Notes under the pieces: model-generated
The model's input: the letters and a program-made list of their open reading frames with translations, nothing else
Database searches by the model: none
What the model was told of the DNA's origin: nothing
Program-made: the position numbers and the translations under genes
Assembly (NCBI GenBank): GCA_963749445.1
Contig: CAVVMJ010000004.1
Location: 16,483-80,482, forward strand
Reading direction: 5' to 3'
DNA from: an uncultured bacterium
Lineage (GTDB): Bacteria > Patescibacteriota > Doudnabacteria > UBA920
Length of the DNA: 64,000 nucleotides
Shown: positions 1 through 64,000 of the stretch, one piece after another
Layout: every line of letters starts with the position of its first letter
How positions within the stretch are numbered: the first letter of the stretch is position 1

Positions 1-248
1 CGGTTTGTTGCAGCTGGACAAAATTATTAATTTTGTCACTGTCGGAAAATCGCTCATCCAGCATAGCCACGGTTAAATGGTCGCCAATAGTTTTTGGCGC
101 TAACGTAATCCAGCATTCCCAAAGCCGAACCGGCTGACAACAGCAATAATATCGGCTTTTCAGCGCTGTCGGCAAGCAGTTGGTTTAGGGCTTCCCCGGC
201 TGCCGCGGCCGCTGCCTCCCGGCTTGACTCCCTGATAGTCTTTATCAT
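1..248 (-). CDS. Partial or truncated ORF resembling the N-terminus of NagB/Pgl-type sugar-phosphate isomerases/lactonases
   Basis: 64-aa ORF MIKTIRESS...LLLLSAGSALGMLDY resembles the N-terminus of glucosamine-6-P deaminase / 6-phosphogluconolactonase (LGLATGSTPLGLY motif region). It ends at a stop at 54, near the window edge. Confidence 0.25.
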
Positions 249-345
249 AAGATAATCTTAACTGATTTTTCAGTTTTTTCAAAGCCAAATTTTTTGAAAC
301 CAACCGGCATTTATTTGCGTATAATAAAGTCGGAAAGGATTATAT

Positions 346-1307
346 TTATGAGAAATAAAAGCCTGGCGACAATTGTTATCATTTTAGTAGTGGCCGCAGC
401 CGGCGGTTTTTGGTATACCCAAAAAATTAACCAAAAACAGGCTAAGGATTTTAACAACAAAATCGCCCTGCTGCAAAAGCAGGTCGGCGCCTTGGAATCC
501 GACATCACCAAAATTGCCAGCAGCACCACCGCTTCGGCTTTGTCCGAGCGGGAACTTGCCAACCGCCAGCAGGTCATCCAAAAATCCCAGGATCAGATGC
601 TCACCGACGCCGTGGCCAAAGTCACGCCGAGCGTGGTGTCCATTGTGGCGTCCAAAGACGTGCCCAACTACCAAATCGTTTACGTTAACCCCTTTGGCGA
701 CGATCCGTTTTTTCAGAATTCCGGCATCCAGGTGCCGGAGTACCAGCAAAACGGCACCACTCATCAGCAAGTGAGCGCGGGCACCGGATTTTTAATCACC
801 GCGGACGGCTTTATCTTTACTAACAAGCATGTGGTCGTCGACGACCAAGCCGATTACACGGTGCTGCTTAGCAGCGGCAAACAATTGCCCGGAAAAGTTA
901 TTTATAAAGATCCGACTAACGACTTGGCTGTAGTTAAAATCAGCGGCAGCGGTTACAGGGCGGTTAACCTGGACGATTCGTCCAAGCTTGCGCTCGGCCA
1001 GACTGTATTTGCGGTCGGCAACGCGTTGGGGCAGTACAACAATTCGGTGTCGGTCGGCGTGATTTCCGGGCTTAACCGCTCCATTGAGGCCAGCGGCAGC
1101 CAGCTGGGCACGGAACAATTAAACGGCGTTATCCAGACCGACGCGGCTATTAATCCGGGCAACAGCGGCGGCCCGCTTTCCGATTTAGACGGCAATGTCG
1201 TGGGAGTTAACGTGGCTACGGTCCAGGGTTCCAACAATATTAGTTTTTCCATTCCCATAAACACGGTTAAGCCGATTTTAAAGAGCGTGTTGGGGAAGAA
1301 TTTTTGA
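346..1307 (+). CDS. HtrA/DegP-family trypsin-like serine protease (S1C), N-terminal membrane anchor, no obvious PDZ domain
   Basis: Motifs GTGFLITADGFIFTNKHVV (His region), NDLAVVKI (Asp) and GNSGGPL (catalytic Ser). The ATG at 346 is preceded by GGAAAGGA. An N-terminal TM helix is followed by a coiled-coil. Confidence 0.8.
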
Positions 1308-1331
1308 TTTTTGATTTTTGATCGATCCGAG

Positions 1332-1431
1332 TTTGATGGGCATCTTCGTGGTTCCACAACCGCTGACTAAAAATTATCAAATGACGATTGGTTGAGGTCG
1401 AGGCTTGTGTTGGCAAGAAGATGCCCATCAA
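1332..1431. mobile_element. MITE-like element copy 1 (~100 bp) with terminal inverted repeats TTGATGGGCATCTTC
   Basis: Left end TTGATGGGCATCTTCGTGGTTCCACAACC; right end GGCAAGAAGATGCCCATCAA, the reverse complement of the left. The internal sequence is shared with the copies at 9624 and, inverted, at 10306 and 48885. Confidence 0.7.
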
Positions 1432-1493
1432 CTTTAATCGAAGTACAAAAAAACTCTCCTTGGACGGAGAGTTTTTTGAATATCGCGATAATG

Positions 1494-2174
1494 TCATTCT
1501 TCAATCGCGAACGGATTGAAATCCGTATCCCGGTCGTAGTAGTCTTCGTGCTCTTTGCGTTTTAAAAAGTTGACCACCGCGTAAGTCAGGGGCGTGGCCA
1601 CCACTTCAAACAAAACTTTAAATACGTAAATCGTGGCCATTAAATTAAACATTGCCGGCAGCGGAAGAACGCCGTAAAAGGCAATTAGCGTAAAAGTAAA
1701 CGAGTCCACTGCTTCGCCCGCAATGGTGGACCCAATTGTCCGGCTCCACAAATATTTGCCCGAGGTCCAGATTTTCATTTTGGCCAAAACAAACGAGTTC
1801 AAAAACTCGCCGGCAAAATAAGCGCACAAACTGGCAAACACCAGCCGCGGCACAAAGCCCAGAATTTGTTCGTAAGCGGCCTGTCCGGTCCAATCCTTGG
1901 CCGCCGGCAAATATTGCACGGCCGCCAAAGTCAATGCCATCATAACTAAGCAGCTAAAACCAATCCAAATTATCCGCCGCGATTTGGCGTAGCCGTAGAC
2001 TTCGGTCAAAATGTCGTCAAAAATATAGGAGATGGGAAACAAAATCGTGCCGCCGTCAAAATTGAACGGGCCAATTCTGGCCACTTTGGCCGAGGCAATG
2101 TTGGAAATAATCAAAACGGCCACAAACAGGCCGCAAATAATGTCGTAGTATTTAAAAATTCTGGTTTGCGCCAT
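1494..2174 (-). CDS. YhhQ/DUF165-family queuosine-precursor (preQ0/preQ1) transporter
   Basis: Polytopic membrane protein with the characteristic ILFPISYIFDDILTEVYGY motif of the YhhQ vitamin-uptake-transporter family. Confidence 0.65.
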   Translation of the reverse strand: MAQTRIFKYYDIICGLFVAVLIISNIASAKVARIGPFNFDGGTILFPISYIFDDILTEVYGYAKSRRIIWIGFSCLVMMALTLAAVQYLPAAKDWTGQAAYEQILGFVPRLVFASLCAYFAGEFLNSFVLAKMKIWTSGKYLWSRTIGSTIAGEAVDSFTFTLIAFYGVLPLPAMFNLMATIYVFKVLFEVVATPLTYAVVNFLKRKEHEDYYDRDTDFNPFAIEE

Positions 2175-2422
2175 ATGGCAATTTTTTGTTGATGGACATA
2201 TTTAGGTAACGCCTATGTGTCATTCCGGAATTTTTGTCTGTCTTTTGCACACATCGGTCAGACAAAAATATCCGGCCTGCCCGCCAAAGCTTCAGCGACG
2301 GCGGGAATCCAGAATTAAGCAATTTCTTGTTTCTGGATCCCCGCATATTTTTCAGGACCGATGTAATCTTTGAACCTGAAAAATTGCGGGATGACAGTAA
2401 CAGGATTAAGCGGATTCGCTTA

Positions 2423-3615
2423 TTAAATAACCACCCTGCGCAAATACGACGGAATCCGCACCAAGACTTCATAGGGAATAGTCTGGCAGATTTTGGCAAT
2501 GTTTTCCACGGAGTTTACGTCAGTCGGATTTGGACTTATCAGGTTTACTTTTTGTTCCAAATGAACGTTGGGCACATCACTTACGTCAATGGAAGTAATG
2601 TTCATGCTCACTCGTCCTAAAATCGGGCAAGCGATATTATCCACCGTAAAACTTCCGGTTCCGGACAGCCTTCTGTCAAAGCCCTCGGTGTAGCCTACGG
2701 GCACGGTGGCGACTTTCATATCGTGGCCAGCGGTAAAGGTAATATTATAGCCAACGCCTTCGCCGGGTTTAAGCGTTCTTATGGAGCTGATTATGGAGAC
2801 CATGCCCAAAGCGGGTTTTAAACCAATTTGGATGTGCGGGGAAAACTTAAAGCCGTACAGGCCGATGCCCAAACGCAAAACATCGGCATCAATATTTTGC
2901 GCAAAGGCCGCGCCGGCCGTGTTGGCCAAATGCTTGAATTTTATGGGTCCGAATTGTTTTCCGCTTCGCCGGCCAGTTTATTCCAAAGCGCGATTTGTTT
3001 TTTGGTAAAATCCGTATTTGCGTTGTCCGCGTCGGCCAAATGCGAACAAACGCCCTCGATTTTGATCAGCGGATTGCTTTTGATGATCTTTATCGCTTCG
3101 GGCAATTCATCGGGCGACAATCCCTGCCTACGCATGCCGGTATCAATTTTCAGATGGAAATTTGCCGCCCGTTTTAAATTTTTATCAATCAGTTTAAGCT
3201 GTTCCAAACTGATTATGGCAAAAGCCGTGTTTTTGAGTTTGTGATGGTTAATGTTTTCGGCCGTAGTGTAGCCCAAAATCAACAGCGGAGTTTTAATGCC
3301 TTCGTGCCTCAATGTCCGCGCCTCAAACAAAGAATCCACCATAAAAAACGGCAAACTCATTTGCCCCCTCTCCCTTTGGGAGAGGGTCGGGGTGAGGGTT
3401 TTGCGATTATAATCATCAAGGATTTTTGCCACCTCCACCAACCCGTGCCCATAAGCGTTGCTTTTTAACACCGGCGCGAATTTTACGTTTGGGCAAAGTT
3501 TTTGGTAAGCGCGCAAGTTATGGAGAATGTTGTCGCGATAAATCAGCACCTCAATCAGCGGCCGGTACGGATCCCGGGATTTTTTGAGTTTTTTTAGTGC
3601 TGATAAAAATGTCAT
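2423..3615 (-). CDS. alr: Alanine racemase, read in two frames (frameshift near 2929-2945) and carrying an in-frame palindromic insertion
   Basis: N-terminal part (3615..2941) has the PLP-lysine motif VLKSNAYGHG. C-terminal part (2929..2423) matches the alanine racemase C-terminal domain. Combined length is ~397 aa. The 21-bp palindrome CCCTCTCCCTTTGGGAGAGGG at 3366-3386 encodes extra residues (PTLSQRERG). Confidence 0.75.
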
Positions 3616-3751
3616 ATGGGTATTATACCCGTTGCTTGGTTTATTGACAATTTTTGTTTTCCGTGTTATTTTAGGGCATTGTACCAGTCTTCCGGCTGGG
3701 GCAATACTTCGTCCCGTTTGAGACGAAAATTTCAAAAAAAGGGGGTTCCTC

Positions 3752-4411
3752 ATGGACCCCGCAGTAAAGAGAAATTTGGAAGACCCTCTCGCGATGTTAC
3801 CGCGCTCAAGCATCGTCGAGTTCAAAAAGGGTCAGCTCATCTACAACAATCGCCAGCCAGCCACTAACATTTATCTCGTGATCGAGGGGAAAGTGAAGGT
3901 CTCGCGGATGGGGGGTGACGGCCGCCAGGTGGTGGTGGATATCTACCAGCCCGACGAGTTCTTCGGGGAGTCGGCGTTCCTGAATCTTTCGCACCGGTCC
4001 GAGCAGGCCATCGCTCTGGACAACACCAGGCTGATGGCCTGGACGACCGAGGAAATCGAGGAAATGATCACGAGCCGGCCGCGCTTGGCGGCAGCGCTGC
4101 TGCAAATCCTCACAAAGCGGTCGATGGATTTCACATGGCGCATCCAGAGCCTGTGTATGGACAATATCGCGCAGCGCCTGGCTCGTTCGCTCATCCTGTT
4201 TGCCGACCGTATGGGGACGCGAGAAAAAGGCAGTCTGGTCCGCATGGCGCCGCTCACCCACGAGCTGCTGGCGCAGTACGTCGGCACGTCGCGCGAAATC
4301 GTAACGCATTACATGAACCATTTCCGGAGAGAGGGCTATCTGGAGTACTCGCGGCAGAGCATCATTCTCGACCGCGATGCCCTGAAGGAGTGGCTGGGGT
4401 ATTATAGCTAG
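3752..4411 (+). CDS. Crp/Fnr-family transcriptional regulator (cNMP-binding domain plus C-terminal HTH); GC-rich, probably horizontally acquired
   Basis: cNMP-binding signature IYLVIEGKVKVS...DEFFGESAF; C-terminal HTH TSREIVTHYMNHFRREGYL. GC content (~58%) is well above the flanking genes. Confidence 0.8.
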   Translation: MDPAVKRNLEDPLAMLPRSSIVEFKKGQLIYNNRQPATNIYLVIEGKVKVSRMGGDGRQVVVDIYQPDEFFGESAFLNLSHRSEQAIALDNTRLMAWTTEEIEEMITSRPRLAAALLQILTKRSMDFTWRIQSLCMDNIAQRLARSLILFADRMGTREKGSLVRMAPLTHELLAQYVGTSREIVTHYMNHFRREGYLEYSRQSIILDRDALKEWLGYYS

Positions 4412-4728
4412 GGGGGCAACGCGCCTCGGCATAAAGGAGGCGCGGCAAAAAACAGATGGAGGGGAGTAGGAGATTCGCAGGCGCGCCGTTTTGAGGGGAA
4501 CGGCGCGTTTGATTTTTTAGACTCAATACGTTACGTTTTTTTCTATCTATCTCGAAGAGTGCAGCCGACCCGTTCGGTCAAACTCAGGATCGCCCTGAGC
4601 GAAGCCGAATGGGCGAGGAGAGATCTATTTATATCGTATTTTAACAGATTTTTCCCTCAGATGCATTCGGTCGAAATGGAAATACTTTTTCTATTTTGTC
4701 GCTGGAGTATTTATTTTCATACATCAAA

Positions 4729-4761
4729 CAAAAACCCCGCTCTTTGTTTCCAAAGCGCGGG
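4729..4761 (-). terminator. Rho-independent terminator downstream of the cold-shock gene
   Basis: On the minus strand GCCCCGCGCTTTGGAAACAAAGAGCGGGGTTTTT: a GC-rich stem followed by a T-run, immediately after the csp stop. Confidence 0.6.
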
Positions 4762-4780
4762 GCTAAAGTTGTAACGCAGA

Positions 4781-4978
4781 TTAAGCGCGCTGGACGTTGA
4801 CCGCGTTCATCCCTTTGGGGGAGTCTTCGGTGTCAAACGTAACAGCGTCGCCTTCCTGCAGTTCGTCAAAAGTGACGCCGACTAAGGCCTTGCTGTGGAA
4901 AAAGAGGTCTTTGTCCAAGCCATCGGCTTTAATAAAGCCAAAGCCTCTGTCGGTTTTCTTTTTGATAATACCGTTCAT
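4781..4978 (-). CDS. cspA: Cold-shock protein (CspA family, single cold-shock domain)
   Basis: 65 aa; the RNP1-like motif GFGFI is present (KKKTDRGFGFIKADG...DLFFH), plus a C-terminal beta-strand region. The size is typical for this family. Confidence 0.9.
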   Translation of the reverse strand: MNGIIKKKTDRGFGFIKADGLDKDLFFHSKALVGVTFDELQEGDAVTFDTEDSPKGMNAVNVQRA

Positions 4979-5299
4979 GAAGTTGAAGTTGAATTTAGAT
5001 TGATAAGAAAAATATATTTGTGAAATTCGACGACTTTTCTATAAATATTTTTTGCCCCATGAGTATAACAGATATGGGGTATCCTGTCAACAGCTTGGGG
5101 AATTGACGGGGATTGATGGGCATCTTCGTGGCAAATGGGTGAAATTGCGAGCCCCGATGCAGAGGGGCGCGGCAATCCCGATACTTAACGGGATTGCTTC
5201 GTCCACCTTCGCTAAAGCTTCGGCGGATAAATCGGATGCACTCCTCGCAATTTCATTTGATAATTTGAGATCTATAACGGAATCGCCATTTTTGTCCGG

Positions 5300-6560
5300 C
5301 GATGAAAGAAGTAGGCAACAATTGCCCCAAAAACCAGTACCAATACCAGCCAAAGGTTGGGTACGTACAGGTTCCACAAATCCCACAGGCTTATCCAGGA
5401 AAGCGAGATTGTGCCGCGTACCGTGGCCACAGTGTCCAGAAAGGTCGCCGGTTTGTTTATTCAATTGATCCAGAGTGTTTTGTTGGTCGCTGATTTGCTG
5501 AGTTTAAGTTAGCCGACCGGTTATTGTAGTCCGAATTTTCTTGTGCCAAACGGTTTTGCAGATTTTTGATTTGGCTTTGTAAGGCCTGTTCCTGGGTCTC
5601 TATTTCATAGGCCCTGCCCAGGGTGCTGGGCGGTTCGTTTTGCAAAGTTTTAAGATTATTGGCGGCGGAATTGATTTGTGCCCGCAATGAGGCAACAGTT
5701 TGGTTATGGCTGATGTTTAGCTGGTTCAGGCCGGCATTAAGCTGGTCCAAAGTTTTTTGTGTATCGTTTTGCTGGTTCTCAATTAAAACTTTCTGTGGCA
5801 GTAGGTTTTCGCTGGACAGAGTTTCCGTGTAAAATCTGGCGCCGGACAGGTTTTTAACCTGAGTTTTAAAAGTTTCCAGTTTATCCGCGGGGATAACAAA
5901 GCTTAAGATAGCCTGCTCTTGGAACTGTTGGAAGCATCCACGCGCCCGTCAAAGCCGCGGACAATAGTTTGCAGCTGCCCGGAAAGTTTTGCACGTCGCG
6001 GGTTTGAATATCGGCTGAATAATCAGTTTTTAACAGTTCGCGGTTGTCGCTGCTGGGTACTTCGGCCGGCGAGGGCGGCGTTGGAGGATAATATTGCAGG
6101 CTGTTATCCGATGACAAATTGGAAGCCATATTTTCCCGTTGCGCGGAATTTTGGTTCATCGGTACATCCGTGCTTGGGGCCATAGGCGGAGATCCGGCCG
6201 CGCTTTTTTGATCCAGATGATTGGCGCTGCCTGCTGCGTAACATCGGCACTTTGGTTTTGCGCCACAGAACCGATGGAAAGTGTTTGCGAAAATTCCTGG
6301 TTAGATTTATCTGCCCCGTTGCCGTTAAGCGAGCCAATCAATAAAACCACAATGGCCAATCCGGTAAAGGCTAAAGACAGCCATGGCAGTTTAAGGGTTG
6401 CGCGATATCATCCGGCTTTACATTTGGGGACAGCTTGCCCAATATTTCGCTTTTCATCACCTGATGGTTTTGGGGCAAAATTTGTTTTGCCCGTCCCCAG
6501 TCAGTTAAGGTTTTTTCAATGTTGTTCATATGGTTTAAGAAACTTATTTAAATTTTTTCC
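5300..6560 (-). pseudogene. Degraded anti-sigma / DUF5667-like gene downstream of the ECF sigma factor; paralog of 54205..55377
   Basis: Fragmentary minus-strand ORFs: a TM-like MAIVVLLIGSL and a coiled-coil with Q/N-rich LQNEPPSTLGRAYEIETQEQALQSQIKNLQNRL. These resemble the intact anti-sigma-like protein at 54205..55377. No single long frame exists. Confidence 0.25.
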
Positions 6561-6673
6561 ATTTCCATCCCGACCGACGACGAGTGCATCCGAGGAGGAG
6601 TGGAGGGATCTGTTATATTAGAAATAGATTCCTCGGCTCCGCTAAAGCTCCGCTCGGAATGGCAAGTAGAAAA

Positions 6674-7259
6674 CTAGGAATCACTTTGAAGCAACAGCAG
6701 ACGTGCCCGCGCTAATGCCCGATGCATCCTCACCCTCACGGCCACGGCATTAATGTTTAAAACGCGTGCGACTTCATTCAGCGGCAAATCCGCAATATAG
6801 CGCAGGCGAAAAAGTTCGCGGTCGTCTTCGGAAAGCCTGTTTAAAAGCTGGTCAACTAAAATTTTATTATCCGGTGTATTCCGGCCATCATCAGCAATAT
6901 CATTTTCAGCTAATTGGCCGGTCAGTTTCGTGCCGTGATTTCTGCCAATGCTGCCGGCATTCGTTTTTGGCAATGGCAAATAGCCAGGAACTTACCGGGT
7001 AGCCCCGGGGCTGGAAACGGGGGAGCGCCTGTATGGCCTTAAGCCAGGTGGATTGCAGCAAATCTTCAGCCAAAGTTTTATTGCGCGTAACATTGACCAA
7101 ATAGCCAAACAGCTTGGGGGTTAAGGCGTCCCATAACATCCCCAAAGCTTCTTTGTCGCCATTTTGGGCTTTTTTCACGAGCGTTAGTTCTTGTTGTTGG
7201 TCCATAGGCTGATTGTAGATCAAATTCAATCTTTTCAATAGGATAATACCCCAAAGCAT
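6674..7259 (-). CDS. ECF (sigma-70 family) RNA polymerase sigma factor, read in two frames (frameshift ~6906-6979)
   Basis: Region-2-like sequence (LVKKAQNGDKEALGMLWD...FAIAKNECR) in ORF 6906..7259. Region-4 HTH (LSEDDRELFRLRYIADLPLNEVARVLNINAVAVRVRMHRALARAR) is in ORF 6674..6979. Confidence 0.65.
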
Positions 7260-7339
7260 GAAAATGTTACAGGGCTATTTTGGGCATAAAAAAATTAAGT
7301 AATTGTTTACTTAATTAAAAAGTTCCAACTTTTTTCATA

Positions 7340-7735
7340 TGGTGGAGATGCCGGGAGTTAAACCCGGGTCCAAAACTTTTTTAGCCTTCCAATTATTCAC
7401 AAGATTAGTCAGCTCAATGGCCTTAATGACAGGAGCTGACCAGATATCATCAAGGATGATTTACGTTAGCTTAGGCCTAATCGGTGCAAATCAAACCGAT
7501 TAACGTGCAGCCCCTAATGAAGCCGCTGATCTATGGTTGGGGCGGACTTTGGGGCGGCGCCCTAACTTAGTATTAAGCGAAGGCAAGTGCCGGAGCTGGC
7601 AAAGGCGTTAGCCAATGCGGCCTTCACTTTAGAAAATGCGTTAGCATTTATTTGAGCCTAATGGTTTTACGAGCGCATTCAGCTGCTCGTCTTGTATATT
7701 GAAAGATGTCAAAGTCCTGTCAAAATCCGTCATCC
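7340..7735 (-). ncRNA. ssrA: tmRNA (ssrA), ~396 nt
   Basis: Minus-strand RNA begins GGGGAUGACGGAUUUUGACAGG (compare E. coli GGGGCUGAUUCUGGAUUCGACGGG) and ends ...GGACCCGGGUUUAACUCCCGGCAUCUCCACCA, a T-arm plus acceptor plus CCA. The acceptor pairs GGGGAUG with CAUCUCC and includes a G3.U wobble (alanine identity). A conserved CUCGUAAAA precedes the tag region. smpB lies 2.7 kb away. Confidence 0.75.
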
Positions 7736-8407
7736 CCACGTCGGAATATATATTATCACAGATTTTGTTTTTGACAAGGCTTATTTTTAGCAGCGATTTT
7801 AAATTGGCGATTTTGCCGTCGGTAATATCCCATTCGTAGATGTCCGTGTTGGCGATGTCCTTGGTCGTGTCTTTGCCGCGGTAAATGCGCGGCATATCGG
7901 GAAAGTGAAACAACAAAAGGCGGATAGGCCCGTTGTGACAAATTATCCCGACGTTTTTGCCCGGATTGTTGGTAATAATGTCCAAGACGGCGCTTACCGT
8001 GCGCTGGCGGACATCATCCACGTTTTCCCCGCCGAACGGGCGGTAATCAAATACCTGCAAGCGCTCCATTTCTTCGTGGTTTGGCAGCAGCTTGTCCCAT
8101 TCCGGAAGCGGTTTGCCGGCCAGACTGCCGAAATCCCGTTCATGCAGCCGCCGGTCGTGGATTACCGGGATGGGTTTTTCTAACCTTTTGTTAATCAGCG
8201 CCGCGCTCTCTTCGGCCCGGTGCAGATAAGAGGTATAAAGACGTCAAGTTTTAGCTGCTTGATTATCGGGATAATCCTCTCCACCTGCATTATCCCGTTG
8301 GTATCCAAATAGTCGTCAATAAAAATGCCCTGCCGGATGTGCTCGGCGTTGCTCGGCGTTTCGCCGTGGCGGATAAAGTAGAGCGTGGTTTGGGGATTGT
8401 CGGTCAT
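7641..8407 (-). CDS. Histidine-phosphatase (phosphoglycerate-mutase-like) family protein, frameshifted; the predicted 3' end overlaps the tmRNA 5' end
   Basis: N-terminal fragment (8407..8195) has the RHG motif LYFIRHGETPSN. The downstream fragment (8069..7641) has VGIICHNGPIRLLL, typical of the PGAM/SixA superfamily. The true stop is probably upstream of 7735. Confidence 0.5.
7745..7776 (-). promoter_or_regulatory. Candidate sigma-70-type promoter for ssrA
   Basis: On the minus strand TTGTCA, a ~16-18 nt spacer, then TGATAATAT (extended -10), ending ~10 nt upstream of the tmRNA 5' G. Confidence 0.4.
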
Positions 8408-8414
8408 TAGAGAA

Positions 8415-8795
8415 TTAAGAATTTTGAATATAGAATTTAGTTTTTTTGATTATTCCGTGGAGCAATTTGCTTAGTTCTGTGTAGGAGCTTTCCATGTTTG
8501 ATAAGTCGGTCGCAGTAATATAACCAAGTTTTTCCGAAAATAGAAGTTGGCTTTGGATTTCCGTTAAGGAACCAAGGGCGATCGAGTAAAACTGCAATTT
8601 TTCCTTGTATGACTGTCTGCTGAAACCTTCGGCAATATTTGAGTTTAAAGAAACAGCTGCCCGCCTTAATTGTGAAGTTAAGGCAAACAGCTCTTCTTTG
8701 GGAAACGATTTTGTAAGTTTATATATTTCTAAACCAAGCTTGAAAGCCGACTGCCAGACTTTAAGATCCGTAAATGATTTAATGGTTTTTTCCAT
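8415..8795 (-). CDS. Four-helix-bundle protein of the '23S rRNA-intervening-sequence protein' family
   Basis: FTDLKVWQSAFKL...IY..T..FPKEE.F.LTSQLRRAAVS...NIAEGFSRQS matches the TIGR02436/PF05635 signature. Length 126 aa. Confidence 0.8.
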   Translation of the reverse strand: MEKTIKSFTDLKVWQSAFKLGLEIYKLTKSFPKEELFALTSQLRRAAVSLNSNIAEGFSRQSYKEKLQFYSIALGSLTEIQSQLLFSEKLGYITATDLSNMESSYTELSKLLHGIIKKTKFYIQNS

Positions 8796-8830
8796 TGCAA
8801 TCCAAAATTCTAAATTCCAGATTCTGTATT

Positions 8831-9248
8831 CTATTTTCTGGATTTTTTGCGGGATTTTGCGGCCGGCGCTTTAGGCAAATGCTTGGCAATGTTTTTCCAG
8901 TGGCCGCGCAGTTCCCGCTTCAGAAGTTCCACTTCCTTGGGGCTGGCTTTTTCCAGTTTTTTGTATTTGGCCACGACTTCATCAATGGCTTGCTGATAGG
9001 TTTTTTGGCTCAGGGTCTTCATTTGCTCCAGCTGCTCCATAACTTCGCCTTTGGCTTTAACGGCCCAAGTTTTCATATGTTTTCGGTGCTTTGAGGCTTC
9101 TTTGCTGCCGTAAAAATAATAAGCTGCCGGCCGCGGCGGCCAACGCGGCCAAACCGGTGGCGGTTTTTACGAGCGGATGGGTTTTGTGTGCCGTTATAGT
9201 GCTCCTTTTGTATAATCTACTAAATAGACAAATCCAGAAAATATACAA
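8831..9248 (-). CDS. Hypothetical small protein: N-terminal TM segment plus basic coiled-coil C-terminus; frames joined by an apparent indel
   Basis: ORF 9057..9248 encodes a TM helix (TGLAALAAAAGSLLF). ORF 8831..9076 encodes a Lys-rich coiled-coil ending KSRKKSRK. No recognisable family. Confidence 0.3.
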
Positions 9249-9323
9249 ATTACTAAAAGTCCGAAATACGAAACGGCCGATTTGGATTTGTATATTAGTT
9301 TAATATTTTTATATTTCGAATAG

Positions 9324-9587
9324 TTATTTTTTACTTTTTTTATAAATGTTGCTAAAAAAGCTGCTTAAAAATTTGAATTTCGCGCCCTGTTCTTTGACAT
9401 TTTGCCGCAGTTCCGACAATTCGCCGGAAATAATATCCGCCTCGCTTTTGGCTTTGTGGGAAATGTATTTGATGTCTTTGAGGATTTTGATCAGGTAAAT
9501 TAAAATGACGGCGAAAATCACTGTTAACACCACCACAGCCACGCTGGTAATAAAGAAAAACACATGCATTTGATAAAAATCGGTCAT
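9324..9587 (-). CDS. Small membrane protein (TM helix plus coiled-coil), DUF948-like
   Basis: N-terminal TM FFFITSVAVVVLTVIFAVILIYLI followed by a charged coiled-coil. The architecture resembles DUF948 proteins. Confidence 0.35.
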   Translation of the reverse strand: MTDFYQMHVFFFITSVAVVVLTVIFAVILIYLIKILKDIKYISHKAKSEADIISGELSELRQNVKEQGAKFKFLSSFFSNIYKKSKK

Positions 9588-9623
9588 AGTTTTTGTATTT
9601 TAGTTGAGTGATTGGTTGAGTTT

Positions 9624-9722
9624 TTAATGGGCATCTTCGTGGCACCACAATTACCAACTAATAACTATCAGATAACGTCTGGTTGAGGTCGGAGGTTGTG
9701 TTGGCAAGAAGATGCCCATCAA
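9624..9722. mobile_element. MITE-like element copy 3
   Basis: TTAATGGGCATCTTCGTGGCACCACAA...GGTTGAGGTCGGAGGTTGTGTTGGCAAGAAGATGCCCATCAA, nearly identical to copy 1. Confidence 0.7.
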
Positions 9723-9769
9723 CTTTCATCATTATATCATATTAAGTATGGGCCGGGAAATCCTGGTAT

Positions 9770-10294
9770 TTATTGAACAATTCTTGCAAAATGCTTTGAT
9801 ATTCGTCCGAATGGTCTGGTCGTGCCCGACTTCCAGGATTTCATCGTTAATATTGGTGGCGAGGTGGTCCAGTTGTAGGAGCCGCTGGCGTAAGTTTTGT
9901 CCGTAACCACGGCCTTGGTATGCATAATGCCGTCTTCGTTGCGTTCGTAAACCGGGATGCCGGCGTTTTCCAGCTCTTTGACAATGTCTTTTTGCCCGCT
10001 GGCTTGGTCTATTTGCGTCTTGTCGGTAAGTCCGATGACGGTTAAGCCGCGGTATTTGGCTCCCAAAAGTGCGTCTTTAATGTCCTGCCGGGTAAAAGTG
10101 TAAACCGAAAAATAAACAAATTTGTCCGCGTCTTGGATGACGCTGATGATTTCCTTGTTTAGTTCATGCTCGTGGTTGTAATAGACCGCGATTTGGTGCG
10201 CGGGCAGGTAGCGGCTGGTGTAGTATATTTGTCCAATAAGTCCTATCAGTCCTATTATAATCAGAATGTATATGGCGTCTCTTTTTGTTTTCAT
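9770..10294 (-). CDS. Phospholipase-D-family (HKD) nuclease, Nuc-like, N-terminal membrane anchor; the C-terminus probably continues in another frame
   Basis: HKD motif IMHTKAVVTDKTYASGSYNW (H-x-K-x4-D...GSxN). An alternative frame after NWTTS gives ATNINDEILEV, the NDEN motif of Nuc endonucleases, which implies a 1-nt indel. The gene is bracketed by MITE copies at 9624 and 10306. Confidence 0.65.
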   Translation of the reverse strand: MKTKRDAIYILIIIGLIGLIGQIYYTSRYLPAHQIAVYYNHEHELNKEIISVIQDADKFVYFSVYTFTRQDIKDALLGAKYRGLTVIGLTDKTQIDQASGQKDIVKELENAGIPVYERNEDGIMHTKAVVTDKTYASGSYNWTTSPPILTMKSWKSGTTRPFGRISKHFARIVQ

Positions 10295-10305
10295 ATTTTT
10301 GAGTT

Positions 10306-10404
10306 TTTAATGGGTATCTTCGTGCCAATATAACCTGCGATCTTAACCAAGCGCTACCTGATAATTATCAGTTAGCGATTGTGGAACCACGAAGATGCCC
10401 ATTA
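10306..10404. mobile_element. MITE-like element copy 4 (inverted orientation)
   Basis: TTAATGGGTATCTTCGTGCC...CTGATAATTATCAGTTAGCGATTGTGGAACCACGAAGATGCCCATTAA. Its reverse complement aligns with copy 1. Confidence 0.7.
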
Positions 10405-10414
10405 ACGATATATC

Positions 10415-10849
10415 TTAATTTCCAAATTTCCTAATTTCTTTTTGTGCTTCCCTCTTTTTGATATATTCCCGCCTGTCGGTTTTTTTGCGCGCACGGCCGA
10501 TGCCGATTTTGATTTTTACCAGGCCGCGGCTGCCTTGGAAAATCTCCAGGGGGATTATCACCAGCCCCTTTTCTTTGCCGATGAGTTGGTTGATTTCGTG
10601 TTTGTTCAAAAGCAGTTTGCGGCTGTGGGTTGGATCATATTGTTCATTGGCGGCATATTTATACGGCCCAATGTGGCAGTTGATCAGGCTCGCACCGGTA
10701 GAGGAAACAGTCACGTAACTGCCGGCTAAAGACACGTTGCCGCTTTTTATGGACTTGACTTCCGGGCCAGACAAAACCATACCGGCATGGTAAGCATCTT
10801 TAATGTCGTAATCAAACCTCGCCCGTTTGTTGTCGGCAAAAATTTTCAT
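10415..10849 (-). CDS. smpB: SsrA-binding protein SmpB
   Basis: FDYDIKDAYHAGMVLSGPEVKSIK...LLLNKHEI and a basic C-terminal tail. Canonical SmpB, 144 aa. Confidence 0.9.
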   Translation of the reverse strand: MKIFADNKRARFDYDIKDAYHAGMVLSGPEVKSIKSGNVSLAGSYVTVSSTGASLINCHIGPYKYAANEQYDPTHSRKLLLNKHEINQLIGKEKGLVIIPLEIFQGSRGLVKIKIGIGRARKKTDRREYIKKREAQKEIRKFGN

Positions 10850-10937
10850 GCTTATATTGTAGCATTTTTTGAAATTTATGCCATAATTAAAATAGTAGAT
10901 GAAACATTGGGGTTTATGCTATAATAAAGTCATCTTT

Positions 10938-12749
10938 ATGCCGAGTGAAACATCAAAACTTTACCCCGGTCATTTGCTGGCAACCGCACTTTCTGAGCTG
11001 AAAATGACCTCGCAACTTAGCGGCGAGCCTGAGATTTCAGTGCCGGATGCCAAGTTTGGCGATTACGCCACTAACGTAGCCTTGATTTTGGGCAAAAAGC
11101 TCAAATTGCCGCCGGTTGAGGTGGCCAATAAAATCGCGGACAGGCTAAAACAACTGGACACGGAGCGGGTATTTGCCGATATCAGCGTGGCCGGGGGGTT
11201 CATTAACCTTAATTTGTCGCGGGAATATTTGCTAAAAAACCTTTCGCGGATACTGGAGCAAAAGGACAACTTTGGCTCGCCCTGGAACAATGAAGACAAG
11301 ACCGTCATCGTGGAATATTTCCAGAATAACGTGGCCAAGCCCCCGCACGTCGGGCATTTGCGCAGCGCCGTGGTGGGCGACAGCCTGCTGCGGTTGTTCC
11401 GGTTTTTGGGATACCGGGCGGTATCGGATACCCATATCGGCGACTGGGGCACGCAGTTTGGCATTTTGATTTTGGCGTATAAGACTTTCGGCAAAAAATC
11501 CGTTGTGGAAAAAAATCCCATTGACGAGCTGAATAAGCTTTACGTGGAAATGTCGGCGAAAATAGAAGCGGATCCGGCTTTAAAGGAATCGGCAAAAGCT
11601 GAATTTAAAAAATTGGAAGACAGCGACGCGGAAAACCGCAAGCTTTGGCAATGGTTTGTTATGGAATCCGTGGCGGATTTTGAACGGTACCGGAAGCTGT
11701 TGGGGCTGCTGAGGTTTGACCATAACCTGGGCGAAAGTTTTTACGAAGACAAAATGCCGAGCATTTTATCGGAGCTGCAATCAAAGGGTTTAGTAACCAA
11801 AGGCGAGACTGGGGAATTATATGTTGATCTAGAAAAATATAAATTAGGACGATGCCTTTTGGCGAAGTCCGACGGCGCCACGACTTATCACCTTCGGGAT
11901 TTTGCCACTTATATTTACCGGAAGAAGGAATTTAATTTTTATAAAAATATTTATGTCGTAGACAACCGCCAGTCCCACCATTTTAGGCAGTTGTTCAAGG
12001 TTTTGGAATTGGCCGGGTACCCGGCGGGAAAAGACAGCTTCCACGTGGAGTTGGGATTTATGAGCCTGCCCGAAGGGCCGATTTCCACGCGCAAAGGAAA
12101 TATTATCAGCCTGCAAAATTTAGTTGATGAAGCGGAAAAGCGCGCTCTGGCCATAATTGAAGAAAAAAACCCCGGGCTTAAGAAAAAGAAGGCGGTGGCC
12201 GGCCAGGTCGCGCGCGCCGCCATAAAATATTTTGACCTTTCCCACAATCGCAAAACCGAATTCGTGTTCACTTGGGACAAAGCCTTGTCGTTTGAGGGGA
12301 ACACGGGGCCGTATTTGCAATATACGCACGCACGAATTTTTGGCATTTTAAGGAAGTCGTCTACCACCCCGTCCCGCCAAGGCGGGACACCCCTCCTGTC
12401 CCAGGAGGGGAATACTGCAGCTCCGCGGAGCTCTCCTCCTAAAATAGGAGGAGTACCCGCCGCAGGCGGGGGAGGTGGTATAAATCCGCACGAAATAGCT
12501 GTCCTCCGCAAACTCAACCAATTCCCCGAAGTCCTGGAACAGGTGGCCGTAGATTATATGCCGAATTTGTTATGCAATTATTTGTTTGAACTCGCACAGT
12601 CGTTTAATTCATTTTATCAGGAAATTCCGGTCTTGCAGGAAGAAGACGGCCAATTAAAATCATTCCGACTGCAACTGATTACCGCCACCGCGCAAGTCAT
12701 TAAAAATGGCCTGAATTTATTGGGTATAGAAGCCCCTGAAGAAATGTGA
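10938..12749 (+). CDS. argS: Arginine--tRNA ligase (ArgS), class I, carrying a ~130-bp in-frame palindromic insertion
   Basis: HIGH-type motif PPHVGHLRSAVVGD. Anticodon-binding C-terminus ...YLFELAQSFNSFY. The insert at 12361-12489 encodes TTPSRQGGTPLLSQEGNTAAPRSSPPKIGGVPAAGGGG and is built from nested GC-rich palindromes. Confidence 0.9.
   Translation: MPSETSKLYPGHLLATALSELKMTSQLSGEPEISVPDAKFGDYATNVALILGKKLKLPPVEVANKIADRLKQLDTERVFADISVAGGFINLNLSREYLLKNLSRILEQKDNFGSPWNNEDKTVIVEYFQNNVAKPPHVGHLRSAVVGDSLLRLFRFLGYRAVSDTHIGDWGTQFGILILAYKTFGKKSVVEKNPIDELNKLYVEMSAKIEADPALKESAKAEFKKLEDSDAENRKLWQWFVMESVADFERYRKLLGLLRFDHNLGESFYEDKMPSILSELQSKGLVTKGETGELYVDLEKYKLGRCLLAKSDGATTYHLRDFATYIYRKKEFNFYKNIYVVDNRQSHHFRQLFKVLELAGYPAGKDSFHVELGFMSLPEGPISTRKGNIISLQNLVDEAEKRALAIIEEKNPGLKKKKAVAGQVARAAIKYFDLSHNRKTEFVFTWDKALSFEGNTGPYLQYTHARIFGILRKSSTTPSRQGGTPLLSQEGNTAAPRSSPPKIGGVPAAGGGGGINPHEIAVLRKLNQFPEVLEQVAVDYMPNLLCNYLFELAQSFNSFYQEIPVLQEEDGQLKSFRLQLITATAQVIKNGLNLLGIEAPEEM
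12361..12489. repeat. Family-1 modular palindromic element (units A-B-C-D) inserted in frame in argS
   Basis: TACCACC-[GTCCCGCCAAGGCGGGAC]-[CCTCCTGTCCCAGGAGG]-...-[CTCCTCCTAAAATAGGAGGAG]-[CCCGCCGCAGGCGGG]-GGTGGTA. The same modules recur at 16165, 25381, 50906, 57617, 12841 and 39318. Confidence 0.8.
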
Positions 12750-12750
12750 A

Positions 12751-12900
12751 CCGCTGATTGGTCGCTGACCCATTCGGCAAAGCTCAGGGTCACCCCGAGC
12801 GAAGTCGAGGGGTGATAGGGACGCTGATCAATCGCTGAAGTGCGGAGCTTCCCCTCCTTGCTGAGGAGGGGTGGACGCCGTAGGCGGACGGGGTGGTTGG
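12751..12900. repeat. Intergenic composite repeat: family-2 element (CCCATTCGGCAAAGCTCAGGGTCACCCCGAGCGAAGTCGAGGGGTG) followed by a family-1 module
   Basis: The same family-2 then family-1 arrangement recurs at 39157-39460. The family-2 core also occurs at 4555, 22941, 37871 and 38471. Confidence 0.75.
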
Positions 12901-12940
12901 AGTGTAGTGTGCCGATTCATCGGCTTATTGATGAGAAAAT

Positions 12941-13373
12941 ATGAACGAAACGGACAAAAAATTTATTTACGATTTTATCCATCAGCAAAAGATAGCGGTT
13001 TTGGCCACGGTGAATAAATCCGTCCAGCCGGAAGCGGCGGTCATGGAATTCGGGGAAACCGAAAGTTTGGAAATAATCTTTAATACTTTAGTCGAGCCGC
13101 ATTATCGCAAATACAAAAATCTGCAGAAAAATCAGGCCGTAGCATTGGTTATCGGCTGGGAAGATAATATTACCGTCCAATATGAAGGTCTGTGCCATGG
13201 AGCTTAAAGGCGAGGAACGCGACAAGTACAAAAAGATTTTTTTCCAAAAGAATTTCGAAGCGGCAAAGTGGGACAAAAACCCGGAAATCAGGTATTTTTT
13301 AATCACCCCCAAATGGGTGCGCTACTCCGACTACGACGGCAAGCCTTACAAGATTATTGAATTAAAGTTTTAA
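12941..13373 (+). CDS. Pyridoxamine-5'-phosphate-oxidase-like FMN-binding split-barrel protein (general stress protein 26 family), frameshifted near 13190
   Basis: KIAVLATVNKSVQPEAAVMEF...ALVIGWED plus a C-terminal KWVRYSDYDG. These are typical of the PNPOx-like fold. The two ORFs overlap at 13182-13207. Confidence 0.55.
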
Positions 13374-13398
13374 AGTCTGGGTAACAAATCAAGGTTAT

Positions 13399-14565
13399 AT
13401 GAGACATTCTAGAGAGCGGTCGGAGGAATCAAGGAATGAATACTCTGCTGCAGATTTGTTAAACTTGTTGGAGTTTAAAAAGCCTTTATTATTTCACCCT
13501 AATTGGATTTTGAATAATGTGCCTAATTTGTATTTTCATTTTAGGCGGAATAAAAAGTACCGTTCTTCCGAAGGACAGATTGATTGGGGTAAAATAATAG
13601 CTACATTGCCGCCTGAATGGCAGAAAAGATGGACAATTTTGCAACCAGAGGGCAGAGAAGAAGTTGACGTTGTCATTAATAGTCTTGTAGGCGCGTTAGA
13701 GCGCTTGCGGCCTGCAACTTTTGGGCCAAGCTGGATCGAGTATAACAACAATTCTACATACGAGTATTTTAAGAGACATTTCAGAAATGAAGACGCTAGT
13801 GTAAATTGGCAGATTCTTTTAAACTTTTTGCCTCCTCAGTGGAGAGAAAAGTGGTCATATGTCAAACCAAAAGAAAAAAGTAAGGTGAAATCGGCTGAGT
13901 TACCTGAAATTATTGCTGCTGCGTCACGAGAGAAGGGGCAAGATATAAGCCCGAAAGAACAAGATGTTATTGATAAAATAGTAGCCACTGCTCCTGAGGA
14001 ATTTAATCAACGTGGTTTGACTATTTGGTGTAATCAGCAAGTCAACAAAGTTTTATTAGAGCACCCGGACATAGCTGAAAGAGCAAAAATTATCGTTGCC
14101 GAAGTTCGAAATGAGGTTTTGTTTCGAATTAACAAAAAACGATTTGAAGAATTAAAGCAACAACTTAAGCCTTTTCTGCAGCCATCCGCTAAACTTAGCC
14201 CTCGATTTTTTGACGACAATTTTAATGCTTCCAGCCAATTTTTACAACGGCATTTCAGGAAAGCTGACGGTTCCATAGATTGGGATTTTATTGTTAAAAA
14301 GTTAGGAATAGAAGAGTACTTTCAAATGAAGGAGTTATGGGACGAGAATTCAGCATTCGAAGAATTAAGAGAACTACTGGAACGAGAAAATCCTGAAAAT
14401 TTTAACCCAAAATGGATTGAGGAGCATAACTTAAGACTTTATACTTATTTTAGAACCAATAGAAGTTTTAGAAATTTCAAAGGGGCGGTGGATTGGGATG
14501 GGATAATGAATAAAATACCAAGCAGTTGGAAAAAGAGATTTAGCCTTTTAGTTTGGAATAGATAA
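13399..14565 (+). CDS. Hypothetical protein with four ~70-aa Trp-rich internal repeats
   Basis: Repeats share [NS]W[IL]..N....Y.YF+R+FR...G.[IV][DN]W..I...LPP.W+.+WS, e.g. YFKRHFRNEDASVNWQILLNFLPPQWREKWS and YFRTNRSFRNFKGAVDWDGIMNKIPSSWKKRFS. No known family recognised. Confidence 0.5.
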   Translation: MRHSRERSEESRNEYSAADLLNLLEFKKPLLFHPNWILNNVPNLYFHFRRNKKYRSSEGQIDWGKIIATLPPEWQKRWTILQPEGREEVDVVINSLVGALERLRPATFGPSWIEYNNNSTYEYFKRHFRNEDASVNWQILLNFLPPQWREKWSYVKPKEKSKVKSAELPEIIAAASREKGQDISPKEQDVIDKIVATAPEEFNQRGLTIWCNQQVNKVLLEHPDIAERAKIIVAEVRNEVLFRINKKRFEELKQQLKPFLQPSAKLSPRFFDDNFNASSQFLQRHFRKADGSIDWDFIVKKLGIEEYFQMKELWDENSAFEELRELLERENPENFNPKWIEEHNLRLYTYFRTNRSFRNFKGAVDWDGIMNKIPSSWKKRFSLLVWNR

Positions 14566-14581
14566 ATATTAACTTTTTATT

Positions 14582-17500
14582 ATGCCAGAGGAAAAATCAC
14601 AACAATCACCACAATCTAATGCTCCCGATTTCAACAAACTGGAGCAGGAGATTTTAAAGTTTTGGGAAGAAAATAACATCTTCCAAAAATCCCTGGACCA
14701 GAGTTTGGGCAAGCCGCCTTACATTTTTTACGACGGCCCGCCGTTTGCAACCGGCTTGCCGCATTACGGCAGTATTTTGCCGTCTGTCATCAAAGACGCG
14801 ATCCCGCGCTACCAAACCATGAAGGGCCGTTTTGTGCGTAGGCGCTGGGGCTGGGATTGCCACGGCTTGCCCATTGAAAATATCGTTGAGCAAAATTTAA
14901 AAATCTCCGGCAAAAAACAAATTGAAGAAATCGGGCGTGGAGAATTTTAACAAAGTTTGCCGCGAAAACGTGCTGGGTTTTGCCGCCGAGTGGGGTAAAA
15001 TGGTCAAACGGATCGGCCGCTGGGTGGAGTTTGAAAATTCTTATAAGACCATGGACACGTCTTATATGGAATCCGTGTGGTGGGCCTTAAAGCAGATTTG
15101 GGACAAGAAATTGATTTATGAGGACAGGAAAATTTTGCTTTACTGCTCGCGTTGCGAAACGCCGATATCCAATTTTGAAGTGGCCATGGACAACTGCTAC
15201 CGCGACGTTACCGAAGAATCGGTTTACGCCAAGTTCAAGTTGCTGCCGCGGCAGAGGATCATTAACGACCTGACCAATGACAAAACTTATATGCTGGCCT
15301 GGACCACCACGCCGTGGACTTTGCCGGGCAACACTTCGCTGAACGTCGGCCCGGATATTAAGTATGTGTTGGTGGAGCAGAAACGGCGAGCGTTACATTT
15401 TAGCCAAAGACCGGCTGGATGTTTTGGACGGGGAGTACGAATTAGTTTCAGAATTTCCGGCCCGGTCCTTGGACGGTTTAGAGTATGAACCGCTGTATCC
15501 GGCCATTATTCCCTAAACGCACATAACGGCTTAAAGGTGCCGGATTTAGTTGGCGACCCGGCCCGCGCCCACGCGTGTATCTGGCGGATTTTGTGACCAC
15601 GAAAGACGGCACCGGCATTGTGCACAACGCGGCCATGTACGGCGAGGAAGATTACGAGCTGGCCAAGGAAAAAAATTTGCCGCGGCTGGATATGCTGGAC
15701 CATAAAGGCCAGTATTTGGAACGGACGCGTGCCCAAGCATTTGCAAGGCGTATTCTTTAAGGATGCCGAGCCGGTTGTACTTAAAGATTTAAAGACGCGC
15801 AACCTAGTTTACAAAATTTTAAATTACACCCACAGCTACCCGCACTGCTACCGCTGCGGCACGCCGCTGTTTTATAACGCCCTGCCCGCGTGGTTCATCA
15901 ACATCCAAAAAATCAAACCCCGCTTGCGGCAGCTCAACGCGCAACAAATGCAGTGGTACCCCGAATATTTAAAGGCCGGCCGGTTTGACAAAAGCGTGGA
16001 GAGTGCGCCGGACTGGAATATTTCCCGCAACCGCTATTGGGCCACGGCTTTGCCGTTTTGGAAGTGCCAGAATAAGGAATGCAAACACGTTGCCTGTATT
16101 GGATCAATATCAGAATTGATTGAACGGTCAATAAATTTTAAAGAAGTATACCCAGATTTTACTCCAACCACCCCGTCGGCTGACGCCGCCGCCCCTCCTC
16201 AGCAAGGAGGGCAAGCTTCCGACTACGCCAAGGCTTCGTCGGACGAGCCGCGGCTTCCCGCCGTAGCTTTAGCAAGGCGGGAGCCTCTCCTCCAAATCTT
16301 CGGAGGAGTACCCCGCGATAGCGGGGGAGGTGTATGAATCACTCGATCTTCATCGGCCTTACATTGATCAGGTAATCCTAAAATGCCCGCAAGTGCGGGG
16401 GGCAAATGATGCGCGTGCCCGAAGTCGTGGACTGCTGGGTGGAAAGCGGCTCTATGCCGTTCGCGGAACTGCACTATCCGTTTGAAAACACAGATTTATT
16501 TCAGCAGCGCTTCCCCGCGGATTTCGTGTCCGAGTACATCGGTCAGGTCAGGGCCTGGTATTATGTGATGTTAGTGATGTCCGCGGTTTTGTTCGACAAA
16601 GCACCGTTTAAAAATTTAATGACTACGGGTAACATTTTGGCCGAAGACGGCAGCAAGATGTCCAAGTCCAAGCAAAATTATCCCGACCCGAATTTATTGA
16701 TTGAAAGGTACGGCGCCGACGCGCTTGCGGTTTTATCTTTTGACCTGCCCGGTGGTGGGCGGCGACGACATCAACTTTTCCGAAAAGAGCGTGCAGGAAA
16801 TCAGCCGCAAGGTTAACATGTTAGTTTATAACGTGTGGTCGTTTTATCGGATGTACCAACCGCGGAATGACGCGGAATTTAACGCGGAAAAACGCGGAGA
16901 CGAATCCCAACATATTCTAGACAAATGGATTGTTTCCGGAACTTGCGCATTGGCAGGGAGAGGTCACAAAATATCTGGACGCTTACGATACCGTGCGGGC
17001 CGGCAAAATAATTACTGGTTTTATAAATGACTTGTCAACCTGGTACGTGCGCCGCAGCCGCGAGCGTATTAAGGAAAATTCCGAGGATTCCAAAAAAGCC
17101 CTGCAAACATTGGGCTTTGTATTGGTTGAATTGTCCAAAATGCTTGCGCCGTTTATGCCGTTTTTGGCGGATTTTATCTATAAAGATTTAACCGGGCAGG
17201 AATCGGTGCATTTATCCGAATGGCCAAAGCCGCGTTTGGAGCTGCACGATGAAAAGCTGGAAAGCGTGATGTCAACGGCGCGCCAGATCGTGGAGCAGGG
17301 TTTGTCCCTGCGCAGGGAAAACAGCCTCAAAGTTAGGCAGCCCTTGGCTGAACTGGAATATTTTATTAAGGAGAAAAACCATTTGCTCAGCGCGGAGCTT
17401 GAACAGGTTTTGGCCGATGAACTGAACGTCAAACTGGTGAGCGGCCGGTCGGATTTTGTGCCTAAAGCGGGCTGGGCGTACAGGGAAACGCCGACTTTTA

Positions 17501-17794
17501 AGCTTGCGCTGAATTTGGAATTATCCGAGGAGCTCAAAAAGGAAGGCGCTGGCTCGTGAATTGGAGCGCCTGGTGCAGGATTTGCGCAAAAAAAGCGGCC
17601 TCAAAGTCGGGGAACTGGTTGATGTTTATTACAACACGACTGATGGCGGGGTGGAGGAAGCGCTGCTGAATCTGTTTGACCGCAAAAAAACTTTTGTCAA
17701 CCAAGTGCAAAAAAGTTTGGAAGTGGAAGTGGATTTTGAAATTCAGGGACAGGTAGAAGGCAAGACGGTGTGGGTGGGGATGAATAAAATTTAG
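14582..17794 (+). CDS. ileS: Isoleucine--tRNA ligase (IleS), full length but split into at least 7 ORFs by +/-1 indels, with a family-1 palindromic element inserted (16165-16332)
   Basis: [10 protein letters not shown] (HIGH-like), [21 protein letters not shown], the CP1 editing region, the zinc motif CP(K)CGG and the KMSKS motif. The breaks I traced lie in homopolymer runs, for example GGG near 14928 and CCC near 15506. Confidence 0.85.
16165..16332. repeat. Family-1 modular palindromic element inside ileS (A-B-E-C-D arrangement)
   Basis: CCAACCACCCCGTC...GCCCCTCCTCAGCAAGGAGGGC...CTCTCCTCCAAATCTTCGGAGGAGTACCCCGCGATAGCGGGGGAGGTG. Encodes [15 protein letters not shown].... Confidence 0.75.
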
Positions 17795-17799
17795 CTCCT

Positions 17800-17875
17800 A
17801 CGAACGTACGAACTATGTCGAACTACGAACTTTCCGTAGTTCGTAGTTCGTGCCGTTCGTAAGTTCGTAGGATAT
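17800..17875. repeat. Long imperfect palindrome built from TACGAAC units between ileS and recO
   Basis: CCTACGAACGTACGAACTATGTCGAACTACGAACTT / AAGTTCGTAGTTCGTGCCGTTCGTAAGTTCGTAGG, a ~35-bp stem. It may act as a terminator or processing site. Confidence 0.5.
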
Positions 17876-17877
17876 TT

Positions 17878-18603
17878 ATGCCGCGAGAAAATACATACTT
17901 ATCGATAATCCTCAAAAAGCAGGCCTTTAAAGAAGCGGATGAGTTGATTACGGTTTATACCAAGGAAACGGGCAAGCTGCGCGTTTTGGCCAAGTCGGTG
18001 AAATTTTCCAAAAGCAAGCTGCAGCATGGGCTGCAGGTTTTATTTTTAGTTAAAATCAGCTTGGTCGGTTCTAAACTACCCAGAGTTATAGGTACCCAAG
18101 TCGTGGCTAGCTTTCCCAACATCCGTGAAAATTTGCGCGCGGCCAAAATGGCTTTTTACGCTTTGGAGCTGGCGTTAAAATTTACGGCGGATGAGCATAA
18201 AAACGAAAAACTGTTTGGATTACTGGAAGAGTTTTTAAATTTTTTGGATGCCCACGCCCAGGACTCGCGGCTTTTGGAGTGCGGTTTGGCTAAATTTAAA
18301 ATTGAATTTTTGGATGCCGTGGGGTTTAGGATTTCGGCCGACCGGCCAAAAGATTTTAGCGGCGACATCGGTTTTTCCAACAGCCGGGGAGGGTTTGTGT
18401 TTGGCGGACGGGCGGATGATTATCAAAATTTAACAATTCCGGCATATGAGCAATTTCATGCTCTGCGCGCCGCGGATTTTGAGGGGCTTGCGGCTTTTGG
18501 CCGGCCTATGGGGAATTTGGGCGAACTTCAGGGAATTTTATCCGATTTTTTGCAGTATCATCTGGAACGCGACATTAAATCCGAGCGGTTTTTGGGGCAG
18601 TAA
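17878..18603 (+). CDS. recO: DNA repair protein RecO
   Basis: N-terminal OB-fold region LSIILKKQAFKEADELITVYTKETGKLRVLAKSVKFSKSKL, length 241 aa, and synteny with DNA-repair genes. Confidence 0.75.
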   Translation: MPRENTYLSIILKKQAFKEADELITVYTKETGKLRVLAKSVKFSKSKLQHGLQVLFLVKISLVGSKLPRVIGTQVVASFPNIRENLRAAKMAFYALELALKFTADEHKNEKLFGLLEEFLNFLDAHAQDSRLLECGLAKFKIEFLDAVGFRISADRPKDFSGDIGFSNSRGGFVFGGRADDYQNLTIPAYEQFHALRAADFEGLAAFGRPMGNLGELQGILSDFLQYHLERDIKSERFLGQ

Positions 18604-18656
18604 AAAAAGTGGTATAATATAGTTGCTTTTAGTTTGCATCCGGACGATAAACAAGA

Positions 18657-18757
18657 TTGATGGGCATCTTCGAGATTGTATTTAAGTTAGCGATAATTTT
18701 TTATGTCGGTTAATAAATATCAATTAATTTTGTAATTGCACGAAGATGCCCATCAAC
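18657..18757. mobile_element. MITE-like element copy 5 (divergent interior)
   Basis: GATTGATGGGCATCTTCGAG...GCACGAAGATGCCCATCAA. Sits between recO and the DUF11 surface-protein gene, next to an extended -10 TGGTATAAT at 18609. Confidence 0.65.
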
Positions 18758-18778
18758 TCCGTGTAAAATTCTATAATT

Positions 18779-20623
18779 ATGGACCAACAACCATCCGCCA
18801 ACAATCAAATCCCCAAAACCAGCGAAGCGCCTTTTGTGCAGAAAACTTTGGGTCAGGGCCAGATGCCCGCTGCACCGCAGGCACTTTCAGTTGCTTCGCG
18901 GTCAGGCGGTCTGGGGGGATTTTACCGCGAAAACCGCTGGTACATTTGGGCGATTGTCGTCGGGGTGGTTATTATCGGCGTGCTGTCGTATTTCGCCTTC
19001 CGTAAAACTCCGGCCCTAGCCCCCAAAGATGCCAACGTTAGTATTTCCGTGGATGTGCCCCAAACCGCGCCGGCCGGCGGCCAGGCGATTTATAAAATCA
19101 AAGTGGAAAACGACGACCCCCAGCCATTGATCGGTTTGTCGCTGGAACTCACGTATGCCGACGGCGTAACATTTGTCAGCAGCAGTCCCAATCCGCAAAA
19201 TTTGTCCGGCACGCTGTTTACGGTTCCCGATTTGACGTCCGGGCAAAACGCGGTGGTTATAGTTAAAACCCAGGTGGCCGGCAACGTCAACGATACCAAA
19301 AATCTTTTAATTAAGCTGCATTACAAATACAGCAATTTTAATTCAGAATTCATCAAGCAACAAACGGTAACTATCCGCCTGACCGCTTCGGACGTCACGC
19401 TGGACGTTAACGGGCCAGCCACCACCAATAACGCGCAAATCGCGGTTTATACCGTGAGGTACCAGAACAATTCGCAAAACGCGATTTCCGGCGCGCGCGT
19501 GCAGTTAAACTTTCCGGACGGGTTTTCTTTTGCCACGGCCCAGCCGCCGCCGGACTCCAACAACAACATTTGGAATGTGGACAGCTTGGCCCCCGGGGCA
19601 TCGGGCACTATTTCCATTCAGGGCTCCTTTGCTTCGGCCAATCCGGGTGAAGGCAAAACCGTGTCCGCTGACTTTTTAATCTTGGGGCAAGACGGTCAGT
19701 ACTTTACCCAAAACAGCGGCAGTTTTACCACCACTTTGGCGAGTTTGCCGCTGCTGCGTGAGCCAGGAAATAGCCAACTTAAACGGCAACGATGTGGTTA
19801 ACCCCGGTGATACCCTGAGGTTTAACATCAAATACCAGAATAATTCCAGCGTGGTGGCCAATGGCGTGAATATTCTTTTGACTTTAAATTCCAAAGCCGT
19901 GGATTTCGGCACGGCCCAAGCCGAAGGCGGCCAGGTAAGCAACAATACTATTTTGTGGAACGCTTCCTCCGTGTCCAACTTGGCCAGTTTGAACCCCAGC
20001 GATTCCGGTCAGTTGAATTTTTCCGTCAGGTTGAAAAATCCGGCCACGCGCGATTCATCCAAAAATTTAACCGTGGTCAGCGACATTAAAATTAAATCAA
20101 ACGAGTACGATGCTTATTTTCCGGGCAATGAGCTGACGTTAAAGATTGCCGGGCCGGTGAGTTTGACCTCGGCTTTAAATTACCAAAGCGGCCAGATGCC
20201 GCCCAGGTCGGCAAGCCGACGCTTTATACCGCAATTTTTACTTTAACCAATACTACCGACGATTTTACCGGCGGCACTTTAATGGCGTTTATTCCTCTGG
20301 GCGCCGGCGGTTTTGTGGCCGGCAGCGTCAATTCCGCGGAAGCCGGCCGGGCGCAGTTTGACCCCTCCACCAACAAACTTACCTGGCAGGTCGGGCCGCT
20401 TCCGGCGCACAGCGGCCAGTTTAGCGCGGCAAGGACGCTGCAGTTCGGCATCAGATCGCTTCCTTCGGCCTCGCAGGCCGGAACCAACCCCAGCTTAATT
20501 ACCAACATCCGATTCAGCGCCACCGACACTTTTACCAACCAAACCGTCAGCGCTTCGGCTGACGACCTGACCACTTACAGCGCCTCGGGGCAAGCCGGCC
20601 AAAACGGCACGGTGCAGAATTAA
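18779..20623 (+). CDS. Large cell-surface protein with tandem DUF11-type beta-sandwich repeats, split into 3 ORFs by frameshifts
   Basis: N-terminal TM (WYIWAIVVGVVIIGVLSYFAF). Repeats such as IYKIKVENDD...LELTYADGVTFVSSSP, YTVRYQNNSQNAISGARVQLNFPDGFSF and FNIKYQNNSSVVANGVNILLTL match the DUF11 'conserved repeat domain' pattern. Confidence 0.6.
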
Positions 20624-20723
20624 GTATGTATAATGTATAATGAATAAGGATGAAACCCGGCATATTGTTATCAAGGATTGAAAATAGTTATCTGAACAGA
20701 TCGTCAAAACAGATCGTCAAATT

Positions 20724-20754
20724 TAAAACCTCGGGCTGGCCGAGGTTTTGTTTT
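20724..20754 (+). terminator. Rho-independent terminator after the DUF11 surface-protein gene
   Basis: AAAACCTCGGGCTGGCCGAGGTTTTGTTTTT (stem AACCTCGG/CCGAGGTT plus a T-run). Further hairpins lie at 20766-20790 and 20822-20846. Confidence 0.6.
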
Positions 20755-20862
20755 TAGAATAGCTGATGACTTTCCGGGGAAAGTCATCAACCTCTCCTGC
20801 CCTTCGGATGCACTCGGGCACCCTCCCCATATCTTGGGGAGGGGGATAATGTTGCTGCGCGC

Positions 20863-22065
20863 TTAGGGATAAATATACCCGTGGATGGCCGGGTCGTTGG
20901 CGGAGAGCGTGCGGGTGTCAACGCGGTTATAGTGGTCGTAGTTCATTTCGGAAATAGTGATGGTGCCGTCGCCGTTAACCGACTCCACGTAGCCCACGTG
21001 GCCGTAGCGCCCGTAATATTCTCCCGGCGCGTTGGTAAATACCACCGCGGCGTGCGCGGCCGGCTCCGAGCCGGTAACGTAACCGCTGGCACGGGCATTG
21101 GCCAGCCAGTTTTTGGCGTTGCCGCCGAAAGTAATTTTCATGCGGCTGGCCACGTAATAGGTGCAGTAGCCGATGGGGAAGTAGTGGTTGTCGCCGTCGT
21201 AGCCGCTGCTGATGCTGGTGACAATGTCCGGGCTGCCTCCGGATGCGCCCGATTTGGCTTTGGGCGTTTTGGGCGGCGCGGGCGGGGTCGGCGCCGTGGC
21301 CAGCACGCCGTCGGGGATGAACAAATAGTCGCCGGGGTTGATGTCTTCGGCGCTGTCCAGGCCGTTGTAGGAAATAATCGTTTCCAATAATTGGGCGGCC
21401 GAGGCATCCCGCGCTTTTTTGTCGCTGCTGTATTTTAACGGATTATATTTGGCGGCCAAGTCCGGCAGGGTGGTATTGCTGTCGGCGGTTACCGCGACGC
21501 CGTTGGCCGGCGGAATAATCAAATCCCAGTCCGGCTGTATTGTGTCCGACGTAAGCGCGGGGTTGCTCCAGAGAATGCTGTTGACCGAAATGCCGTTTGC
21601 GGCCGCGATGCTTTTTAGGCTGTCGCCCGGCCGGGTGGTGTAAACTTTTTTGGCGACGTTGGTAACCATGGCCTTGATGCTGTCGGGGCTGGGCGCGGCA
21701 ATGCCGTTGTCGGTAAAGGTCGCGCTAAAGCCGTTTGCGGAAGAATCGGGAACGGCGGACGGGTCCAAACCGGCAAAATCATCGGCCTGGACCCGCTCAA
21801 TCAGGCTGGTGGCCGTGAACATGGTAATCGTGGCGCTGTTCTTGGCGGCAAGTTTACTGTTCAAATATTGGTGTTTGGACAATAAATCTGCGGCAAAGCT
21901 TTGGTCGTTAAAATATTGCGAGCTGCCAAAACCGAAAAAGTGCAGGTTCATAATGGCGACACCCAGAGCCAGGATCAAAATGAGCAGCTCGCCGGAAAAC
22001 TTCATGGCAAAATCAAAAATATCCAGCCGTTTTAAGTGGGTGGCCGGGAAAGCGTTAACATGCAC
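20863..22065 (-). CDS. Peptidoglycan hydrolase: N-terminal TM, LysM domain(s) and a C-terminal CHAP amidase/peptidase domain
   Basis: LysM YTTRPGDSLKSIAAANGISVNSILWSN. CHAP GYCTYYVASRM...GHVGYVESVNGDGTITISEMNY (catalytic Cys and His context). Confidence 0.75.
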   Translation of the reverse strand: MHVNAFPATHLKRLDIFDFAMKFSGELLILILALGVAIMNLHFFGFGSSQYFNDQSFAADLLSKHQYLNSKLAAKNSATITMFTATSLIERVQADDFAGLDPSAVPDSSANGFSATFTDNGIAAPSPDSIKAMVTNVAKKVYTTRPGDSLKSIAAANGISVNSILWSNPALTSDTIQPDWDLIIPPANGVAVTADSNTTLPDLAAKYNPLKYSSDKKARDASAAQLLETIISYNGLDSAEDINPGDYLFIPDGVLATAPTPPAPPKTPKAKSGASGGSPDIVTSISSGYDGDNHYFPIGYCTYYVASRMKITFGGNAKNWLANARASGYVTGSEPAAHAAVVFTNAPGEYYGRYGHVGYVESVNGDGTITISEMNYDHYNRVDTRTLSANDPAIHGYIYP

Positions 22066-22611
22066 GCGCTTAAAATGCGGAGCGCGTCTTTTGAGGAGAT
22101 AGAGATTTTTTTTAACGTAGTACTGGAAGAAAAAGGCAATCCGGAAAGAAAGTTTTTTTAGCCTGGCCCGCCAGGCGGCAATAGTCGGAATGTTAACTCC
22201 TTACTTGGCGCTTTTTGATAGGCAGATATAAATTTTGGCGCAAAGTAATAATATATAGAGGCGTTTGTCGGCAGTAAAACCCGATTTTTCCCAATAAACC
22301 CAGCACCTTCCTGGGGAGAATTACATCCCGCAGGAAAAGTAACTGTCATACCAATCCTTCCCTGTAGTAAGCTGAAATTTCAGGGAAGGTGCTAGGTAAA
22401 TCCGGCCTTTATCGCTATATATTTTAATATTTCTTTGATGTCTCCCATATAGTTTAGTTGATGCAAAATCCATAAGCAAGGGTTTCATCCACAACCGGCC
22501 GATTTTGCCCATAAGTCCAGTAGGTTTTATTTTCTTGGCTTATTTTAAAGCAAATTTAGCAAAACGAGCTTGCAAAATTTTTTAAACCTGGTATGTGCTA
22601 TAATTTTATTG

Positions 22612-22640
22612 TCCACAGATTCACCGATTCCACAGATGCT
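22612..22640 (+). promoter_or_regulatory. Conserved motif TTGTCCACAGATTCAC(C/T)GATTCCAC upstream of uvrD; a second copy lies at 63963-63991
   Basis: Two near-identical ~29-bp copies. The uvrD upstream region also holds the inverted partner ATCTGTGCATCAGTGGACAA at 22677-22696. Confidence 0.3.
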
Positions 22641-22702
22641 GCAGTTTTAAAATTCTATATCTGTGCATTCAGTGTTATCTGTGCATCAGTGGACAAAGTA
22701 AT

Positions 22703-24958
22703 ATGGATTTATCATCTTTAAACGACAGGCAACAACAGGCAGTCACGGCCCCGCTCGGGCCGGTTTTAGTGCTGGCCGGGCCGGGGAGCGGGAAGACAAA
22801 GACTTTGACCCACCGCATTGCGTATATAATAGAGCAAAAGCTGGTGCGGTCGGAAAATATTCTGGCTTTGACTTTTACCAACAAAGCGGCTAAGGAGATG
22901 CGCGAAAGGGTTAGCGTGTTGCTTGCCCGATATAAATCGGCTGCCGACCCATTCGGCAAGCTCAGGGTCGCCCCGAGTGAGTCGAGGGGCGAAAGTTTAA
23001 CCATGGGTACATTCCATTCCGTTTGCGCCAGATTGCTGCGCAAGGAAATTCCGGCTTTGGGTTATGGTTCAGATTTTGTGATTTTTGACACCGAAGACCA
23101 AAGAAAAGTTTTGCGGGAAATTTGTGATGAGTTGCGTTTGGACAAAAAATTGCCCCCGTCTTTGTTTGCCGCTTTGATCTCCCGCGCTAAAAATCTTTTG
23201 CAAACGCCGGCGGAATTGGATTTGGGCCTGGATAATCCTTTTGCGGAAAAACTTCAGGAAGTTTACGCGCGCTACCAGGATTCTTTGTATAAACAAAACG
23301 CTCTGGATTTTGACGACCTGCTTATGTTAATGGTTAAAATTTTGCAGGGTAGCGACAAAGTCCTGCGCAAATACCAAAAACAGTTCAGTTATATTCTGGT
23401 GGATGAGTATCAGGACACCAACCTTGCCCAATACGCGCTTCTTCAGCTGCTTGGCGAGTATCACCAGCTTTTTGTGGTTGGCGATGATGCGCAGAGCATT
23501 TACGGCTTCCGTGGTTCGGACATCCGCAACATTTTAAACTTTGAAAAGGATTTTCCCGAATGCCAAATCATCAAGCTTGAGCAAAACTATCGTTCCTCGC
23601 AAAACATTTTGGCGGCCGCGCAAAAAGTCATTGAGCTAAACAGCGAGCAAAAACCCAAAACTTTGTGGACGAAAAATTCCTCCGGCGAGAAAGTTATTCT
23701 ATACGGCGCGGAGGACGAACGCGCGGAAGCCGAATTTGTGGCAAAACAAATAATCAGGTTATCTGCCGTAGAGGCACGCCGTGGCGTGCCTTCATCCGAT
23801 GAATTAGAATATGAAACCGATGATAGCCAAGCCGAACCAAAACCTTTTTCTATCCTTGATCGATTTATCAAAGCCAGAAAAATGCAGGGGCAGTATTCAA
23901 CATTGGGCCAAAGCCTTTTGCCGCAACTGCCGTCCAAACATGACAGCCTAAAGGAATTTTGCGTGCTTTACCGCACGCACGCCCAGAGCCGCGCTTTGGA
24001 AGAAGTTTTCATTCAAGCGGCGATCCCGTACCAGATTGTCGGCGGCTTAAAATTTTACGAGCGCAAGGAGATTAAGGACGTGTTGGCTTATTTGCGGCTG
24101 CTCCTAAATTTCCGCGATTTTGTGTCTTTAAAACGCGTCATTAACGAGCCGCCGCGGGGAATTGGGGATAAATCGTACTTAACGATTAGAGATTTCATAT
24201 TGGATTTTAATCAGAGGAATGTTAACGGCGCGGCGTCGGAAAATCGGAAAATCGGAAAATCGGATTCCGACATCCGACTTTCCGACTTCCGAATCGCTTT
24301 GGCAGACGTCCAGCTACCCCCCAAACAATGGCAATCTGCCCAGGATTTTTTTGCCACGCTGGAAGATTTATCCGAACTGCCGAAAACCGCGACTTTGCCC
24401 CAACTGATGAAGGCCATAACCAGGCGTTCGGCTTACGAAAAGTTTTTGCGCGACGGTTCGGAGCAGGGCGAGAGCCGCTGGGAAAACGTGGAAGAGCTGT
24501 GGACCGTGGCCGCCAAGTTTGGCAACTTGCCCTGGCGCGAAGGCGCGCAGGCGCTTTTGGAGGAAGTGGCTTTGCTTTCGGAAATTGATTCCAAGGACGA
24601 ACATCAGGACAGCGTAACCTTAATGACGCTTCACAGCGCCAAGGGTTTGGAATTTGACAACGTGTTTTTCGTGGGGCTGGAAGAGGGGATTTTGCCGCAC
24701 TCGCGCAGTTTGCTGGATCCAAAAGAATTGGCCGAAGAGGTGCGCTTGGCTTACGTCGGGCTCACGCGCGCGCGCAAGCGCTTGTTTTTGGTGTACGCGC
24801 AACATCGCAGGATTTTTGGCAATGTGCAGGCCGGCCGCCCTTCCCGCATTTTGCGCGTTTTGCCCAAAGAAAATTTGCAGCTTTTGGGGGCAGCCAAAGA
24901 AATTTATTTAAATGATGCCGTTGACGGCGGGATTACGGTGGAAGAGATGGAGTATTAA
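22703..24958 (+). CDS. uvrD: UvrD/PcrA-type ATP-dependent DNA helicase (SF1) carrying three separate in-frame palindromic insertions
   Basis: Walker A LAGPGSGKTKTLT, motif II LVDEYQDTN, C-terminal VGLTRARKRLFL. Inserts: family-2 at 22941-22990 (ADPFGKLRVAPSESRG), the GTAG-type hairpin GTAGAGGCACGCCGTGGCGTGCCTTC at 23775-23800, and the CGGAAAATCGG/CCGACTTCCGA palindrome at 24230-24300. Confidence 0.85.
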   Translation: MDLSSLNDRQQQAVTAPLGPVLVLAGPGSGKTKTLTHRIAYIIEQKLVRSENILALTFTNKAAKEMRERVSVLLARYKSAADPFGKLRVAPSESRGESLTMGTFHSVCARLLRKEIPALGYGSDFVIFDTEDQRKVLREICDELRLDKKLPPSLFAALISRAKNLLQTPAELDLGLDNPFAEKLQEVYARYQDSLYKQNALDFDDLLMLMVKILQGSDKVLRKYQKQFSYILVDEYQDTNLAQYALLQLLGEYHQLFVVGDDAQSIYGFRGSDIRNILNFEKDFPECQIIKLEQNYRSSQNILAAAQKVIELNSEQKPKTLWTKNSSGEKVILYGAEDERAEAEFVAKQIIRLSAVEARRGVPSSDELEYETDDSQAEPKPFSILDRFIKARKMQGQYSTLGQSLLPQLPSKHDSLKEFCVLYRTHAQSRALEEVFIQAAIPYQIVGGLKFYERKEIKDVLAYLRLLLNFRDFVSLKRVINEPPRGIGDKSYLTIRDFILDFNQRNVNGAASENRKIGKSDSDIRLSDFRIALADVQLPPKQWQSAQDFFATLEDLSELPKTATLPQLMKAITRRSAYEKFLRDGSEQGESRWENVEELWTVAAKFGNLPWREGAQALLEEVALLSEIDSKDEHQDSVTLMTLHSAKGLEFDNVFFVGLEEGILPHSRSLLDPKELAEEVRLAYVGLTRARKRLFLVYAQHRRIFGNVQAGRPSRILRVLPKENLQLLGAAKEIYLNDAVDGGITVEEMEY

Positions 24959-24960
24959 AA

Positions 24961-25044
24961 AAGCATATAGCAGTTAGCATTTAGCAGATAGGGGTTTTGT
25001 ATTCTCGCCTAAATGCTATATGCTAACTACTAAATGCTAAACCA
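24961..25044. repeat. Family-3 intergenic element (TTAGCATTTAGC-rich imperfect hairpin) between uvrD and rsmA
   Basis: AGCATATAGCAGTTAGCATTTAGCAG...CGCCTAAATGCTATATGCTAACTACTAAATGCTAA. Related copies at 40268-40350 and 47407-47480 occupy the same stop-to-start position. Confidence 0.7.
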
Positions 25045-25989
25045 ATGAATATTGATAAGCTCAAAAATTTACTCCAGCGCTATGGTTTAAAACCCAATTT
25101 TACTTATGGGCAGAATTTTTTGGTTGACGATGATGTGTTGGACGAAATTGTTGAGGCGGCGGAAATCACACCGGCTGACAATATTCTGGAAATCGGTCCG
25201 GGCATTGGGAATTTAACGCGGCTGTTATGCGAACGCGCGGGATTTGTGCTATCCGTGGAAAAAGACCCAAAATTTTTGCCGATATTAAAAGCCGTAAAGA
25301 AAGATCATAAAAATTTCCGTTTTGAAATTGCGGACGCTTTAAAATTTGATTTTTTGAAAGAACTAAATCAGCTGCAGTCATCTCCTCCTAATATAGGAGG
25401 AGTATCCCGCGAAGCGGGGAGAGGTGGTATTTCGGGGGCAGCTACCACCCCGTCCCGACAAGTCGGGACACCCCTCCTGTCCCAGGAGGGGAATACTGTG
25501 TCCTATAAGGTCGCCGCCAACATCCCGTACTACATTACCGGAAAAATTTTGCGGATGTTACTGGCCGCGAAAATTAAACCGACCAGCATTACCATTTTGA
25601 CGCAAAAAGAAGTGGCACAGACCTTGGCGGCTAAGGCGGGGGATTTATCCTTGCTCGCGATTTCCGTTCAGCTTTACGGCGAGCCGCGGTTGGTTAAAAT
25701 CGTGCCGGCAAAAAGTTTTTATCCGCAGCCCAAAGTGGATAGCGCGATTGTGCGGATTGATATCCATCCGAAACCAAAATATAATTTTGCCGATGAAAAA
25801 CAATTCTTCCGTGTTTTGCGCGCCTGCTTTGCCGGCAAAAGAAAACAGCTTCACAACACGTTGAAGAATAATTTGGGTTTGGAAAAAGGACGGGTTGATA
25901 AAATTTTATCAGCCGCCAAAATAAATCCCGCGGCCCGGCCGCAGGAGCTGAGTATTGCGCAGTGGATTGATTTGAGTAAAAAAATTTAA
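25045..25989 (+). CDS. rsmA: 16S rRNA (adenine1518/1519-N6)-dimethyltransferase RsmA/KsgA with an in-frame family-1 palindromic insertion
   Basis: GQNFLVDDDVLDEIV...ILEIGPGIGNLT (SAM-binding). The insert at 25381-25497 encodes SSPPNIGGVSREAGRGGISGAATTPSRQVGTPLLSQEGNT between conserved blocks. Confidence 0.85.
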   Translation: MNIDKLKNLLQRYGLKPNFTYGQNFLVDDDVLDEIVEAAEITPADNILEIGPGIGNLTRLLCERAGFVLSVEKDPKFLPILKAVKKDHKNFRFEIADALKFDFLKELNQLQSSPPNIGGVSREAGRGGISGAATTPSRQVGTPLLSQEGNTVSYKVAANIPYYITGKILRMLLAAKIKPTSITILTQKEVAQTLAAKAGDLSLLAISVQLYGEPRLVKIVPAKSFYPQPKVDSAIVRIDIHPKPKYNFADEKQFFRVLRACFAGKRKQLHNTLKNNLGLEKGRVDKILSAAKINPAARPQELSIAQWIDLSKKI

Positions 25990-25994
25990 AGGGA

Positions 25995-26215
25995 TTGTTG
26001 CGGAGCCTTCTCTCCTTTCATAGGCACTCATCGAGAATGAGGGGAGATGTCCCGAATGCATCTGAGGGACAGAGAGGTGGCTCCCGTTCGGGAACCACCT
26101 CTCTGTCACCGAAAGCGATTTTATCCTTTTGACTTTCGGCGACATCTCCCCTCACCCGCAGTATTGCTTATGAAAGGGGAGAAGGCTCCGCAGTCGTCCT
26201 CGTTTACCAATCAAT
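25995..26215. repeat. Three-tier nested palindrome (~220 bp) between the convergent rsmA and DUF192 genes
   Basis: Outer arms GCGGAGCCTTCTCTCCTTTCAT / ATGAAAGGGGAGAAGGCTCCGC. Middle arms GAGGGGAGATGTC / GACATCTCCCCTC. Core GACAGAGAGGTGGCTCCCGTTCGGGAACCACCTCTCTGTC. Confidence 0.7.
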
Positions 26216-26220
26216 CTAAA

Positions 26221-26739
26221 TCAGTTTCCCAACCGGACCTCATCTCCGGTTTTTATTTTATTCGCGTCGCTCCATCCCGCGTTTACTTCCAGAACTTGAT
26301 CAATCATCGCCGGCGGATAGTAGAGGGTCAACTTATCGCTCAGGGATTTTGGCGCCGGCACGTTTGGCGTGATGCCGATGATTTTGCCGTCGTTTATCCA
26401 AATCAAATCCAAATCAAAATGCATGCGCGGCATCCAGAAGGCGGGTTTGATGCCGTTGCCTCCGCCGGAGGCGGATCCGCCTCCGGCGGAAAAATCAAAC
26501 AGCATACCATCATCGTATGCCATTGATTCGCGATCAGACAACCCCTCTGCCATATCAGCGGATGTCGTGGCAATTTGCACGTTTAAAGTTTGATCGGATA
26601 TTTTTATTTGGTGATTGTAAAGCGAAACTGTTTTATCAGGTACAACAACCGGCGGAGCGGGGGATTGCTTGGCGCAGCCAGCGGCTAAAAGCAAAAACAG
26701 CAGCGGCAAACCGATATGTTTATTTAGAATTTTGACCAT
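26221..26739 (-). CDS. DUF192 (COG1430) family secreted protein with a perfect 30-bp palindrome in frame
   Basis: N-terminal signal/lipobox-like MVKILNKHIGLPLLFLLLAAGC. C-terminal LTLYYPPAMIDQVLEVNAGWSDANKIKTGDEV. The palindrome TCCGCCGGAGGCGGATCCGCCTCCGGCGGA at 26461-26490 encodes SAGGGSASGGG. Confidence 0.55.
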   Translation of the reverse strand: MVKILNKHIGLPLLFLLLAAGCAKQSPAPPVVVPDKTVSLYNHQIKISDQTLNVQIATTSADMAEGLSDRESMAYDDGMLFDFSAGGGSASGGGNGIKPAFWMPRMHFDLDLIWINDGKIIGITPNVPAPKSLSDKLTLYYPPAMIDQVLEVNAGWSDANKIKTGDEVRLGN

Positions 26740-26807
26740 GCTACGCGAGATTTAGCAAAAAAATCCGTATAGCCGTATTCTATCCGTAATCCGTAAAGTT
26801 GGCTATT

Positions 26808-26836
26808 GCAAAATTTCGTGGGATGTGCTATAATAT
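26808..26836 (+). promoter_or_regulatory. Sigma-70-like promoter (TTGCAA, 17-nt spacer, TGCTATAAT) upstream of the 27045 gene cluster
   Basis: TTGCAAAATTTCGTGGGATGTGCTATAAT. The extended -10 TGnTATAAT also occurs at 10913, 18609, 22592 and 31204. Confidence 0.5.
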
Positions 26837-27044
26837 ATATAGAAGTTCGGAAAAGATACAGGAAACCAAAATTTACCCGCCTAAATTTAGCTAACAAAAC
26901 AAGCAAAAAGCTAAATTTTGGCGGGGAACAAATGACAATTGGCAGGGTTTGTTTACGGTTTGGCTCTTATGGGCCAGGCTGATATTTTCTTGGAATAATG
27001 CATTTTTTGGTTCCGTGAAACACAAATAAAATCAAGCAAAGCAA

Positions 27045-27521
27045 ATGAAAACTGACTGGCAGCATCATTACAAGTTTTTTCAGGCGATTGCGGCATTTTT
27101 TGCCCCGATTGTTTTGATCGGAGTCGGAGTTGGACTGACTGTTTTAGTAAGCATTATGCCAGTTCACGCGCAAACTTCAGCTTTTATTCCGAGCGGTGTG
27201 GGAGGAATAATTGCTCCCGGAGCTTGCCCGCCCGCCGGATTAGGGGATTGCGATACCTTAACTTTTACGCCTGACTGCGGGGCGGTAATCGGGATTGTCG
27301 GTCCTTACGGCAGTAATTGGGGATTATACCAATGGGATATGCCGCCGACTGAACCTCCTATAGGCCCTCCTTATGACGAATGGGACGCTTCTTACTTAAC
27401 TAATGGTTTTCCGTACACGCACGCCGGGGAATTTATGGTGGGCTATGCCATACCCAGCCTGGATCCGGAAATTTGTCCTTTGCCAATGCTCATAAGTATC
27501 GGTACCAGTTTATTTAAGTAA
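27045..27521 (+). CDS. Hypothetical Cys/Pro/Gly-rich secreted or membrane-anchored protein (first gene of the T4SS-like cluster)
   Basis: N-terminal TM/signal anchor FFAPIVLIGVGVGLTVLVSIMPVHAQT, then a Cys-containing extracellular region. No family match. Confidence 0.4.
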   Translation: MKTDWQHHYKFFQAIAAFFAPIVLIGVGVGLTVLVSIMPVHAQTSAFIPSGVGGIIAPGACPPAGLGDCDTLTFTPDCGAVIGIVGPYGSNWGLYQWDMPPTEPPIGPPYDEWDASYLTNGFPYTHAGEFMVGYAIPSLDPEICPLPMLISIGTSLFK

Positions 27522-27557
27522 GATGATTGTCCCGTAAGAAAAAATAAAAACAAAAGT

Positions 27558-28418
27558 ATGGACAGCGTAAATTTTCAAAATACTCAAACTCAATCGAGTC
27601 TCCATTTAGGCCATTTTAGTTTGGTGCTCTCGGTGGCGGTTTTGCTTTTGGGGATTTCCTGGATGAAGAATCCGCAGTTGTTTGCGGTTTTGCAATTTCA
27701 CCAAAGCGACGCGCAAACGGCGAGCGCGGACGCGCCGCGTTATTACGCTTACGTTACGCCGCCCGAAGACCAGCCCCAGCCCGCGGTGTTAGGCGCGAGC
27801 ACCAACCAGGGGCCGAGCATTATCCAGGACGACGGCACCGTGGTGCCGGTGGATATGGGCCAGGTTTTGGCCGCCAGCACCCAAGGCGTGGCGCTGTCTT
27901 TGGATGACATTAAAGTCAACCAGGTGCCGGATTCGGACGCGGACGCGCAAACATATTTTACGGCCGCGCAAAAGATTGAAAGCGGCTCCATTGGCGACGC
28001 GACGTTCGGCGCGGCTTTGACCTCGGGCGACCAGAACCAGATTAACCAACAGGCGCAAAAAATAATCGCGGTCCGCGACGCTTTGCAGCAGCTTGCCGTG
28101 CCACAAAGTTTGGTTAAACTGCAAAAATTAAAAATCATCCAATATAATTCTTCCATAAGTCTTTTGCAGAATTTTACCCAGGGCGACAAGAATTCGGATT
28201 TGGTTAACGAAGATATGCAGCAATTTTTAAAAAGCCAGCAGGATTTGGAAGCGGAAAGCGCCGTGGTGGCGCAAAAATATCCGACGCTGGATCCTGACGC
28301 GACTTTGTATGTTAATCCGGACGGCACGCCGACAAATATCCAGTCTGCCGAGGTAACGGCAAGCCAGGATAATTCTTTAACCGGTTCATCTTTAGACGAC
28401 GGCAATGCAGGCCAATAA
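27558..28418 (+). CDS. Hypothetical membrane-anchored extracellular protein (Q/A/D-rich)
   Basis: N-terminal TM HFSLVLSVAVLLLGISWM; the rest is low-complexity and coiled-coil. Confidence 0.4.
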   Translation: MDSVNFQNTQTQSSLHLGHFSLVLSVAVLLLGISWMKNPQLFAVLQFHQSDAQTASADAPRYYAYVTPPEDQPQPAVLGASTNQGPSIIQDDGTVVPVDMGQVLAASTQGVALSLDDIKVNQVPDSDADAQTYFTAAQKIESGSIGDATFGAALTSGDQNQINQQAQKIIAVRDALQQLAVPQSLVKLQKLKIIQYNSSISLLQNFTQGDKNSDLVNEDMQQFLKSQQDLEAESAVVAQKYPTLDPDATLYVNPDGTPTNIQSAEVTASQDNSLTGSSLDDGNAGQ

Positions 28419-30327
28419 GTTTCAAAAAATAGTTATCACGTTTTTAATTTTTAGCCAATTAGCATTCTGGCCGGCTTTTGCCTTGGCTTTTGTTAATACC
28501 GCCGCAGGTTCGTTAAACCCGGTGCCAATTAATGACACTGGTTCAATTGCTGCCAATAGCCTTTTTGATGGGGCATTTACTACCATAAAGACTTCTTATA
28601 CGGCTTGTACCGCTGATATAAAGGGTTTTGAGGCTACCGATAACGCCGCCTCGCTTGGTTTTTCGTTTTCTGCAATTATCGGCGGCGGGGGAGCACTAGC
28701 TGCGCAATTGCAACTAGAGGTTACAGCTTATAACAGTTATTTAAATACTCCGCTTTTGCCTCTGTGCCCAGGTATGCTTGCTTTGATGGCAACTTTGGAT
28801 AAGCTAACGGCTCCTAATACTTATACTAGCACGTTAAAACAGCAATTAGTGACTCAGATGAGATCTGACATCCAAACTTATAATGATAAACTCAAAACCG
28901 CCCAAGCTAGATATAACGTTGCCAGCCAAAGTGTTTGGAAGGCGTTGATGATTACCGTGTTAATCAACACCACCAAATCCGTGGCCGATCAGCTGGTGAA
29001 TAAGCTGGTGAATAATTATAAAATCGCCAACATCAAAGCCTACACCGATTCCTTGGCCACGCTGGCGTACGACAACCAATTTATCCGCGATAATTTTCCG
29101 GGTTCGCAGGATCAGCTGATGGCGCGGGCGATTTTGACAAATCCGATATTGCGGTCGCAAATCCAGCCGGGAATTTATACGGAGATAAATCAGAATCTGG
29201 GTTTTCAGCCGATGACCTTAAGCACCAGCGACCCGAATTATTACGCCAAGATGGCTGCCGTTGGAGCGACTAGCAACAATCCTTATTATGTGCAGACCGC
29301 TTTTGTTGTTGGCGTTGACGCGTCCCATGCTAATTCGGTGGCGCATGCCCAATTGCAGATTAGCCAGGGTAACGGTTATAAAGCGCCGGTCAATTGCGCC
29401 GGCAGTTTGTCCCAACAAAAACAGATTGATACGCAGACAAAAGCCGCCTCTGACCAGCTGGCCAACCGCCAGGCTTTATTGACTAATTTGCAGCAGGCCC
29501 AGGCGTTGGGCCAGAATGTTCCGGTCGCCGATTTGGCAAGAGCCCAAGCGGATTATAATTCGGCGCTGGCGGCCTGGAATAACGTGCCTTACACCGTCAG
29601 CGGACAAAATAGCGTCAGTAACGCCGCCGTGGGCGGCGGCAACAACACCGAAGGCACTATGGCCATAGTGATGTGCGAGGCGGTCGCTTCGCCGGCCGTT
29701 CTGGTTAACCAGGGTATTGACGCGATGTTTAAAGCCGTGGGCGCGAATATTTCACAATATAACAGCAATAACCTGCCCGGTTTCTTGAGCGCGATTGGCG
29801 GCATTGCCACGCAAATCGGTTCCAGTATGATTTTGGGCGGGATTACGGGCAATTCTTCCACAGTCAATGAAAAAATGGCCATTGGCCAGGCTATAAGCGC
29901 GACCACGGGGGCCACCGTCCAAACTATCAGCAACGCGGCCATAGCCAGCGCCGAGGGCAGCGGAGTTTTGTTTAACTCCACCCAAGGCGCGGGTAGCAGC
30001 GCGACTTTGAGCTGGCAGATTTTTACTATGAAATTGCCTACGGCCAGCTATGTGATAATTGTGAGCAGCACTAATCCCGTTGGTCCGAACCCGCGGCAGC
30101 CGCTTACCGGCAGTATGACAGTAAGCCCGACCTCCTACACCAATTACGTTTTGACTGTTTACGACGCCACGGGTAAAAGTTTAGGCACGGCCACTACATA
30201 TATCTCACCCGCCGCCACTCAACAGTCTTACAATTCCAATCCTAACGCTCCGGCCGTCGCCGGCGCCTTTACCATGGCCGCGCCTTTGGACATCCGCGGC
30301 CCGGCAGTGGCTTTGCATCCGAGATAG
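28405..30327 (+). CDS. Large hypothetical secreted protein (640 aa), Q/N/A/T-rich
   Basis: N-terminal signal-like FQKIVITFLIFSQLAFWPAFALA. No recognisable domain. Adjacent to the other secreted proteins of the cluster. Confidence 0.4.
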   Translation: MQANKFQKIVITFLIFSQLAFWPAFALAFVNTAAGSLNPVPINDTGSIAANSLFDGAFTTIKTSYTACTADIKGFEATDNAASLGFSFSAIIGGGGALAAQLQLEVTAYNSYLNTPLLPLCPGMLALMATLDKLTAPNTYTSTLKQQLVTQMRSDIQTYNDKLKTAQARYNVASQSVWKALMITVLINTTKSVADQLVNKLVNNYKIANIKAYTDSLATLAYDNQFIRDNFPGSQDQLMARAILTNPILRSQIQPGIYTEINQNLGFQPMTLSTSDPNYYAKMAAVGATSNNPYYVQTAFVVGVDASHANSVAHAQLQISQGNGYKAPVNCAGSLSQQKQIDTQTKAASDQLANRQALLTNLQQAQALGQNVPVADLARAQADYNSALAAWNNVPYTVSGQNSVSNAAVGGGNNTEGTMAIVMCEAVASPAVLVNQGIDAMFKAVGANISQYNSNNLPGFLSAIGGIATQIGSSMILGGITGNSSTVNEKMAIGQAISATTGATVQTISNAAIASAEGSGVLFNSTQGAGSSATLSWQIFTMKLPTASYVIIVSSTNPVGPNPRQPLTGSMTVSPTSYTNYVLTVYDATGKSLGTATTYISPAATQQSYNSNPNAPAVAGAFTMAAPLDIRGPAVALHPR

Positions 30328-30420
30328 TAATCGTAAGCATATTTAAATCGATAAACACTAAACCCAGAGGAAAGCCCCTGGGTTTTGAATTTTGCTTTAA
30401 ATGATGATTGATTATTTGAC

Positions 30421-30458
30421 GGCCGTCTAAAAAGCAGTCATAATGATAATATAAAGCA
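30421..30458. promoter_or_regulatory. Imperfect 38-bp palindrome (core GACGGCCGTC), ~20 bp upstream of the PaaX-like regulator; candidate operator
   Basis: ATGATTGATTATTTGACGGCCGTCTAAAAAGCAGTCAT. Same architecture as the perfect palindrome at 31027-31064. Confidence 0.55.
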
Positions 30459-30480
30459 CTAACATTGATTGAGAACAAAT

Positions 30481-31023
30481 ATGGCAAAAAGGAAATTAAC
30501 GGTAACGGCGCAAATTTTGTTATATCTATTTACCGCGGTGGATATGCTGCCGCGGCCGTTTGAATCCAAAATGGGTTATTATAAAAGATTGTTTTTCGGC
30601 AAAGTCCCTTATCGCACTTTTGCCAGCGCCTTAAACAGTTTGGAGAGGCGGGGTATTATAAAAATTTACAAGGATACATCGGGCGAGAAATTTATAAAAC
30701 TTACTCATAAGGGGCAGTTGGAAACTTTATTGCTAAAAGCCAAACAGGGCGTTAACTGTCACGGGAAGTGGGACGGCAAGTGGAGATTGGTAATATTTGA
30801 TATCCCCGAGGATGCGAGAGAGAAGCGCAATGAATTTAGAATATTGCTCAAGAAAAATAGTTTTAAAGGTTTGCAGGCCAGCGTGTTCATTAGCCCTTAT
30901 CCTTTGAACAGAGAAGCGATAACCTATTTGCGGGAAAGTAAGCTGATCCAATATATTAGGATTTTAAAAGTTGAGGAAATGGATAGTGATAAAGATTTAA
31001 AGCGGCATTTTAATTTGAGGTAA
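30481..31023 (+). CDS. PaaX-like transcriptional regulator (N-terminal winged helix plus C-terminal Cas2-like/PaaX_C fold)
   Basis: wHTH region YRTFASALNSLERRGIIKI. C-terminal W-x-LVIFDIPED...R..FR.LL.K..F..LQ.SVF, a Cas2/PaaX_C-like beta-alpha-beta motif. Confidence 0.45.
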   Translation: MAKRKLTVTAQILLYLFTAVDMLPRPFESKMGYYKRLFFGKVPYRTFASALNSLERRGIIKIYKDTSGEKFIKLTHKGQLETLLLKAKQGVNCHGKWDGKWRLVIFDIPEDAREKRNEFRILLKKNSFKGLQASVFISPYPLNREAITYLRESKLIQYIRILKVEEMDSDKDLKRHFNLR

Positions 31024-31026
31024 TAT

Positions 31027-31064
31027 ATGATTGCATTTTAGACGGCCGTCTAAAATGCAATCAT
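31027..31064. promoter_or_regulatory. Perfect 38-bp palindrome ATGATTGCATTTTAGACGGCCGTCTAAAATGCAATCAT just after the regulator stop; candidate operator/terminator
   Basis: An exact reverse-complement palindrome with the same core and flanks as the site at 30421-30458. It lies upstream of the TGGTATAAT promoter at ~31204 for the VirB6-like gene. Confidence 0.55.
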
Positions 31065-31333
31065 TAAAAATTGAACTTTGCCGGTCTGGCGGCCGAGGAA
31101 GAGCGAAAAGTATCGTAAGTTTGGCAACCTGAGGATAACTCGGGATCTTTTTGTTCGTTAAGGGCGGCCGTTTGGCCGGATTTTGTGTTTTAAATTTATT
31201 TGTGGTATAATTCGGTCATCTGGATAAGTCAAAAGGCCAATATTTGCTGAAGTTTTGGGGATGATATCGGCTTTATGGAAAATTGAGGGAGATAAGCAAA
31301 ATATAGGCGGGATTCTTAACAAATTCCACTCTT

Positions 31334-34300
31334 TTGAAGAAACTAAAATCAAAATTTAGAGCCCTGCCGGCCTATTGCGTTTTGGCAATCCTGCTATTGA
31401 CCCTGGCAGGCGGTTTTTTGCTGCCTTTAGATAATAATGCCCAGGCTCTTAGTATAGGACCGGGCACGGATTGTTCCGGAAGCCGTTCGCCAGATGTTAA
31501 TAGTGGTATGAGAGTATGTAATACGAGCAATGTTAACATATCCGTTGATACTTATGTTCCAGACCCAAACGGAAATCTTCAGAAGGGAAATCTTGTTAAA
31601 ATCACTCCGACCGATACTATAACTTTGAAGGTTGTTATTACTTTGAATAATCCGCCTGACATAAAGGCTAACCCTAATGGGAGCGGCGCGGACGAATTTT
31701 ATTTTCCCGGGGTAGCGAAAAACCCTGATATTTTAGGTTTCGGGGTTACCATAACGCCCCAAGATACGACAAATTTTTGTAAGAATGTGAACATAAGCGT
31801 GATTCTTGGCGGCTCATACCAGCGTTGTCAAAGCAATGTGGGTACTCAAACTTGGCAGCCAAGTTCTTTGACAACTTTTACAGCAGGAAGTCCTGTTTAT
31901 ACAGACACCTTAACTATTAGTCCAGATCAATTCCAATACTTGGGAATTACCAAAAAAAGGGATATTAACAATCCGACCGGTTCCCCTGGCCTAAATCAAA
32001 TTTTTGTCTATCCTGATATGAAGCTTAGCACGACTTTATCATCGGATTGGGCTACAAATTTTGCCGGTGGAGCACCGTTATTTGTTGAGCTTTATGCTAA
32101 CAGCACTGACAAACAGAATGATACATCCAGCAATCCGCCGGCTTGTGTAGGCCAAGTCAATAACGGCACCAGCACGCCGCCAAGTTGTGTTCCTGGCTAT
32201 GGCACCATTACTTCTTCTGGCGGCAGCACTAGTGCCGGCGGTAGCGACTTGATTGGTCTAATCAACAGAATTCTCGGCACTCTTTTGGGGATTATCGGCG
32301 AGTTTATTTATTTTTTGTTTTACAATCTGCTGGCGCCGATGATGCAGGCTATGCTGCAAATCCACACTTATACCGATACATTCGTGGGCGTAATTTACCC
32401 GGCCTGGATTGTGGTGCGCAACGCCTGCAATATTATGTTCATTGTGGCCATTATTGCCATTGCCATGGGCACGCTGTTTCGGGTGGAAAGCTACCAGTAT
32501 AAACATCTTTTAGTGCAATTAATTATTGCGGCACTGCTGGTGAATTTCAGTTTGGTCATTGGCCAGGCGATTTTGGGCGTGGCTGACACGGCGCAAAACC
32601 AATTTTTGCCCAATAACGTGGATGTTATCCGCAGCTTGGGCAAAAATTTAATGGTGCAAAATATGTCCCAAGCCTGGAATTTTAATATTTCCCAGGGATA
32701 TTTTAGCACTACGGTCCAGCAGTTGTTTTTGTTGGCCATGTCCATCGGAAGTTTTTTGGTATTTCTCGCCATTACCGTATTTTTGGTAATCAGGATGGTG
32801 ATGTTATGGATTTTGTTGATGGTTTCGCCGGTTGCTTACGTGGCCGGGATTTTGCCTACGACTACCCAGTACCGGAGTATGTGGTGGAGTAATTTTATCA
32901 AGTACGCTTTCTTTACCCCGATTATGGCGTTCTTGCTGAACATCGCGGCTTACATTGCCAATATGCAAACCAACAACGGCGTGCTGAATTATTTAAAAGT
33001 TGATTCCACCGCTTTGGGAAGCAGCAGCTTTGCGTCTTTCGTGTTTTTGTCGGCGAGCAATATAATTTTGCTGGTATTCCTGTTTGCCGCGCTAATGGTA
33101 GCCGACAAGCTCGGCGTCATCGGCGGCAACGTCGCCGCCACCTGGGGCAAAAAAGGCCTGCTGGCGCCGTTTGCTAGCGCGGGCTGGCTGGGCAAACGTG
33201 GGTTGGGTTGGGTAAACCGAAAAAGGCAGGAAATCGGAGCCGGTCTGTTGGAGCAGGAAGGTTCGCATATGCCGGGTTTTTGGAAAAAAACAGGTTTTTT
33301 ACTTAGTAATCCCGACGCATTTTTTAAAGGCTGGCAGGCTCGTGCGGAAGAATTAAAACATCAAGCGGAAGGCACGGCTACCGCTGGCGGTCGGGAAATG
33401 TCCGAACGGTTTTTAACTACGGAATATCGTCCTTGGAAAGCTGGCTTTGGGCACGCGCACATTAGAATTCCTTACCGGCAGTTTGCGGAAAGAAAGGATG
33501 AAAATGCTTTGGTCCAGGATTATTCAACTATGCGTAAAGAAAGTTTAATGTCTGCGGCAATGGACGCCGAAAAACTTGGTGGGGAAGAGGGCAAAAGAAG
33601 ACGACGCGCCATTGTCTTGGCGGCTGCCAAGCAAGGTTATATGGACGACTTGCTTAGAAAAAATCATTTTGCCAGTCAATATGCCGATAAAGACGGAACT
33701 TTTTATAGTGCGGAAGTTTTAAACCGATTTTTGTATGGTTATTTAGGGGAAGACGAACAAGCTCAACGCTTAATGGCTGAAGATTTGGAGGAATTAGGCA
33801 AGACAACCGGCCATTATGAATATTTAGGGCATGCATATTTTGATAATGATACGGGGAAGTTTAAACGGGGCATGGAGTCAGTTGGCGATGCCGAAGGCGT
33901 CGGCAGCAGAATAATCAAAGGAGGCAAATTAAAAAATACCTGGCAGGTTGGTTATTCCGTGGGTGAGCTGAAAAAAGTTAGCGGTCGTGCGCGTTCGCAG
34001 ATCGCGCCTCACAATATGGTTACTTTGAGGGCGGAATTGGACGGTAGCGGAAATTTTAAGGACAAAAACGAAATTCATGATCAAATGTACGGCAGAGTTA
34101 GTGGTGACCTTGATGAGTACCAGCAGGGCGTTTTGTCAATGTTTGACGGTGCCACACTACAGCAAGCGAGTTTTTCACAGGGAAGGTCTAAGGAATGGAT
34201 TTTGAGCGAGGACATTGATAAAAATACCGGCGCGGTTATTGTCAAAGACGATCTTGACGTAAAGCGCATCCAGAGGTTGTATGAAGAAAATCCGGATTTT

Positions 34301-34987
34301 GTGCGCACCATGTATGCCCAGTTAACCAATATGCAGCCTTCCGAGGTCAAAGGAATTAAAGTAGTAAAATTAGATGCGGCAGGTAAAACAGGTCCTGTTA
34401 CCCACTTGGGTGATACCACAGTTACCGTAACGCCAGTCATTAAGACTGTGTCTACCGAAGTACTTGATAGTAAAACTTTGGGTCTCGTTAAAGACGAAAA
34501 AGAAGCTTTAATACAAGGTAAGGTTATAGATAATGCTATTGAGTCCGCTTATGCAGGCACTATTTCTCCGGCAGCCCTAGAAGCGAATCTTGCTGGCGTT
34601 TTGCCTGCTACACCGCCAGCACGTGTTACTGCAATTAAGGACGAAATATACAAAAAGGTTAAGGATGAATATTCAGAAAAATATGATCCTATGACCGTAA
34701 TTTCTAGAATGGATAAAAAGTATAATTTTACGCCAGCGGAAATATCAGAATTAAGGAAAGAGTTTCAGCCATTGGCAGGACAGGCTTTTGATAGAGCCAC
34801 AACTGCAAATCGGGCAGTAACCAGAGCTGACTTTGACGCAGTAGTAAGGACAAAGATTGCCGCAGTGGCTGGACGTTTAGGCGCAGCTAGTAAATTAGCA
34901 AAAACCTTTACTGATCCACATAACCCAGCAGCAGCTGCTAATTTGGCTGCCGCTGAAAAATTGTTTATTGATCATATGAGTCCATAA
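31334..34987 (+). CDS. Giant polytopic membrane protein, VirB6/TrbL-like: ~300-aa extracellular N-domain, 7-8 TM helices, ~600-aa hydrophilic C-domain; likely TTG start
   Basis: Signal-like N-terminus. The TM cluster (LLGIIGEFIYFLFYNLLAPMM ... FVFLSASNIILLVFLFAALMV) resembles TrbL/VirB6 and TcpH-type conjugation channel proteins. Located in the same cluster as VirB4 and the PrgI-like protein. Confidence 0.4.
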   Translation: MKKLKSKFRALPAYCVLAILLLTLAGGFLLPLDNNAQALSIGPGTDCSGSRSPDVNSGMRVCNTSNVNISVDTYVPDPNGNLQKGNLVKITPTDTITLKVVITLNNPPDIKANPNGSGADEFYFPGVAKNPDILGFGVTITPQDTTNFCKNVNISVILGGSYQRCQSNVGTQTWQPSSLTTFTAGSPVYTDTLTISPDQFQYLGITKKRDINNPTGSPGLNQIFVYPDMKLSTTLSSDWATNFAGGAPLFVELYANSTDKQNDTSSNPPACVGQVNNGTSTPPSCVPGYGTITSSGGSTSAGGSDLIGLINRILGTLLGIIGEFIYFLFYNLLAPMMQAMLQIHTYTDTFVGVIYPAWIVVRNACNIMFIVAIIAIAMGTLFRVESYQYKHLLVQLIIAALLVNFSLVIGQAILGVADTAQNQFLPNNVDVIRSLGKNLMVQNMSQAWNFNISQGYFSTTVQQLFLLAMSIGSFLVFLAITVFLVIRMVMLWILLMVSPVAYVAGILPTTTQYRSMWWSNFIKYAFFTPIMAFLLNIAAYIANMQTNNGVLNYLKVDSTALGSSSFASFVFLSASNIILLVFLFAALMVADKLGVIGGNVAATWGKKGLLAPFASAGWLGKRGLGWVNRKRQEIGAGLLEQEGSHMPGFWKKTGFLLSNPDAFFKGWQARAEELKHQAEGTATAGGREMSERFLTTEYRPWKAGFGHAHIRIPYRQFAERKDENALVQDYSTMRKESLMSAAMDAEKLGGEEGKRRRRAIVLAAAKQGYMDDLLRKNHFASQYADKDGTFYSAEVLNRFLYGYLGEDEQAQRLMAEDLEELGKTTGHYEYLGHAYFDNDTGKFKRGMESVGDAEGVGSRIIKGGKLKNTWQVGYSVGELKKVSGRARSQIAPHNMVTLRAELDGSGNFKDKNEIHDQMYGRVSGDLDEYQQGVLSMFDGATLQQASFSQGRSKEWILSEDIDKNTGAVIVKDDLDVKRIQRLYEENPDFVRTMYAQLTNMQPSEVKGIKVVKLDAAGKTGPVTHLGDTTVTVTPVIKTVSTEVLDSKTLGLVKDEKEALIQGKVIDNAIESAYAGTISPAALEANLAGVLPATPPARVTAIKDEIYKKVKDEYSEKYDPMTVISRMDKKYNFTPAEISELRKEFQPLAGQAFDRATTANRAVTRADFDAVVRTKIAAVAGRLGAASKLAKTFTDPHNPAAAANLAAAEKLFIDHMSP

Positions 34988-35003
34988 ATATAAAGAAGCA
35001 ATC

Positions 35004-36373
35004 ATGTCTAGTTTAGCTTACGTCCTAAATTTCAAAAATCTATTTTTGTTAGATGTAGAAGCTTTGGCTGACCAAAGCGTTTTAGATAAGCTATCCCAAA
35101 TAGCCAATGATACGATGTTTGAATTGGAACCGGGGACCGCGCTGGAATTTTATCAGCAGCTTGACGCAATAATCAAAGAAAATTTGCAGTACTTGCAAGA
35201 GAATCGGGATGCGTATAATCAACTTATGGTAATTTTGTGGCAGTTGTCGTGGAAGGCTTTGCCGGCCATGCCGCTTAAGCAAAGCCAAAATCTTTTGGCG
35301 AGCAGTTTGGTTGGTTCGTTAAAGCTGGGAGTGAACGTTTCGGAACGTTTAAAAAGGATAATTTACCCCCTTGAATTCGGACTGGGTCCGGACAAAGAAT
35401 TACGCCGCAGTTGGTCGTATTCCATGGAACATAACCAGGAAAATATCGGCGAGAGAGATATTTTATTGGAAAAGAAAGCGTTGCGCCAAAGTTAGGCAAC
35501 TGGCTGAAGAGCTATAATAGTGAGCAGAATTTAACAGCCGGACGTTCCAAATTCAACCAAATTAATTTTTTAGACTCCAATAAGGATGCTAATAAGCTTG
35601 ATAAGGAAGATAAAGAAGTATTAAAACAAATTTTGGAAATTTACGATTGGCTGTTATTCCCGCCGCCGGGGCCGGAGATAATTTATGATAATCAGCCGGA
35701 TGAAAGAGGGCAGACCCAAGATATCGGCCCGGCTATGAATGCGACTAGAGCCACGATGCCGAAAGAACTTTACGAGTCCAGTAGTCAGCTGCAGCCTCTA
35801 AAGACCTTAAAGCCAACGCCTCCATCGGTGCCGACGCCGGGGAATCAGCCGGCGGCGAGGAAGGTGGGGATGGAGGAGATTATGGCTGCCGCGGATCAAA
35901 CGCGGATCCCGACTGCAGCCGCGGATATACACGCGGATAGTGGAAGCAAAGAACAGGAAGCAGGAGTCAAAAAGCAGGAGTCAAGAAGTGCTCCATCCTT
36001 GGAAAAGAAGGAAAGTGAAGAGCTCGGGCCCGGGGTAAGTTTGGGTGTTGTGTTGCCTAACTATAAAAAATCGGTTCCTCCGGCGACGATTACCGCGGAA
36101 AGTTTGGCGGCGAAGATGGCAAAGGCGCGGAACGACACGGAATCTAACCCCGATAGCAGAGCCGATAAATCGGCACGCTACGGGGCAGGCGCGGAAGAAC
36201 ACGGAACGCAACCTCCGGCGACAACCGTAAATTACATCCAGCAAAAATCTGAAGCACGGTCCAAAGCCGAACAGTATCTGCAGCAGGAAATTGATCGGAA
36301 GCTGCGGGGGTTGGAGGAGAAGACGAAAAGAAATGACAAAATTGACCCTTCGACAAGCTCAGGGCAGGCATAA
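35004..36373 (+). CDS. Hypothetical protein(s) in two frames (35004..35495 and 35633..36373); possibly one frameshifted gene
   Basis: No family match. The second part is Pro/Ser/Glu-rich and low-complexity. Confidence 0.3.
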
Positions 36374-36420
36374 ATGAGCAAAAATGACAAAATGCTTTTT
36401 AAGCAGAAGTCGAATATTAA

Positions 36421-36834
36421 ATGAAAATTTTTCAATCAAAAGTTAAAAAGTTTGCCGGCACAACTTATGGAGAGCTTTTTCCCCAAGCTTTTGCGGCCTA
36501 TAAAAAATTAAAGAAAAACAGCAAACGAAAACCTTATATCCGTTCGGTTTATTTTGATACCGACAAAATATTTTTGGATTACTTCTGGAATCATCTACAT
36601 AACAAAAATAACATTCGTGATAAAGCAAGGAGGCTAAAGTTTTACGACTGCGCTTTGGATTTAATAGCTAACTCAAGAGTTGAACCTTACTCGTTTCAAA
36701 ATCCTATGACCAATAAAGAGATACTGCATCGTTTTGCCGGTTTAAGTAAGGAAGGGGAAATGTTTTATGTTCAAATTAAAGAAGATAAAAGAACCGATCA
36801 AAAACATTTTATATCGGTATTTCCAGAAACTTAA
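36421..36834 (+). CDS. Hypothetical protein in an AT-rich segment (with 36997..37281)
   Basis: 137-aa ORF with no recognisable domain. The low GC of 36380-37300 suggests foreign origin. Confidence 0.3.
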   Translation: MKIFQSKVKKFAGTTYGELFPQAFAAYKKLKKNSKRKPYIRSVYFDTDKIFLDYFWNHLHNKNNIRDKARRLKFYDCALDLIANSRVEPYSFQNPMTNKEILHRFAGLSKEGEMFYVQIKEDKRTDQKHFISVFPET

Positions 36835-37393
36835 AAGACCTTCCGCCAAGTTGTGGTTGCAGGAACTGCAAGCCACGGCCGAAAGCCTTTTGCCAGATCT
36901 TCCGCAAGTGTGGTATATGAACCACGGGCCGAAGACCTGTATATATACAGTAGCATAAATTATAAAACTGTCAAGTCAAAAATTTAGCTTAAGATTATGA
37001 GAAAAATTATCATTCATAACTGGTTAATTTTCACAGGAAAACGAGGTTTGGATATACTCGCGAATCGGGGGTTGTTTCAGCTTTTATTTTTGACGTTTCC
37101 AAAGGCCTACCTTTGGTCGCGTGGACTGGCGTTCAACCTGCGCCGCTTGTCCGACATGTCCGGCGAAATGTTAGCTTCTGCAGTTGCCTCATTCCGCCTT
37201 GGTGAACATGGGGTGATTCAGTTTATTGCACCCGCGTTTGGAACAATACCTTTTAGTATTCCCGAAAACCATCGTACTTAGCCCTTTTGCCTTTCGGATG
37301 TGCGTTACTTCTTGTTCCAGAAGTTATTGCGCCATTTCCTGCGAAAACTAACCAGTTACAATAAATAAGACGGATTAATTATAATAGTGTTAC

Positions 37394-39154
37394 ATGCAAA
37401 GCGAACATATCCAAACAATCCAAAACCTAATTAAAACTACGGCGGTTTTGACGTCCGCGGAAAAGAGCGAGTGGCTGGAATTGGTGGATTTGATGAACGA
37501 CCGGCAGCTGTTGGAATTGGAGCGGATTTTAGAAGACGCAAACAAGAATCAAGAATCAAGAATCAAGAGTCAAGAAGCAAAACTTACACAGGCGGGCGTG
37601 TCTTTGGCTCAAGTTCGGCCGGCGATTCCATCGGCGATTCCAAAATCAACCGTTCCGACCGCCAAGCCATTGCCGCTTGCCTCGCCCCAATTTTCCCAAA
37701 ATGATATTTTGACGCCGGGAAAGAAAGAACTTTCTAGCACAAGCGCGATTGTAAAATCCTCAAAAATTGGAGCGGGACCGGTTCCGCCCGCGCCAAAAAA
37801 ACTTCCGATTGCCCAGGAGCCGGGGCCCGGACCTTCCTTTAAGCATATTCTCAATTTCCCCAAAGCGGGCGGCCCGTTCGACAAAGCTCAGGGCCGCCTC
37901 GAACGAAGCCGAGATGGCGGCGGCGGTGCGACTTTTCCGCCGTCTGCGGGATCATTGCCGCTTCCGCAAGTCCGTCTGGAAAGCAAAACCATAGAGCCGA
38001 AAAAAGAGTCGCCGTTTTTGAGCAAGCTCAAGGCTATCTTTTCCGAAAAAGAATTGCCGCCCCCGCCGCAAATTCCGCCAGGCGATATTTTGATATCTGG
38101 CAAGAAAGATTTTTCCAAACCAAGCACTGTTGTGGCTTCTTCAAAAATTGGAGCAAGCGCGACTGGGCACACTGATAAATTAGCCGCGTCTAAAACATCC
38201 CCAAAGCCGTTATCGGAATACAAAAAGTCCGAAGCTAGGCCCAAGCCGTCGCCCAAGCTCGAACAACCCGCCAGCACCACCATCAATATTTTCATGAATA
38301 AAGGTGAACCGGCAAAATTTTCCGATTTAGAGCAGGTTGTCAAGGCCATACAGCGACCGTCGGAGTCTTCTCCGATTTTAGGCAAGAGCGAGCCGGCCGA
38401 GGCGGATTTATCAGCGCCAGCTCCAATCGGGGCCTCGCAGCCGCCGCAGCCAAAAATCAGTTATGAGCCCGCGGCCCATTCGGCACAGCTCAGGGCCGCC
38501 CCGAGCATGGCCGAGGGGGCGGCCGCCGCCGTGTCAACCGCGATGTCGGCTGCCAAGGCCGCTTCCGCCGTGGCCCCGAGCGCAGCCGAGGCGGAAGCGG
38601 TTAGCCCGGCTCCCACCCCGTGGAATCAGGAAGAGTCCGGTCTGTACAAGCCGAATAAAAAACCTGATTCGGGAGCCGTGGCGGCGAAAACAACGGCCAC
38701 CCAACAAGGCCTGGCGCCGGGATTAAATTTTTCCGAAGGGCCAAGCGCGGCCGCGCTGAAAAGCAGGCTAATGACCGAGCCGGGCCCGGGACCAAACAAG
38801 CAGGCATCTTCCGCAGTTTCCGCGTCGGGGAGAATTATTTTGCAGGAAAAGCCGGGAGATAATATGAAATTGGAAACCCTGAACGATGTTACGGCCCTTA
38901 AGCCCGATGATTTACAGAAACACGCCACCGGCACCCTGTTCCGCAAATGCCAAAAGCTCATTAGCCAGTACGGGCCGCACGAAGTGGTTTTTCGTTTGGA
39001 GCAAAGTCCTCTATATAAAGCTTACATCAATACCGGCGTGGCTTGGCTGAAAGAAGGGGCCAGAAAAGCCCAAGGCGTCGCCACTTTGCAGCTGCCCGGA
39101 GAAGATTTTGAACGCTTTGTGGATTTTTTGATTATGTTGCGCAGTAGAGCGTAG
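37394..39154 (+). CDS. Pro/Ala/Ser-rich repeat protein with a structured C-terminal domain; contains a tandem 9-mer repeat and two in-frame family-2 palindromic insertions
   Basis: Duplicated block DILTPGKKELSSTSAIVKSSKIGAGP / DILISGKKDFSKPSTVVASSKIGASA. Tandem CAAGAATCA x4 at 37546-37575 (NQESRIKSQE). Family-2 inserts at 37871-37920 and 38471-38520. Confidence 0.4.
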   Translation: MQSEHIQTIQNLIKTTAVLTSAEKSEWLELVDLMNDRQLLELERILEDANKNQESRIKSQEAKLTQAGVSLAQVRPAIPSAIPKSTVPTAKPLPLASPQFSQNDILTPGKKELSSTSAIVKSSKIGAGPVPPAPKKLPIAQEPGPGPSFKHILNFPKAGGPFDKAQGRLERSRDGGGGATFPPSAGSLPLPQVRLESKTIEPKKESPFLSKLKAIFSEKELPPPPQIPPGDILISGKKDFSKPSTVVASSKIGASATGHTDKLAASKTSPKPLSEYKKSEARPKPSPKLEQPASTTINIFMNKGEPAKFSDLEQVVKAIQRPSESSPILGKSEPAEADLSAPAPIGASQPPQPKISYEPAAHSAQLRAAPSMAEGAAAAVSTAMSAAKAASAVAPSAAEAEAVSPAPTPWNQEESGLYKPNKKPDSGAVAAKTTATQQGLAPGLNFSEGPSAAALKSRLMTEPGPGPNKQASSAVSASGRIILQEKPGDNMKLETLNDVTALKPDDLQKHATGTLFRKCQKLISQYGPHEVVFRLEQSPLYKAYINTGVAWLKEGARKAQGVATLQLPGEDFERFVDFLIMLRSRA

Positions 39155-39156
39155 TT

Positions 39157-39460
39157 CCGCTGATTGGTCGCTGGCCCATTCGGCTATGCTCAGGGTCACC
39201 CCGAGCGAAGTCGAGGGGTGATAGGTACGCTGATATGACGCTGAATCCGATAGTTAAAGTTGAACGAAATGTCAAAGATTGTCAAAGATTTTTTGTATGA
39301 GAAGGAATCCTTTGAGATCCGCGGAGTTCTCCTCCTGGAACAGGAGGAGTACCCCGACTTGTCGGGGGGAGGTGGTAGATTTTCCGCAGTTTCATACCGC
39401 CCCGTCCGCTTCGCGGCCACCCCGCCTATCTTAGGCGGGGAGCTCCGCGGTTCAGCGACC
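39157..39460. repeat. Intergenic composite repeat (family-2 element followed by family-1 modules)
   Basis: GATTGGTCGCTGGCCCATTCGGCTATGCTCAGGGTCACCCCGAGCGAAGTCGAGGGGTGATAGG ... TCTCCTCCTGGAACAGGAGGAGTACCCCGACTTGTCGGGGGGAGGTGGTA. The ORF 39260..39505 is only the translation of this repeat. Confidence 0.75.
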
Positions 39461-39667
39461 TATCAGCGTACCAATCCGCCTTCGCATAAAGCTTCGGTGG
39501 ACTAAGTCAGCGTTAATTCAGCGGAGCGTTTCCACTATAATTTGCCTATAAATACCTTAAATTCATACAGTTTGTGTTATAATGAACCTATATGCAACCC
39601 AGTAATACAACCTCCCATAGCGCCACTTTTCTTTGTTTGTCTATAAATTTAAAGGTTTAGTGGAAGT

Positions 39668-40267
39668 TTGCATTTTAATAGCGGTTTCAAAAAAATAAAA
39701 GTGGCGCCGACCAAACGCCTTAAAAGGCCCATAATTTGCGATTATGATGACAAAAATAACATTAACTTACAAAAATTCCTCATGCCTGCAAAAGGCGTTT
39801 GGAATGGGAGGTTGATATACTGGGTGCAATTTCCCGTACCTCAATTTACCGAAGTGGAAGATAAAATTATCGGATCGCTTACCGTTAAGCAGTTCGGGGT
39901 GATTTTTGGCGGCGGCGTGCTGATTTTTTTGGCTTTTACCTTGACCAAAAGCGTTGTTGTGCTGATTTTCGCTGCCGTCATATTCGGCCTGCCGACTTTA
40001 GGTTTGGCTTTTGCCAGGCTTAACGGGCGGCCGATGTACAACATGATCGGGAATTTCGTGGGTTTTTTGACCAGCGCCAAGGTCTTAGTGTTCCATAAGG
40101 AAGGCTCTTTGGTTTCCGATCGGGAGAGAAAAGACAAAACCCCGCCGGTTGCCGCCGCCCCAAACCCGGATGGAACAAAAGCCGTAAGCCCGAAACAAAG
40201 GCTAAGGGAGGTTAATAAGATGCTGGAACAAAACGCGCAGAAGGAAGAGGAGTTGTTCAAGAAATGA
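39668..40267 (+). CDS. PrgI/VirB3-like small two-TM protein immediately upstream of VirB4
   Basis: KIIGSLTVKQFGVIFGGGVLIFLAF matches the PrgI-family 'F.GPLTLRQF.YL..G' segment preceding two TM helices. Gene order PrgI-like then VirB4 is as in monoderm T4SS. Confidence 0.45.
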   Translation: MHFNSGFKKIKVAPTKRLKRPIICDYDDKNNINLQKFLMPAKGVWNGRLIYWVQFPVPQFTEVEDKIIGSLTVKQFGVIFGGGVLIFLAFTLTKSVVVLIFAAVIFGLPTLGLAFARLNGRPMYNMIGNFVGFLTSAKVLVFHKEGSLVSDRERKDKTPPVAAAPNPDGTKAVSPKQRLREVNKMLEQNAQKEEELFKK

Positions 40268-40350
40268 GCATTTAGCATTTAGCATTTAGCGATTAGCCAG
40301 ACATGTTTGGCTAAATGCTAACTGCTAACTGCTAAATGCTAACTGCCAGA
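40268..40350. repeat. Family-3 intergenic element (TTAGCATTTAGC-type)
   Basis: GCATTTAGCATTTAGCATTTAGCGATTAGCCAGACATGTTTGGCTAAATGCTAACTGCTAACTGCTAAATGCTAACTGCC. Confidence 0.7.
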
Positions 40351-43300
40351 ACTATGAAACTGGAAATGCAAAATAAAAATAAAGCCGCAGTCAAATCCAC
40401 GCAAAGTTTTTTGAGAATCAGCGAAATCAAGAACGACGTGGTGGTTTTGGACGACGGCACGCTGCGCGCGATTTTGTCCGTGTCCAGCACCAATTTTGAT
40501 TTAAAAAGCCAGGAAGAACAGAACGCGATTATTTATAATTTCCAACGGTTCGTGAATTCCCTGGAATTTTCCATCCAGATTCTGATGCAAAGCCGCAAAA
40601 TGGAAATCGGCAGCTATTTGGAAAAGCTTAAAAATATCGCGGAAAAGCAAACCAATGAGCTTTTGCGGGTGCAGACGTTGGAATACATAGAGTTCATTAA
40701 CCGGCTGATTGAAAACGCCAGCATTATGAATAAGAATTTTTACGTGATTGTGCCGCTGGATGAAAGCATTTTCCCACCGGCCGGCGGATTCTTTAGCAAA
40801 ATATTCGGCGGCGGCAAGGCCAAGGCGGTAAAACAGCGCATTGAAAATTTTGAGAAGCTTAAGGAAAAATTGGAAAACCGAGTGACGGCGGCTTCGGCCA
40901 ACCTGTCCAGCATCGGCCTGCAGTCCGTGCAGCTGAAAACCGAAGGCCTAATCCAGCTGTATTACAATTCTTACAATTTTGAATCCGCACCCGTGGTGGA
41001 TACCGGCAAGCTGAAGGATATGAATGTTGTTCAATAAGGTGATACCAATATACTAATGCATACGAATGATACTAATAATACGAATCCTGTATCTGATGGC
41101 TTAATTTATAAGGAATTATCGTATTTGATTAACGGAGTTTTGTATTCCACCCACAATGAATTGGGGCCATATGCAAGGGAAAAACAGTATGTTGATGTGG
41201 CGGAGAGAATATTTAAGGAAAAAAGTATTAAATGCATTAAAGGACAACGAATCGGTGATTCAGGCAATATTTTGGATTTGCTGGTGGACGATAAAGTTCT
41301 CTTAGAATTTAAGGCCAAACGGATTTTGACGAAAGAAGATTACTATCAAACCCAAAGATACTTGCAGGAGACAGGTTTAAAATTAGCGATTCTAGTTAAT
41401 TGTAGGGACAAGTATATTAAGCCCAAGCGCATAGTTAGGATTGATAATTGGAAAAATCCGCATTAGTATTATTCGTATTATTCGTATTGATTAGTATATT
41501 AGTATCTTATGAGTTTATTTAAAATCAAAACCGAAAAAGAGCTGGAAGAAAAAAAGTCCATGCTCCAGGAAGCCGAAGCCGAGCACGATTTAAGCAAAAA
41601 ATTGGGCGACGTGGAAAAAATCTACCGCGAAGGCCTGACTACGCTCAAAGGACCTAATCGCTCCGGCCAGCCTGAAATTCCAGAATTCTTATTTTGAACT
41701 CAACGGCAAATTCGCCCGCAGTTTTTTTGTGCTGGCTTATCCGCGGTTTTTATCCAGCAACTGGCTGTCATTCATCATCCAGGCCGAAGGCGCCCTGGAT
41801 TTGTCCATGTTCATTTATCCGATTGATTCGGAGACCATTTTAAAAAAACTTAAATCCAAAGTCGGGGAACTTGGCAGCCAGATGTCCATTAACCAGGAAA
41901 AGGGCATGTGCGCGACCCGATGCTGGAAACGGCCTACAAAGACGTGGAGGGCTTGCGCGACCAGCTGATGCAGGGCACGGAACGGTATTTCCGCTTTGCC
42001 CTTTATTTTACCATTTACGCCGAAGACTTAAAGGAACTGGACAAAGATTCCAGCTACGCTTGGAGAGCGCGTTTGGGGCCAAGTTGATTGTGACCAAGCG
42101 CGCGATAATGCAAACCCAGGACGGCTTTAATTCCACGCTGCCTTTGGGCAAAGACCAGCTGGCTGTGGCAACAACATGAACACCAGCCCGCTGTCCACCT
42201 GTTTTCCGTTTGTGTCCTCGGATTTAACCAGCAATGACGGGATTTTGTACGGCATCAACCGGCATAACAACAGCCTGATTCTGTTTGACAGGTTCGCTTT
42301 GGAAAACGCCAATTCCGTGGTTTTCGCCAAATCCGGCGCGGGCAAATCTTACGCGGTCAAATTGGAAGTTTTGCGCTCATTTGATGATCGGCACGGAAGT
42401 GATTATCGTGGACCCGGAAAACGAATACAAACATTTGGCCGACGCCGTGGGCGGGACTTATTTGAGCGTGAGCTTGAATTCCGACTCGCGCGATCAATCC
42501 GTTTGATTTGCCGCGGCCATTGAAGGCGAGGATAATGCCGACGTACTGCGCTCGGCCGTGGTCAATTTGTTGGGCCTGTTTATCTTTGATGCTCGGCAAA
42601 CTTAACCCGACGGAAGAAGCCTTAATGGACAAGGCCATTTGGCAGACTTACGCCAAAAAGGATATTACGGCCCAGTCGGATTTTACGACCGTGGAGTATC
42701 CGACCATGAACGATTTGGTGGAAATTTTGCACGGCATGGTGGGCGCGGAAAGTCTGGCACAGCGGCTCGAGCAAATTCACGGAAGGCACTTTTGCCGGAC
42801 TGTTTAACCAGCCCACCAACGTGGTGCTCAACAACCAGCTGGTGGTGTTTTCCATCCGCGATTTGGAAGATGAACTGCGGCCCATAGCCATGTACATGAT
42901 TTTAAATTACATTTGGAACGATTGTGCGCAGTGAGCTGAAAAAGCGCATTTTGGTGGTGGACGAAGCCTGGATTATGATGCAGCACGAGGACAGCGCGCG
43001 CTTTTTGTTCGGCATTGCCAAGCGGGCGCGCAAATATTATCTCGGCCTGACCACGATAACCCAGGACGTGGCGGATTTTATGGCGTCGCCATACGGCAAG
43101 CCGATTGTCACCAATTCTTCCATCCAATTGTTGTTAAAACAATCGCCGGCGGCCATTAACATTATCGCGGAAACTTTCTTTTTGACCGAAGGCGAAAAAT
43201 ATCTGCTTTTGGAAAGCGAAGTCGGGGAAGGCATTTTCTTTGCGGGGTTAAAACACGCGGCCATAAAAATTTACGCTTCCTACGTGGAAGACCAGATTAT

Positions 43301-43358
43301 TACCACGGACCCGAAGCAATTATTGGAGATACAAGAGAGCCAGGAAAAGCTTAGCTAA
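40336..43358 (+). CDS. VirB4/TrbE/PrgJ-family type-IV-secretion ATPase, interrupted by a 463-bp mobile cassette (41042-41504) and several +/-1 indels
   Basis: N-domain (40336..41037) with VVVLDDGTLRAILSVSSTNFDLKSQEEQ...LEFSIQILMQSR. After the cassette: FARSFFVLAYPRF, Walker A VVFAKSGAGKSYAVK, TEVIIVDPENEY, Walker B RILVVDEAWIMM, TITQDVADF. Confidence 0.7.
41042..41504. mobile_element. Small mobile cassette: ~45-bp terminal inverted repeats made of ATACTAAT/ATACGAAT units flanking a GxxExxY-family nuclease gene, inserted in virB4
   Basis: Left GATACCAATATACTAATGCATACGAATGATACTAATAATACGAAT. Reverse complement of right GATACTAATATACTAATCAATACGAATAATACGAATAATACTAAT (~40/45 identical). The ORF start codon lies inside the left TIR. 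Confidence 0.6.
41056..41466 (+). CDS. GxxExxY-family protein (PD-(D/E)XK nuclease superfamily)
   Basis: YKELSYLINGVLYSTHNELGPYAREKQYVD...LDLLVDDKVLLEFKAKRILTKEDYYQTQRYLQETGLKLAILVNC matches the GxxExxY / PDDEXK_3 pattern (G..E..Y...A.......G; DLLVE..V.ELKAV......H.AQLL.YL..TGL.LGLL.NF). Confidence 0.6.
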   Translation: MHTNDTNNTNPVSDGLIYKELSYLINGVLYSTHNELGPYAREKQYVDVAERIFKEKSIKCIKGQRIGDSGNILDLLVDDKVLLEFKAKRILTKEDYYQTQRYLQETGLKLAILVNCRDKYIKPKRIVRIDNWKNPH

Positions 43359-43359
43359 T

Positions 43360-43440
43360 AACGATTAACGATTGACGATTAACAATTAACTTCTGATTTT
43401 TGGGGTTAATCGTTAATTGTGAATTGTTAATTGTTTTTTA
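43360..43440 (+). terminator. Family-4 inverted repeat (TAATCGTTAATTG units) followed by a T-run; terminator-like, after virB4
   Basis: AACGATTAACGATTGACGATTAACAATTAAC ... GTTAATCGTTAATTGTGAATTGTTAATTGTTTTTTATTTTT. A half copy lies at 52917-52950 next to tRNA-Arg. Confidence 0.55.
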
Positions 43441-43445
43441 TTTTT

Positions 43446-46038
43446 ATGGCCGACACAGTCACAATTGACGCGGCGGGAACCGCCACCCAGCCGGCGGATT
43501 CCGGCGGAGGCAAGGATCCAAAATTTTGGTCAATCCCCGGCAGTCCCGGGGATTTGCCTGAGGTTACCGTTGGCCGAGTCTATCTTAACCACAATCGTTA
43601 TGTGCCGCCGAGGAGGCAGTTTTTTGGGATAAAAGCCGGGGACACACTTACCTTGACCGGCGATGGCCTGGATGCTTATAACCAGGCGGTGTTTCTTGAT
43701 GACAAGGCAAATGGGCGGAAAAATCAGGAGCCAGTGATAAATCAGTCTTATGGCAATAGGGTGATTGCAACTTTTACAGTGCCGGATTTGGGGGATTTTA
43801 CCGGTTTGCTTCGCTTGCGGCTCACCAGCGAGAATAAGTCGTTTACCAACCGGACGATTGATGAGCCAAAGCTGATGTATTTTGCGGAAACCGAGGAAGA
43901 AAAGAAAAACGGGTTCAATCTAAAGAAGAGGAGGCTCAAAAACAGGCGCGCCAAGCGCAGCAGACGGATATTAAAGGCCAAGAAGCTGAAAAGCCGGCGG
44001 CAGCTAAATCTCCCGCCGCCGCCTCGGCAGCTGATCAGGCAAAAAAACCGGAAGATGAAGGCGCGGATGACGGCGCTGAAGCGGGGGAAACAGAAGAAGC
44101 AGGAACAGAAATACAAGAACAACAGCGGACTATTCTGCCGGAAACTGACAAACAATCCGCGGAACTGGTCGGGGAGTATTTTGACAAGCACCCGGAGGTG
44201 ATAACGGATGCCAAAGTCAGAAGTGAGATTTTAGGAGCGCTTGGCAGCGGCGATTTGACTAAGTTGAGCGAAGAAAGTCGCGCGCAACTGAAACCCGATG
44301 GATCTTTATATCGGCATATCAGCGGCATGGCGCTGATGGGAAATCAGCAGCTGCAATCAATGGGAGTTACTGCCCAACAATCCGTGCAGTTGAGAAGGGC
44401 CATGGAAATCGTCAAAAATCAGACGGTTTCAATGGAAGGGCATGCTGAAGTAGAGGCTACGGTACAAGGCCCGAAGCCGGCGCAAACCGAAGTTAAGCAA
44501 GAAACGGAAGTCCAAGCCAAAACTACGGTCAGCGGCCAGGTTCAGGGCGGAGTCGCGGGGGAGGTAGGTGGGGAAGTTAAGGTTCAAGGCGAAACCTCGC
44601 AACAAATAAAATCTGAAACGTCCGCGCAAGCCGGGACAGAGGCGCAAATTAGCGGACAACCTCAAGTCGGAGCTTCGACATCCGCCACAGCCGAAGGGCA
44701 GGTTTCCGCCCAGGCCGGTCTGACGGCCAAAATTCAGTTGGCGGCAAAGCAGAATATGGGAGAGGTCGGGGAGTATTTGGATAAAAATCGGGACAAAATT
44801 GCCAGTAGCGATTCTGGCACCAGAGACAGAATTTTAGCGGCTTTGGCTAATGGCAGTTCTGATAATTTTAGCGATGCCGATAAAGCTGTTTTAAAGAAGA
44901 CTTTGGAGTTGCTGGGTAAGGATAATTCAGCGCCGGCGCCGGTTAGAGTAGCGGCTGATTCTTTTTTCCAACCCCAATCTGCGCCAGCGGTACCATCACC
45001 CGAATCGCAACCAGCCGCGCAGCAGCCGGCTGAACCATCCGGAAAAAGGAGCCGGAGCCGCAGGCGCCCAAGGAGCCTTTATCGTCTCAAGCAAAACAGC
45101 CTGTCGCTCCCGCGCCTGCTGCGGAACAAGCGTTATCCCAAACAAGTACCCTGGGGCTTGGTACTGTAGATGGAATAAAACCGTCACCTCCGGCTGAAAT
45201 TCCCGAAGCGGCGCGGGAAATTATTGAAAGACTCAAGAAGAAAGGCGAGGAGTTGTCTGGCGCTGCTGGATTATCTAGTGGAGGTGTTGAAGCGGAAGCG
45301 GTTTTATCGGAAGTTCCTTTAAAAACGCAGCTGCCTGGTAAATCCGGAGAACCTGGACAACAGGGGCAGCCGCCTTTGGCCCCTGGAGCCGGCGGAGAAG
45401 GACAAGCGGGCCCGCCTGCTGAAGGAGCGGAAAAAGCGCCGGAACAACCTGCACCGCCAGCGGCTGCCCCCGCGCAGCCACCTTCTCCGGGAGGCGAGGG
45501 TCTTGGCCAACAGCCGACCGCCGTCCCTGCTGCGCCGCCGGAAGCCGAACCTCCTCCGGAAGCGGCAGACGAAGCCGTACCGGAAGCCGAGGCGGCGGTG
45601 GCTGGAGCGGAAGCCGGGACTGCCGCAGGAGCCGCAGCCGCAGCGCCACCCTTGGCAGCAGCTTTGGCAATGGAAGGGATGCTCCCGCCCAGAAAAAAGT
45701 GGTGGCTGGCTTTGTTTGGCGCGTTTGCCGGGCTGATAACATTTTTTGGTTTTTTTGCCGGCTGGGGAGTAATGGTCAGGTATTGGTGGCAGGGCAGGAA
45801 GCTTGCGCCGGAAAAGGCATTATCAAGTTTCCAAAAAATTGCCACGGTAATTTTATTTTTTGTGCCGTTTGTGCTGTTGTTTGGGTTTGTTATTGGGATA
45901 ATTTACATTGGTTGTAATACCCCGATTGTCGGCACCGCGACTAATTTTACCTTAAAATCTTTGGGTTACGGCGATGTATGTAAATCTTTAAATAGCCTGA
46001 CAAGCCCGGGCGTAAATTCCGGCAGCGTCGGGCCGTGA
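43446..46038 (+). CDS. Large low-complexity acidic protein with an N-terminal Ig-like domain and a C-terminal 3-TM anchor, read in three frames (indels near 43905 and 45040)
   Basis: N-terminus MADTVTIDAAG...VTVGRVYLNH...TLTLTGDGLD (beta-sandwich-like). E/Q/A/P-rich middle. C-terminal TM region KKWWLALFGAFAGLITFFGFFAGWGV...FVPFVLLFGFVIGIIYI. Confidence 0.4.
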
Positions 46039-46254
46039 CATTTGCGTGTTTAATTTTTTTGATGGCTTGATGGGAATCTTCTTGCTGATAGTATGGTTTG
46101 CTGTGATTATCGCGCCACCGATAAATATCGGCTGGCGGTAATTCCGCCCCGAAGATTCCCACAAATCCGGAAATCGCAATTTCTTTTGCGTCTTGACAAA
46201 ATTATGATATAATATAAACGAATAAAATTATTATTTATTTTTTGAAACAAAAAT

Positions 46255-47406
46255 ATGAATAAAAAAGCCATTGCCATTTTGGGTGCGATTTTTCTCTTGA
46301 TTGTGGGGACTTTGGGTTTTTTGATTTATGCCAAATACGGCGGTAAAAAAACTACTCCGGCGCCAGTCGCGGTTATTCCGGCTTCAACGTCAACTCCGGC
46401 AACCGCGTCCAGTACCCCGCCGGTTGCCACTCCTCCGCCGAACCAGCAGTTTACTAAGCTTTTGTCCAGCCAGGTGGTTTCCCCGATCCTGTTTTATAAC
46501 GGCCAGGGCGTGTCTTATTTTGATCCCAGCGGGCAGCTTTACCAGGCGGCCTTGCAGTCCGGCGGCGGTGTGTCCGCTCCCCAGTTTGCCAATCCCCAGG
46601 CTTTAAACGTTCAGACAAAATCCGACATCAGCGAAATCCTGTGGCCGCCGGCTGGCGATAATTTTATAGCGGAGTCCGATAGCGGCAGCCAAAGAGTCTG
46701 GAGTTTTTACAACAGCCAAACCCGCAGCTATACCGATTTGCCGCCGCAAGTGGAAGCTTTTGACTGGCTGCCCTCTGGCCAGCAGATTTATTACATTTGG
46801 CTGGACAGCGGTAAGGCCGCGCTCAATATTGGCGACGGCGACACCAACAATTGGAAGTACATTGCCGATATGTGGGAGCAGGATGACGCTTTGAGCGTCT
46901 CTCCGGACGGACGGAATATTTTGTATTACGAACGCAATACCGCCACTTCCACCAACCCGATTAACCTGGTCACCCCCGACGGAAAAATCTGGAAAACATT
47001 GATTTCCACGGGCATAAATTACGGTGTGTTGTGGAGCCCGGACAGCCAAAAGTTTTTGTTCGGCAAAAAAGATTCCACCGGCAGTTTTTACCAGTTGTGG
47101 TATTACAATTTGTTGACCGGGCAGGTCAGCCCGTTGTATCTTAATACCACGGTCAACAAAGTAGTGTGGGGCAAAGACAGCCAAACGATTTACGCGGCCG
47201 TCCCGCTCAGCGGGATTGCCGGCAGCGGAAATTTGACCACGGACAGTTTTTATAAATATAACACCCAAACCGGCGACAAGCAGCAGTACGATCCGGGCAG
47301 CACTGCAATTGACGGGGAAAACCTGTTTTTAAACAGCGACGGATCCGGCCTGTTTTTCAAGAACGCGCAGGATGGGGGGTTGTACGATCTGAATTTGAAC
47401 CAATAA
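46255..47406 (+). CDS. Secreted or membrane-anchored TolB-like beta-propeller (PD40 repeat) protein
   Basis: N-terminal TM AIAILGAIFLLIVGTLGFLIY, a Pro/Thr linker, then PD40-like repeats (SPDGRNILYYERN; LWSPDSQKFLFGKKD; VVWGKDSQTIYAAV). Confidence 0.5.
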   Translation: MNKKAIAILGAIFLLIVGTLGFLIYAKYGGKKTTPAPVAVIPASTSTPATASSTPPVATPPPNQQFTKLLSSQVVSPILFYNGQGVSYFDPSGQLYQAALQSGGGVSAPQFANPQALNVQTKSDISEILWPPAGDNFIAESDSGSQRVWSFYNSQTRSYTDLPPQVEAFDWLPSGQQIYYIWLDSGKAALNIGDGDTNNWKYIADMWEQDDALSVSPDGRNILYYERNTATSTNPINLVTPDGKIWKTLISTGINYGVLWSPDSQKFLFGKKDSTGSFYQLWYYNLLTGQVSPLYLNTTVNKVVWGKDSQTIYAAVPLSGIAGSGNLTTDSFYKYNTQTGDKQQYDPGSTAIDGENLFLNSDGSGLFFKNAQDGGLYDLNLNQ

Positions 47407-47480
47407 AAGCGTTTAGCAGATAGCATTTAGCGTTTAGCCAGACAGTTTTGCGTGGCTAAGTGCTAATTGCTATATGCTAA
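47407..47480. repeat. Family-3 intergenic element
   Basis: AGCGTTTAGCAGATAGCATTTAGCGTTTAGCCAGACAGTTTTGCGTGGCTAAGTGCTAATTGCTATATGCTAACAGC. Confidence 0.7.
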
Positions 47481-47490
47481 CAGCTTTTTT

Positions 47491-48813
47491 ATGGCCAAAT
47501 CATCCGTTGTTTTCATCTGTTCCAACTGCCAATATAAAGCTCCGCGCTGGCAGGGCAAGTGTCCGAGTTGCGGGCAGTGGAATACTTTAGAAGAGAGGCA
47601 AGAGATTAGAGATAAGAGACAAGTGGGAAGAGCGTCCGAGCCTTTGGATTTAGGCTCGGTTGATTTAAGTTTGCAAAAACGCATTGTAACCGGCATTTCG
47701 GAATTTGACAGCGTGGTCGGGGAAGGAATGGTGCCCGGCAGTTTGGTGCTCCTCGGCGGAGATCCGGGCATTGGCAAGTCCACGTTGGCTCTGCAGTTGT
47801 CTATGCGGTTGCCGGATGGCGTACTTTATGTCTCCGGCGAGGAGTCCGCGCATCAAATCAAACTGCGGGCTTCGCGCATAAGCAAAACCCAAAGCCTACA
47901 GGTGTTGGCGGAAACCGATTTAGGTGTCGTTTTGGCCACGGTGGAGGCAAACCATCCTTCCTTGGTCATTATCGATTCCATCCAAACTATGTACAGCGAG
48001 GAAACCAGCGGCGTGGCCGGCGGCGTTGCCCAGGTGACCAACGCGGTGCAGCAGGTGATGCGTCTGGCCAAACAGAACCACATTACTTTTATTATAATCG
48101 GCCATGTTACCAAAGAAGGTTACTTGGCAGGGCCGAAAACTTTGGAGCATATGGTGGACACGGTGCTGTATTTGGAAGGGGAACGGTTCGCGAGTTTCCG
48201 GATTTTGCGGTGCGTCAAAAACCGGTTTGGCACGACCAACGAAGTCGGCGTATTTGAGATGGTCAGGGAAGGATTGGTTGAGGTTAAAAACCCGTCGCAG
48301 TTATTTTTGGGGGAGGAGCAATTGCAGGCCAGCGGCAACGTGATAACTTCGGTGATGGAAGGCAGCCGCGCCCTGCTTTTGGAAATCCAGGCGCTCACAT
48401 CCACCACCAACTTTGGTTACCCCAAGCGTACCACGGCCGGGTTTGATAACAATCGCCTGCAATTATTGACCGCGATTTTGTCCAAGCGCGCGGGACTGAA
48501 TTTGTCCAACCAGGACATTTACATTAACGTGGTCGGCGGCATTAAAATAGACGAGCCGGCCGCGGATTTGGCCGTGGCCTTGGCCATTGTTTCGTCGCTG
48601 AAAGATTCGGTAATGGCCGGCACGGTCGTAATAGGCGAGCTGGGGCTTTCCGGCGAAGTCCGCTTTGTGCCGAACCTGGAAAAGCGCGTCAAAGAAGCCC
48701 AAAAACTGGGTTTTAAGCGCGTAATTTGCCCTCGGGGACGGGAAAAACTGGGCGGCGGTCAAATAGAGGTACTACCGGTAAAAACTTTAACCGAAGCCAT
48801 AAAATTGATATAA
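47491..48813 (+). CDS. radA: DNA repair protein RadA/Sms
   Basis: N-terminal C4 zinc finger CSNCQYKAPRWQGKCPSCGQWN. Walker A GGDPGIGKSTLALQ, the KNRFG motif and a C-terminal Lon-protease-like domain. Confidence 0.9.
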   Translation: MAKSSVVFICSNCQYKAPRWQGKCPSCGQWNTLEERQEIRDKRQVGRASEPLDLGSVDLSLQKRIVTGISEFDSVVGEGMVPGSLVLLGGDPGIGKSTLALQLSMRLPDGVLYVSGEESAHQIKLRASRISKTQSLQVLAETDLGVVLATVEANHPSLVIIDSIQTMYSEETSGVAGGVAQVTNAVQQVMRLAKQNHITFIIIGHVTKEGYLAGPKTLEHMVDTVLYLEGERFASFRILRCVKNRFGTTNEVGVFEMVREGLVEVKNPSQLFLGEEQLQASGNVITSVMEGSRALLLEIQALTSTTNFGYPKRTTAGFDNNRLQLLTAILSKRAGLNLSNQDIYINVVGGIKIDEPAADLAVALAIVSSLKDSVMAGTVVIGELGLSGEVRFVPNLEKRVKEAQKLGFKRVICPRGREKLGGGQIEVLPVKTLTEAIKLI

Positions 48814-48884
48814 ATAGTGTCAAGGGTCACCCTTGACACTATTTGAGGAAATGGTTTAGATTGCCTTGAAATAAGGGTTTTTTG

Positions 48885-48983
48885 TTGATGGGCATCTTTT
48901 TGCCAATACAACCCTCGACCATTGTCTATCGTTGGCCGATAATTACCAGTCAGCGATTGTGGAGCCACGAAGGTGCCCATCAA
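48885..48983. mobile_element. MITE-like element copy 6 (inverted orientation) at the edge of the GC-rich DksA/IS1595 island
   Basis: TTGTTGATGGGCATCTTTTTGCC...CCGATAATTACCAGTCAGCGATTGTGGAGCCACGAAGGTGCCCATCAA. Confidence 0.7.
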
Positions 48984-49144
48984 GCCATAAAAAATAATTT
49001 CGCCGGCCAAACCCTCAGAGGGAATGGCCGGCGCCGTCGTCGGTAGCCGAGCAATTGGGCTCCGACGAGTCCGTAAAATAATACCTGTCAATCCATTGCT
49101 CTGTAGGAAAGGCAGCCATTATCTTGCGGGTGTTGGTTGCGTGG

Positions 49145-49528
49145 TCAGCTGGCTTGCGCCAGTAATTCTCCGACGGGCATCCCGTCGGGTTCGTTGCGGT
49201 CCACTGCCTCCTGACACTTGAGGCAGTATTCGGTCCACGGCACTGCATCCAGCCGTTTGGGTTTGATTTCCCCTTCGCAATGCAGGCAGACTCCGTAGCT
49301 GCCGTCAACAATGCGGGCCAGCGCGTCTCGCACGTTGTGAAGGAGGTTAGACCCGCGGTTCAAATTGTGGATGGAGAGTTCGCATTCTCCAGCAAGCTGG
49401 ATTTCGTCCATGGCGTCGGGTGTTTTCTCAATAACGATGCCTTTCCGGCATCGTGGTACGGCAATGGTTAACTCGGCCTTTATGGCCTCGAGCGCCGTCC
49501 TGTGTTTTTCAATTTCCGTTTTATTCAT
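49145..49528 (-). CDS. DksA/TraR-family C4-type zinc-finger protein; GC-rich, probably horizontally acquired
   Basis: CLHCEGEIKPKRLDAVPWTEYCLKCQ (a CxxC-x17-CxxC finger) and an N-terminal coiled-coil. GC content is above the genome average. Confidence 0.65.
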   Translation of the reverse strand: MNKTEIEKHRTALEAIKAELTIAVPRCRKGIVIEKTPDAMDEIQLAGECELSIHNLNRGSNLLHNVRDALARIVDGSYGVCLHCEGEIKPKRLDAVPWTEYCLKCQEAVDRNEPDGMPVGELLAQAS

Positions 49529-49665
49529 TTTCGTATGGATCCTAGAGTAAGGAAATCAACCCAACAAAAAACAAGATGCGCGTTTACAACCACGCATCCT
49601 CCGTTGAGTTGGAGTGATTATGGCATTTATTGGCATTTTAGTCAAAACCAGCTTATTGGGTATGC

Positions 49666-50460
49666 CTAGTCAAATGGAACAGGCTTTAGCGTTTTAGATA
49701 AGTAATCATTGGGTGAAGTAAAGATTTCCGGTAAGGAAAATCTGAGGCAAAATTCACTCACGTATTCGGGTAGGTATTGTGGGGTGGTGTGGTGGTACAT
49801 CCTGCGGATAAAAGTCCTTAAGTTTCCAAACATTCCTTCAATTTCGGAGGTCAGGCCAAACTCAAATTTCTTGTGTATATCGACCTTGTGCTTAACCTGC
49901 CACCACTGCTCAATTTGTTTGTAAATACCAGCTCCGTCGGTTTGCAGTTTAGTCTTAGGCTCTATGCTCTGAAAAATGAATTGCGCGGCTTCGGTCTTGT
50001 TGACTGAATTTTTAAAAATCACCTGATGGGCTAATTTTTTACTTCCTACCTGTTTGGCTAATAGTAATGAGAGTTGTTTAAAGTAAGCTTCATCCATTTG
50101 GACACAACCAGTTAAAATCGGCTGCAAATCGGGCAAATGCAATCGAAATTCCCTAAACCAACGGTATACGGCTTCTTCCCCCACATGGCAGAGTTTCTGG
50201 GTCTGGAGCACCGGAATCCTTTGGGTCCAGCACCACAGTAAAGCGTAAAAGGTTCTCAAATTTAATTTCATGCCTGAAAGCCAGGTACCGACCAGCAGGC
50301 TAAAAGGTTTCCGGCACTTCCTACAGCGATAACGATTTTCCGATGAATATACCTTACGGCTACGACACCTGGGACAGGCAAGATTCTTCCCAAAGATGAT
50401 TTGCCTTAATTGCTGTCTAATTTTGGCCTCACTGGGTATCTGGTTTAAGAGTGCGATCAT
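49666..50460 (-). CDS. IS1595-family transposase (N-terminal zinc ribbon plus DDE domain)
   Basis: Zn ribbon CPRCRSRKVYSSENRYRCRKCRKPFS. DDE-region motifs GCVQMDEAYF, LQTDGAGIYKQI and SEIEGMFGNLRTFI, typical of IS1595/ISXO2-like transposases. The element ends were not resolved. Confidence 0.7.
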   Translation of the reverse strand: MIALLNQIPSEAKIRQQLRQIIFGKNLACPRCRSRKVYSSENRYRCRKCRKPFSLLVGTWLSGMKLNLRTFYALLWCWTQRIPVLQTQKLCHVGEEAVYRWFREFRLHLPDLQPILTGCVQMDEAYFKQLSLLLAKQVGSKKLAHQVIFKNSVNKTEAAQFIFQSIEPKTKLQTDGAGIYKQIEQWWQVKHKVDIHKKFEFGLTSEIEGMFGNLRTFIRRMYHHTTPQYLPEYVSEFCLRFSLPEIFTSPNDYLSKTLKPVPFD

Positions 50461-50634
50461 GGGACAAGAGAGTTAATTATCGTTAAAGATATATTACTCT
50501 TGTTCCATCTGCCCTAGTATACTCAGCTTATTTATTGAAATTGTGAGGAGTACATCCGACGAGCAATCCTATATTTATTAGTTGACGGGATTGCTTCGGA
50601 TGCACTCGCAATTTCTGGAAAAATTTATGATTGG

Positions 50635-52839
50635 CTATTCAAAATGTACGCTTTTGCCGGCGATTTTTTCTTTCAAAAGCGGATAGTTGTCTAAATTCAA
50701 ATCATCTTTCAAAATCGCCAAAGCTTCCTGGCGGGCGGGTTCGATCAAAGATGTATAGGAGGGGTTAAAGTATTTAAAATTCCAGCCGGATTGCTGGGAG
50801 CCGTAGACTTCGCCAAAGCCGCGGGTTTTTAGGTCCAGTTCGGCGAGTTCAAAGCCGTCCTGGGTTTTAGTGAAAGATTCAAGGCGTGCGATGGTATCAT
50901 TTTTAACATCTGCTCCAACCACCTCCCCCCGCTTCGCGGGGTACTCCTCCTTAGAAAAGAAGGAGAGGCTCCGCGGATTGTTCGAGGTTAACTGCGGAGC
51001 TTCCCCTCCTTGCTGAGGAGGGGTGTCCCGACGAAGTCGGGACGGGGTGGTTGGACTCATAAATAAAAAACAATAGCTTTGATGTTCGGCGCGGCCGACG
51101 CGGCCGCGGAACTGGTGGAGCTGGGCCAGGCCAAATCTTTCCGCGCCTTCAATGACCATTACGCTGGCGTTGGGGATGTCCACGCCGACTTCCACCACGG
51201 ACGTGGAAACCAAAATTTGGATTTTGTTTTCCAAAAAGTCTTTCATTACGCTCTCTTTTTCCGCGCCCTTGAGCCGGCCGTGCATCAGGCCGATGTTAAA
51301 CTTGGGAAAAACTTTTTTTAAATTTTTCAGTTCGGTCTTGGCGGCTTTGACGCCAAGTTTATCACTTTCTTCAATCAGCGGCGTAATTACAAACACCTGA
51401 CGGCCGGTGTTTATCTGGTTTGCGATAAATTCATAAGCCTGCCCGCGGTTTTTGTGTTCAACCAGCTTGGTCACAATCGCTTTGCGCCCCAGGGGCTTCA
51501 TCTTTATTTGGGAAATATCAAGTTCCCCGTAAAAAGCCAGCTGTAGGGTGCGGGGGATGGGAGTTGCGGATAATGATAGCAAATGCGGTACTTTTCCACT
51601 AGTTTTCATCAACTCCGCCCGCTGCTCCACTCCAAACCGGTGTTGCTCGTCAATAATTACCAGAGCCAAGTTTTTGAATTTTACTTTTTTTTGCAGCAAA
51701 GCGTGCGTGCCTATATATAGACCGGGGCGGCCTTCCGCAATTTGTCTGGTTAAATTAGATTTTTGTATTTTTCCCAGTTGGTCCAAAGAGAAAGAATTGG
51801 TCAAAAGCGCAGTTGAACATAACTTCTGGCCAGAAGTTATGTTCAACAAGTATTTTTTTGTTGTTTCAAAATGCTGGCGGGCTAAAATTTCCGTGGGCGC
51901 CAAAAAGACGGCTTGATAATCGTCGGAGATTGCCTGTAAGGCTGCTATCAGCGCCACCAAAGTTTTGCCGCTGCCTACGTCGCCTTCCAAAAGCCGGTTC
52001 ATGGGCCGCGGTTTTTCCAAATCCTGCAGAATTTCCCAGGCGGCTTTTTTTTGCGCCGGTGTGAGTTCAAAAGGCAAAGTTAAGACAAAGTTTTTGATTA
52101 GCGTCTGGTCAAATTTTATCGGGTAAGCCTGTTTTACGGCCAGCTCCAGTTTGTGTTTTTGCGCCAGCAATTGATTGTAAAAAATTTCTTCAAATGCCAG
52201 GCGGGCTTTGGCCTCCGCCAGCTTTTCGGCGTCATCGGGAAAGTGCGAAAACTTGACGGTGTCGGCAATGGGCAAAAGCCGTTGGCGCCGCAAAATGTCG
52301 GCCGGTAAATTGTCGGTTAAACTATCGGCGAGGTTTAAAACTGCGCCTATCGCGCGCCGGAAAGTTTTGGGGTAAACTTTTTCCGGCAAGCGGGGATAGA
52401 GGGGAACCAAGCGGGAAGTGTGTAGGGGGAAATCGGATACTTTTTCGTAGGTTGGGTTAGTGAGTTGGAGGCTGAAATTGTAGATTTCCGGCGCGCCTGC
52501 CAGGAAAACCTCGTCGCCTTTTTGCAGCTGGTCGGCTACGTACCCTTGGTTAAACCACACGACTTTTAAAGAGCCGGTGTCATCGGAAACCACGGCTTCG
52601 GCCAAAGACATCCGGCTGCGGAACGAAAAACGCCTGCTGATTTGTTTAACGGTAACTTTAATGCTGGCATTTTCGCCCGGGGTTAAATCCTTGATTTTTT
52701 TGATTTGGGAAAAATCCAAATACCTTCGCGGGAAATACAGCAGCAAATCCCGAGCCGCGGTGAGGCCGAGCTTTTTTAAAGCCGCAACCTGCGGCTTGGT
52801 AAAGATTTTTATTTGCTCAATGGCGTCGTCAAGTTGCAT
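50635..52839 (-). CDS. recG: ATP-dependent DNA helicase RecG with an in-frame family-1 palindromic insertion
   Basis: N-terminal wedge domain, helicase motifs GDVGSGKTLVA, DEQHRFGV and QLHQFRGRVGR. The insert at 50906-51054 encodes TTPSRLRRDTPPQQGGEAPQLTSNNPRSLSFFSKEEYPAKRGEVVG. Confidence 0.9.
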   Translation of the reverse strand: MQLDDAIEQIKIFTKPQVAALKKLGLTAARDLLLYFPRRYLDFSQIKKIKDLTPGENASIKVTVKQISRRFSFRSRMSLAEAVVSDDTGSLKVVWFNQGYVADQLQKGDEVFLAGAPEIYNFSLQLTNPTYEKVSDFPLHTSRLVPLYPRLPEKVYPKTFRRAIGAVLNLADSLTDNLPADILRRQRLLPIADTVKFSHFPDDAEKLAEAKARLAFEEIFYNQLLAQKHKLELAVKQAYPIKFDQTLIKNFVLTLPFELTPAQKKAAWEILQDLEKPRPMNRLLEGDVGSGKTLVALIAALQAISDDYQAVFLAPTEILARQHFETTKKYLLNITSGQKLCSTALLTNSFSLDQLGKIQKSNLTRQIAEGRPGLYIGTHALLQKKVKFKNLALVIIDEQHRFGVEQRAELMKTSGKVPHLLSLSATPIPRTLQLAFYGELDISQIKMKPLGRKAIVTKLVEHKNRGQAYEFIANQINTGRQVFVITPLIEESDKLGVKAAKTELKNLKKVFPKFNIGLMHGRLKGAEKESVMKDFLENKIQILVSTSVVEVGVDIPNASVMVIEGAERFGLAQLHQFRGRVGRAEHQSYCFLFMSPTTPSRLRRDTPPQQGGEAPQLTSNNPRSLSFFSKEEYPAKRGEVVGADVKNDTIARLESFTKTQDGFELAELDLKTRGFGEVYGSQQSGWNFKYFNPSYTSLIEPARQEALAILKDDLNLDNYPLLKEKIAGKSVHFE

Positions 52840-52842
52840 AGT

Positions 52843-52916
52843 GGTGCTTCCAGCAGGAATCGAACCTGCATCCCAGCCTTCGGAGGGCTATACTCTATCC
52901 GTTGAGCTATGGAAGC
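52843..52916 (-). tRNA. tRNA-Arg (anticodon CCG)
   Basis: Reverse complement GCTTCCATAGCTCAACGGATAGAGTATAGCCCTCCGAAGGCTGGGATGCAGGTTCGATTCCTGCTGGAAGCACCA. Cloverleaf with a 7-bp acceptor, anticodon loop CTCCGAA, T-loop TTCGATT and an encoded CCA. Confidence 0.85.
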
Positions 52917-52947
52917 GGGTTAATCGTTAATCGTGAATTGTTAATTG

Positions 52948-53418
52948 TTAGAATTTGAACCGGTGCATAATTTTTTGCACAGGGGTTTCCTCGGTTTCTT
53001 CATGCTCCGGCAAATGGCTAAGCAAGAACCGCCTTATTGCTTCCGGGTCCTGTTCTTCCAACTCCAGGATCATCAAATTGTTAAGCAGCGCCGTAGTTTG
53101 CAGGTTAAGCGTTTTGTGCCTTTCGTTGTGGACAATCCAAAAATGTTTGATTTGTTTGTAGGGGAACATTAAATTGCCAAATTTTACCCCGCGATGATCC
53201 AGTTCAATAACTACAATTTGCGGCTTTTGGCGCGCAAAGAAAAAAATGAACGCGGCAATAATCGCCAGGCACACGGCGGCAAAAAAATCCCGCTCAATGG
53301 CGAAAAAACCGATAATCAAAATGCTCACCGCCGCCAGGGTAATGAACCAGGCGTGGTTTTTTTCGTAGTGCCGAAACTCCGGCGCCTGCCAGGAGATGAT
53401 GGTTTGGTTTGTAGCCAT
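52948..53418 (-). CDS. Hypothetical membrane protein (two N-terminal TM helices)
   Basis: HAWFITLAAVSILIIGFFAI...AAVCLAIIAAFIFFFA. No family match. Confidence 0.35.
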   Translation of the reverse strand: MATNQTIISWQAPEFRHYEKNHAWFITLAAVSILIIGFFAIERDFFAAVCLAIIAAFIFFFARQKPQIVVIELDHRGVKFGNLMFPYKQIKHFWIVHNERHKTLNLQTTALLNNLMILELEEQDPEAIRRFLLSHLPEHEETEETPVQKIMHRFKF

Positions 53419-53422
53419 AGTT

Positions 53423-53680
53423 TTATTTGGGTGAAAGAACCCAGTAATTAATGACTCCCCAAATGATAATCAAGGTAATGAATATGGTTGTAATGAAGAT
53501 GCCGACTTGATTTGCCTGTTTCCAGGCTTTGTGGGCGCTATAAAGCCAAAAAATTTCTGAAACTAAATTGCTGAGTAAGCCGTACTGCGGGAGCTTAAAC
53601 GAAGTTAGCAAAAAGCCAAGCATGGTAAACCCAATCAACCCTACTTGCATCAGAGAATTTGCAGTCAAAAATTTTTTCAC
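53423..53680 (-). CDS. Hypothetical small membrane protein (3 TM)
   Basis: 85-aa hydrophobic ORF. No family match. Confidence 0.3.
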   Translation of the reverse strand: MKKFLTANSLMQVGLIGFTMLGFLLTSFKLPQYGLLSNLVSEIFWLYSAHKAWKQANQVGIFITTIFITLIIIWGVINYWVLSPK

Positions 53681-53803
53681 AAAAAAAACGGGTTTTATTT
53701 TGCCTTTCGGCTTCGCTCAAGGCACTCGCCTCGTTTTAAGGATCGTCGTTGGTTGAGGCCTCACAAAGGCCGAAACCACGAGCGAGCTTTGACGTAGTCA
53801 AAG

Positions 53804-53894
53804 CGAGTCGAGTGGCGGAAGCGAGAGGATTCGAACCTCTGAGGGACTCATCATCCCTAGCAGTTTTCAAGACTGCCCCGATAGACCGCTCCGG
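53804..53894 (-). tRNA. tRNA-Ser (anticodon TGA) with a long variable arm
   Basis: Reverse complement GGAAGCGTGCCGGAGCGGTCTATCGGGGCAGTCTTGAAAACTGCTAGGGATGATGAGTCCCTCAGAGGTTCGAATCCTCTCGCTTCCGCCA. Anticodon loop CTTGAAA, a type-II variable arm and an encoded CCA. Confidence 0.8.
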
Positions 53895-54204
53895 CACGCT
53901 TCCTGATCTACCTCGATCGTAGAAGCCGATAAATCGGCGCACTACACACGGTGGTTAACTATATTATACCATTTTATATCTTAGTAAGCAACAAGTAGTA
54001 CTATCCGCCTTCGCCAAGGCTTCCGCCTCCGCTAAAGCTACGGCGGACAAGTCGGCGGATTGCCCGCTATGTTTTATATTGATATTGTGGGCAACAAAAA
54101 CAACCCACCTCTAGAATGGGTTGTTTTTATATTTTTCGGTTTTAAAGCTTCCGTGGACTGCCATCCTGAATTGAGGAAATATGCTTATTTCCTCTATCAA
54201 GATA

Positions 54205-55377
54205 TCAGTGGTTATAATCCGTTTGCGGCGCGGGGTCTTCTATAATATAGCTGCCGACGGCGGTGTTGGGGTCGGGGAGAGCGGATTGGCTGCCGGCCGG
54301 GGTAGAGGTGGAAATATTTTTGTCGCTTGGGTCGGTGGAAGTCGCGCTGGCCGGCGTAGTGGTCGCCGTTCCTTTGACTTGTCCGGCCATGTCCACAATA
54401 TTAATTTGCCGGGCGATTAAAACGGTATCCGTTTGGTCACCCAAAATTTGCACGGTTTGGTTGAGTTTTAGATCCTGCGGGGCAATAACGGCTCCTTTGG
54501 AGTCTTTAACAATTGTCGATCCGGTCAAAGTGAATGTTTTATTTTTGACGGATACGGTGTTGTAGCTAAGTTGGCTAATAGTACCCGTGGCGCTGACGGC
54601 ATTGGGGTTGGACTGCAACGTCGCCAAAGCTTGGTCTCCTTCGGCCGCGGTGAGGTATTGCTGAATGGCCGCCACTTTGCCGGCGGTTTTCTGGGCGGCT
54701 GCCAGCACGCTCTTGTTTACGCCCGCGGTTTTTTGGGAGTTTAAATTCTTAAGCAGTGCCTGTTGGTTGTTGGTTATGGTTTGCAGAGATGCGATTAAAG
54801 GATGATTTTGGCTAATCGCGGTTGTACTGGCTTGGTTTAAAGCGTCAATGGTGTTTTGGGTTTCCGCCGCCAATTCGCTTAAAGCTGCAGCCTGCTTTTG
54901 CGGGTCACTGCTGCCGGATCCGTTGAGCGCGAGTTGGGCATCGTCCAGGCGCTGTTGGGCAATGGCCACCTGGAGATTGATTTTTTGCTGCTCATTTAAG
55001 GTAAAGGCCAGTTGCGCGTGTTCGCCGGCTTTTTTAAGTCCAAAAAAAGTATCGCCCGGGCGGCTAACGTAGGTCGCGTAACCGGTGCTGATTCCCAAAG
55101 CGGCCAAGAGCAGTACGGACATGCTGACCGCGGCAAAACGCGACACGTGGAGCCAGCCAAGCCAAAGTTTTCTTGCCGGAGCCAGAATGTATTTGCGCTG
55201 CATGGCTGGTTCGGGCACGGTTTTTTTGGGGAGATTTGATAAAGCCAAAGCCAAATCCAGCATCCCTGCCAGTTCGTCGGTGATTGCCGGATACTTTGAA
55301 AGAATCTCCGCTTTGGTGCGGCCGGCTTTGAGCTCCTCTAGAGCTTTGTCGTAAATTTGTTCTATATCCTGGGGCAT
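54205..55377 (-). CDS. Anti-sigma-factor-like membrane protein (N-terminal cytoplasmic domain, one TM, extracytoplasmic coiled-coil/DUF5667-like domain)
   Basis: Immediately downstream of the ECF sigma gene. TM FAAVSMSVLLLAALGISTGYA. Q/A/N-rich coiled-coil C-domain. Confidence 0.45.
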   Translation of the reverse strand: MPQDIEQIYDKALEELKAGRTKAEILSKYPAITDELAGMLDLALALSNLPKKTVPEPAMQRKYILAPARKLWLGWLHVSRFAAVSMSVLLLAALGISTGYATYVSRPGDTFFGLKKAGEHAQLAFTLNEQQKINLQVAIAQQRLDDAQLALNGSGSSDPQKQAAALSELAAETQNTIDALNQASTTAISQNHPLIASLQTITNNQQALLKNLNSQKTAGVNKSVLAAAQKTAGKVAAIQQYLTAAEGDQALATLQSNPNAVSATGTISQLSYNTVSVKNKTFTLTGSTIVKDSKGAVIAPQDLKLNQTVQILGDQTDTVLIARQINIVDMAGQVKGTATTTPASATSTDPSDKNISTSTPAGSQSALPDPNTAVGSYIIEDPAPQTDYNH

Positions 55378-55597
55378 ATCTGGTTGGGTTATTGTGACGA
55401 CCTGTGTTTGAAACAGTAGTAGGGCATTGGGTATGGCGGCCGGTACGGAGAATGGTAATAGGATATTGGTTTTGGCGGCCGGTATGGTGGTAGGTTTTAA
55501 GGTATTTGTTACCTAAAACCCATTCCTTACAACCACACCGGACGCCACGCCTTATACCTTACTACTTATTTCTGTACTGGCCGCTACACCTTATAAC

Positions 55598-56194
55598 CTA
55601 CAACCGTTTATTTATCCGTTGTCTGATTAATTCCTGCAACTTTACTATCGCTCGGTGCTGAATAACCCTTATGCTGCCTTCGCTTTTGTGGAGCATCTCG
55701 GCAATGGTGGGGTTGTCCAAATCTTCAATAAATTTTAACTTGATGACAATTTGTTGTTCCGCGGGTAATTGTTTAAGCGCGGTCATAAACATCCGCTGGT
55801 CCTGGTTCAGGTTTACCGCGTCCACAATGTTGGCTTCGTATTCCAGCGTGTTTTCAAGTTCGTCCAGCGGCACGTCTGATTTTTTTTCGCGGTAATAATC
55901 AATCACCGCGTTGCGCGCTATCTGGTACAGCCAGCCCTGCAAAGCGTCGCCATCGCGCACCGAGTGGATTTTGCCGAAAGCTTTTAAAAAGATTTCTTCG
56001 GCCAAGTCTTCGGCCACTTCTTTGTGGCTGACGCGGAAGTAAATAAAGCGGTAAATCCTTTTAAAAAACAGGTTGTAAATTTCCCCAAACGCCGCCTGAT
56101 CCCCGTGCTTGGCTTTGCCAAAAACATCGGCGGAAAGGGCTTTTTCCGAGTCGGAATTTAACGAGTTGATTATATAGACGGAACTTGGGTCCAT
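55598..56194 (-). CDS. ECF (sigma-70 family) RNA polymerase sigma factor
   Basis: Region 2 (FGEIYNLFFKRIYRFIYFRV...AEDLAEEIFLKAF...WLYQIARNAVIDYYR) and region 4 (QQIVIKLKFIEDLDNPTIAEMLHKSEGSIRVIQHRAIVKL). Confidence 0.8.
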   Translation of the reverse strand: MDPSSVYIINSLNSDSEKALSADVFGKAKHGDQAAFGEIYNLFFKRIYRFIYFRVSHKEVAEDLAEEIFLKAFGKIHSVRDGDALQGWLYQIARNAVIDYYREKKSDVPLDELENTLEYEANIVDAVNLNQDQRMFMTALKQLPAEQQIVIKLKFIEDLDNPTIAEMLHKSEGSIRVIQHRAIVKLQELIRQRINKRL

Positions 56195-56565
56195 TTGTTA
56201 CAAAGGGGATTTATTAGGCAATGTTTGGGCGATTTTTGCAAAATTTCGTTTTTTCGTTTCTATGGCGCTTACTATTCAAAATGTATTGTAGCATATTTTA
56301 AGGACTTGATGCTTATACGAATCTGCCTGCTGATTGGGTTTGGCAAACAAAAAATCCAAAACAGGTTTGGATTTTTTTGTGGCGGAGAGGGGGGGATTGT
56401 GAGCCCCGAAAGGCTTTGACACCTTTATCCAGCACCTTCTTATAATATCGTGCAATGAGAATGAATAGTTGGGAGAGTTATCTTTTTGCAGGATTTAAAT
56501 ACTTGGTATGAAGGTGCTGGATTTACCGGTTTACCCCGCACCAATTTTTCGTAACATATATTCTG

Positions 56566-56657
56566 GTGGCGGAAAGGGGGGGATTCGAACCCCCGGAAGG
56601 CTTTGATACCTTCACCGGTTTAGCAAACCAGCGCACTAGGCCACTATGCGACCCTTC
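56566..56657 (-). tRNA. tRNA-Ser (anticodon GCT) with a long variable arm
   Basis: Reverse complement GGAAGGGTCGCATAGTGGCCTAGTGCGCTGGTTTGCTAAACCGGTGAAGGTATCAAAGCCTTCCGGGGGTTCGAATCCCCCCCTTTCCGCCA. Anticodon loop TTGCTAA, T-loop TTCGAAT, CCA encoded. Confidence 0.75.
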
Positions 56658-56699
56658 CACCAGCAAAATATATGATTGTAAAAAAGCAAAGAAATTGGT

Positions 56700-56755
56700 G
56701 CGGGGTTTAGCAAACCAGCGCTACTTGGGCCTCTATGCGACCTCTCCATCAATTA
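56700..56755 (-). pseudogene. tRNA-Ser(GCT) 5'-half pseudo-copy (acceptor 5' strand, D-arm and anticodon arm only), 45 nt upstream of the intact gene
   Basis: Reverse complement GGAGAGGTCGCATAGAGGCCCAAGTAGCGCTGGTTTGCTAAACC, then unrelated sequence (CCGCACCAATTT...) where the variable and T arms should be. Confidence 0.45.
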
Positions 56756-56933
56756 AATATATTAAAATTGCCTTATTATTCTAGCAAAAAGTTCAATCTC
56801 TGGCAATTGTAAGGCACCAGACGGAGGAGGCGCCGTTGCGCTTTAAGACTTGGGCGGCTTCAAGGAGGGTGGCGCCGGTAAATCAAAATCAAAATGGGGC
56901 ATGCAAAATTAAAAAATCCCCGCTTGGGAATTT

Positions 56934-57206
56934 TTAAATTCGTTTATAAATTTGGCTGTAGACTACCGAGCGATGCTGGATTATCAGGATTTTAACGTTA
57001 TTTTGCTCAATTTTAAAAATGACGCGGTAGTCGCCGACGCGAAGCTTGCGGTAGCCTTTGAGCGAACGGCGCAGGGGCTTGCCGTAAAAATCGGGATACG
57101 CGGACAACCGCCGCTCTATCGCCGAGCGGATTTTTTGTTTCCATTCTTCCGAAAGTTTGGGAATGTCATCCCTGACGACCAAAGGATGGTAGCTTAGCTT
57201 GAACAT
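56934..57206 (-). CDS. RelE/ParE-family type II toxin
   Basis: MFKLSYHPLVVRDDIPKL...LKGYRKLRVGDYRVIFKIEQNNVKILIIQHR is the canonical RelE/ParE signature. Overlaps the antitoxin stop by ~1 codon. Confidence 0.75.
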   Translation of the reverse strand: MFKLSYHPLVVRDDIPKLSEEWKQKIRSAIERRLSAYPDFYGKPLRRSLKGYRKLRVGDYRVIFKIEQNNVKILIIQHRSVVYSQIYKRI

Positions 57207-57207
57207 A

Positions 57208-57426
57208 TTACCAAGCTTTAGAATGGGGGACAAAGCGCGCTTTTTTACTGTCGCGCGAGCCGGCAATGGCGTCCCAAACCCGGTCTTCCTCCATTTCCAA
57301 AGCCGTTTCCAGCAAATGGGCGGCTTTGGTGGCTTGGGGAACGTCGTCGCGCAGCGCCAGCCTGTTAAGCCCTTGCCTAACGTGGCCGGGGAGGCTAATG
57401 TTGATTCTTGCTTTTGTGGTGGGCAT
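57208..57426 (-). CDS. Ribbon-helix-helix (CopG/RelB-like) antitoxin
   Basis: 72 aa; N-terminal beta-strand (ARINISLPGHVRQGLNRLA) plus two helices. Encoded immediately upstream of the toxin. Confidence 0.6.
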   Translation of the reverse strand: MPTTKARINISLPGHVRQGLNRLALRDDVPQATKAAHLLETALEMEEDRVWDAIAGSRDSKKARFVPHSKAW

Positions 57427-57474
57427 AGCTTTAGTGTATCAAAAGTGTATCAGTTATGTCAAGTCCTAAAATGG

Positions 57475-58251
57475 CTAATCTCGGGCAACAGTTAGGCACC
57501 AGACGGAGGAGGCGCCGTTGCGCTTGAGGACTTGGGCGGCTTCAAGGAGGGTGGCGCCGGTGGTGGTGACATCGTCGATTAATATCAGATTTTTATTTTT
57601 TATCGTCAAGGCATCTCCAACCACCCCGTCCGCCTGCGGCGGCCACCCCTCCTTAAAAAGGAGGGGAGTTGGGGACAGCGCAAAGGCGTCGCGGACGTTT
57701 GTTAGGCGCTGTTCGCGCTTTAGGTCTTTTTGGGTTTTGGTGGATTTGATTCTTATCAGCGCGTCCATAACCGGCAAATTTAATTCTTTGCCCATTGCCC
57801 GGCATAAAATTTCGGATTGGTTAAACCCGCGCCAGCGCAGGCGTCTGGGGTGCAAAGGCAGGGGGACTAGCAGGTAGTTGGTAGTAAGTAGGGGGTAGCC
57901 AACCTTAATTTGATCGGCTAAAAATTTTCCCAGTTCCTCGTAAATGCCCGGCAAAAAACTGTATTTGCCTTTGATTAAAATGTTGGCGACGGATTCGTCG
58001 TGGTAATTTAAAATGGATATTAACCTGTCGGCGCAATGGGGCGTCAGGCATCCCGGATGGGTAAAGCCGCCAAGGGACTGTTTTTGGCAGACAATGCAGT
58101 GCTGGAATTCCAATCTTGATAATTCCGATAAACATCTAGGACACACAAAGTTCCTCTCCGCCCCGCACCGCAGGCATTGGATAGGGAACAGGGTATCCAA
58201 TACAAAAGTTCTGGCGTCAATAAGGAAAGGTTTTATTAAAGTTCGATACAT
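57475..58251 (-). CDS. comFC: ComF/GntX-family protein (N-terminal zinc-finger plus phosphoribosyltransferase domain) with an in-frame family-1 palindromic insertion
   Basis: CLRCGAERNFVCPRCL...CIVCQKQSL...HPGCL zinc motifs. PRTase LILIDDVTTTGATLLEAAQVLKRNGA. The insert at 57617-57674 encodes EGWPPQADGVVGD. Confidence 0.7.
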   Translation of the reverse strand: MYRTLIKPFLIDARTFVLDTLFPIQCLRCGAERNFVCPRCLSELSRLEFQHCIVCQKQSLGGFTHPGCLTPHCADRLISILNYHDESVANILIKGKYSFLPGIYEELGKFLADQIKVGYPLLTTNYLLVPLPLHPRRLRWRGFNQSEILCRAMGKELNLPVMDALIRIKSTKTQKDLKREQRLTNVRDAFALSPTPLLFKEGWPPQADGVVGDALTIKNKNLILIDDVTTTGATLLEAAQVLKRNGASSVWCLTVARD

Positions 58252-58267
58252 ACTTTTGTCAGGGGCT

Positions 58268-59029
58268 TTAAAATCCTAGCTTAGAACGAAATTCTGACCC
58301 TCCGAGTATAAAACCAGCCGCGATATTGACGATCTGAGAGGTTTCATTTGGAGCTTTAGAAATTAAAAAGCAGATAAGCCCCAACGCAAGACAAAATTTT
58401 GTGAGCTCGATGCCTTTATTTATCAGATGTTTTTCAGTATTATGTTCTGCATTTTCGCCGCTTTCTATTACCAAAGAATCCAGTACTGCTTTAATTTTTT
58501 TTGATTCCCCAAAACTAATATCCATAGGAACCTCAAGTATGAATTTAAAGTCCGGCCTAAGAGCCAAAACAAGCCTATGGGCGTTACTGTTATTAGTTGT
58601 ATAAGTTTCAGTCATCTCGTTGCTATTTTGTATATTTTTAGCGGGTTGATTTGAATCGGAATTTTTTTTAGACGAAGCCTTTATTTTTGGAGTCCAATTA
58701 ACCATTTTAGTGGGGTCAACCCCGTATTTTTCGTAATCTTTAATTACTTTTAGGATCCGATTCCTATAAGTAGCCAATGAGGCAACGCTAAAGCGATCAC
58801 TATTTTTTGTACAAACGCTCCTGTAGATTTGTTCAAAGTTAGCTTTGAAGCTTTCTAAAGAATTTCGCTCATCATCATTGATTTCAGTTTCAAATAGCTT
58901 TAAAGCTGACTTTAAAGCTCCTCCCGTATTTTGAGGATATTTTCTACTTCTGATGGCCCTATCTATAAATTGATAAAGGTCAGTAAACTTTTCCATAAAA
59001 CTCCTTTTTATTAATAGTTTTGGTTTCAT
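58268..59029 (-). CDS. Hypothetical protein with a C-terminal TM helix, in an AT-rich (foreign-looking) segment next to the TA pair
   Basis: 253-aa ORF with no family match and GC clearly below the flanks. Confidence 0.35.
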   Translation of the reverse strand: MKPKLLIKRSFMEKFTDLYQFIDRAIRSRKYPQNTGGALKSALKLFETEINDDERNSLESFKANFEQIYRSVCTKNSDRFSVASLATYRNRILKVIKDYEKYGVDPTKMVNWTPKIKASSKKNSDSNQPAKNIQNSNEMTETYTTNNSNAHRLVLALRPDFKFILEVPMDISFGESKKIKAVLDSLVIESGENAEHNTEKHLINKGIELTKFCLALGLICFLISKAPNETSQIVNIAAGFILGGSEFRSKLGF

Positions 59030-59157
59030 TATAGCGCGTTAAAAAACTCTGTCAAGTCTTATTAGGATAAGAAAAGCACTCAATTGAAAATCCCCTTTTA
59101 AACAAAAGGGGATTTTCAATTACTATCTTATCCAATATGAATTTATCTATATAAATT

Positions 59158-61740
59158 TTAAGCCATCACCGGCAACTTTTCCTGCTGGTGAAGGGTGAAG
59201 ACGATTTTGTCGGATTTCGGCTCGGATTTGGAGCGGGACGGGTCTTTTTTGACGTCCGCGCTAATTAGGCCGCCTTGCAAAGATTTGCCGGAGATGATTT
59301 TTTCGGCCAGCGGGTCTTCCAAAAGTTCCTGGATGTTCTTGCGCACAAAGCGCGCGCCCTGGGCCGGGTCAAAACTCTTATCAGAAATAAATTTTATGAC
59401 GGCGGGGCTAATTTTGAGCTGGACGTTTTGTTCCAGCAGGCGGCTTTGCAAATTCGCGACCTGCAGCTGGGTTATTTTTTTTAGCTGGGTAAGACCCAAT
59501 GGCCTAAAAACAATAATTTTGTCTATGCGGTTTAAAAATTCCGGACGGAAATCTTGTTTTAGGTTTTCCATTACCCCGTCTTTAATCCGTTCGTAATTCG
59601 CTTCCAGTTTTTCCTGCTCGGTTTGCGAGCCGTTATCCCGTTCGGCAAAACCGATTTTAACCGCAGCCGAGGTGAGCTCCTGCATCCCAAGATTGGAAGT
59701 CATAATCATCACCGTGTTGCGGAAATTGACTTTTTTACCCTCCGCGTCGGTCAACTGGCCATCTTCCAAAATTTGCAGTAAAATATTGAACACGTCGGGA
59801 TTGGCTTTTTCAATTTCATCAAACAAGACCACGCAGTAAGGTTTGCGTCGTACGGCTTCGGTCAGGCGGCCGCCTTCGCCGTAGCCCACGTAGCCGGCCG
59901 GCGCGCCTATAAGCCGGGAGACGTTGTGGCGCTCCATAAATTCGCTCATATCCACGCGCACCAGCGCTTCCTCGTCCTCAAAAACTTCGCTGGCCAAAAC
60001 TTTGGCGGTTTCGGTTTTGCCCACGCCGGTTGGGCCTAAAAATATAAACGAGCCCAACGGCCGGTTGGGGTTGGCAATGCCGGCGCGCGAGCGCCTTATG
60101 GATTTGGCGATTTCCTTCAACGGCTTCGTCCTGGCCGATAATTTTGGCTTTTAAGATTTTTTCCAAATTGGCCAGGCGCGACATTTCGGTTTTGGCCAGA
60201 CTGGGACAAAGGGATTTTGGTCATCATGGACACGGTGTGGGCAATGTCCTCGCTGCCGATAATGTGTTTGGGGCTTTGTTGTTCCTGCGCTAAGCCTTGC
60301 GACAGCTCGGTTTTTTGCCGCAGCAGTTTTTCTTCCTGGGTGCGCAAATGCAGGGCTGTGGTAAAATCCTGGCCCAGCACGGCTTTGGTTTTTTCCTCTT
60401 CCAGTGCCGCCAAGTCGGCTTCAATTTTTTTGGTGGCGCGCAAGAAGTTTGGAATTGGAATTGATGCTGCGCAAAAACGCGGCGGTTTCGTCAATTAAGT
60501 CCACGGCTTTGTCCGGCAAAAACCGGTCCTGAATGTAGCGGTCGGACAGTTCCACCGCGGCTTTGACGGCTTCGTCGGTAATGGTGACGTTGTGGTGTTT
60601 TTCGTAATTGCTTTTAATTCCGTTTAAAATTTCTATGGATTCTTCCTTGCTGGGTTCGTCCACCAAAATCGGCTGGAAGCGGCGCTCCAATGCCGCGTCT
60701 TTTTCAATGTGCTCTTTGTATTCCTTAAGCGTGGTGGCGCCAATCGCGCGCAGTTCGCCGCGGGCCAGCGCGGGTTTTAAAATATTGGCCGCGTCCAAGG
60801 AGCCCGTGGTGGCGCCGGCGCCGACCATGGTGTGGAGTTCGTCTATGAATAAAATGATGTTTTTGTCGTTTTTAACCTCATCTATAATTTGTTTGAGGCG
60901 GTTTTCAAATTCGCCGCGGAACATTGAGCCGGCTACAATCAAGGCCAAATCCAAATTTAAAATGCGTTTGTCCAGCAAAGAGTCGGGGACTTCGCGTTTG
61001 GCAATGGACAGGGCCAGGCCTTCCACGATGGCGGTTTTGCCTACGCCGGCCTCGCCTATAAGTATGGGATTGTTTTTGGTGCGGCGGTTTAAGATGCTTA
61101 CCAGCCGTTCAATTTCGTGCTTGCGGCCGATTACCGGATCCACCAAACCGTCTTTGGCTTTTTTGGTTAAGTCCGTGGTGAAGTATTCAAGCAGCCCGGC
61201 TTTTTTGCCGTCCAGCCGCGGCATGGCTTGCGGCGGCATGTCGTGCGGCGAAAATCCCGGCTCACCGGCCGGCACTTCGGGGAATTTGGATATATTGTCA
61301 AACACGCCGGACAAATTTTGTTCCAGCTCCTGAATGTCCACGCCGAGTTTGTTTAAAATGACCTTGGCTTTGCTTTGGGGCACCGCCAGAATGCCGTGCA
61401 AAAAATGTTCGGTGCCGATGAATTGGTAGCCGTACTGGCTGGCCACCATGGCCGATTTTTCAATCACGGATTTTAAATTTTCCGAAAGAATGGGTTTCCA
61501 GACCGCCGCGGTGTTGTTGGTGTTGACCAAAATCAACTCCTGTTTTATTATTTCCGGCGTGAGCTTGGTCTTGGTTAAAATTTCCGCCGCAAAAGAGCTC
61601 TTTTCGGAAATGACGCCGTACAAAAGATGCTCGGTGCCAATGTGGTCGTGCTTAAGTTCCTCGCTGACCAATTGCGCCATAATCAGCGCGTTTTTGGCGC
61701 GGCTGGACAGGCGCTCTAAAATGTAAGTAAAATTCGTCAT
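59158..61740 (-). CDS. clpB: ClpB/ClpC-type AAA+ chaperone (Clp_N, D1 and D2 AAA+ modules plus a coiled-coil middle region), read in three frames
   Basis: Clp_N repeats ([13 protein letters not shown] / [12 protein letters not shown]), D1 Walker [17 protein letters not shown]2 Walker [16 protein letters not shown], sensor [15 protein letters not shown]. Frameshifts near 60120 and 60460. Confidence 0.8.
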
Positions 61741-61827
61741 AATCTTGTACTTTATTATACGAGTTCAAAAGATAATTTGTTTCCGGATTTGTGCTAATAT
61801 TATAACAGGAATATCCATTGTAGCATA

Positions 61828-61857
61828 ATTATCACTCTTGTCAAGAGACTGCTAGCT
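61828..61857. promoter_or_regulatory. CIRCE-like inverted repeat in the clpB/recX divergent intergenic region
   Basis: AATTATCACTCTTGTCAAGAGACTGCTAGC versus the CIRCE consensus TTAGCACTC-N9-GAGTGCTAA (about 4 mismatches). Confidence 0.25.
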
Positions 61858-61860
61858 TTA

Positions 61861-61938
61861 CTAACTACTAATCTTTACGAATATACTAATGCGCGGCATC
61901 AGGATTAGTATATTAGTAGCGATTCGTAGTTAGTAAAG
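61861..61938. repeat. Hairpin built from ACTAAT/TACGAAT units upstream of recX, related in composition to the TIRs of the GxxExxY cassette
   Basis: CTAACTACTAATCTTTACGAATATACTAATGCG / GATTAGTATATTAGTAGCGATTCGTAGTTAGTAAAG. Confidence 0.45.
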
Positions 61939-61950
61939 ACAGTAAAATAA

Positions 61951-62478
61951 ATGTTTAAAAAATTTTCTAAAACTAGAGAGCCAGAAAATTTAGAAAAGGC
62001 CTACGAGTACGCCGTGTTTTTGCTGTCTTTGCAATTGCGAACGGCCGGCGAAATCCGCGAAAAAATGCAGCGGCGGGGATATTCATCGGCCGTGATAGAA
62101 AAGACAATTGATCAGTTGCATGACCAAAAATATCTGGATGACGAAAGATATGCGGTGGTTTTTTTAGACAATTTAAAGCAATACAAAAATTTGGGGTATT
62201 ACGGCATAAAGAAAAAATTTATGCTTAAAAAATTGCCGATGTCGCTCATCGAGAAAGTCCTTGATGAAGGCCTGTCCAAAGAAGAAGAATTAAAAATTGC
62301 CAAAAGATTTTTGAAAAAAGAAGGAGTTGCCGTTAAATCTTCATCAGCTGATGAAGAAACGTCGGCCGTCACTTACAGTACATTTGATGAGGCCCAAAGC
62401 AAACAAAAGCAAAAAATATTCGCCAAACTAAAAAGCCGCGGTTTCCGCGGCGAGGTGATCGCGAAAATGATGTTTTGA
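61951..62478 (+). CDS. recX: Regulatory protein RecX
   Basis: Three-helix-repeat architecture: AYEYAVFLLSLQLRTAGEIREKMQRRGYSSAVIEKTIDQL...DDERYAVVFLDNL. Confidence 0.7.
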   Translation: MFKKFSKTREPENLEKAYEYAVFLLSLQLRTAGEIREKMQRRGYSSAVIEKTIDQLHDQKYLDDERYAVVFLDNLKQYKNLGYYGIKKKFMLKKLPMSLIEKVLDEGLSKEEELKIAKRFLKKEGVAVKSSSADEETSAVTYSTFDEAQSKQKQKIFAKLKSRGFRGEVIAKMMF

Positions 62479-62487
62479 TATTCGTTT

Positions 62488-62514
62488 TGTAGGGGAGGAT
62501 ATTATCCTCCCCTA
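62488..62514. repeat. REP-type hairpin with GTAG head, GTAGGGGAGGATATTATCCTCCCCTAC, immediately flanking the RAYT gene
   Basis: A perfect stem with the conserved 5' GTAG tetranucleotide typical of REP sequences. A sister copy GTAGGGGCGGATATTATCCGCCCCTAC lies at 62724-62752, inside the RAYT ORF. Confidence 0.65.
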
Positions 62515-62516
62515 CA

Positions 62517-63008
62517 TCAAGGGAAATTTTTTGGATTTTCCTTATCCAATTCCCATTGTTTCGGGTTGTTGCCGATATATTCACGAATGCGATTTAAATC
62601 GGCATCGTCGCGTATGACGTGGTCGTAAAAAGATTTTTGCCAGGAGAAATTGGGTAGACCGATTAATCTTAAATTTTTCGATGCCGCCTGTTTAAAATAT
62701 CCGATGATTTTGGGCAGGCCTCTGTAGGGGCGGATATTATCCGCCCCTACGGGGACAATAATGATAATTCCATGAACATGGTTGGGCATAATCTGAAAAA
62801 TGTCCAATGATGTATTTTGGTAATGTTCGGGGATTTGCTTCCAAAATTTTTCAATTGTTTTTCCATGCCCATTCAAAACCATTTCTCCGCCCACAATCTC
62901 GCCAAAACAGCAAATCCTATCCTGCACGCAAACCGTCACAAAATAATAACCGGCCCGGGAATAATCAAATTCCTTTAGCCGGTTATGTTTTCTTAACGAA
63001 AACAACAT
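62517..63008 (-). CDS. REP-associated tyrosine transposase (RAYT, IS200/IS605-like HUH Y1 transposase)
   Basis: YYFVTVCVQDR, HUH motif MPNHVHGII, catalytic Tyr context SWQKSFYDHVIRDDADL. The in-frame REP hairpin encodes VPVGADNIRPYRG. Confidence 0.75.
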   Translation of the reverse strand: MLFSLRKHNRLKEFDYSRAGYYFVTVCVQDRICCFGEIVGGEMVLNGHGKTIEKFWKQIPEHYQNTSLDIFQIMPNHVHGIIIIVPVGADNIRPYRGLPKIIGYFKQAASKNLRLIGLPNFSWQKSFYDHVIRDDADLNRIREYIGNNPKQWELDKENPKNFP

Positions 63009-63012
63009 AAAA

Positions 63013-63951
63013 TTACAAGTTCATCGTCCTTAATCGTTTAATCCTATCCCCAATCGGCGGGTGCGTATTAAATAAACCCGCAAACCAGCTGCGGCCGCCG
63101 TGCGGGTTTTCGGGATGGGAGGATGTGGATTCGTCCCTGTCTTCGTGGAACGGGTTGACGATATACAAGTGCGCAGTGGCGTTGTTGGCTTCGACCAGGG
63201 GAGTGGAATCATCCGATATTTTTTCCAAGGCGCTGGCTAGGCCTTCGGGATAGCGGGTCAGCAGCGCGCCGGAGGCATCGGCCAAGTATTCGCGCTGGCG
63301 GGAGACCGCCAGTTTTATCAGGGTGGCGATGAGAGGGGAGAGGATTGCCAATAAAATGCCGATGCAAAATAAAATTAAACCTAAGTTACCATCATTTTTG
63401 TTACTTCTGCGTCCGCCGAAAAAAGAAAAACGCAAAAACCAATTGGACATTAGGGCAATCATTCCCACCAAAACCACAACCAAAGTCATCAACCTAATAT
63501 CATAATTTCCAATGTGCGAAAGCTCGTGCGCGGTAACACCTTCCAGTTCGGTCTTGTTCAGCTTTTGCAAAATGCCCGTGGTAAAGCAAATTACCGCGTG
63601 CTTTGGGTCGCGGCCCGTGGCAAAGGCGTTGGGCGCGTTGTCGTTTATAATATAAATTTTTGGCGTGGGAATGCCCGCGGCAATGCAAAGATTTTCCACT
63701 ATATTATAGAGTTGCTGATTTGTGGCGCGGTCCACGGCTTGGGCTTTGGAAACCGCCAGGGTGATGGAGTCCGCGAAGTAATAAGAGAACAGCGCCGAAC
63801 CTACGCTAAAAATTACGGCGATATATAAAATCGCGTCATTTTGGTAAACTTGGGCGAATACCCAACCCAGCGCCGAAATCACGACCAAAAAGCTGAATAT
63901 CAATATCCAGCTTTCGCGTTTGTTTTTGTTGATGAGGTCATATGTAAGCAT
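63013..63951 (-). CDS. htpX: HtpX-family M48 zinc metalloprotease
   Basis: TM helices, HEXXH motif AHELSHIGNYD and downstream Glu. Probable start at MLTYDL. Confidence 0.8.
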   Translation of the reverse strand: MLTYDLINKNKRESWILIFSFLVVISALGWVFAQVYQNDAILYIAVIFSVGSALFSYYFADSITLAVSKAQAVDRATNQQLYNIVENLCIAAGIPTPKIYIINDNAPNAFATGRDPKHAVICFTTGILQKLNKTELEGVTAHELSHIGNYDIRLMTLVVVLVGMIALMSNWFLRFSFFGGRRSNKNDGNLGLILFCIGILLAILSPLIATLIKLAVSRQREYLADASGALLTRYPEGLASALEKISDDSTPLVEANNATAHLYIVNPFHEDRDESTSSHPENPHGGRSWFAGLFNTHPPIGDRIKRLRTMNL

Positions 63952-64000
63952 ATGAGATTTTCTTGTCCACAGATTCACTGATTCCACTGATACACAGTTT

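What the first reader, a model, noticed from the sequence alone, without database searches (positions are those of the whole stretch)
62488..63008. RAYT transposase with GTAG-type REP hairpins, including one inside its own ORF
The Y1 HUH transposase (HVHGII / SFYDHVIRD) is flanked at 62488-62514 by GTAGGGGAGGATATTATCCTCCCCTAC. A near-identical hairpin, GTAGGGGCGGATATTATCCGCCCCTAC (62724-62752), lies in frame inside the transposase ORF and encodes VPVGADNIRPYRG after the HUH motif. RAYTs mobilise REP sequences. Here the REP appears to have inserted into the RAYT gene itself. This gives a plausible engine for the in-frame palindrome insertions seen across the window.
Basis: partly seen in the sequence, partly recalled or inferred. 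Interest (0 to 1): 0.6.

Follow-up and report, generated by a model that had tools for sequence, protein, structure and literature searches.

The report
RAYT gene carrying its own REP
A single-copy REP-associated tyrosine transposase gene carries one copy of its cognate GTAG-footed palindrome in frame inside its coding sequence and a second copy just after its stop codon; this arrangement is real, but it was already described in 2018 for one subclass of these enzymes.

Summary
ORF 62517-63008 (-) encodes a 163-aa Y1 HUH protein. Its only sequence match among solved structures, and its best fold match, is E. coli TnpA_REP (4ER8). Two 27-nt 'double-foot' palindromes lie at 62489-62515 (8 nt past the stop) and 62724-62750. 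The second is in frame and encodes V87-Y95. They differ by one compensatory pair (A:T versus C:G).

This is not a one-off insertion. Of 74 homologous loci, 64 have a hairpin at the same place, the loop between the HUH strand and the next helix. The stems differ between loci but often match REPs beside the same gene. Three orthologues keep the internal REP at 26/27 nt while the rest of the ORF is 64-75% identical.

Quentin et al. 2018 (BMC Genomics 19:475) described exactly this for TnpA_REP subclass 2.4: double-foot REPs flanking the gene and inserted in frame between HuH and Y. I therefore class it as a new, probably Patescibacterial, member of a known kind.

The other in-frame palindromes in the window have no GTAG foot, the opposite arm polarity and no sequence similarity. 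No further REP copy occurs in the 64 kb. The catalytic Tyr is Y144, not the Tyr of SFYDH.

The parts
62517..63008 (-). RAYT / TnpA_REP-like Y1 HUH gene: 163 aa plus stop at 62517-62519. It is the only copy in the window.
   Evidence: ORF list; Pfam and NCBIfam; 1302 homologues, many labelled RayT or transposase; 4ER8 is the only PDB sequence hit and the top Foldseek hit; tblastn finds no second copy in the window.
62724..62750 (.). Intragenic 'double-foot' REP, GTAGGGGCGGATATTATCCGCCCCTAC. It is in frame and encodes V87-Y95 (VGADNIRPY).
   Evidence: It lies in loop 85-97 of the AF2 model, between the HUH strand (77-84) and helix 98-115. It is 26/27 nt identical in three orthologues whose ORFs are 64-75% identical.
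62489..62515 (.). 3' flanking double-foot REP, GTAGGGGAGGATATTATCCTCCCCTAC. It lies between the convergent stop codons of recX (62476-62478) and the RAYT gene (62517-62519).
   Evidence: The same A:T variant sits at the same place in the syntenic orthologue L174. No T tract follows it on either strand.
62772..62780 (-). HUH motif codons (H77 V78 H79).
   Evidence: Sequence. H77 and H79 are invariant in alignment A1 and align with H59/H61 of 4ER8.
62610..62642 (-). W123 Q124 ... D129 H130 ... R133 (WQKSFYDHVIR), the counterpart of the E. coli W94/Q95/E100/H101/R104 region.
   Evidence: HMM alignment to 4ER8. Quentin 2018 reports these residues as conserved in the REP-associated subclasses and implicated in GTAG recognition.
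62577..62579 (-). Codon of the predicted catalytic Tyr144 (REYIGNNP).
   Evidence: Y144 and N148 are invariant in A1. They align with Y115 and N119 of 4ER8, which Messing 2012 names as the catalytic Tyr and a metal ligand.
62435..62451 (-). Terminator-like GC hairpin followed by TTTTT, downstream of the 3' REP on the RAYT strand and inside the 3' end of recX. A likely real terminator, distinct from the REP.
   Evidence: Consensus scan only.

Best explanation
The locus is a REPtron of the kind described as TnpA_REP subclass 2.4. A single-copy, vertically inherited Y1 HUH single-strand DNA endonuclease (HUH at H77/H79, nucleophile Tyr144) sits with its cognate 'double-foot' REP, a 27-nt perfect hairpin with a 5' GTAG foot and a 3' CTAC foot. 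One REP lies 8 nt after the stop codon. A second lies in the DNA that encodes the surface loop between the HUH strand and the following helix.

By analogy with E. coli TnpA_REP, the protein should bind the folded hairpin on single-stranded DNA, read the GTAG foot through the WQ..DH..R region, and cleave and rejoin nearby. That is the activity thought to spread REPs.

The intragenic copy is tolerated for two reasons. It lies in a peripheral loop, and it sits in one of the two reading frames that avoid the TAG of GTAG.

In this lineage the intragenic REP is held constant at the DNA level, including synonymous positions. I therefore infer that it is kept as a nucleic-acid element. The most likely role is a cis-linked substrate or binding site that keeps enzyme and target co-inherited, and it may also feed back on expression.

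Shown here: the anatomy, the family-wide position, the match between internal and flanking REPs within loci, the frame bias, the loop location and the conservation. Inferred: binding, cleavage and any selected role of the internal copy.
For: Enzyme identity:
- 4ER8 is the only PDB sequence hit; HUH, WQ..H..R and Y115/N119 align with H77/H79, W123/Q124/R133 and Y144/N148.
- The AF2 model has pLDDT 88.8 and 4ER8 is its top fold hit.

REP identity:
- GTAG and CTAC feet flank a 13-bp stem.
- The same 27-mer, with three positions left free, occurs at 92 loci in other genomes, several per genome, mostly in gut and rumen Clostridia.
- At the one free stem pair, 86 of 92 copies are complementary: 72 C:G and 14 A:T.

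Family-wide feature:
- 64 of 74 homologous loci have a hairpin of at least 9 bp between the HUH and WQ motifs, against 4 in an N-terminal control stretch and 3 after codon shuffling.
- The GTAG foot is at codon phase 1 in 33 cases, phase 2 in 13 and phase 3 in 0. Phase 3 would create a TAG stop.
- An 18-nt core of the internal hairpin recurs elsewhere in the same locus in 26 of 64 loci, against 71 of 4032 cross-locus pairs.

Constraint in this lineage:
- The internal REP is 26/27 identical in L174, L175 and L009, while the ORF outside it is 75%, 71% and 64% identical and third codon positions are 61%, 57% and 49% identical.
- L174 keeps the same pairing of a C:G internal variant with an A:T 3' variant, and the same htpX-RAYT-recX synteny.

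Loop location: strand 77-84, loop 85-97, helix 98-115.

Literature: Quentin 2018 describes double-foot REPs and in-frame REP insertions between beta3 and alphaC as unique to subclass 2.4.
Against: - No biochemical data exist for any subclass 2.4 enzyme. E. coli TnpA_REP needs a bulged, imperfect hairpin, and strengthening the stem abolished binding or cleavage. These REPs are perfect 13-bp stems, so the recognition rules may differ.
- The protein scores below the curated cutoffs of Pfam Y1_Tnp (22.4 versus 23) and NCBIfam REP_Tyr_transpos (48.6 versus 80).
- No dispersed REP copy is present in the 64-kb window. Activity on a genomic REP population is therefore unshown, and the enzyme could be idle.
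- Conservation of the internal REP could also come from gene conversion with unseen genomic copies.
- L175 lacks the 3' REP and L009 has a different REP type there, so the two-REP layout is not obligatory.
Confidence: 0.8

Rival explanations
1. Passive passenger. The intragenic REP is a selfish or neutral insertion in a permissive loop with no role of its own. Its identity across relatives is kept by repeated re-insertion, or by gene conversion from other REP copies in each genome.
For: Quentin 2018 offers only tolerance: a flexible peripheral loop with little impact on activity. Internal hairpins often match the locus's own flanking REPs. Two reading frames are used, and some homologues carry several or tandemly expanded copies, which suggests turnover. 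Identical REP cores occur in proteins only 45-60% identical.
Against: In this lineage no other copies are seen in 64 kb. The internal C:G variant and the 3' A:T variant have stayed distinct in both the window and L174, so they have not converted each other. The internal copy persists at 26/27 nt where the 3' copy is lost (L175) or replaced by another type (L009).
Confidence: 0.3
2. RNA-level element. The two hairpins act in the mRNA, with the internal one slowing translation or acting as a processing site and the 3' one stabilising the transcript end. The RAYT-REP resemblance would be secondary.
For: REPs are known as 3' mRNA stabilisers and translation modulators in E. coli, and Di Nocera 2013 suggests that REP hairpins may down-regulate RAYT expression. 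Both hairpins lie in the transcribed region, upstream of a terminator-like site at 62435-62451.
Against: This does not explain the strictly conserved GTAG/CTAC feet, which are a DNA-recognition feature of TnpA_REP. It also does not explain why the same 27-mer is dispersed in unrelated genomes. Rfam gives no match that reaches a gathering score. It is compatible with the main explanation rather than exclusive of it.
Confidence: 0.15
3. Peptide-level selection. VGADNIRPY is conserved because the loop residues matter for the protein, and the palindrome is a by-product.
For: The peptide VGAD(N/T/I)IRPY is shared by the window, P0002, P0003 and P0008.
Against: Every synonymous third position in the REP except the loop centre is invariant in all four sequences, against 49-61% identity outside it. 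Across the family the peptide is hypervariable in sequence, length and reading frame while the palindrome persists. pLDDT is lowest in this loop.
Confidence: 0.03
4. An autonomous IS200/IS605-type insertion sequence whose end hairpins happen to lie in and after the gene, or a 3' hairpin that is only a bidirectional terminator.
For: The protein has the Y1 HUH fold shared with IS608 and ISDra2 TnpA. The 3' hairpin sits between convergent genes.
Against: There is one copy in the window. The neighbours are the same in a 75%-identical orthologue. There is no hairpin 5' of the gene, which starts 4 nt after the htpX-like stop. NCBIfam IS200 scores 16 bits against a cutoff of 55. No T tract follows the REP, and a separate terminator-like site lies downstream.
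Confidence: 0.03

Closest known systems
TnpA_REP subclass 2.4 REPtrons (Quentin, Siguier, Chandler, Fichant 2018, BMC Genomics 19:475)
   Same: Y1 HUH core without a C-terminal extension. 'Double-foot' REPs (5' GT[AG]G and 3' C[TC]AC) lie next to the gene. A REP is inserted in frame in the gene between HuH and Y, in the beta3-alphaC region. That region is hypervariable in length and sequence across members. The taxonomic distribution is patchy (searches compared).
   Different: The host is probably a Patescibacterium (CPR). The paper's text, searched for 'Patescibacteria' and 'Parcubacteria', does not mention that group. Only the gene-associated REPs are visible, with no dispersed family in 64 kb. 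The paper treats the insertions as tolerated. Here the internal copy is invariant at synonymous sites among orthologues, a point the parts of the paper I read do not report.
E. coli TnpA_REP / RayT (YafM) with REP/BIME, PDB 4ER8
   Same: Best structural and only sequence match among solved structures. The HUH motif, the WQ..(E/D)H..R GTAG-recognition region and the catalytic Tyr plus Asn on the following helix are shared. The REP has a GTAG foot.
   Different: About 22% identity. The window protein has no C-terminal extension, so it lacks the counterpart of E161. H123 is replaced by W152. E. coli REPs are imperfect, bulged, single-foot hairpins, strictly extragenic and present in hundreds of copies. 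Here the hairpins are perfect, double-footed, one of them intragenic, and only two are seen.
Group 4 RAYTs of Bertels, Gallie and Rainey 2017 (GBE 9:2110)
   Same: Single-copy, slowly evolving, vertically inherited RAYTs. They are common outside the Proteobacteria and have only modestly repeated flanking 16-mers. This fits a low REP copy number and the conserved synteny seen here.
   Different: Correspondence with this protein was not tested. The passages read from that paper do not mention intragenic REPs.
Intragenic REPs and Rickettsia palindromic elements (Di Nocera 2013; Ogata 2000, the latter from my own knowledge)
   Same: Short palindromic repeats inserted in frame in protein-coding genes and tolerated in loops.
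   Different: Those insertions hit unrelated host genes at scattered sites. Here the host gene is the REP's own enzyme, and the site is fixed across the family.
IS200/IS605 TnpA (IS608, ISDra2)
   Same: Same Y1 HUH fold and a single-strand hairpin-plus-guide logic.
   Different: Those are multi-copy mobile elements with left-end and right-end hairpins flanking the gene, a Y...Q motif and often tnpB. None of this is present here.

Membership tests
Y1 HUH endonuclease superfamily (IS200/IS605 TnpA and TnpA_REP) | HUH motif on a beta strand plus a single catalytic Tyr on a C-terminal helix, in an RRM-like fold | tested here: met
   H77/H79 and Y144 are invariant in A1 and align with H59/H61 and Y115 of 4ER8. 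AF2 model pLDDT is 88.8. The top 30 Foldseek hits are all Y1 transposases.
Y1 HUH endonuclease superfamily (IS200/IS605 TnpA and TnpA_REP) | Pfam PF01797 Y1_Tnp above the gathering score | tested here: not met
   22.4 bits against a cutoff of 23 for this sequence. Most close homologues carry a precomputed PF01797 hit, so this is a marginal miss rather than evidence against the fold.
RAYT / TnpA_REP (Nunvar 2010; Ton-Hoang 2012) | GTAG-footed REP hairpin adjacent to the gene | tested here: met
   A REP at 62489-62515 lies 8 nt from the stop, and a second lies inside the ORF.
RAYT / TnpA_REP (Nunvar 2010; Ton-Hoang 2012) | W-Q ... (E/D)-H ... R region that reads the GTAG foot | tested here: met
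   W123, Q124, D129, H130 and R133 align with W94, Q95, E100, H101 and R104 (residue list).
RAYT / TnpA_REP (Nunvar 2010; Ton-Hoang 2012) | Single copy per genome, vertically inherited | tested here: inconclusive
   One copy in the 64 kb. The same htpX-RAYT-recX neighbourhood occurs in a 75%-identical orthologue. The whole genome was not available.
RAYT / TnpA_REP (Nunvar 2010; Ton-Hoang 2012) | A dispersed family of the same REP in the host genome | tested here: inconclusive
   No further copies in the 64-kb window. The source genome is not in the searched genome collection. The same 27-mer is dispersed in other genomes. REPtrons in genomes without a REP family are documented.
RAYT / TnpA_REP (Nunvar 2010; Ton-Hoang 2012) | NCBIfam NF047646 REP_Tyr_transpos (equivalog) above cutoff | tested here: not met
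   48.6 bits against a cutoff of 80. It is the best-scoring NCBIfam model, but the protein is not an equivalog of the E. coli-type enzyme.
RAYT / TnpA_REP (Nunvar 2010; Ton-Hoang 2012) | Sequence-specific binding and cleavage of single-stranded REP DNA | not testable with these tools
   Needs biochemistry.
TnpA_REP subclass 2.4 (Quentin 2018) | 'Double-foot' or canonical long REPs with a G-C rich stem base near the gene | tested here: met
   5' GTAG and 3' CTAC feet, with the stem starting GGGG/CCCC. Definition.
TnpA_REP subclass 2.4 (Quentin 2018) | REP inserted in frame within the gene between HuH and Y, in the variable beta3-alphaC region | tested here: met
   REP codons V87-Y95 lie in loop 85-97. 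The same position holds in 64 of 74 homologues.
TnpA_REP subclass 2.4 (Quentin 2018) | No conserved C-terminal extension after the core | tested here: met
   The protein ends 19 residues after Y144. C-termini in A1 are short or are REP read-through tails. Criterion.
TnpA_REP subclass 2.4 (Quentin 2018) | Assignment by the authors' subclass HMM profiles or phylogeny | not testable with these tools
   The profiles are not available here. Membership is inferred from the diagnostic features above.
IS200/IS605 insertion sequence | Multi-copy element with left-end and right-end hairpins flanking tnpA; NF033573 above cutoff | tested here: not met
   16.2 bits against a cutoff of 55. Single copy. No 5' hairpin, with a 4-nt gap to the upstream gene. 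Conserved synteny.

The most novel reading that the evidence does not exclude
The intragenic REP is not merely tolerated. It would be a selected, cis-acting part of the system: a heritable 'master copy' or self-binding site embedded in the enzyme's own ORF. That would guarantee co-inheritance of enzyme and substrate, and could allow the enzyme to seed REPs after transfer to a new genome or to autoregulate. The evidence that allows this reading is as follows. The REP is invariant at synonymous sites among orthologues whose ORFs are 64-75% identical. It persists where the flanking REP is lost or replaced. Distinct C:G and A:T variants are stably kept at the two sites. The parts of the 2018 description that I read give only tolerance, not constraint.
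Probability: 0.3. Interest if true: 0.55.

Novelty: new member of a known kind. Interest (0 to 1): 0.3.

Why it matters
On its own this is a correct recognition of a documented oddity: RAYTs of one subclass carry their own REP in frame. It extends that subclass to a probable CPR/Patescibacteria genome in which only the gene-associated REPs are visible. The small added value is evidence that the internal REP is constrained as DNA and is not just tolerated. That makes a simple question testable with a 163-aa protein and a 27-nt substrate: does a RAYT use the REP inside its own gene as substrate, regulator or seed? It also shows that the RAYT should not be invoked to explain the other in-frame palindromes in this window. 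Those belong to a different sequence family and need their own explanation.

Tried and rejected
- **Chance palindromes.** Rejected: 0 of 100 shuffles matched, and fold z-scores are -5.5 to -8.1.
- **Recent one-off insertion.** Rejected by the orthologues and by 64 of 74 homologues.
- **3' REP as intrinsic terminator.** No T tract follows it, and a separate terminator-like site lies at 62435-62451.
- **Known RNA family.** Only sub-threshold Rfam hits, for example NsiR9 at 29 bits against a gathering score of 90.
- **Genome-wide REP count for the source organism.**
  - The genome-contig scan did not contain this genome.
  - The 199-kb contig could not be fetched; only a 1.5-kb Logan contig came back.
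  - Look-ups with two versions of the htpX-like product found nothing.
- **RAYT as engine of the other window palindromes.** None has GTAG/CTAC feet, and the recurrent in-ORF family has the C-rich arm first.
- **Later literature on a function for intragenic REPs.**
  - Only Quentin 2018 uses 'double foot'.
  - Corneloup 2021 contains none of the terms I searched for: 'subclass', 'double foot', 'inserted', 'in frame'.
  - No paper linking RAYTs with the CPR turned up.
- **My first motif regex missed 21 homologue loci.** A looser one recovered all but 8. Those 8 show the same feature by eye, with variant motifs or a stop codon.
Full report
**1. The observation**

The window holds exactly two copies of a 27-nt perfect palindrome. 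One is at 62489-62515 (GTAGGGGAGGATATTATCCTCCCCTAC) and the other at 62724-62750 (GTAGGGGCGGATATTATCCGCCCCTAC).

No match was found in 100 dinucleotide-preserving shuffles. As single-stranded DNA each forms a 12-14-bp stem with a 3-nt loop, at -13.8 to -15.6 kcal/mol and z = -5.5 to -8.1. The two copies differ only at stem positions 8 and 20, a compensatory A:T to C:G exchange.

ORF 62517-63008 on the minus strand encodes 163 aa with HVHGII and SFYDHVIRD. On that strand the second palindrome reads GTA GGG GCG GAT AAT ATC CGC CCC TAC, which is V87-G-A-D-N-I-R-P-Y95, in frame. The first palindrome lies between the convergent stop codons of a recX-like gene (61951-62478, +) and this ORF. The ORF starts 4 nt after the stop of an htpX-like gene (63013-63987, -).

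**2. What the protein is**

- Pfam Y1_Tnp scores 22.4 bits, against a gathering score of 23.
- NCBIfam REP_Tyr_transpos is the best NCBIfam model at 48.6 bits, against a cutoff of 80. IS200 scores 16 bits against 55.
- A profile of 33 homologues hits one solved structure only, E. coli TnpA_REP (4ER8, E = 3.6e-4). The alignment pairs H77/H79 with H59/H61, WQKSFYDHVIR with WQPRFWEHAIR, and REYIGNNP with VDYIYINP.
- Messing et al. 2012 name Y115 as the catalytic tyrosine and N119 as a metal ligand. The nucleophile here is therefore Y144, with N148, and both are invariant in the family. It is not the Tyr of SFYDH.
- An AlphaFold2 model (pLDDT 88.8) has 4ER8 as its top Foldseek hit, followed by the ISDra2 and IS608 TnpA structures.
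- Only one copy of the gene is in the window.

**3. The intragenic hairpin is a family trait**

The protein alignment shows a hypervariable peptide directly after the HUH strand in every homologue: VGNGLKPFPT, VGEGLKPSPT, VGNGLDRSLQ, VGTEQCSVPT and others. I fetched 80 homologous loci from metagenomes and added the window and L009.

- 74 loci had the HUH and WQ motifs in one frame. Of these, 64 carry a hairpin of at least 9 bp (at most 1 mismatch) between the two motifs. The controls gave 4 for an equal-length N-terminal stretch and 3 after codon shuffling.
- 36 of the 74 loci have both GT[AG]G and C[TC]AC feet on such a hairpin.
- The stems are entirely different between loci.
- An 18-nt core of the internal hairpin recurs elsewhere in the same locus in 26 of 64 loci, typically just 5' or 3' of the gene and sometimes in arrays. 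Across loci the figure is 71 of 4032 ordered pairs.
- The GTAG foot falls in codon phase 1 in 33 cases, phase 2 in 13 and phase 3 in none. Phase 3 would read TAG.

What recurs is therefore a DNA palindrome, the cognate REP of each locus. The peptide is a by-product.

**4. Where it sits in the protein**

In the model the HUH strand is residues 77-84, the loop is 85-97 and the next helix is 98-115. The REP encodes 9 of the 13 loop residues. In the 4ER8 alignment this stretch is about 6 residues longer than in E. coli. At 48 residues from the PNH motif to the WQ motif, the window protein is near the family minimum of 47; the median is 63.5 and the maximum 96. It is thus a loop made of REP rather than a clean 13-aa addition.

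**5. Conservation in this lineage**

Three relatives were aligned at the DNA level:

| Locus (protein) | aa identity | ORF nt identity outside REP | Third-position identity | Internal REP | 3' REP |
|---|---|---|---|---|---|
| L174 (P0002) | 75% | 75% | 61% | 26/27 | 26/27, same A:T variant |
| L175 (P0003) | 69% | 71% | 57% | 26/27 | absent |
| L009 (P0008) | 59% | 64% | 49% | 26/27 | different REP type |

The aa identities are and the nucleotide figures. The only change in the internal REP is the central loop base. L174 has the same htpX-RAYT-recX synteny. It also has the same pairing as the window: the C:G variant inside the gene and the A:T variant after it.

The two sites have therefore stayed distinct since those lineages split. 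That argues against mutual gene conversion and for constraint on each site. L175 has lost the 3' REP and L009 carries a different REP type there, yet both keep the internal one.

**6. The same REP elsewhere**

A scan of 185,579 species-representative genomes for GTAGGGGNGGATANTATCCNCCCCTAC found 92 loci.

- Nearly all are in gut or rumen Clostridia, often several contigs per genome. Few lie in a RAYT-like ORF: tblastn with the window protein matched only 5 of the 92 loci.
- At the free stem pair, 72 copies are C:G, 14 are A:T and 6 are mismatched.
- This 27-mer is therefore a genuine dispersed REP in other organisms.
- The window's own genome is not in that collection and its 199-kb contig could not be fetched. 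Whether the REP is dispersed in the source genome remains open. It has no further copy in these 64 kb.

**7. Comparison with the literature**

Quentin, Siguier, Chandler and Fichant (2018) describe subclass 2.4 of TnpA_REP as follows:

- It has canonical long REPs or 'double-foot' REPs (5' GT[AG]G and 3' C[TC]AC).
- REPs flank the gene and, 'a remarkable and unique feature', are inserted within it without disrupting the frame, between HuH and Y.
- The insertion falls in a beta3-alphaC region that is highly variable in length and sequence.
- There is no C-terminal extension.
- The subclass is common in Cyanobacteria and Bacteroidetes and scattered in other phyla.

Every feature I could test is met here. 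Their HMM assignment is the only one I could not run.

Di Nocera et al. 2013 document intragenic GTAG REPs in other genes and REPtrons in genomes without REP families. Bertels et al. 2017 describe a Group 4 of single-copy RAYTs with only modestly repeated flanking sequence, which may correspond to this subclass but was not tested. I found no later paper that discusses a function for the intragenic copies.

**8. Mechanism**

Shown here:
- a TnpA_REP-like active site;
- GTAG-footed hairpins at the gene;
- a fixed loop position, with stop-avoiding frames, across the family;
- internal and flanking REPs that match within loci;
- DNA-level constraint on the REP in this lineage.

Inferred by analogy with E. 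coli TnpA_REP: the enzyme binds the folded REP on single-stranded DNA, reads the GTAG foot with the WQ..DH..R region, and cleaves and rejoins with Y144. The internal copy would then be a cis-linked substrate or binding site.

One caveat applies. E. coli TnpA_REP needs an imperfect, bulged stem, and these stems are perfect. The recognition rules may therefore differ.

The rival readings are these:
- A passive passenger refreshed by conversion or re-insertion is plausible for the family as a whole. It is less plausible here.
- An RNA-level regulatory hairpin is not excluded and is compatible with the main explanation.
- Peptide-level selection is rejected by the synonymous-site invariance.
- An IS200-type element or a terminator is rejected.

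**9.

Of 36 hairpins with stems of at least 10 bp in the window, only the two REPs have GTAG/CTAC feet. The recurrent palindromes, some of them inside ORFs, form a different family:
- CACCCCTCC-N7-GGAGGGG(T/A)G at 12388, 12851, 25469, 39418, 51003 and 57644;
- CTCCTCC-N7-GGAGGAG at 12433, 16287, 25382, 39329 and 50944;
- CACCCCGAGCGAAGTCGAGGGGTG at 12791 and 39197.

These have the C-rich arm first and no similarity to the REP. TnpA_REP recognition depends on the GTAG foot, so nothing in the sequence links this RAYT to them.

**10. Verdict**

The finding is real and was read largely correctly. It is a new, probably Patescibacterial, member of a known kind. The one modest addition is evidence that the intragenic REP is constrained as DNA. 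Interest 0.3.

Noticed in passing
window 12388-12410, 12851-12873, 25469-25491, 39418-39442, 51003-51025, 57644-57668; 12433-12453, 16287-16308, 25382-25402, 39329-39349, 50944-50965; 12791-12814, 39197-39220: A second, unrelated family of short palindromes with the C-rich arm first: CACCCCTCC-N7-GGAGGGG(T/A)G, CTCCTCC-N7-GGAGGAG and CACCCCGAGCGAAGTCGAGGGGTG. They often occur in pairs 45-90 nt apart. Some lie inside conserved ORFs, for example the RsmA-like 25045-25989 (+) and the RecG-like 50635-52839 (-), where they encode low-complexity inserts. They have no GTAG foot.
   Followed up: partly
window 51812-51847, 31027-31064, 26068-26107, 26461-26490, 48812-48844, 59082-59121: Long palindromes of 30-40 nt, all perfect except 26068-26107 (one mismatch), unrelated to each other and to the REP. 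The one at 51812-51847 is in frame in the RecG-like ORF, encoding LNITSGQKLCST.
   Followed up: partly
L001-L092 (genome contigs): The exact 27-nt REP of this probable CPR gene is a dispersed repeat in many gut and rumen Clostridia, and also occurs in a Synergistaceae and a Bifidobacteriaceae MAG. In 15 of 92 loci it sits at the apex of a longer, locus-specific palindrome, with at least 4 further complementary flanking pairs (about 0.4% expected by chance). Examples are L010, L018, L037, L047, L064, L087 and L089. The reason is unexplained.
   Followed up: partly
L071:1513-1789, L014:463-730, L062:2566-2691: RAYT-like remnants in Clostridial MAGs that lack the HUH part. The same REP joins the N-terminal strand region (about aa 6-44) directly to the alphaC-to-Tyr region (about aa 97-156), with a +1 frameshift at the REP. 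This looks like a REP-bounded internal deletion.
   Followed up: partly
L153 (whole 10.5 kb), L110:5577-5700, L166:4009-4190: In other members of the family the internal REP type forms dense arrays near the gene. L153 has 24 copies in 10.5 kb, many spaced about 40-45 nt apart. L110 and L166 have tandem copies 3' of the gene at about 49 and 64 nt spacing.
   Followed up: no
P0077, P0056, L132, L142/L160, L108, L113: Some homologues have several REPs, or tandemly expanded half-REP units, in the loop region: VGTGRDAAS three times, VGA(V/I)QN four times, GAGSV repeats, ETVPYQ twice plus ETVPYK. L113 has REP-like repeats at a second site just before the WQ motif. Some C-termini run into the 3' REP, for example P0026 ...VGAGLKPAPT.
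   Followed up: no
L009:960-1010 (minus strand): The Patescibacterial orthologue P0008 keeps the identical internal REP but has a different REP type, AGGGGCAGGTTTGGAAACCTGCCCCT, right after its stop. L175 has no 3' REP at all.
   Followed up: yes
window 62435-62451 (-): A terminator-like GC hairpin followed by TTTTT, serving the htpX-RAYT strand, lies inside the 3' coding end of the convergent recX-like gene.
   Followed up: no
window 62473-62541 (+): A sub-threshold Rfam match to the cyanobacterial sRNA NsiR9 (29 bits against a gathering score of 90) lies over the 3' REP. It probably reflects a REP-like hairpin in that model.
   Followed up: no
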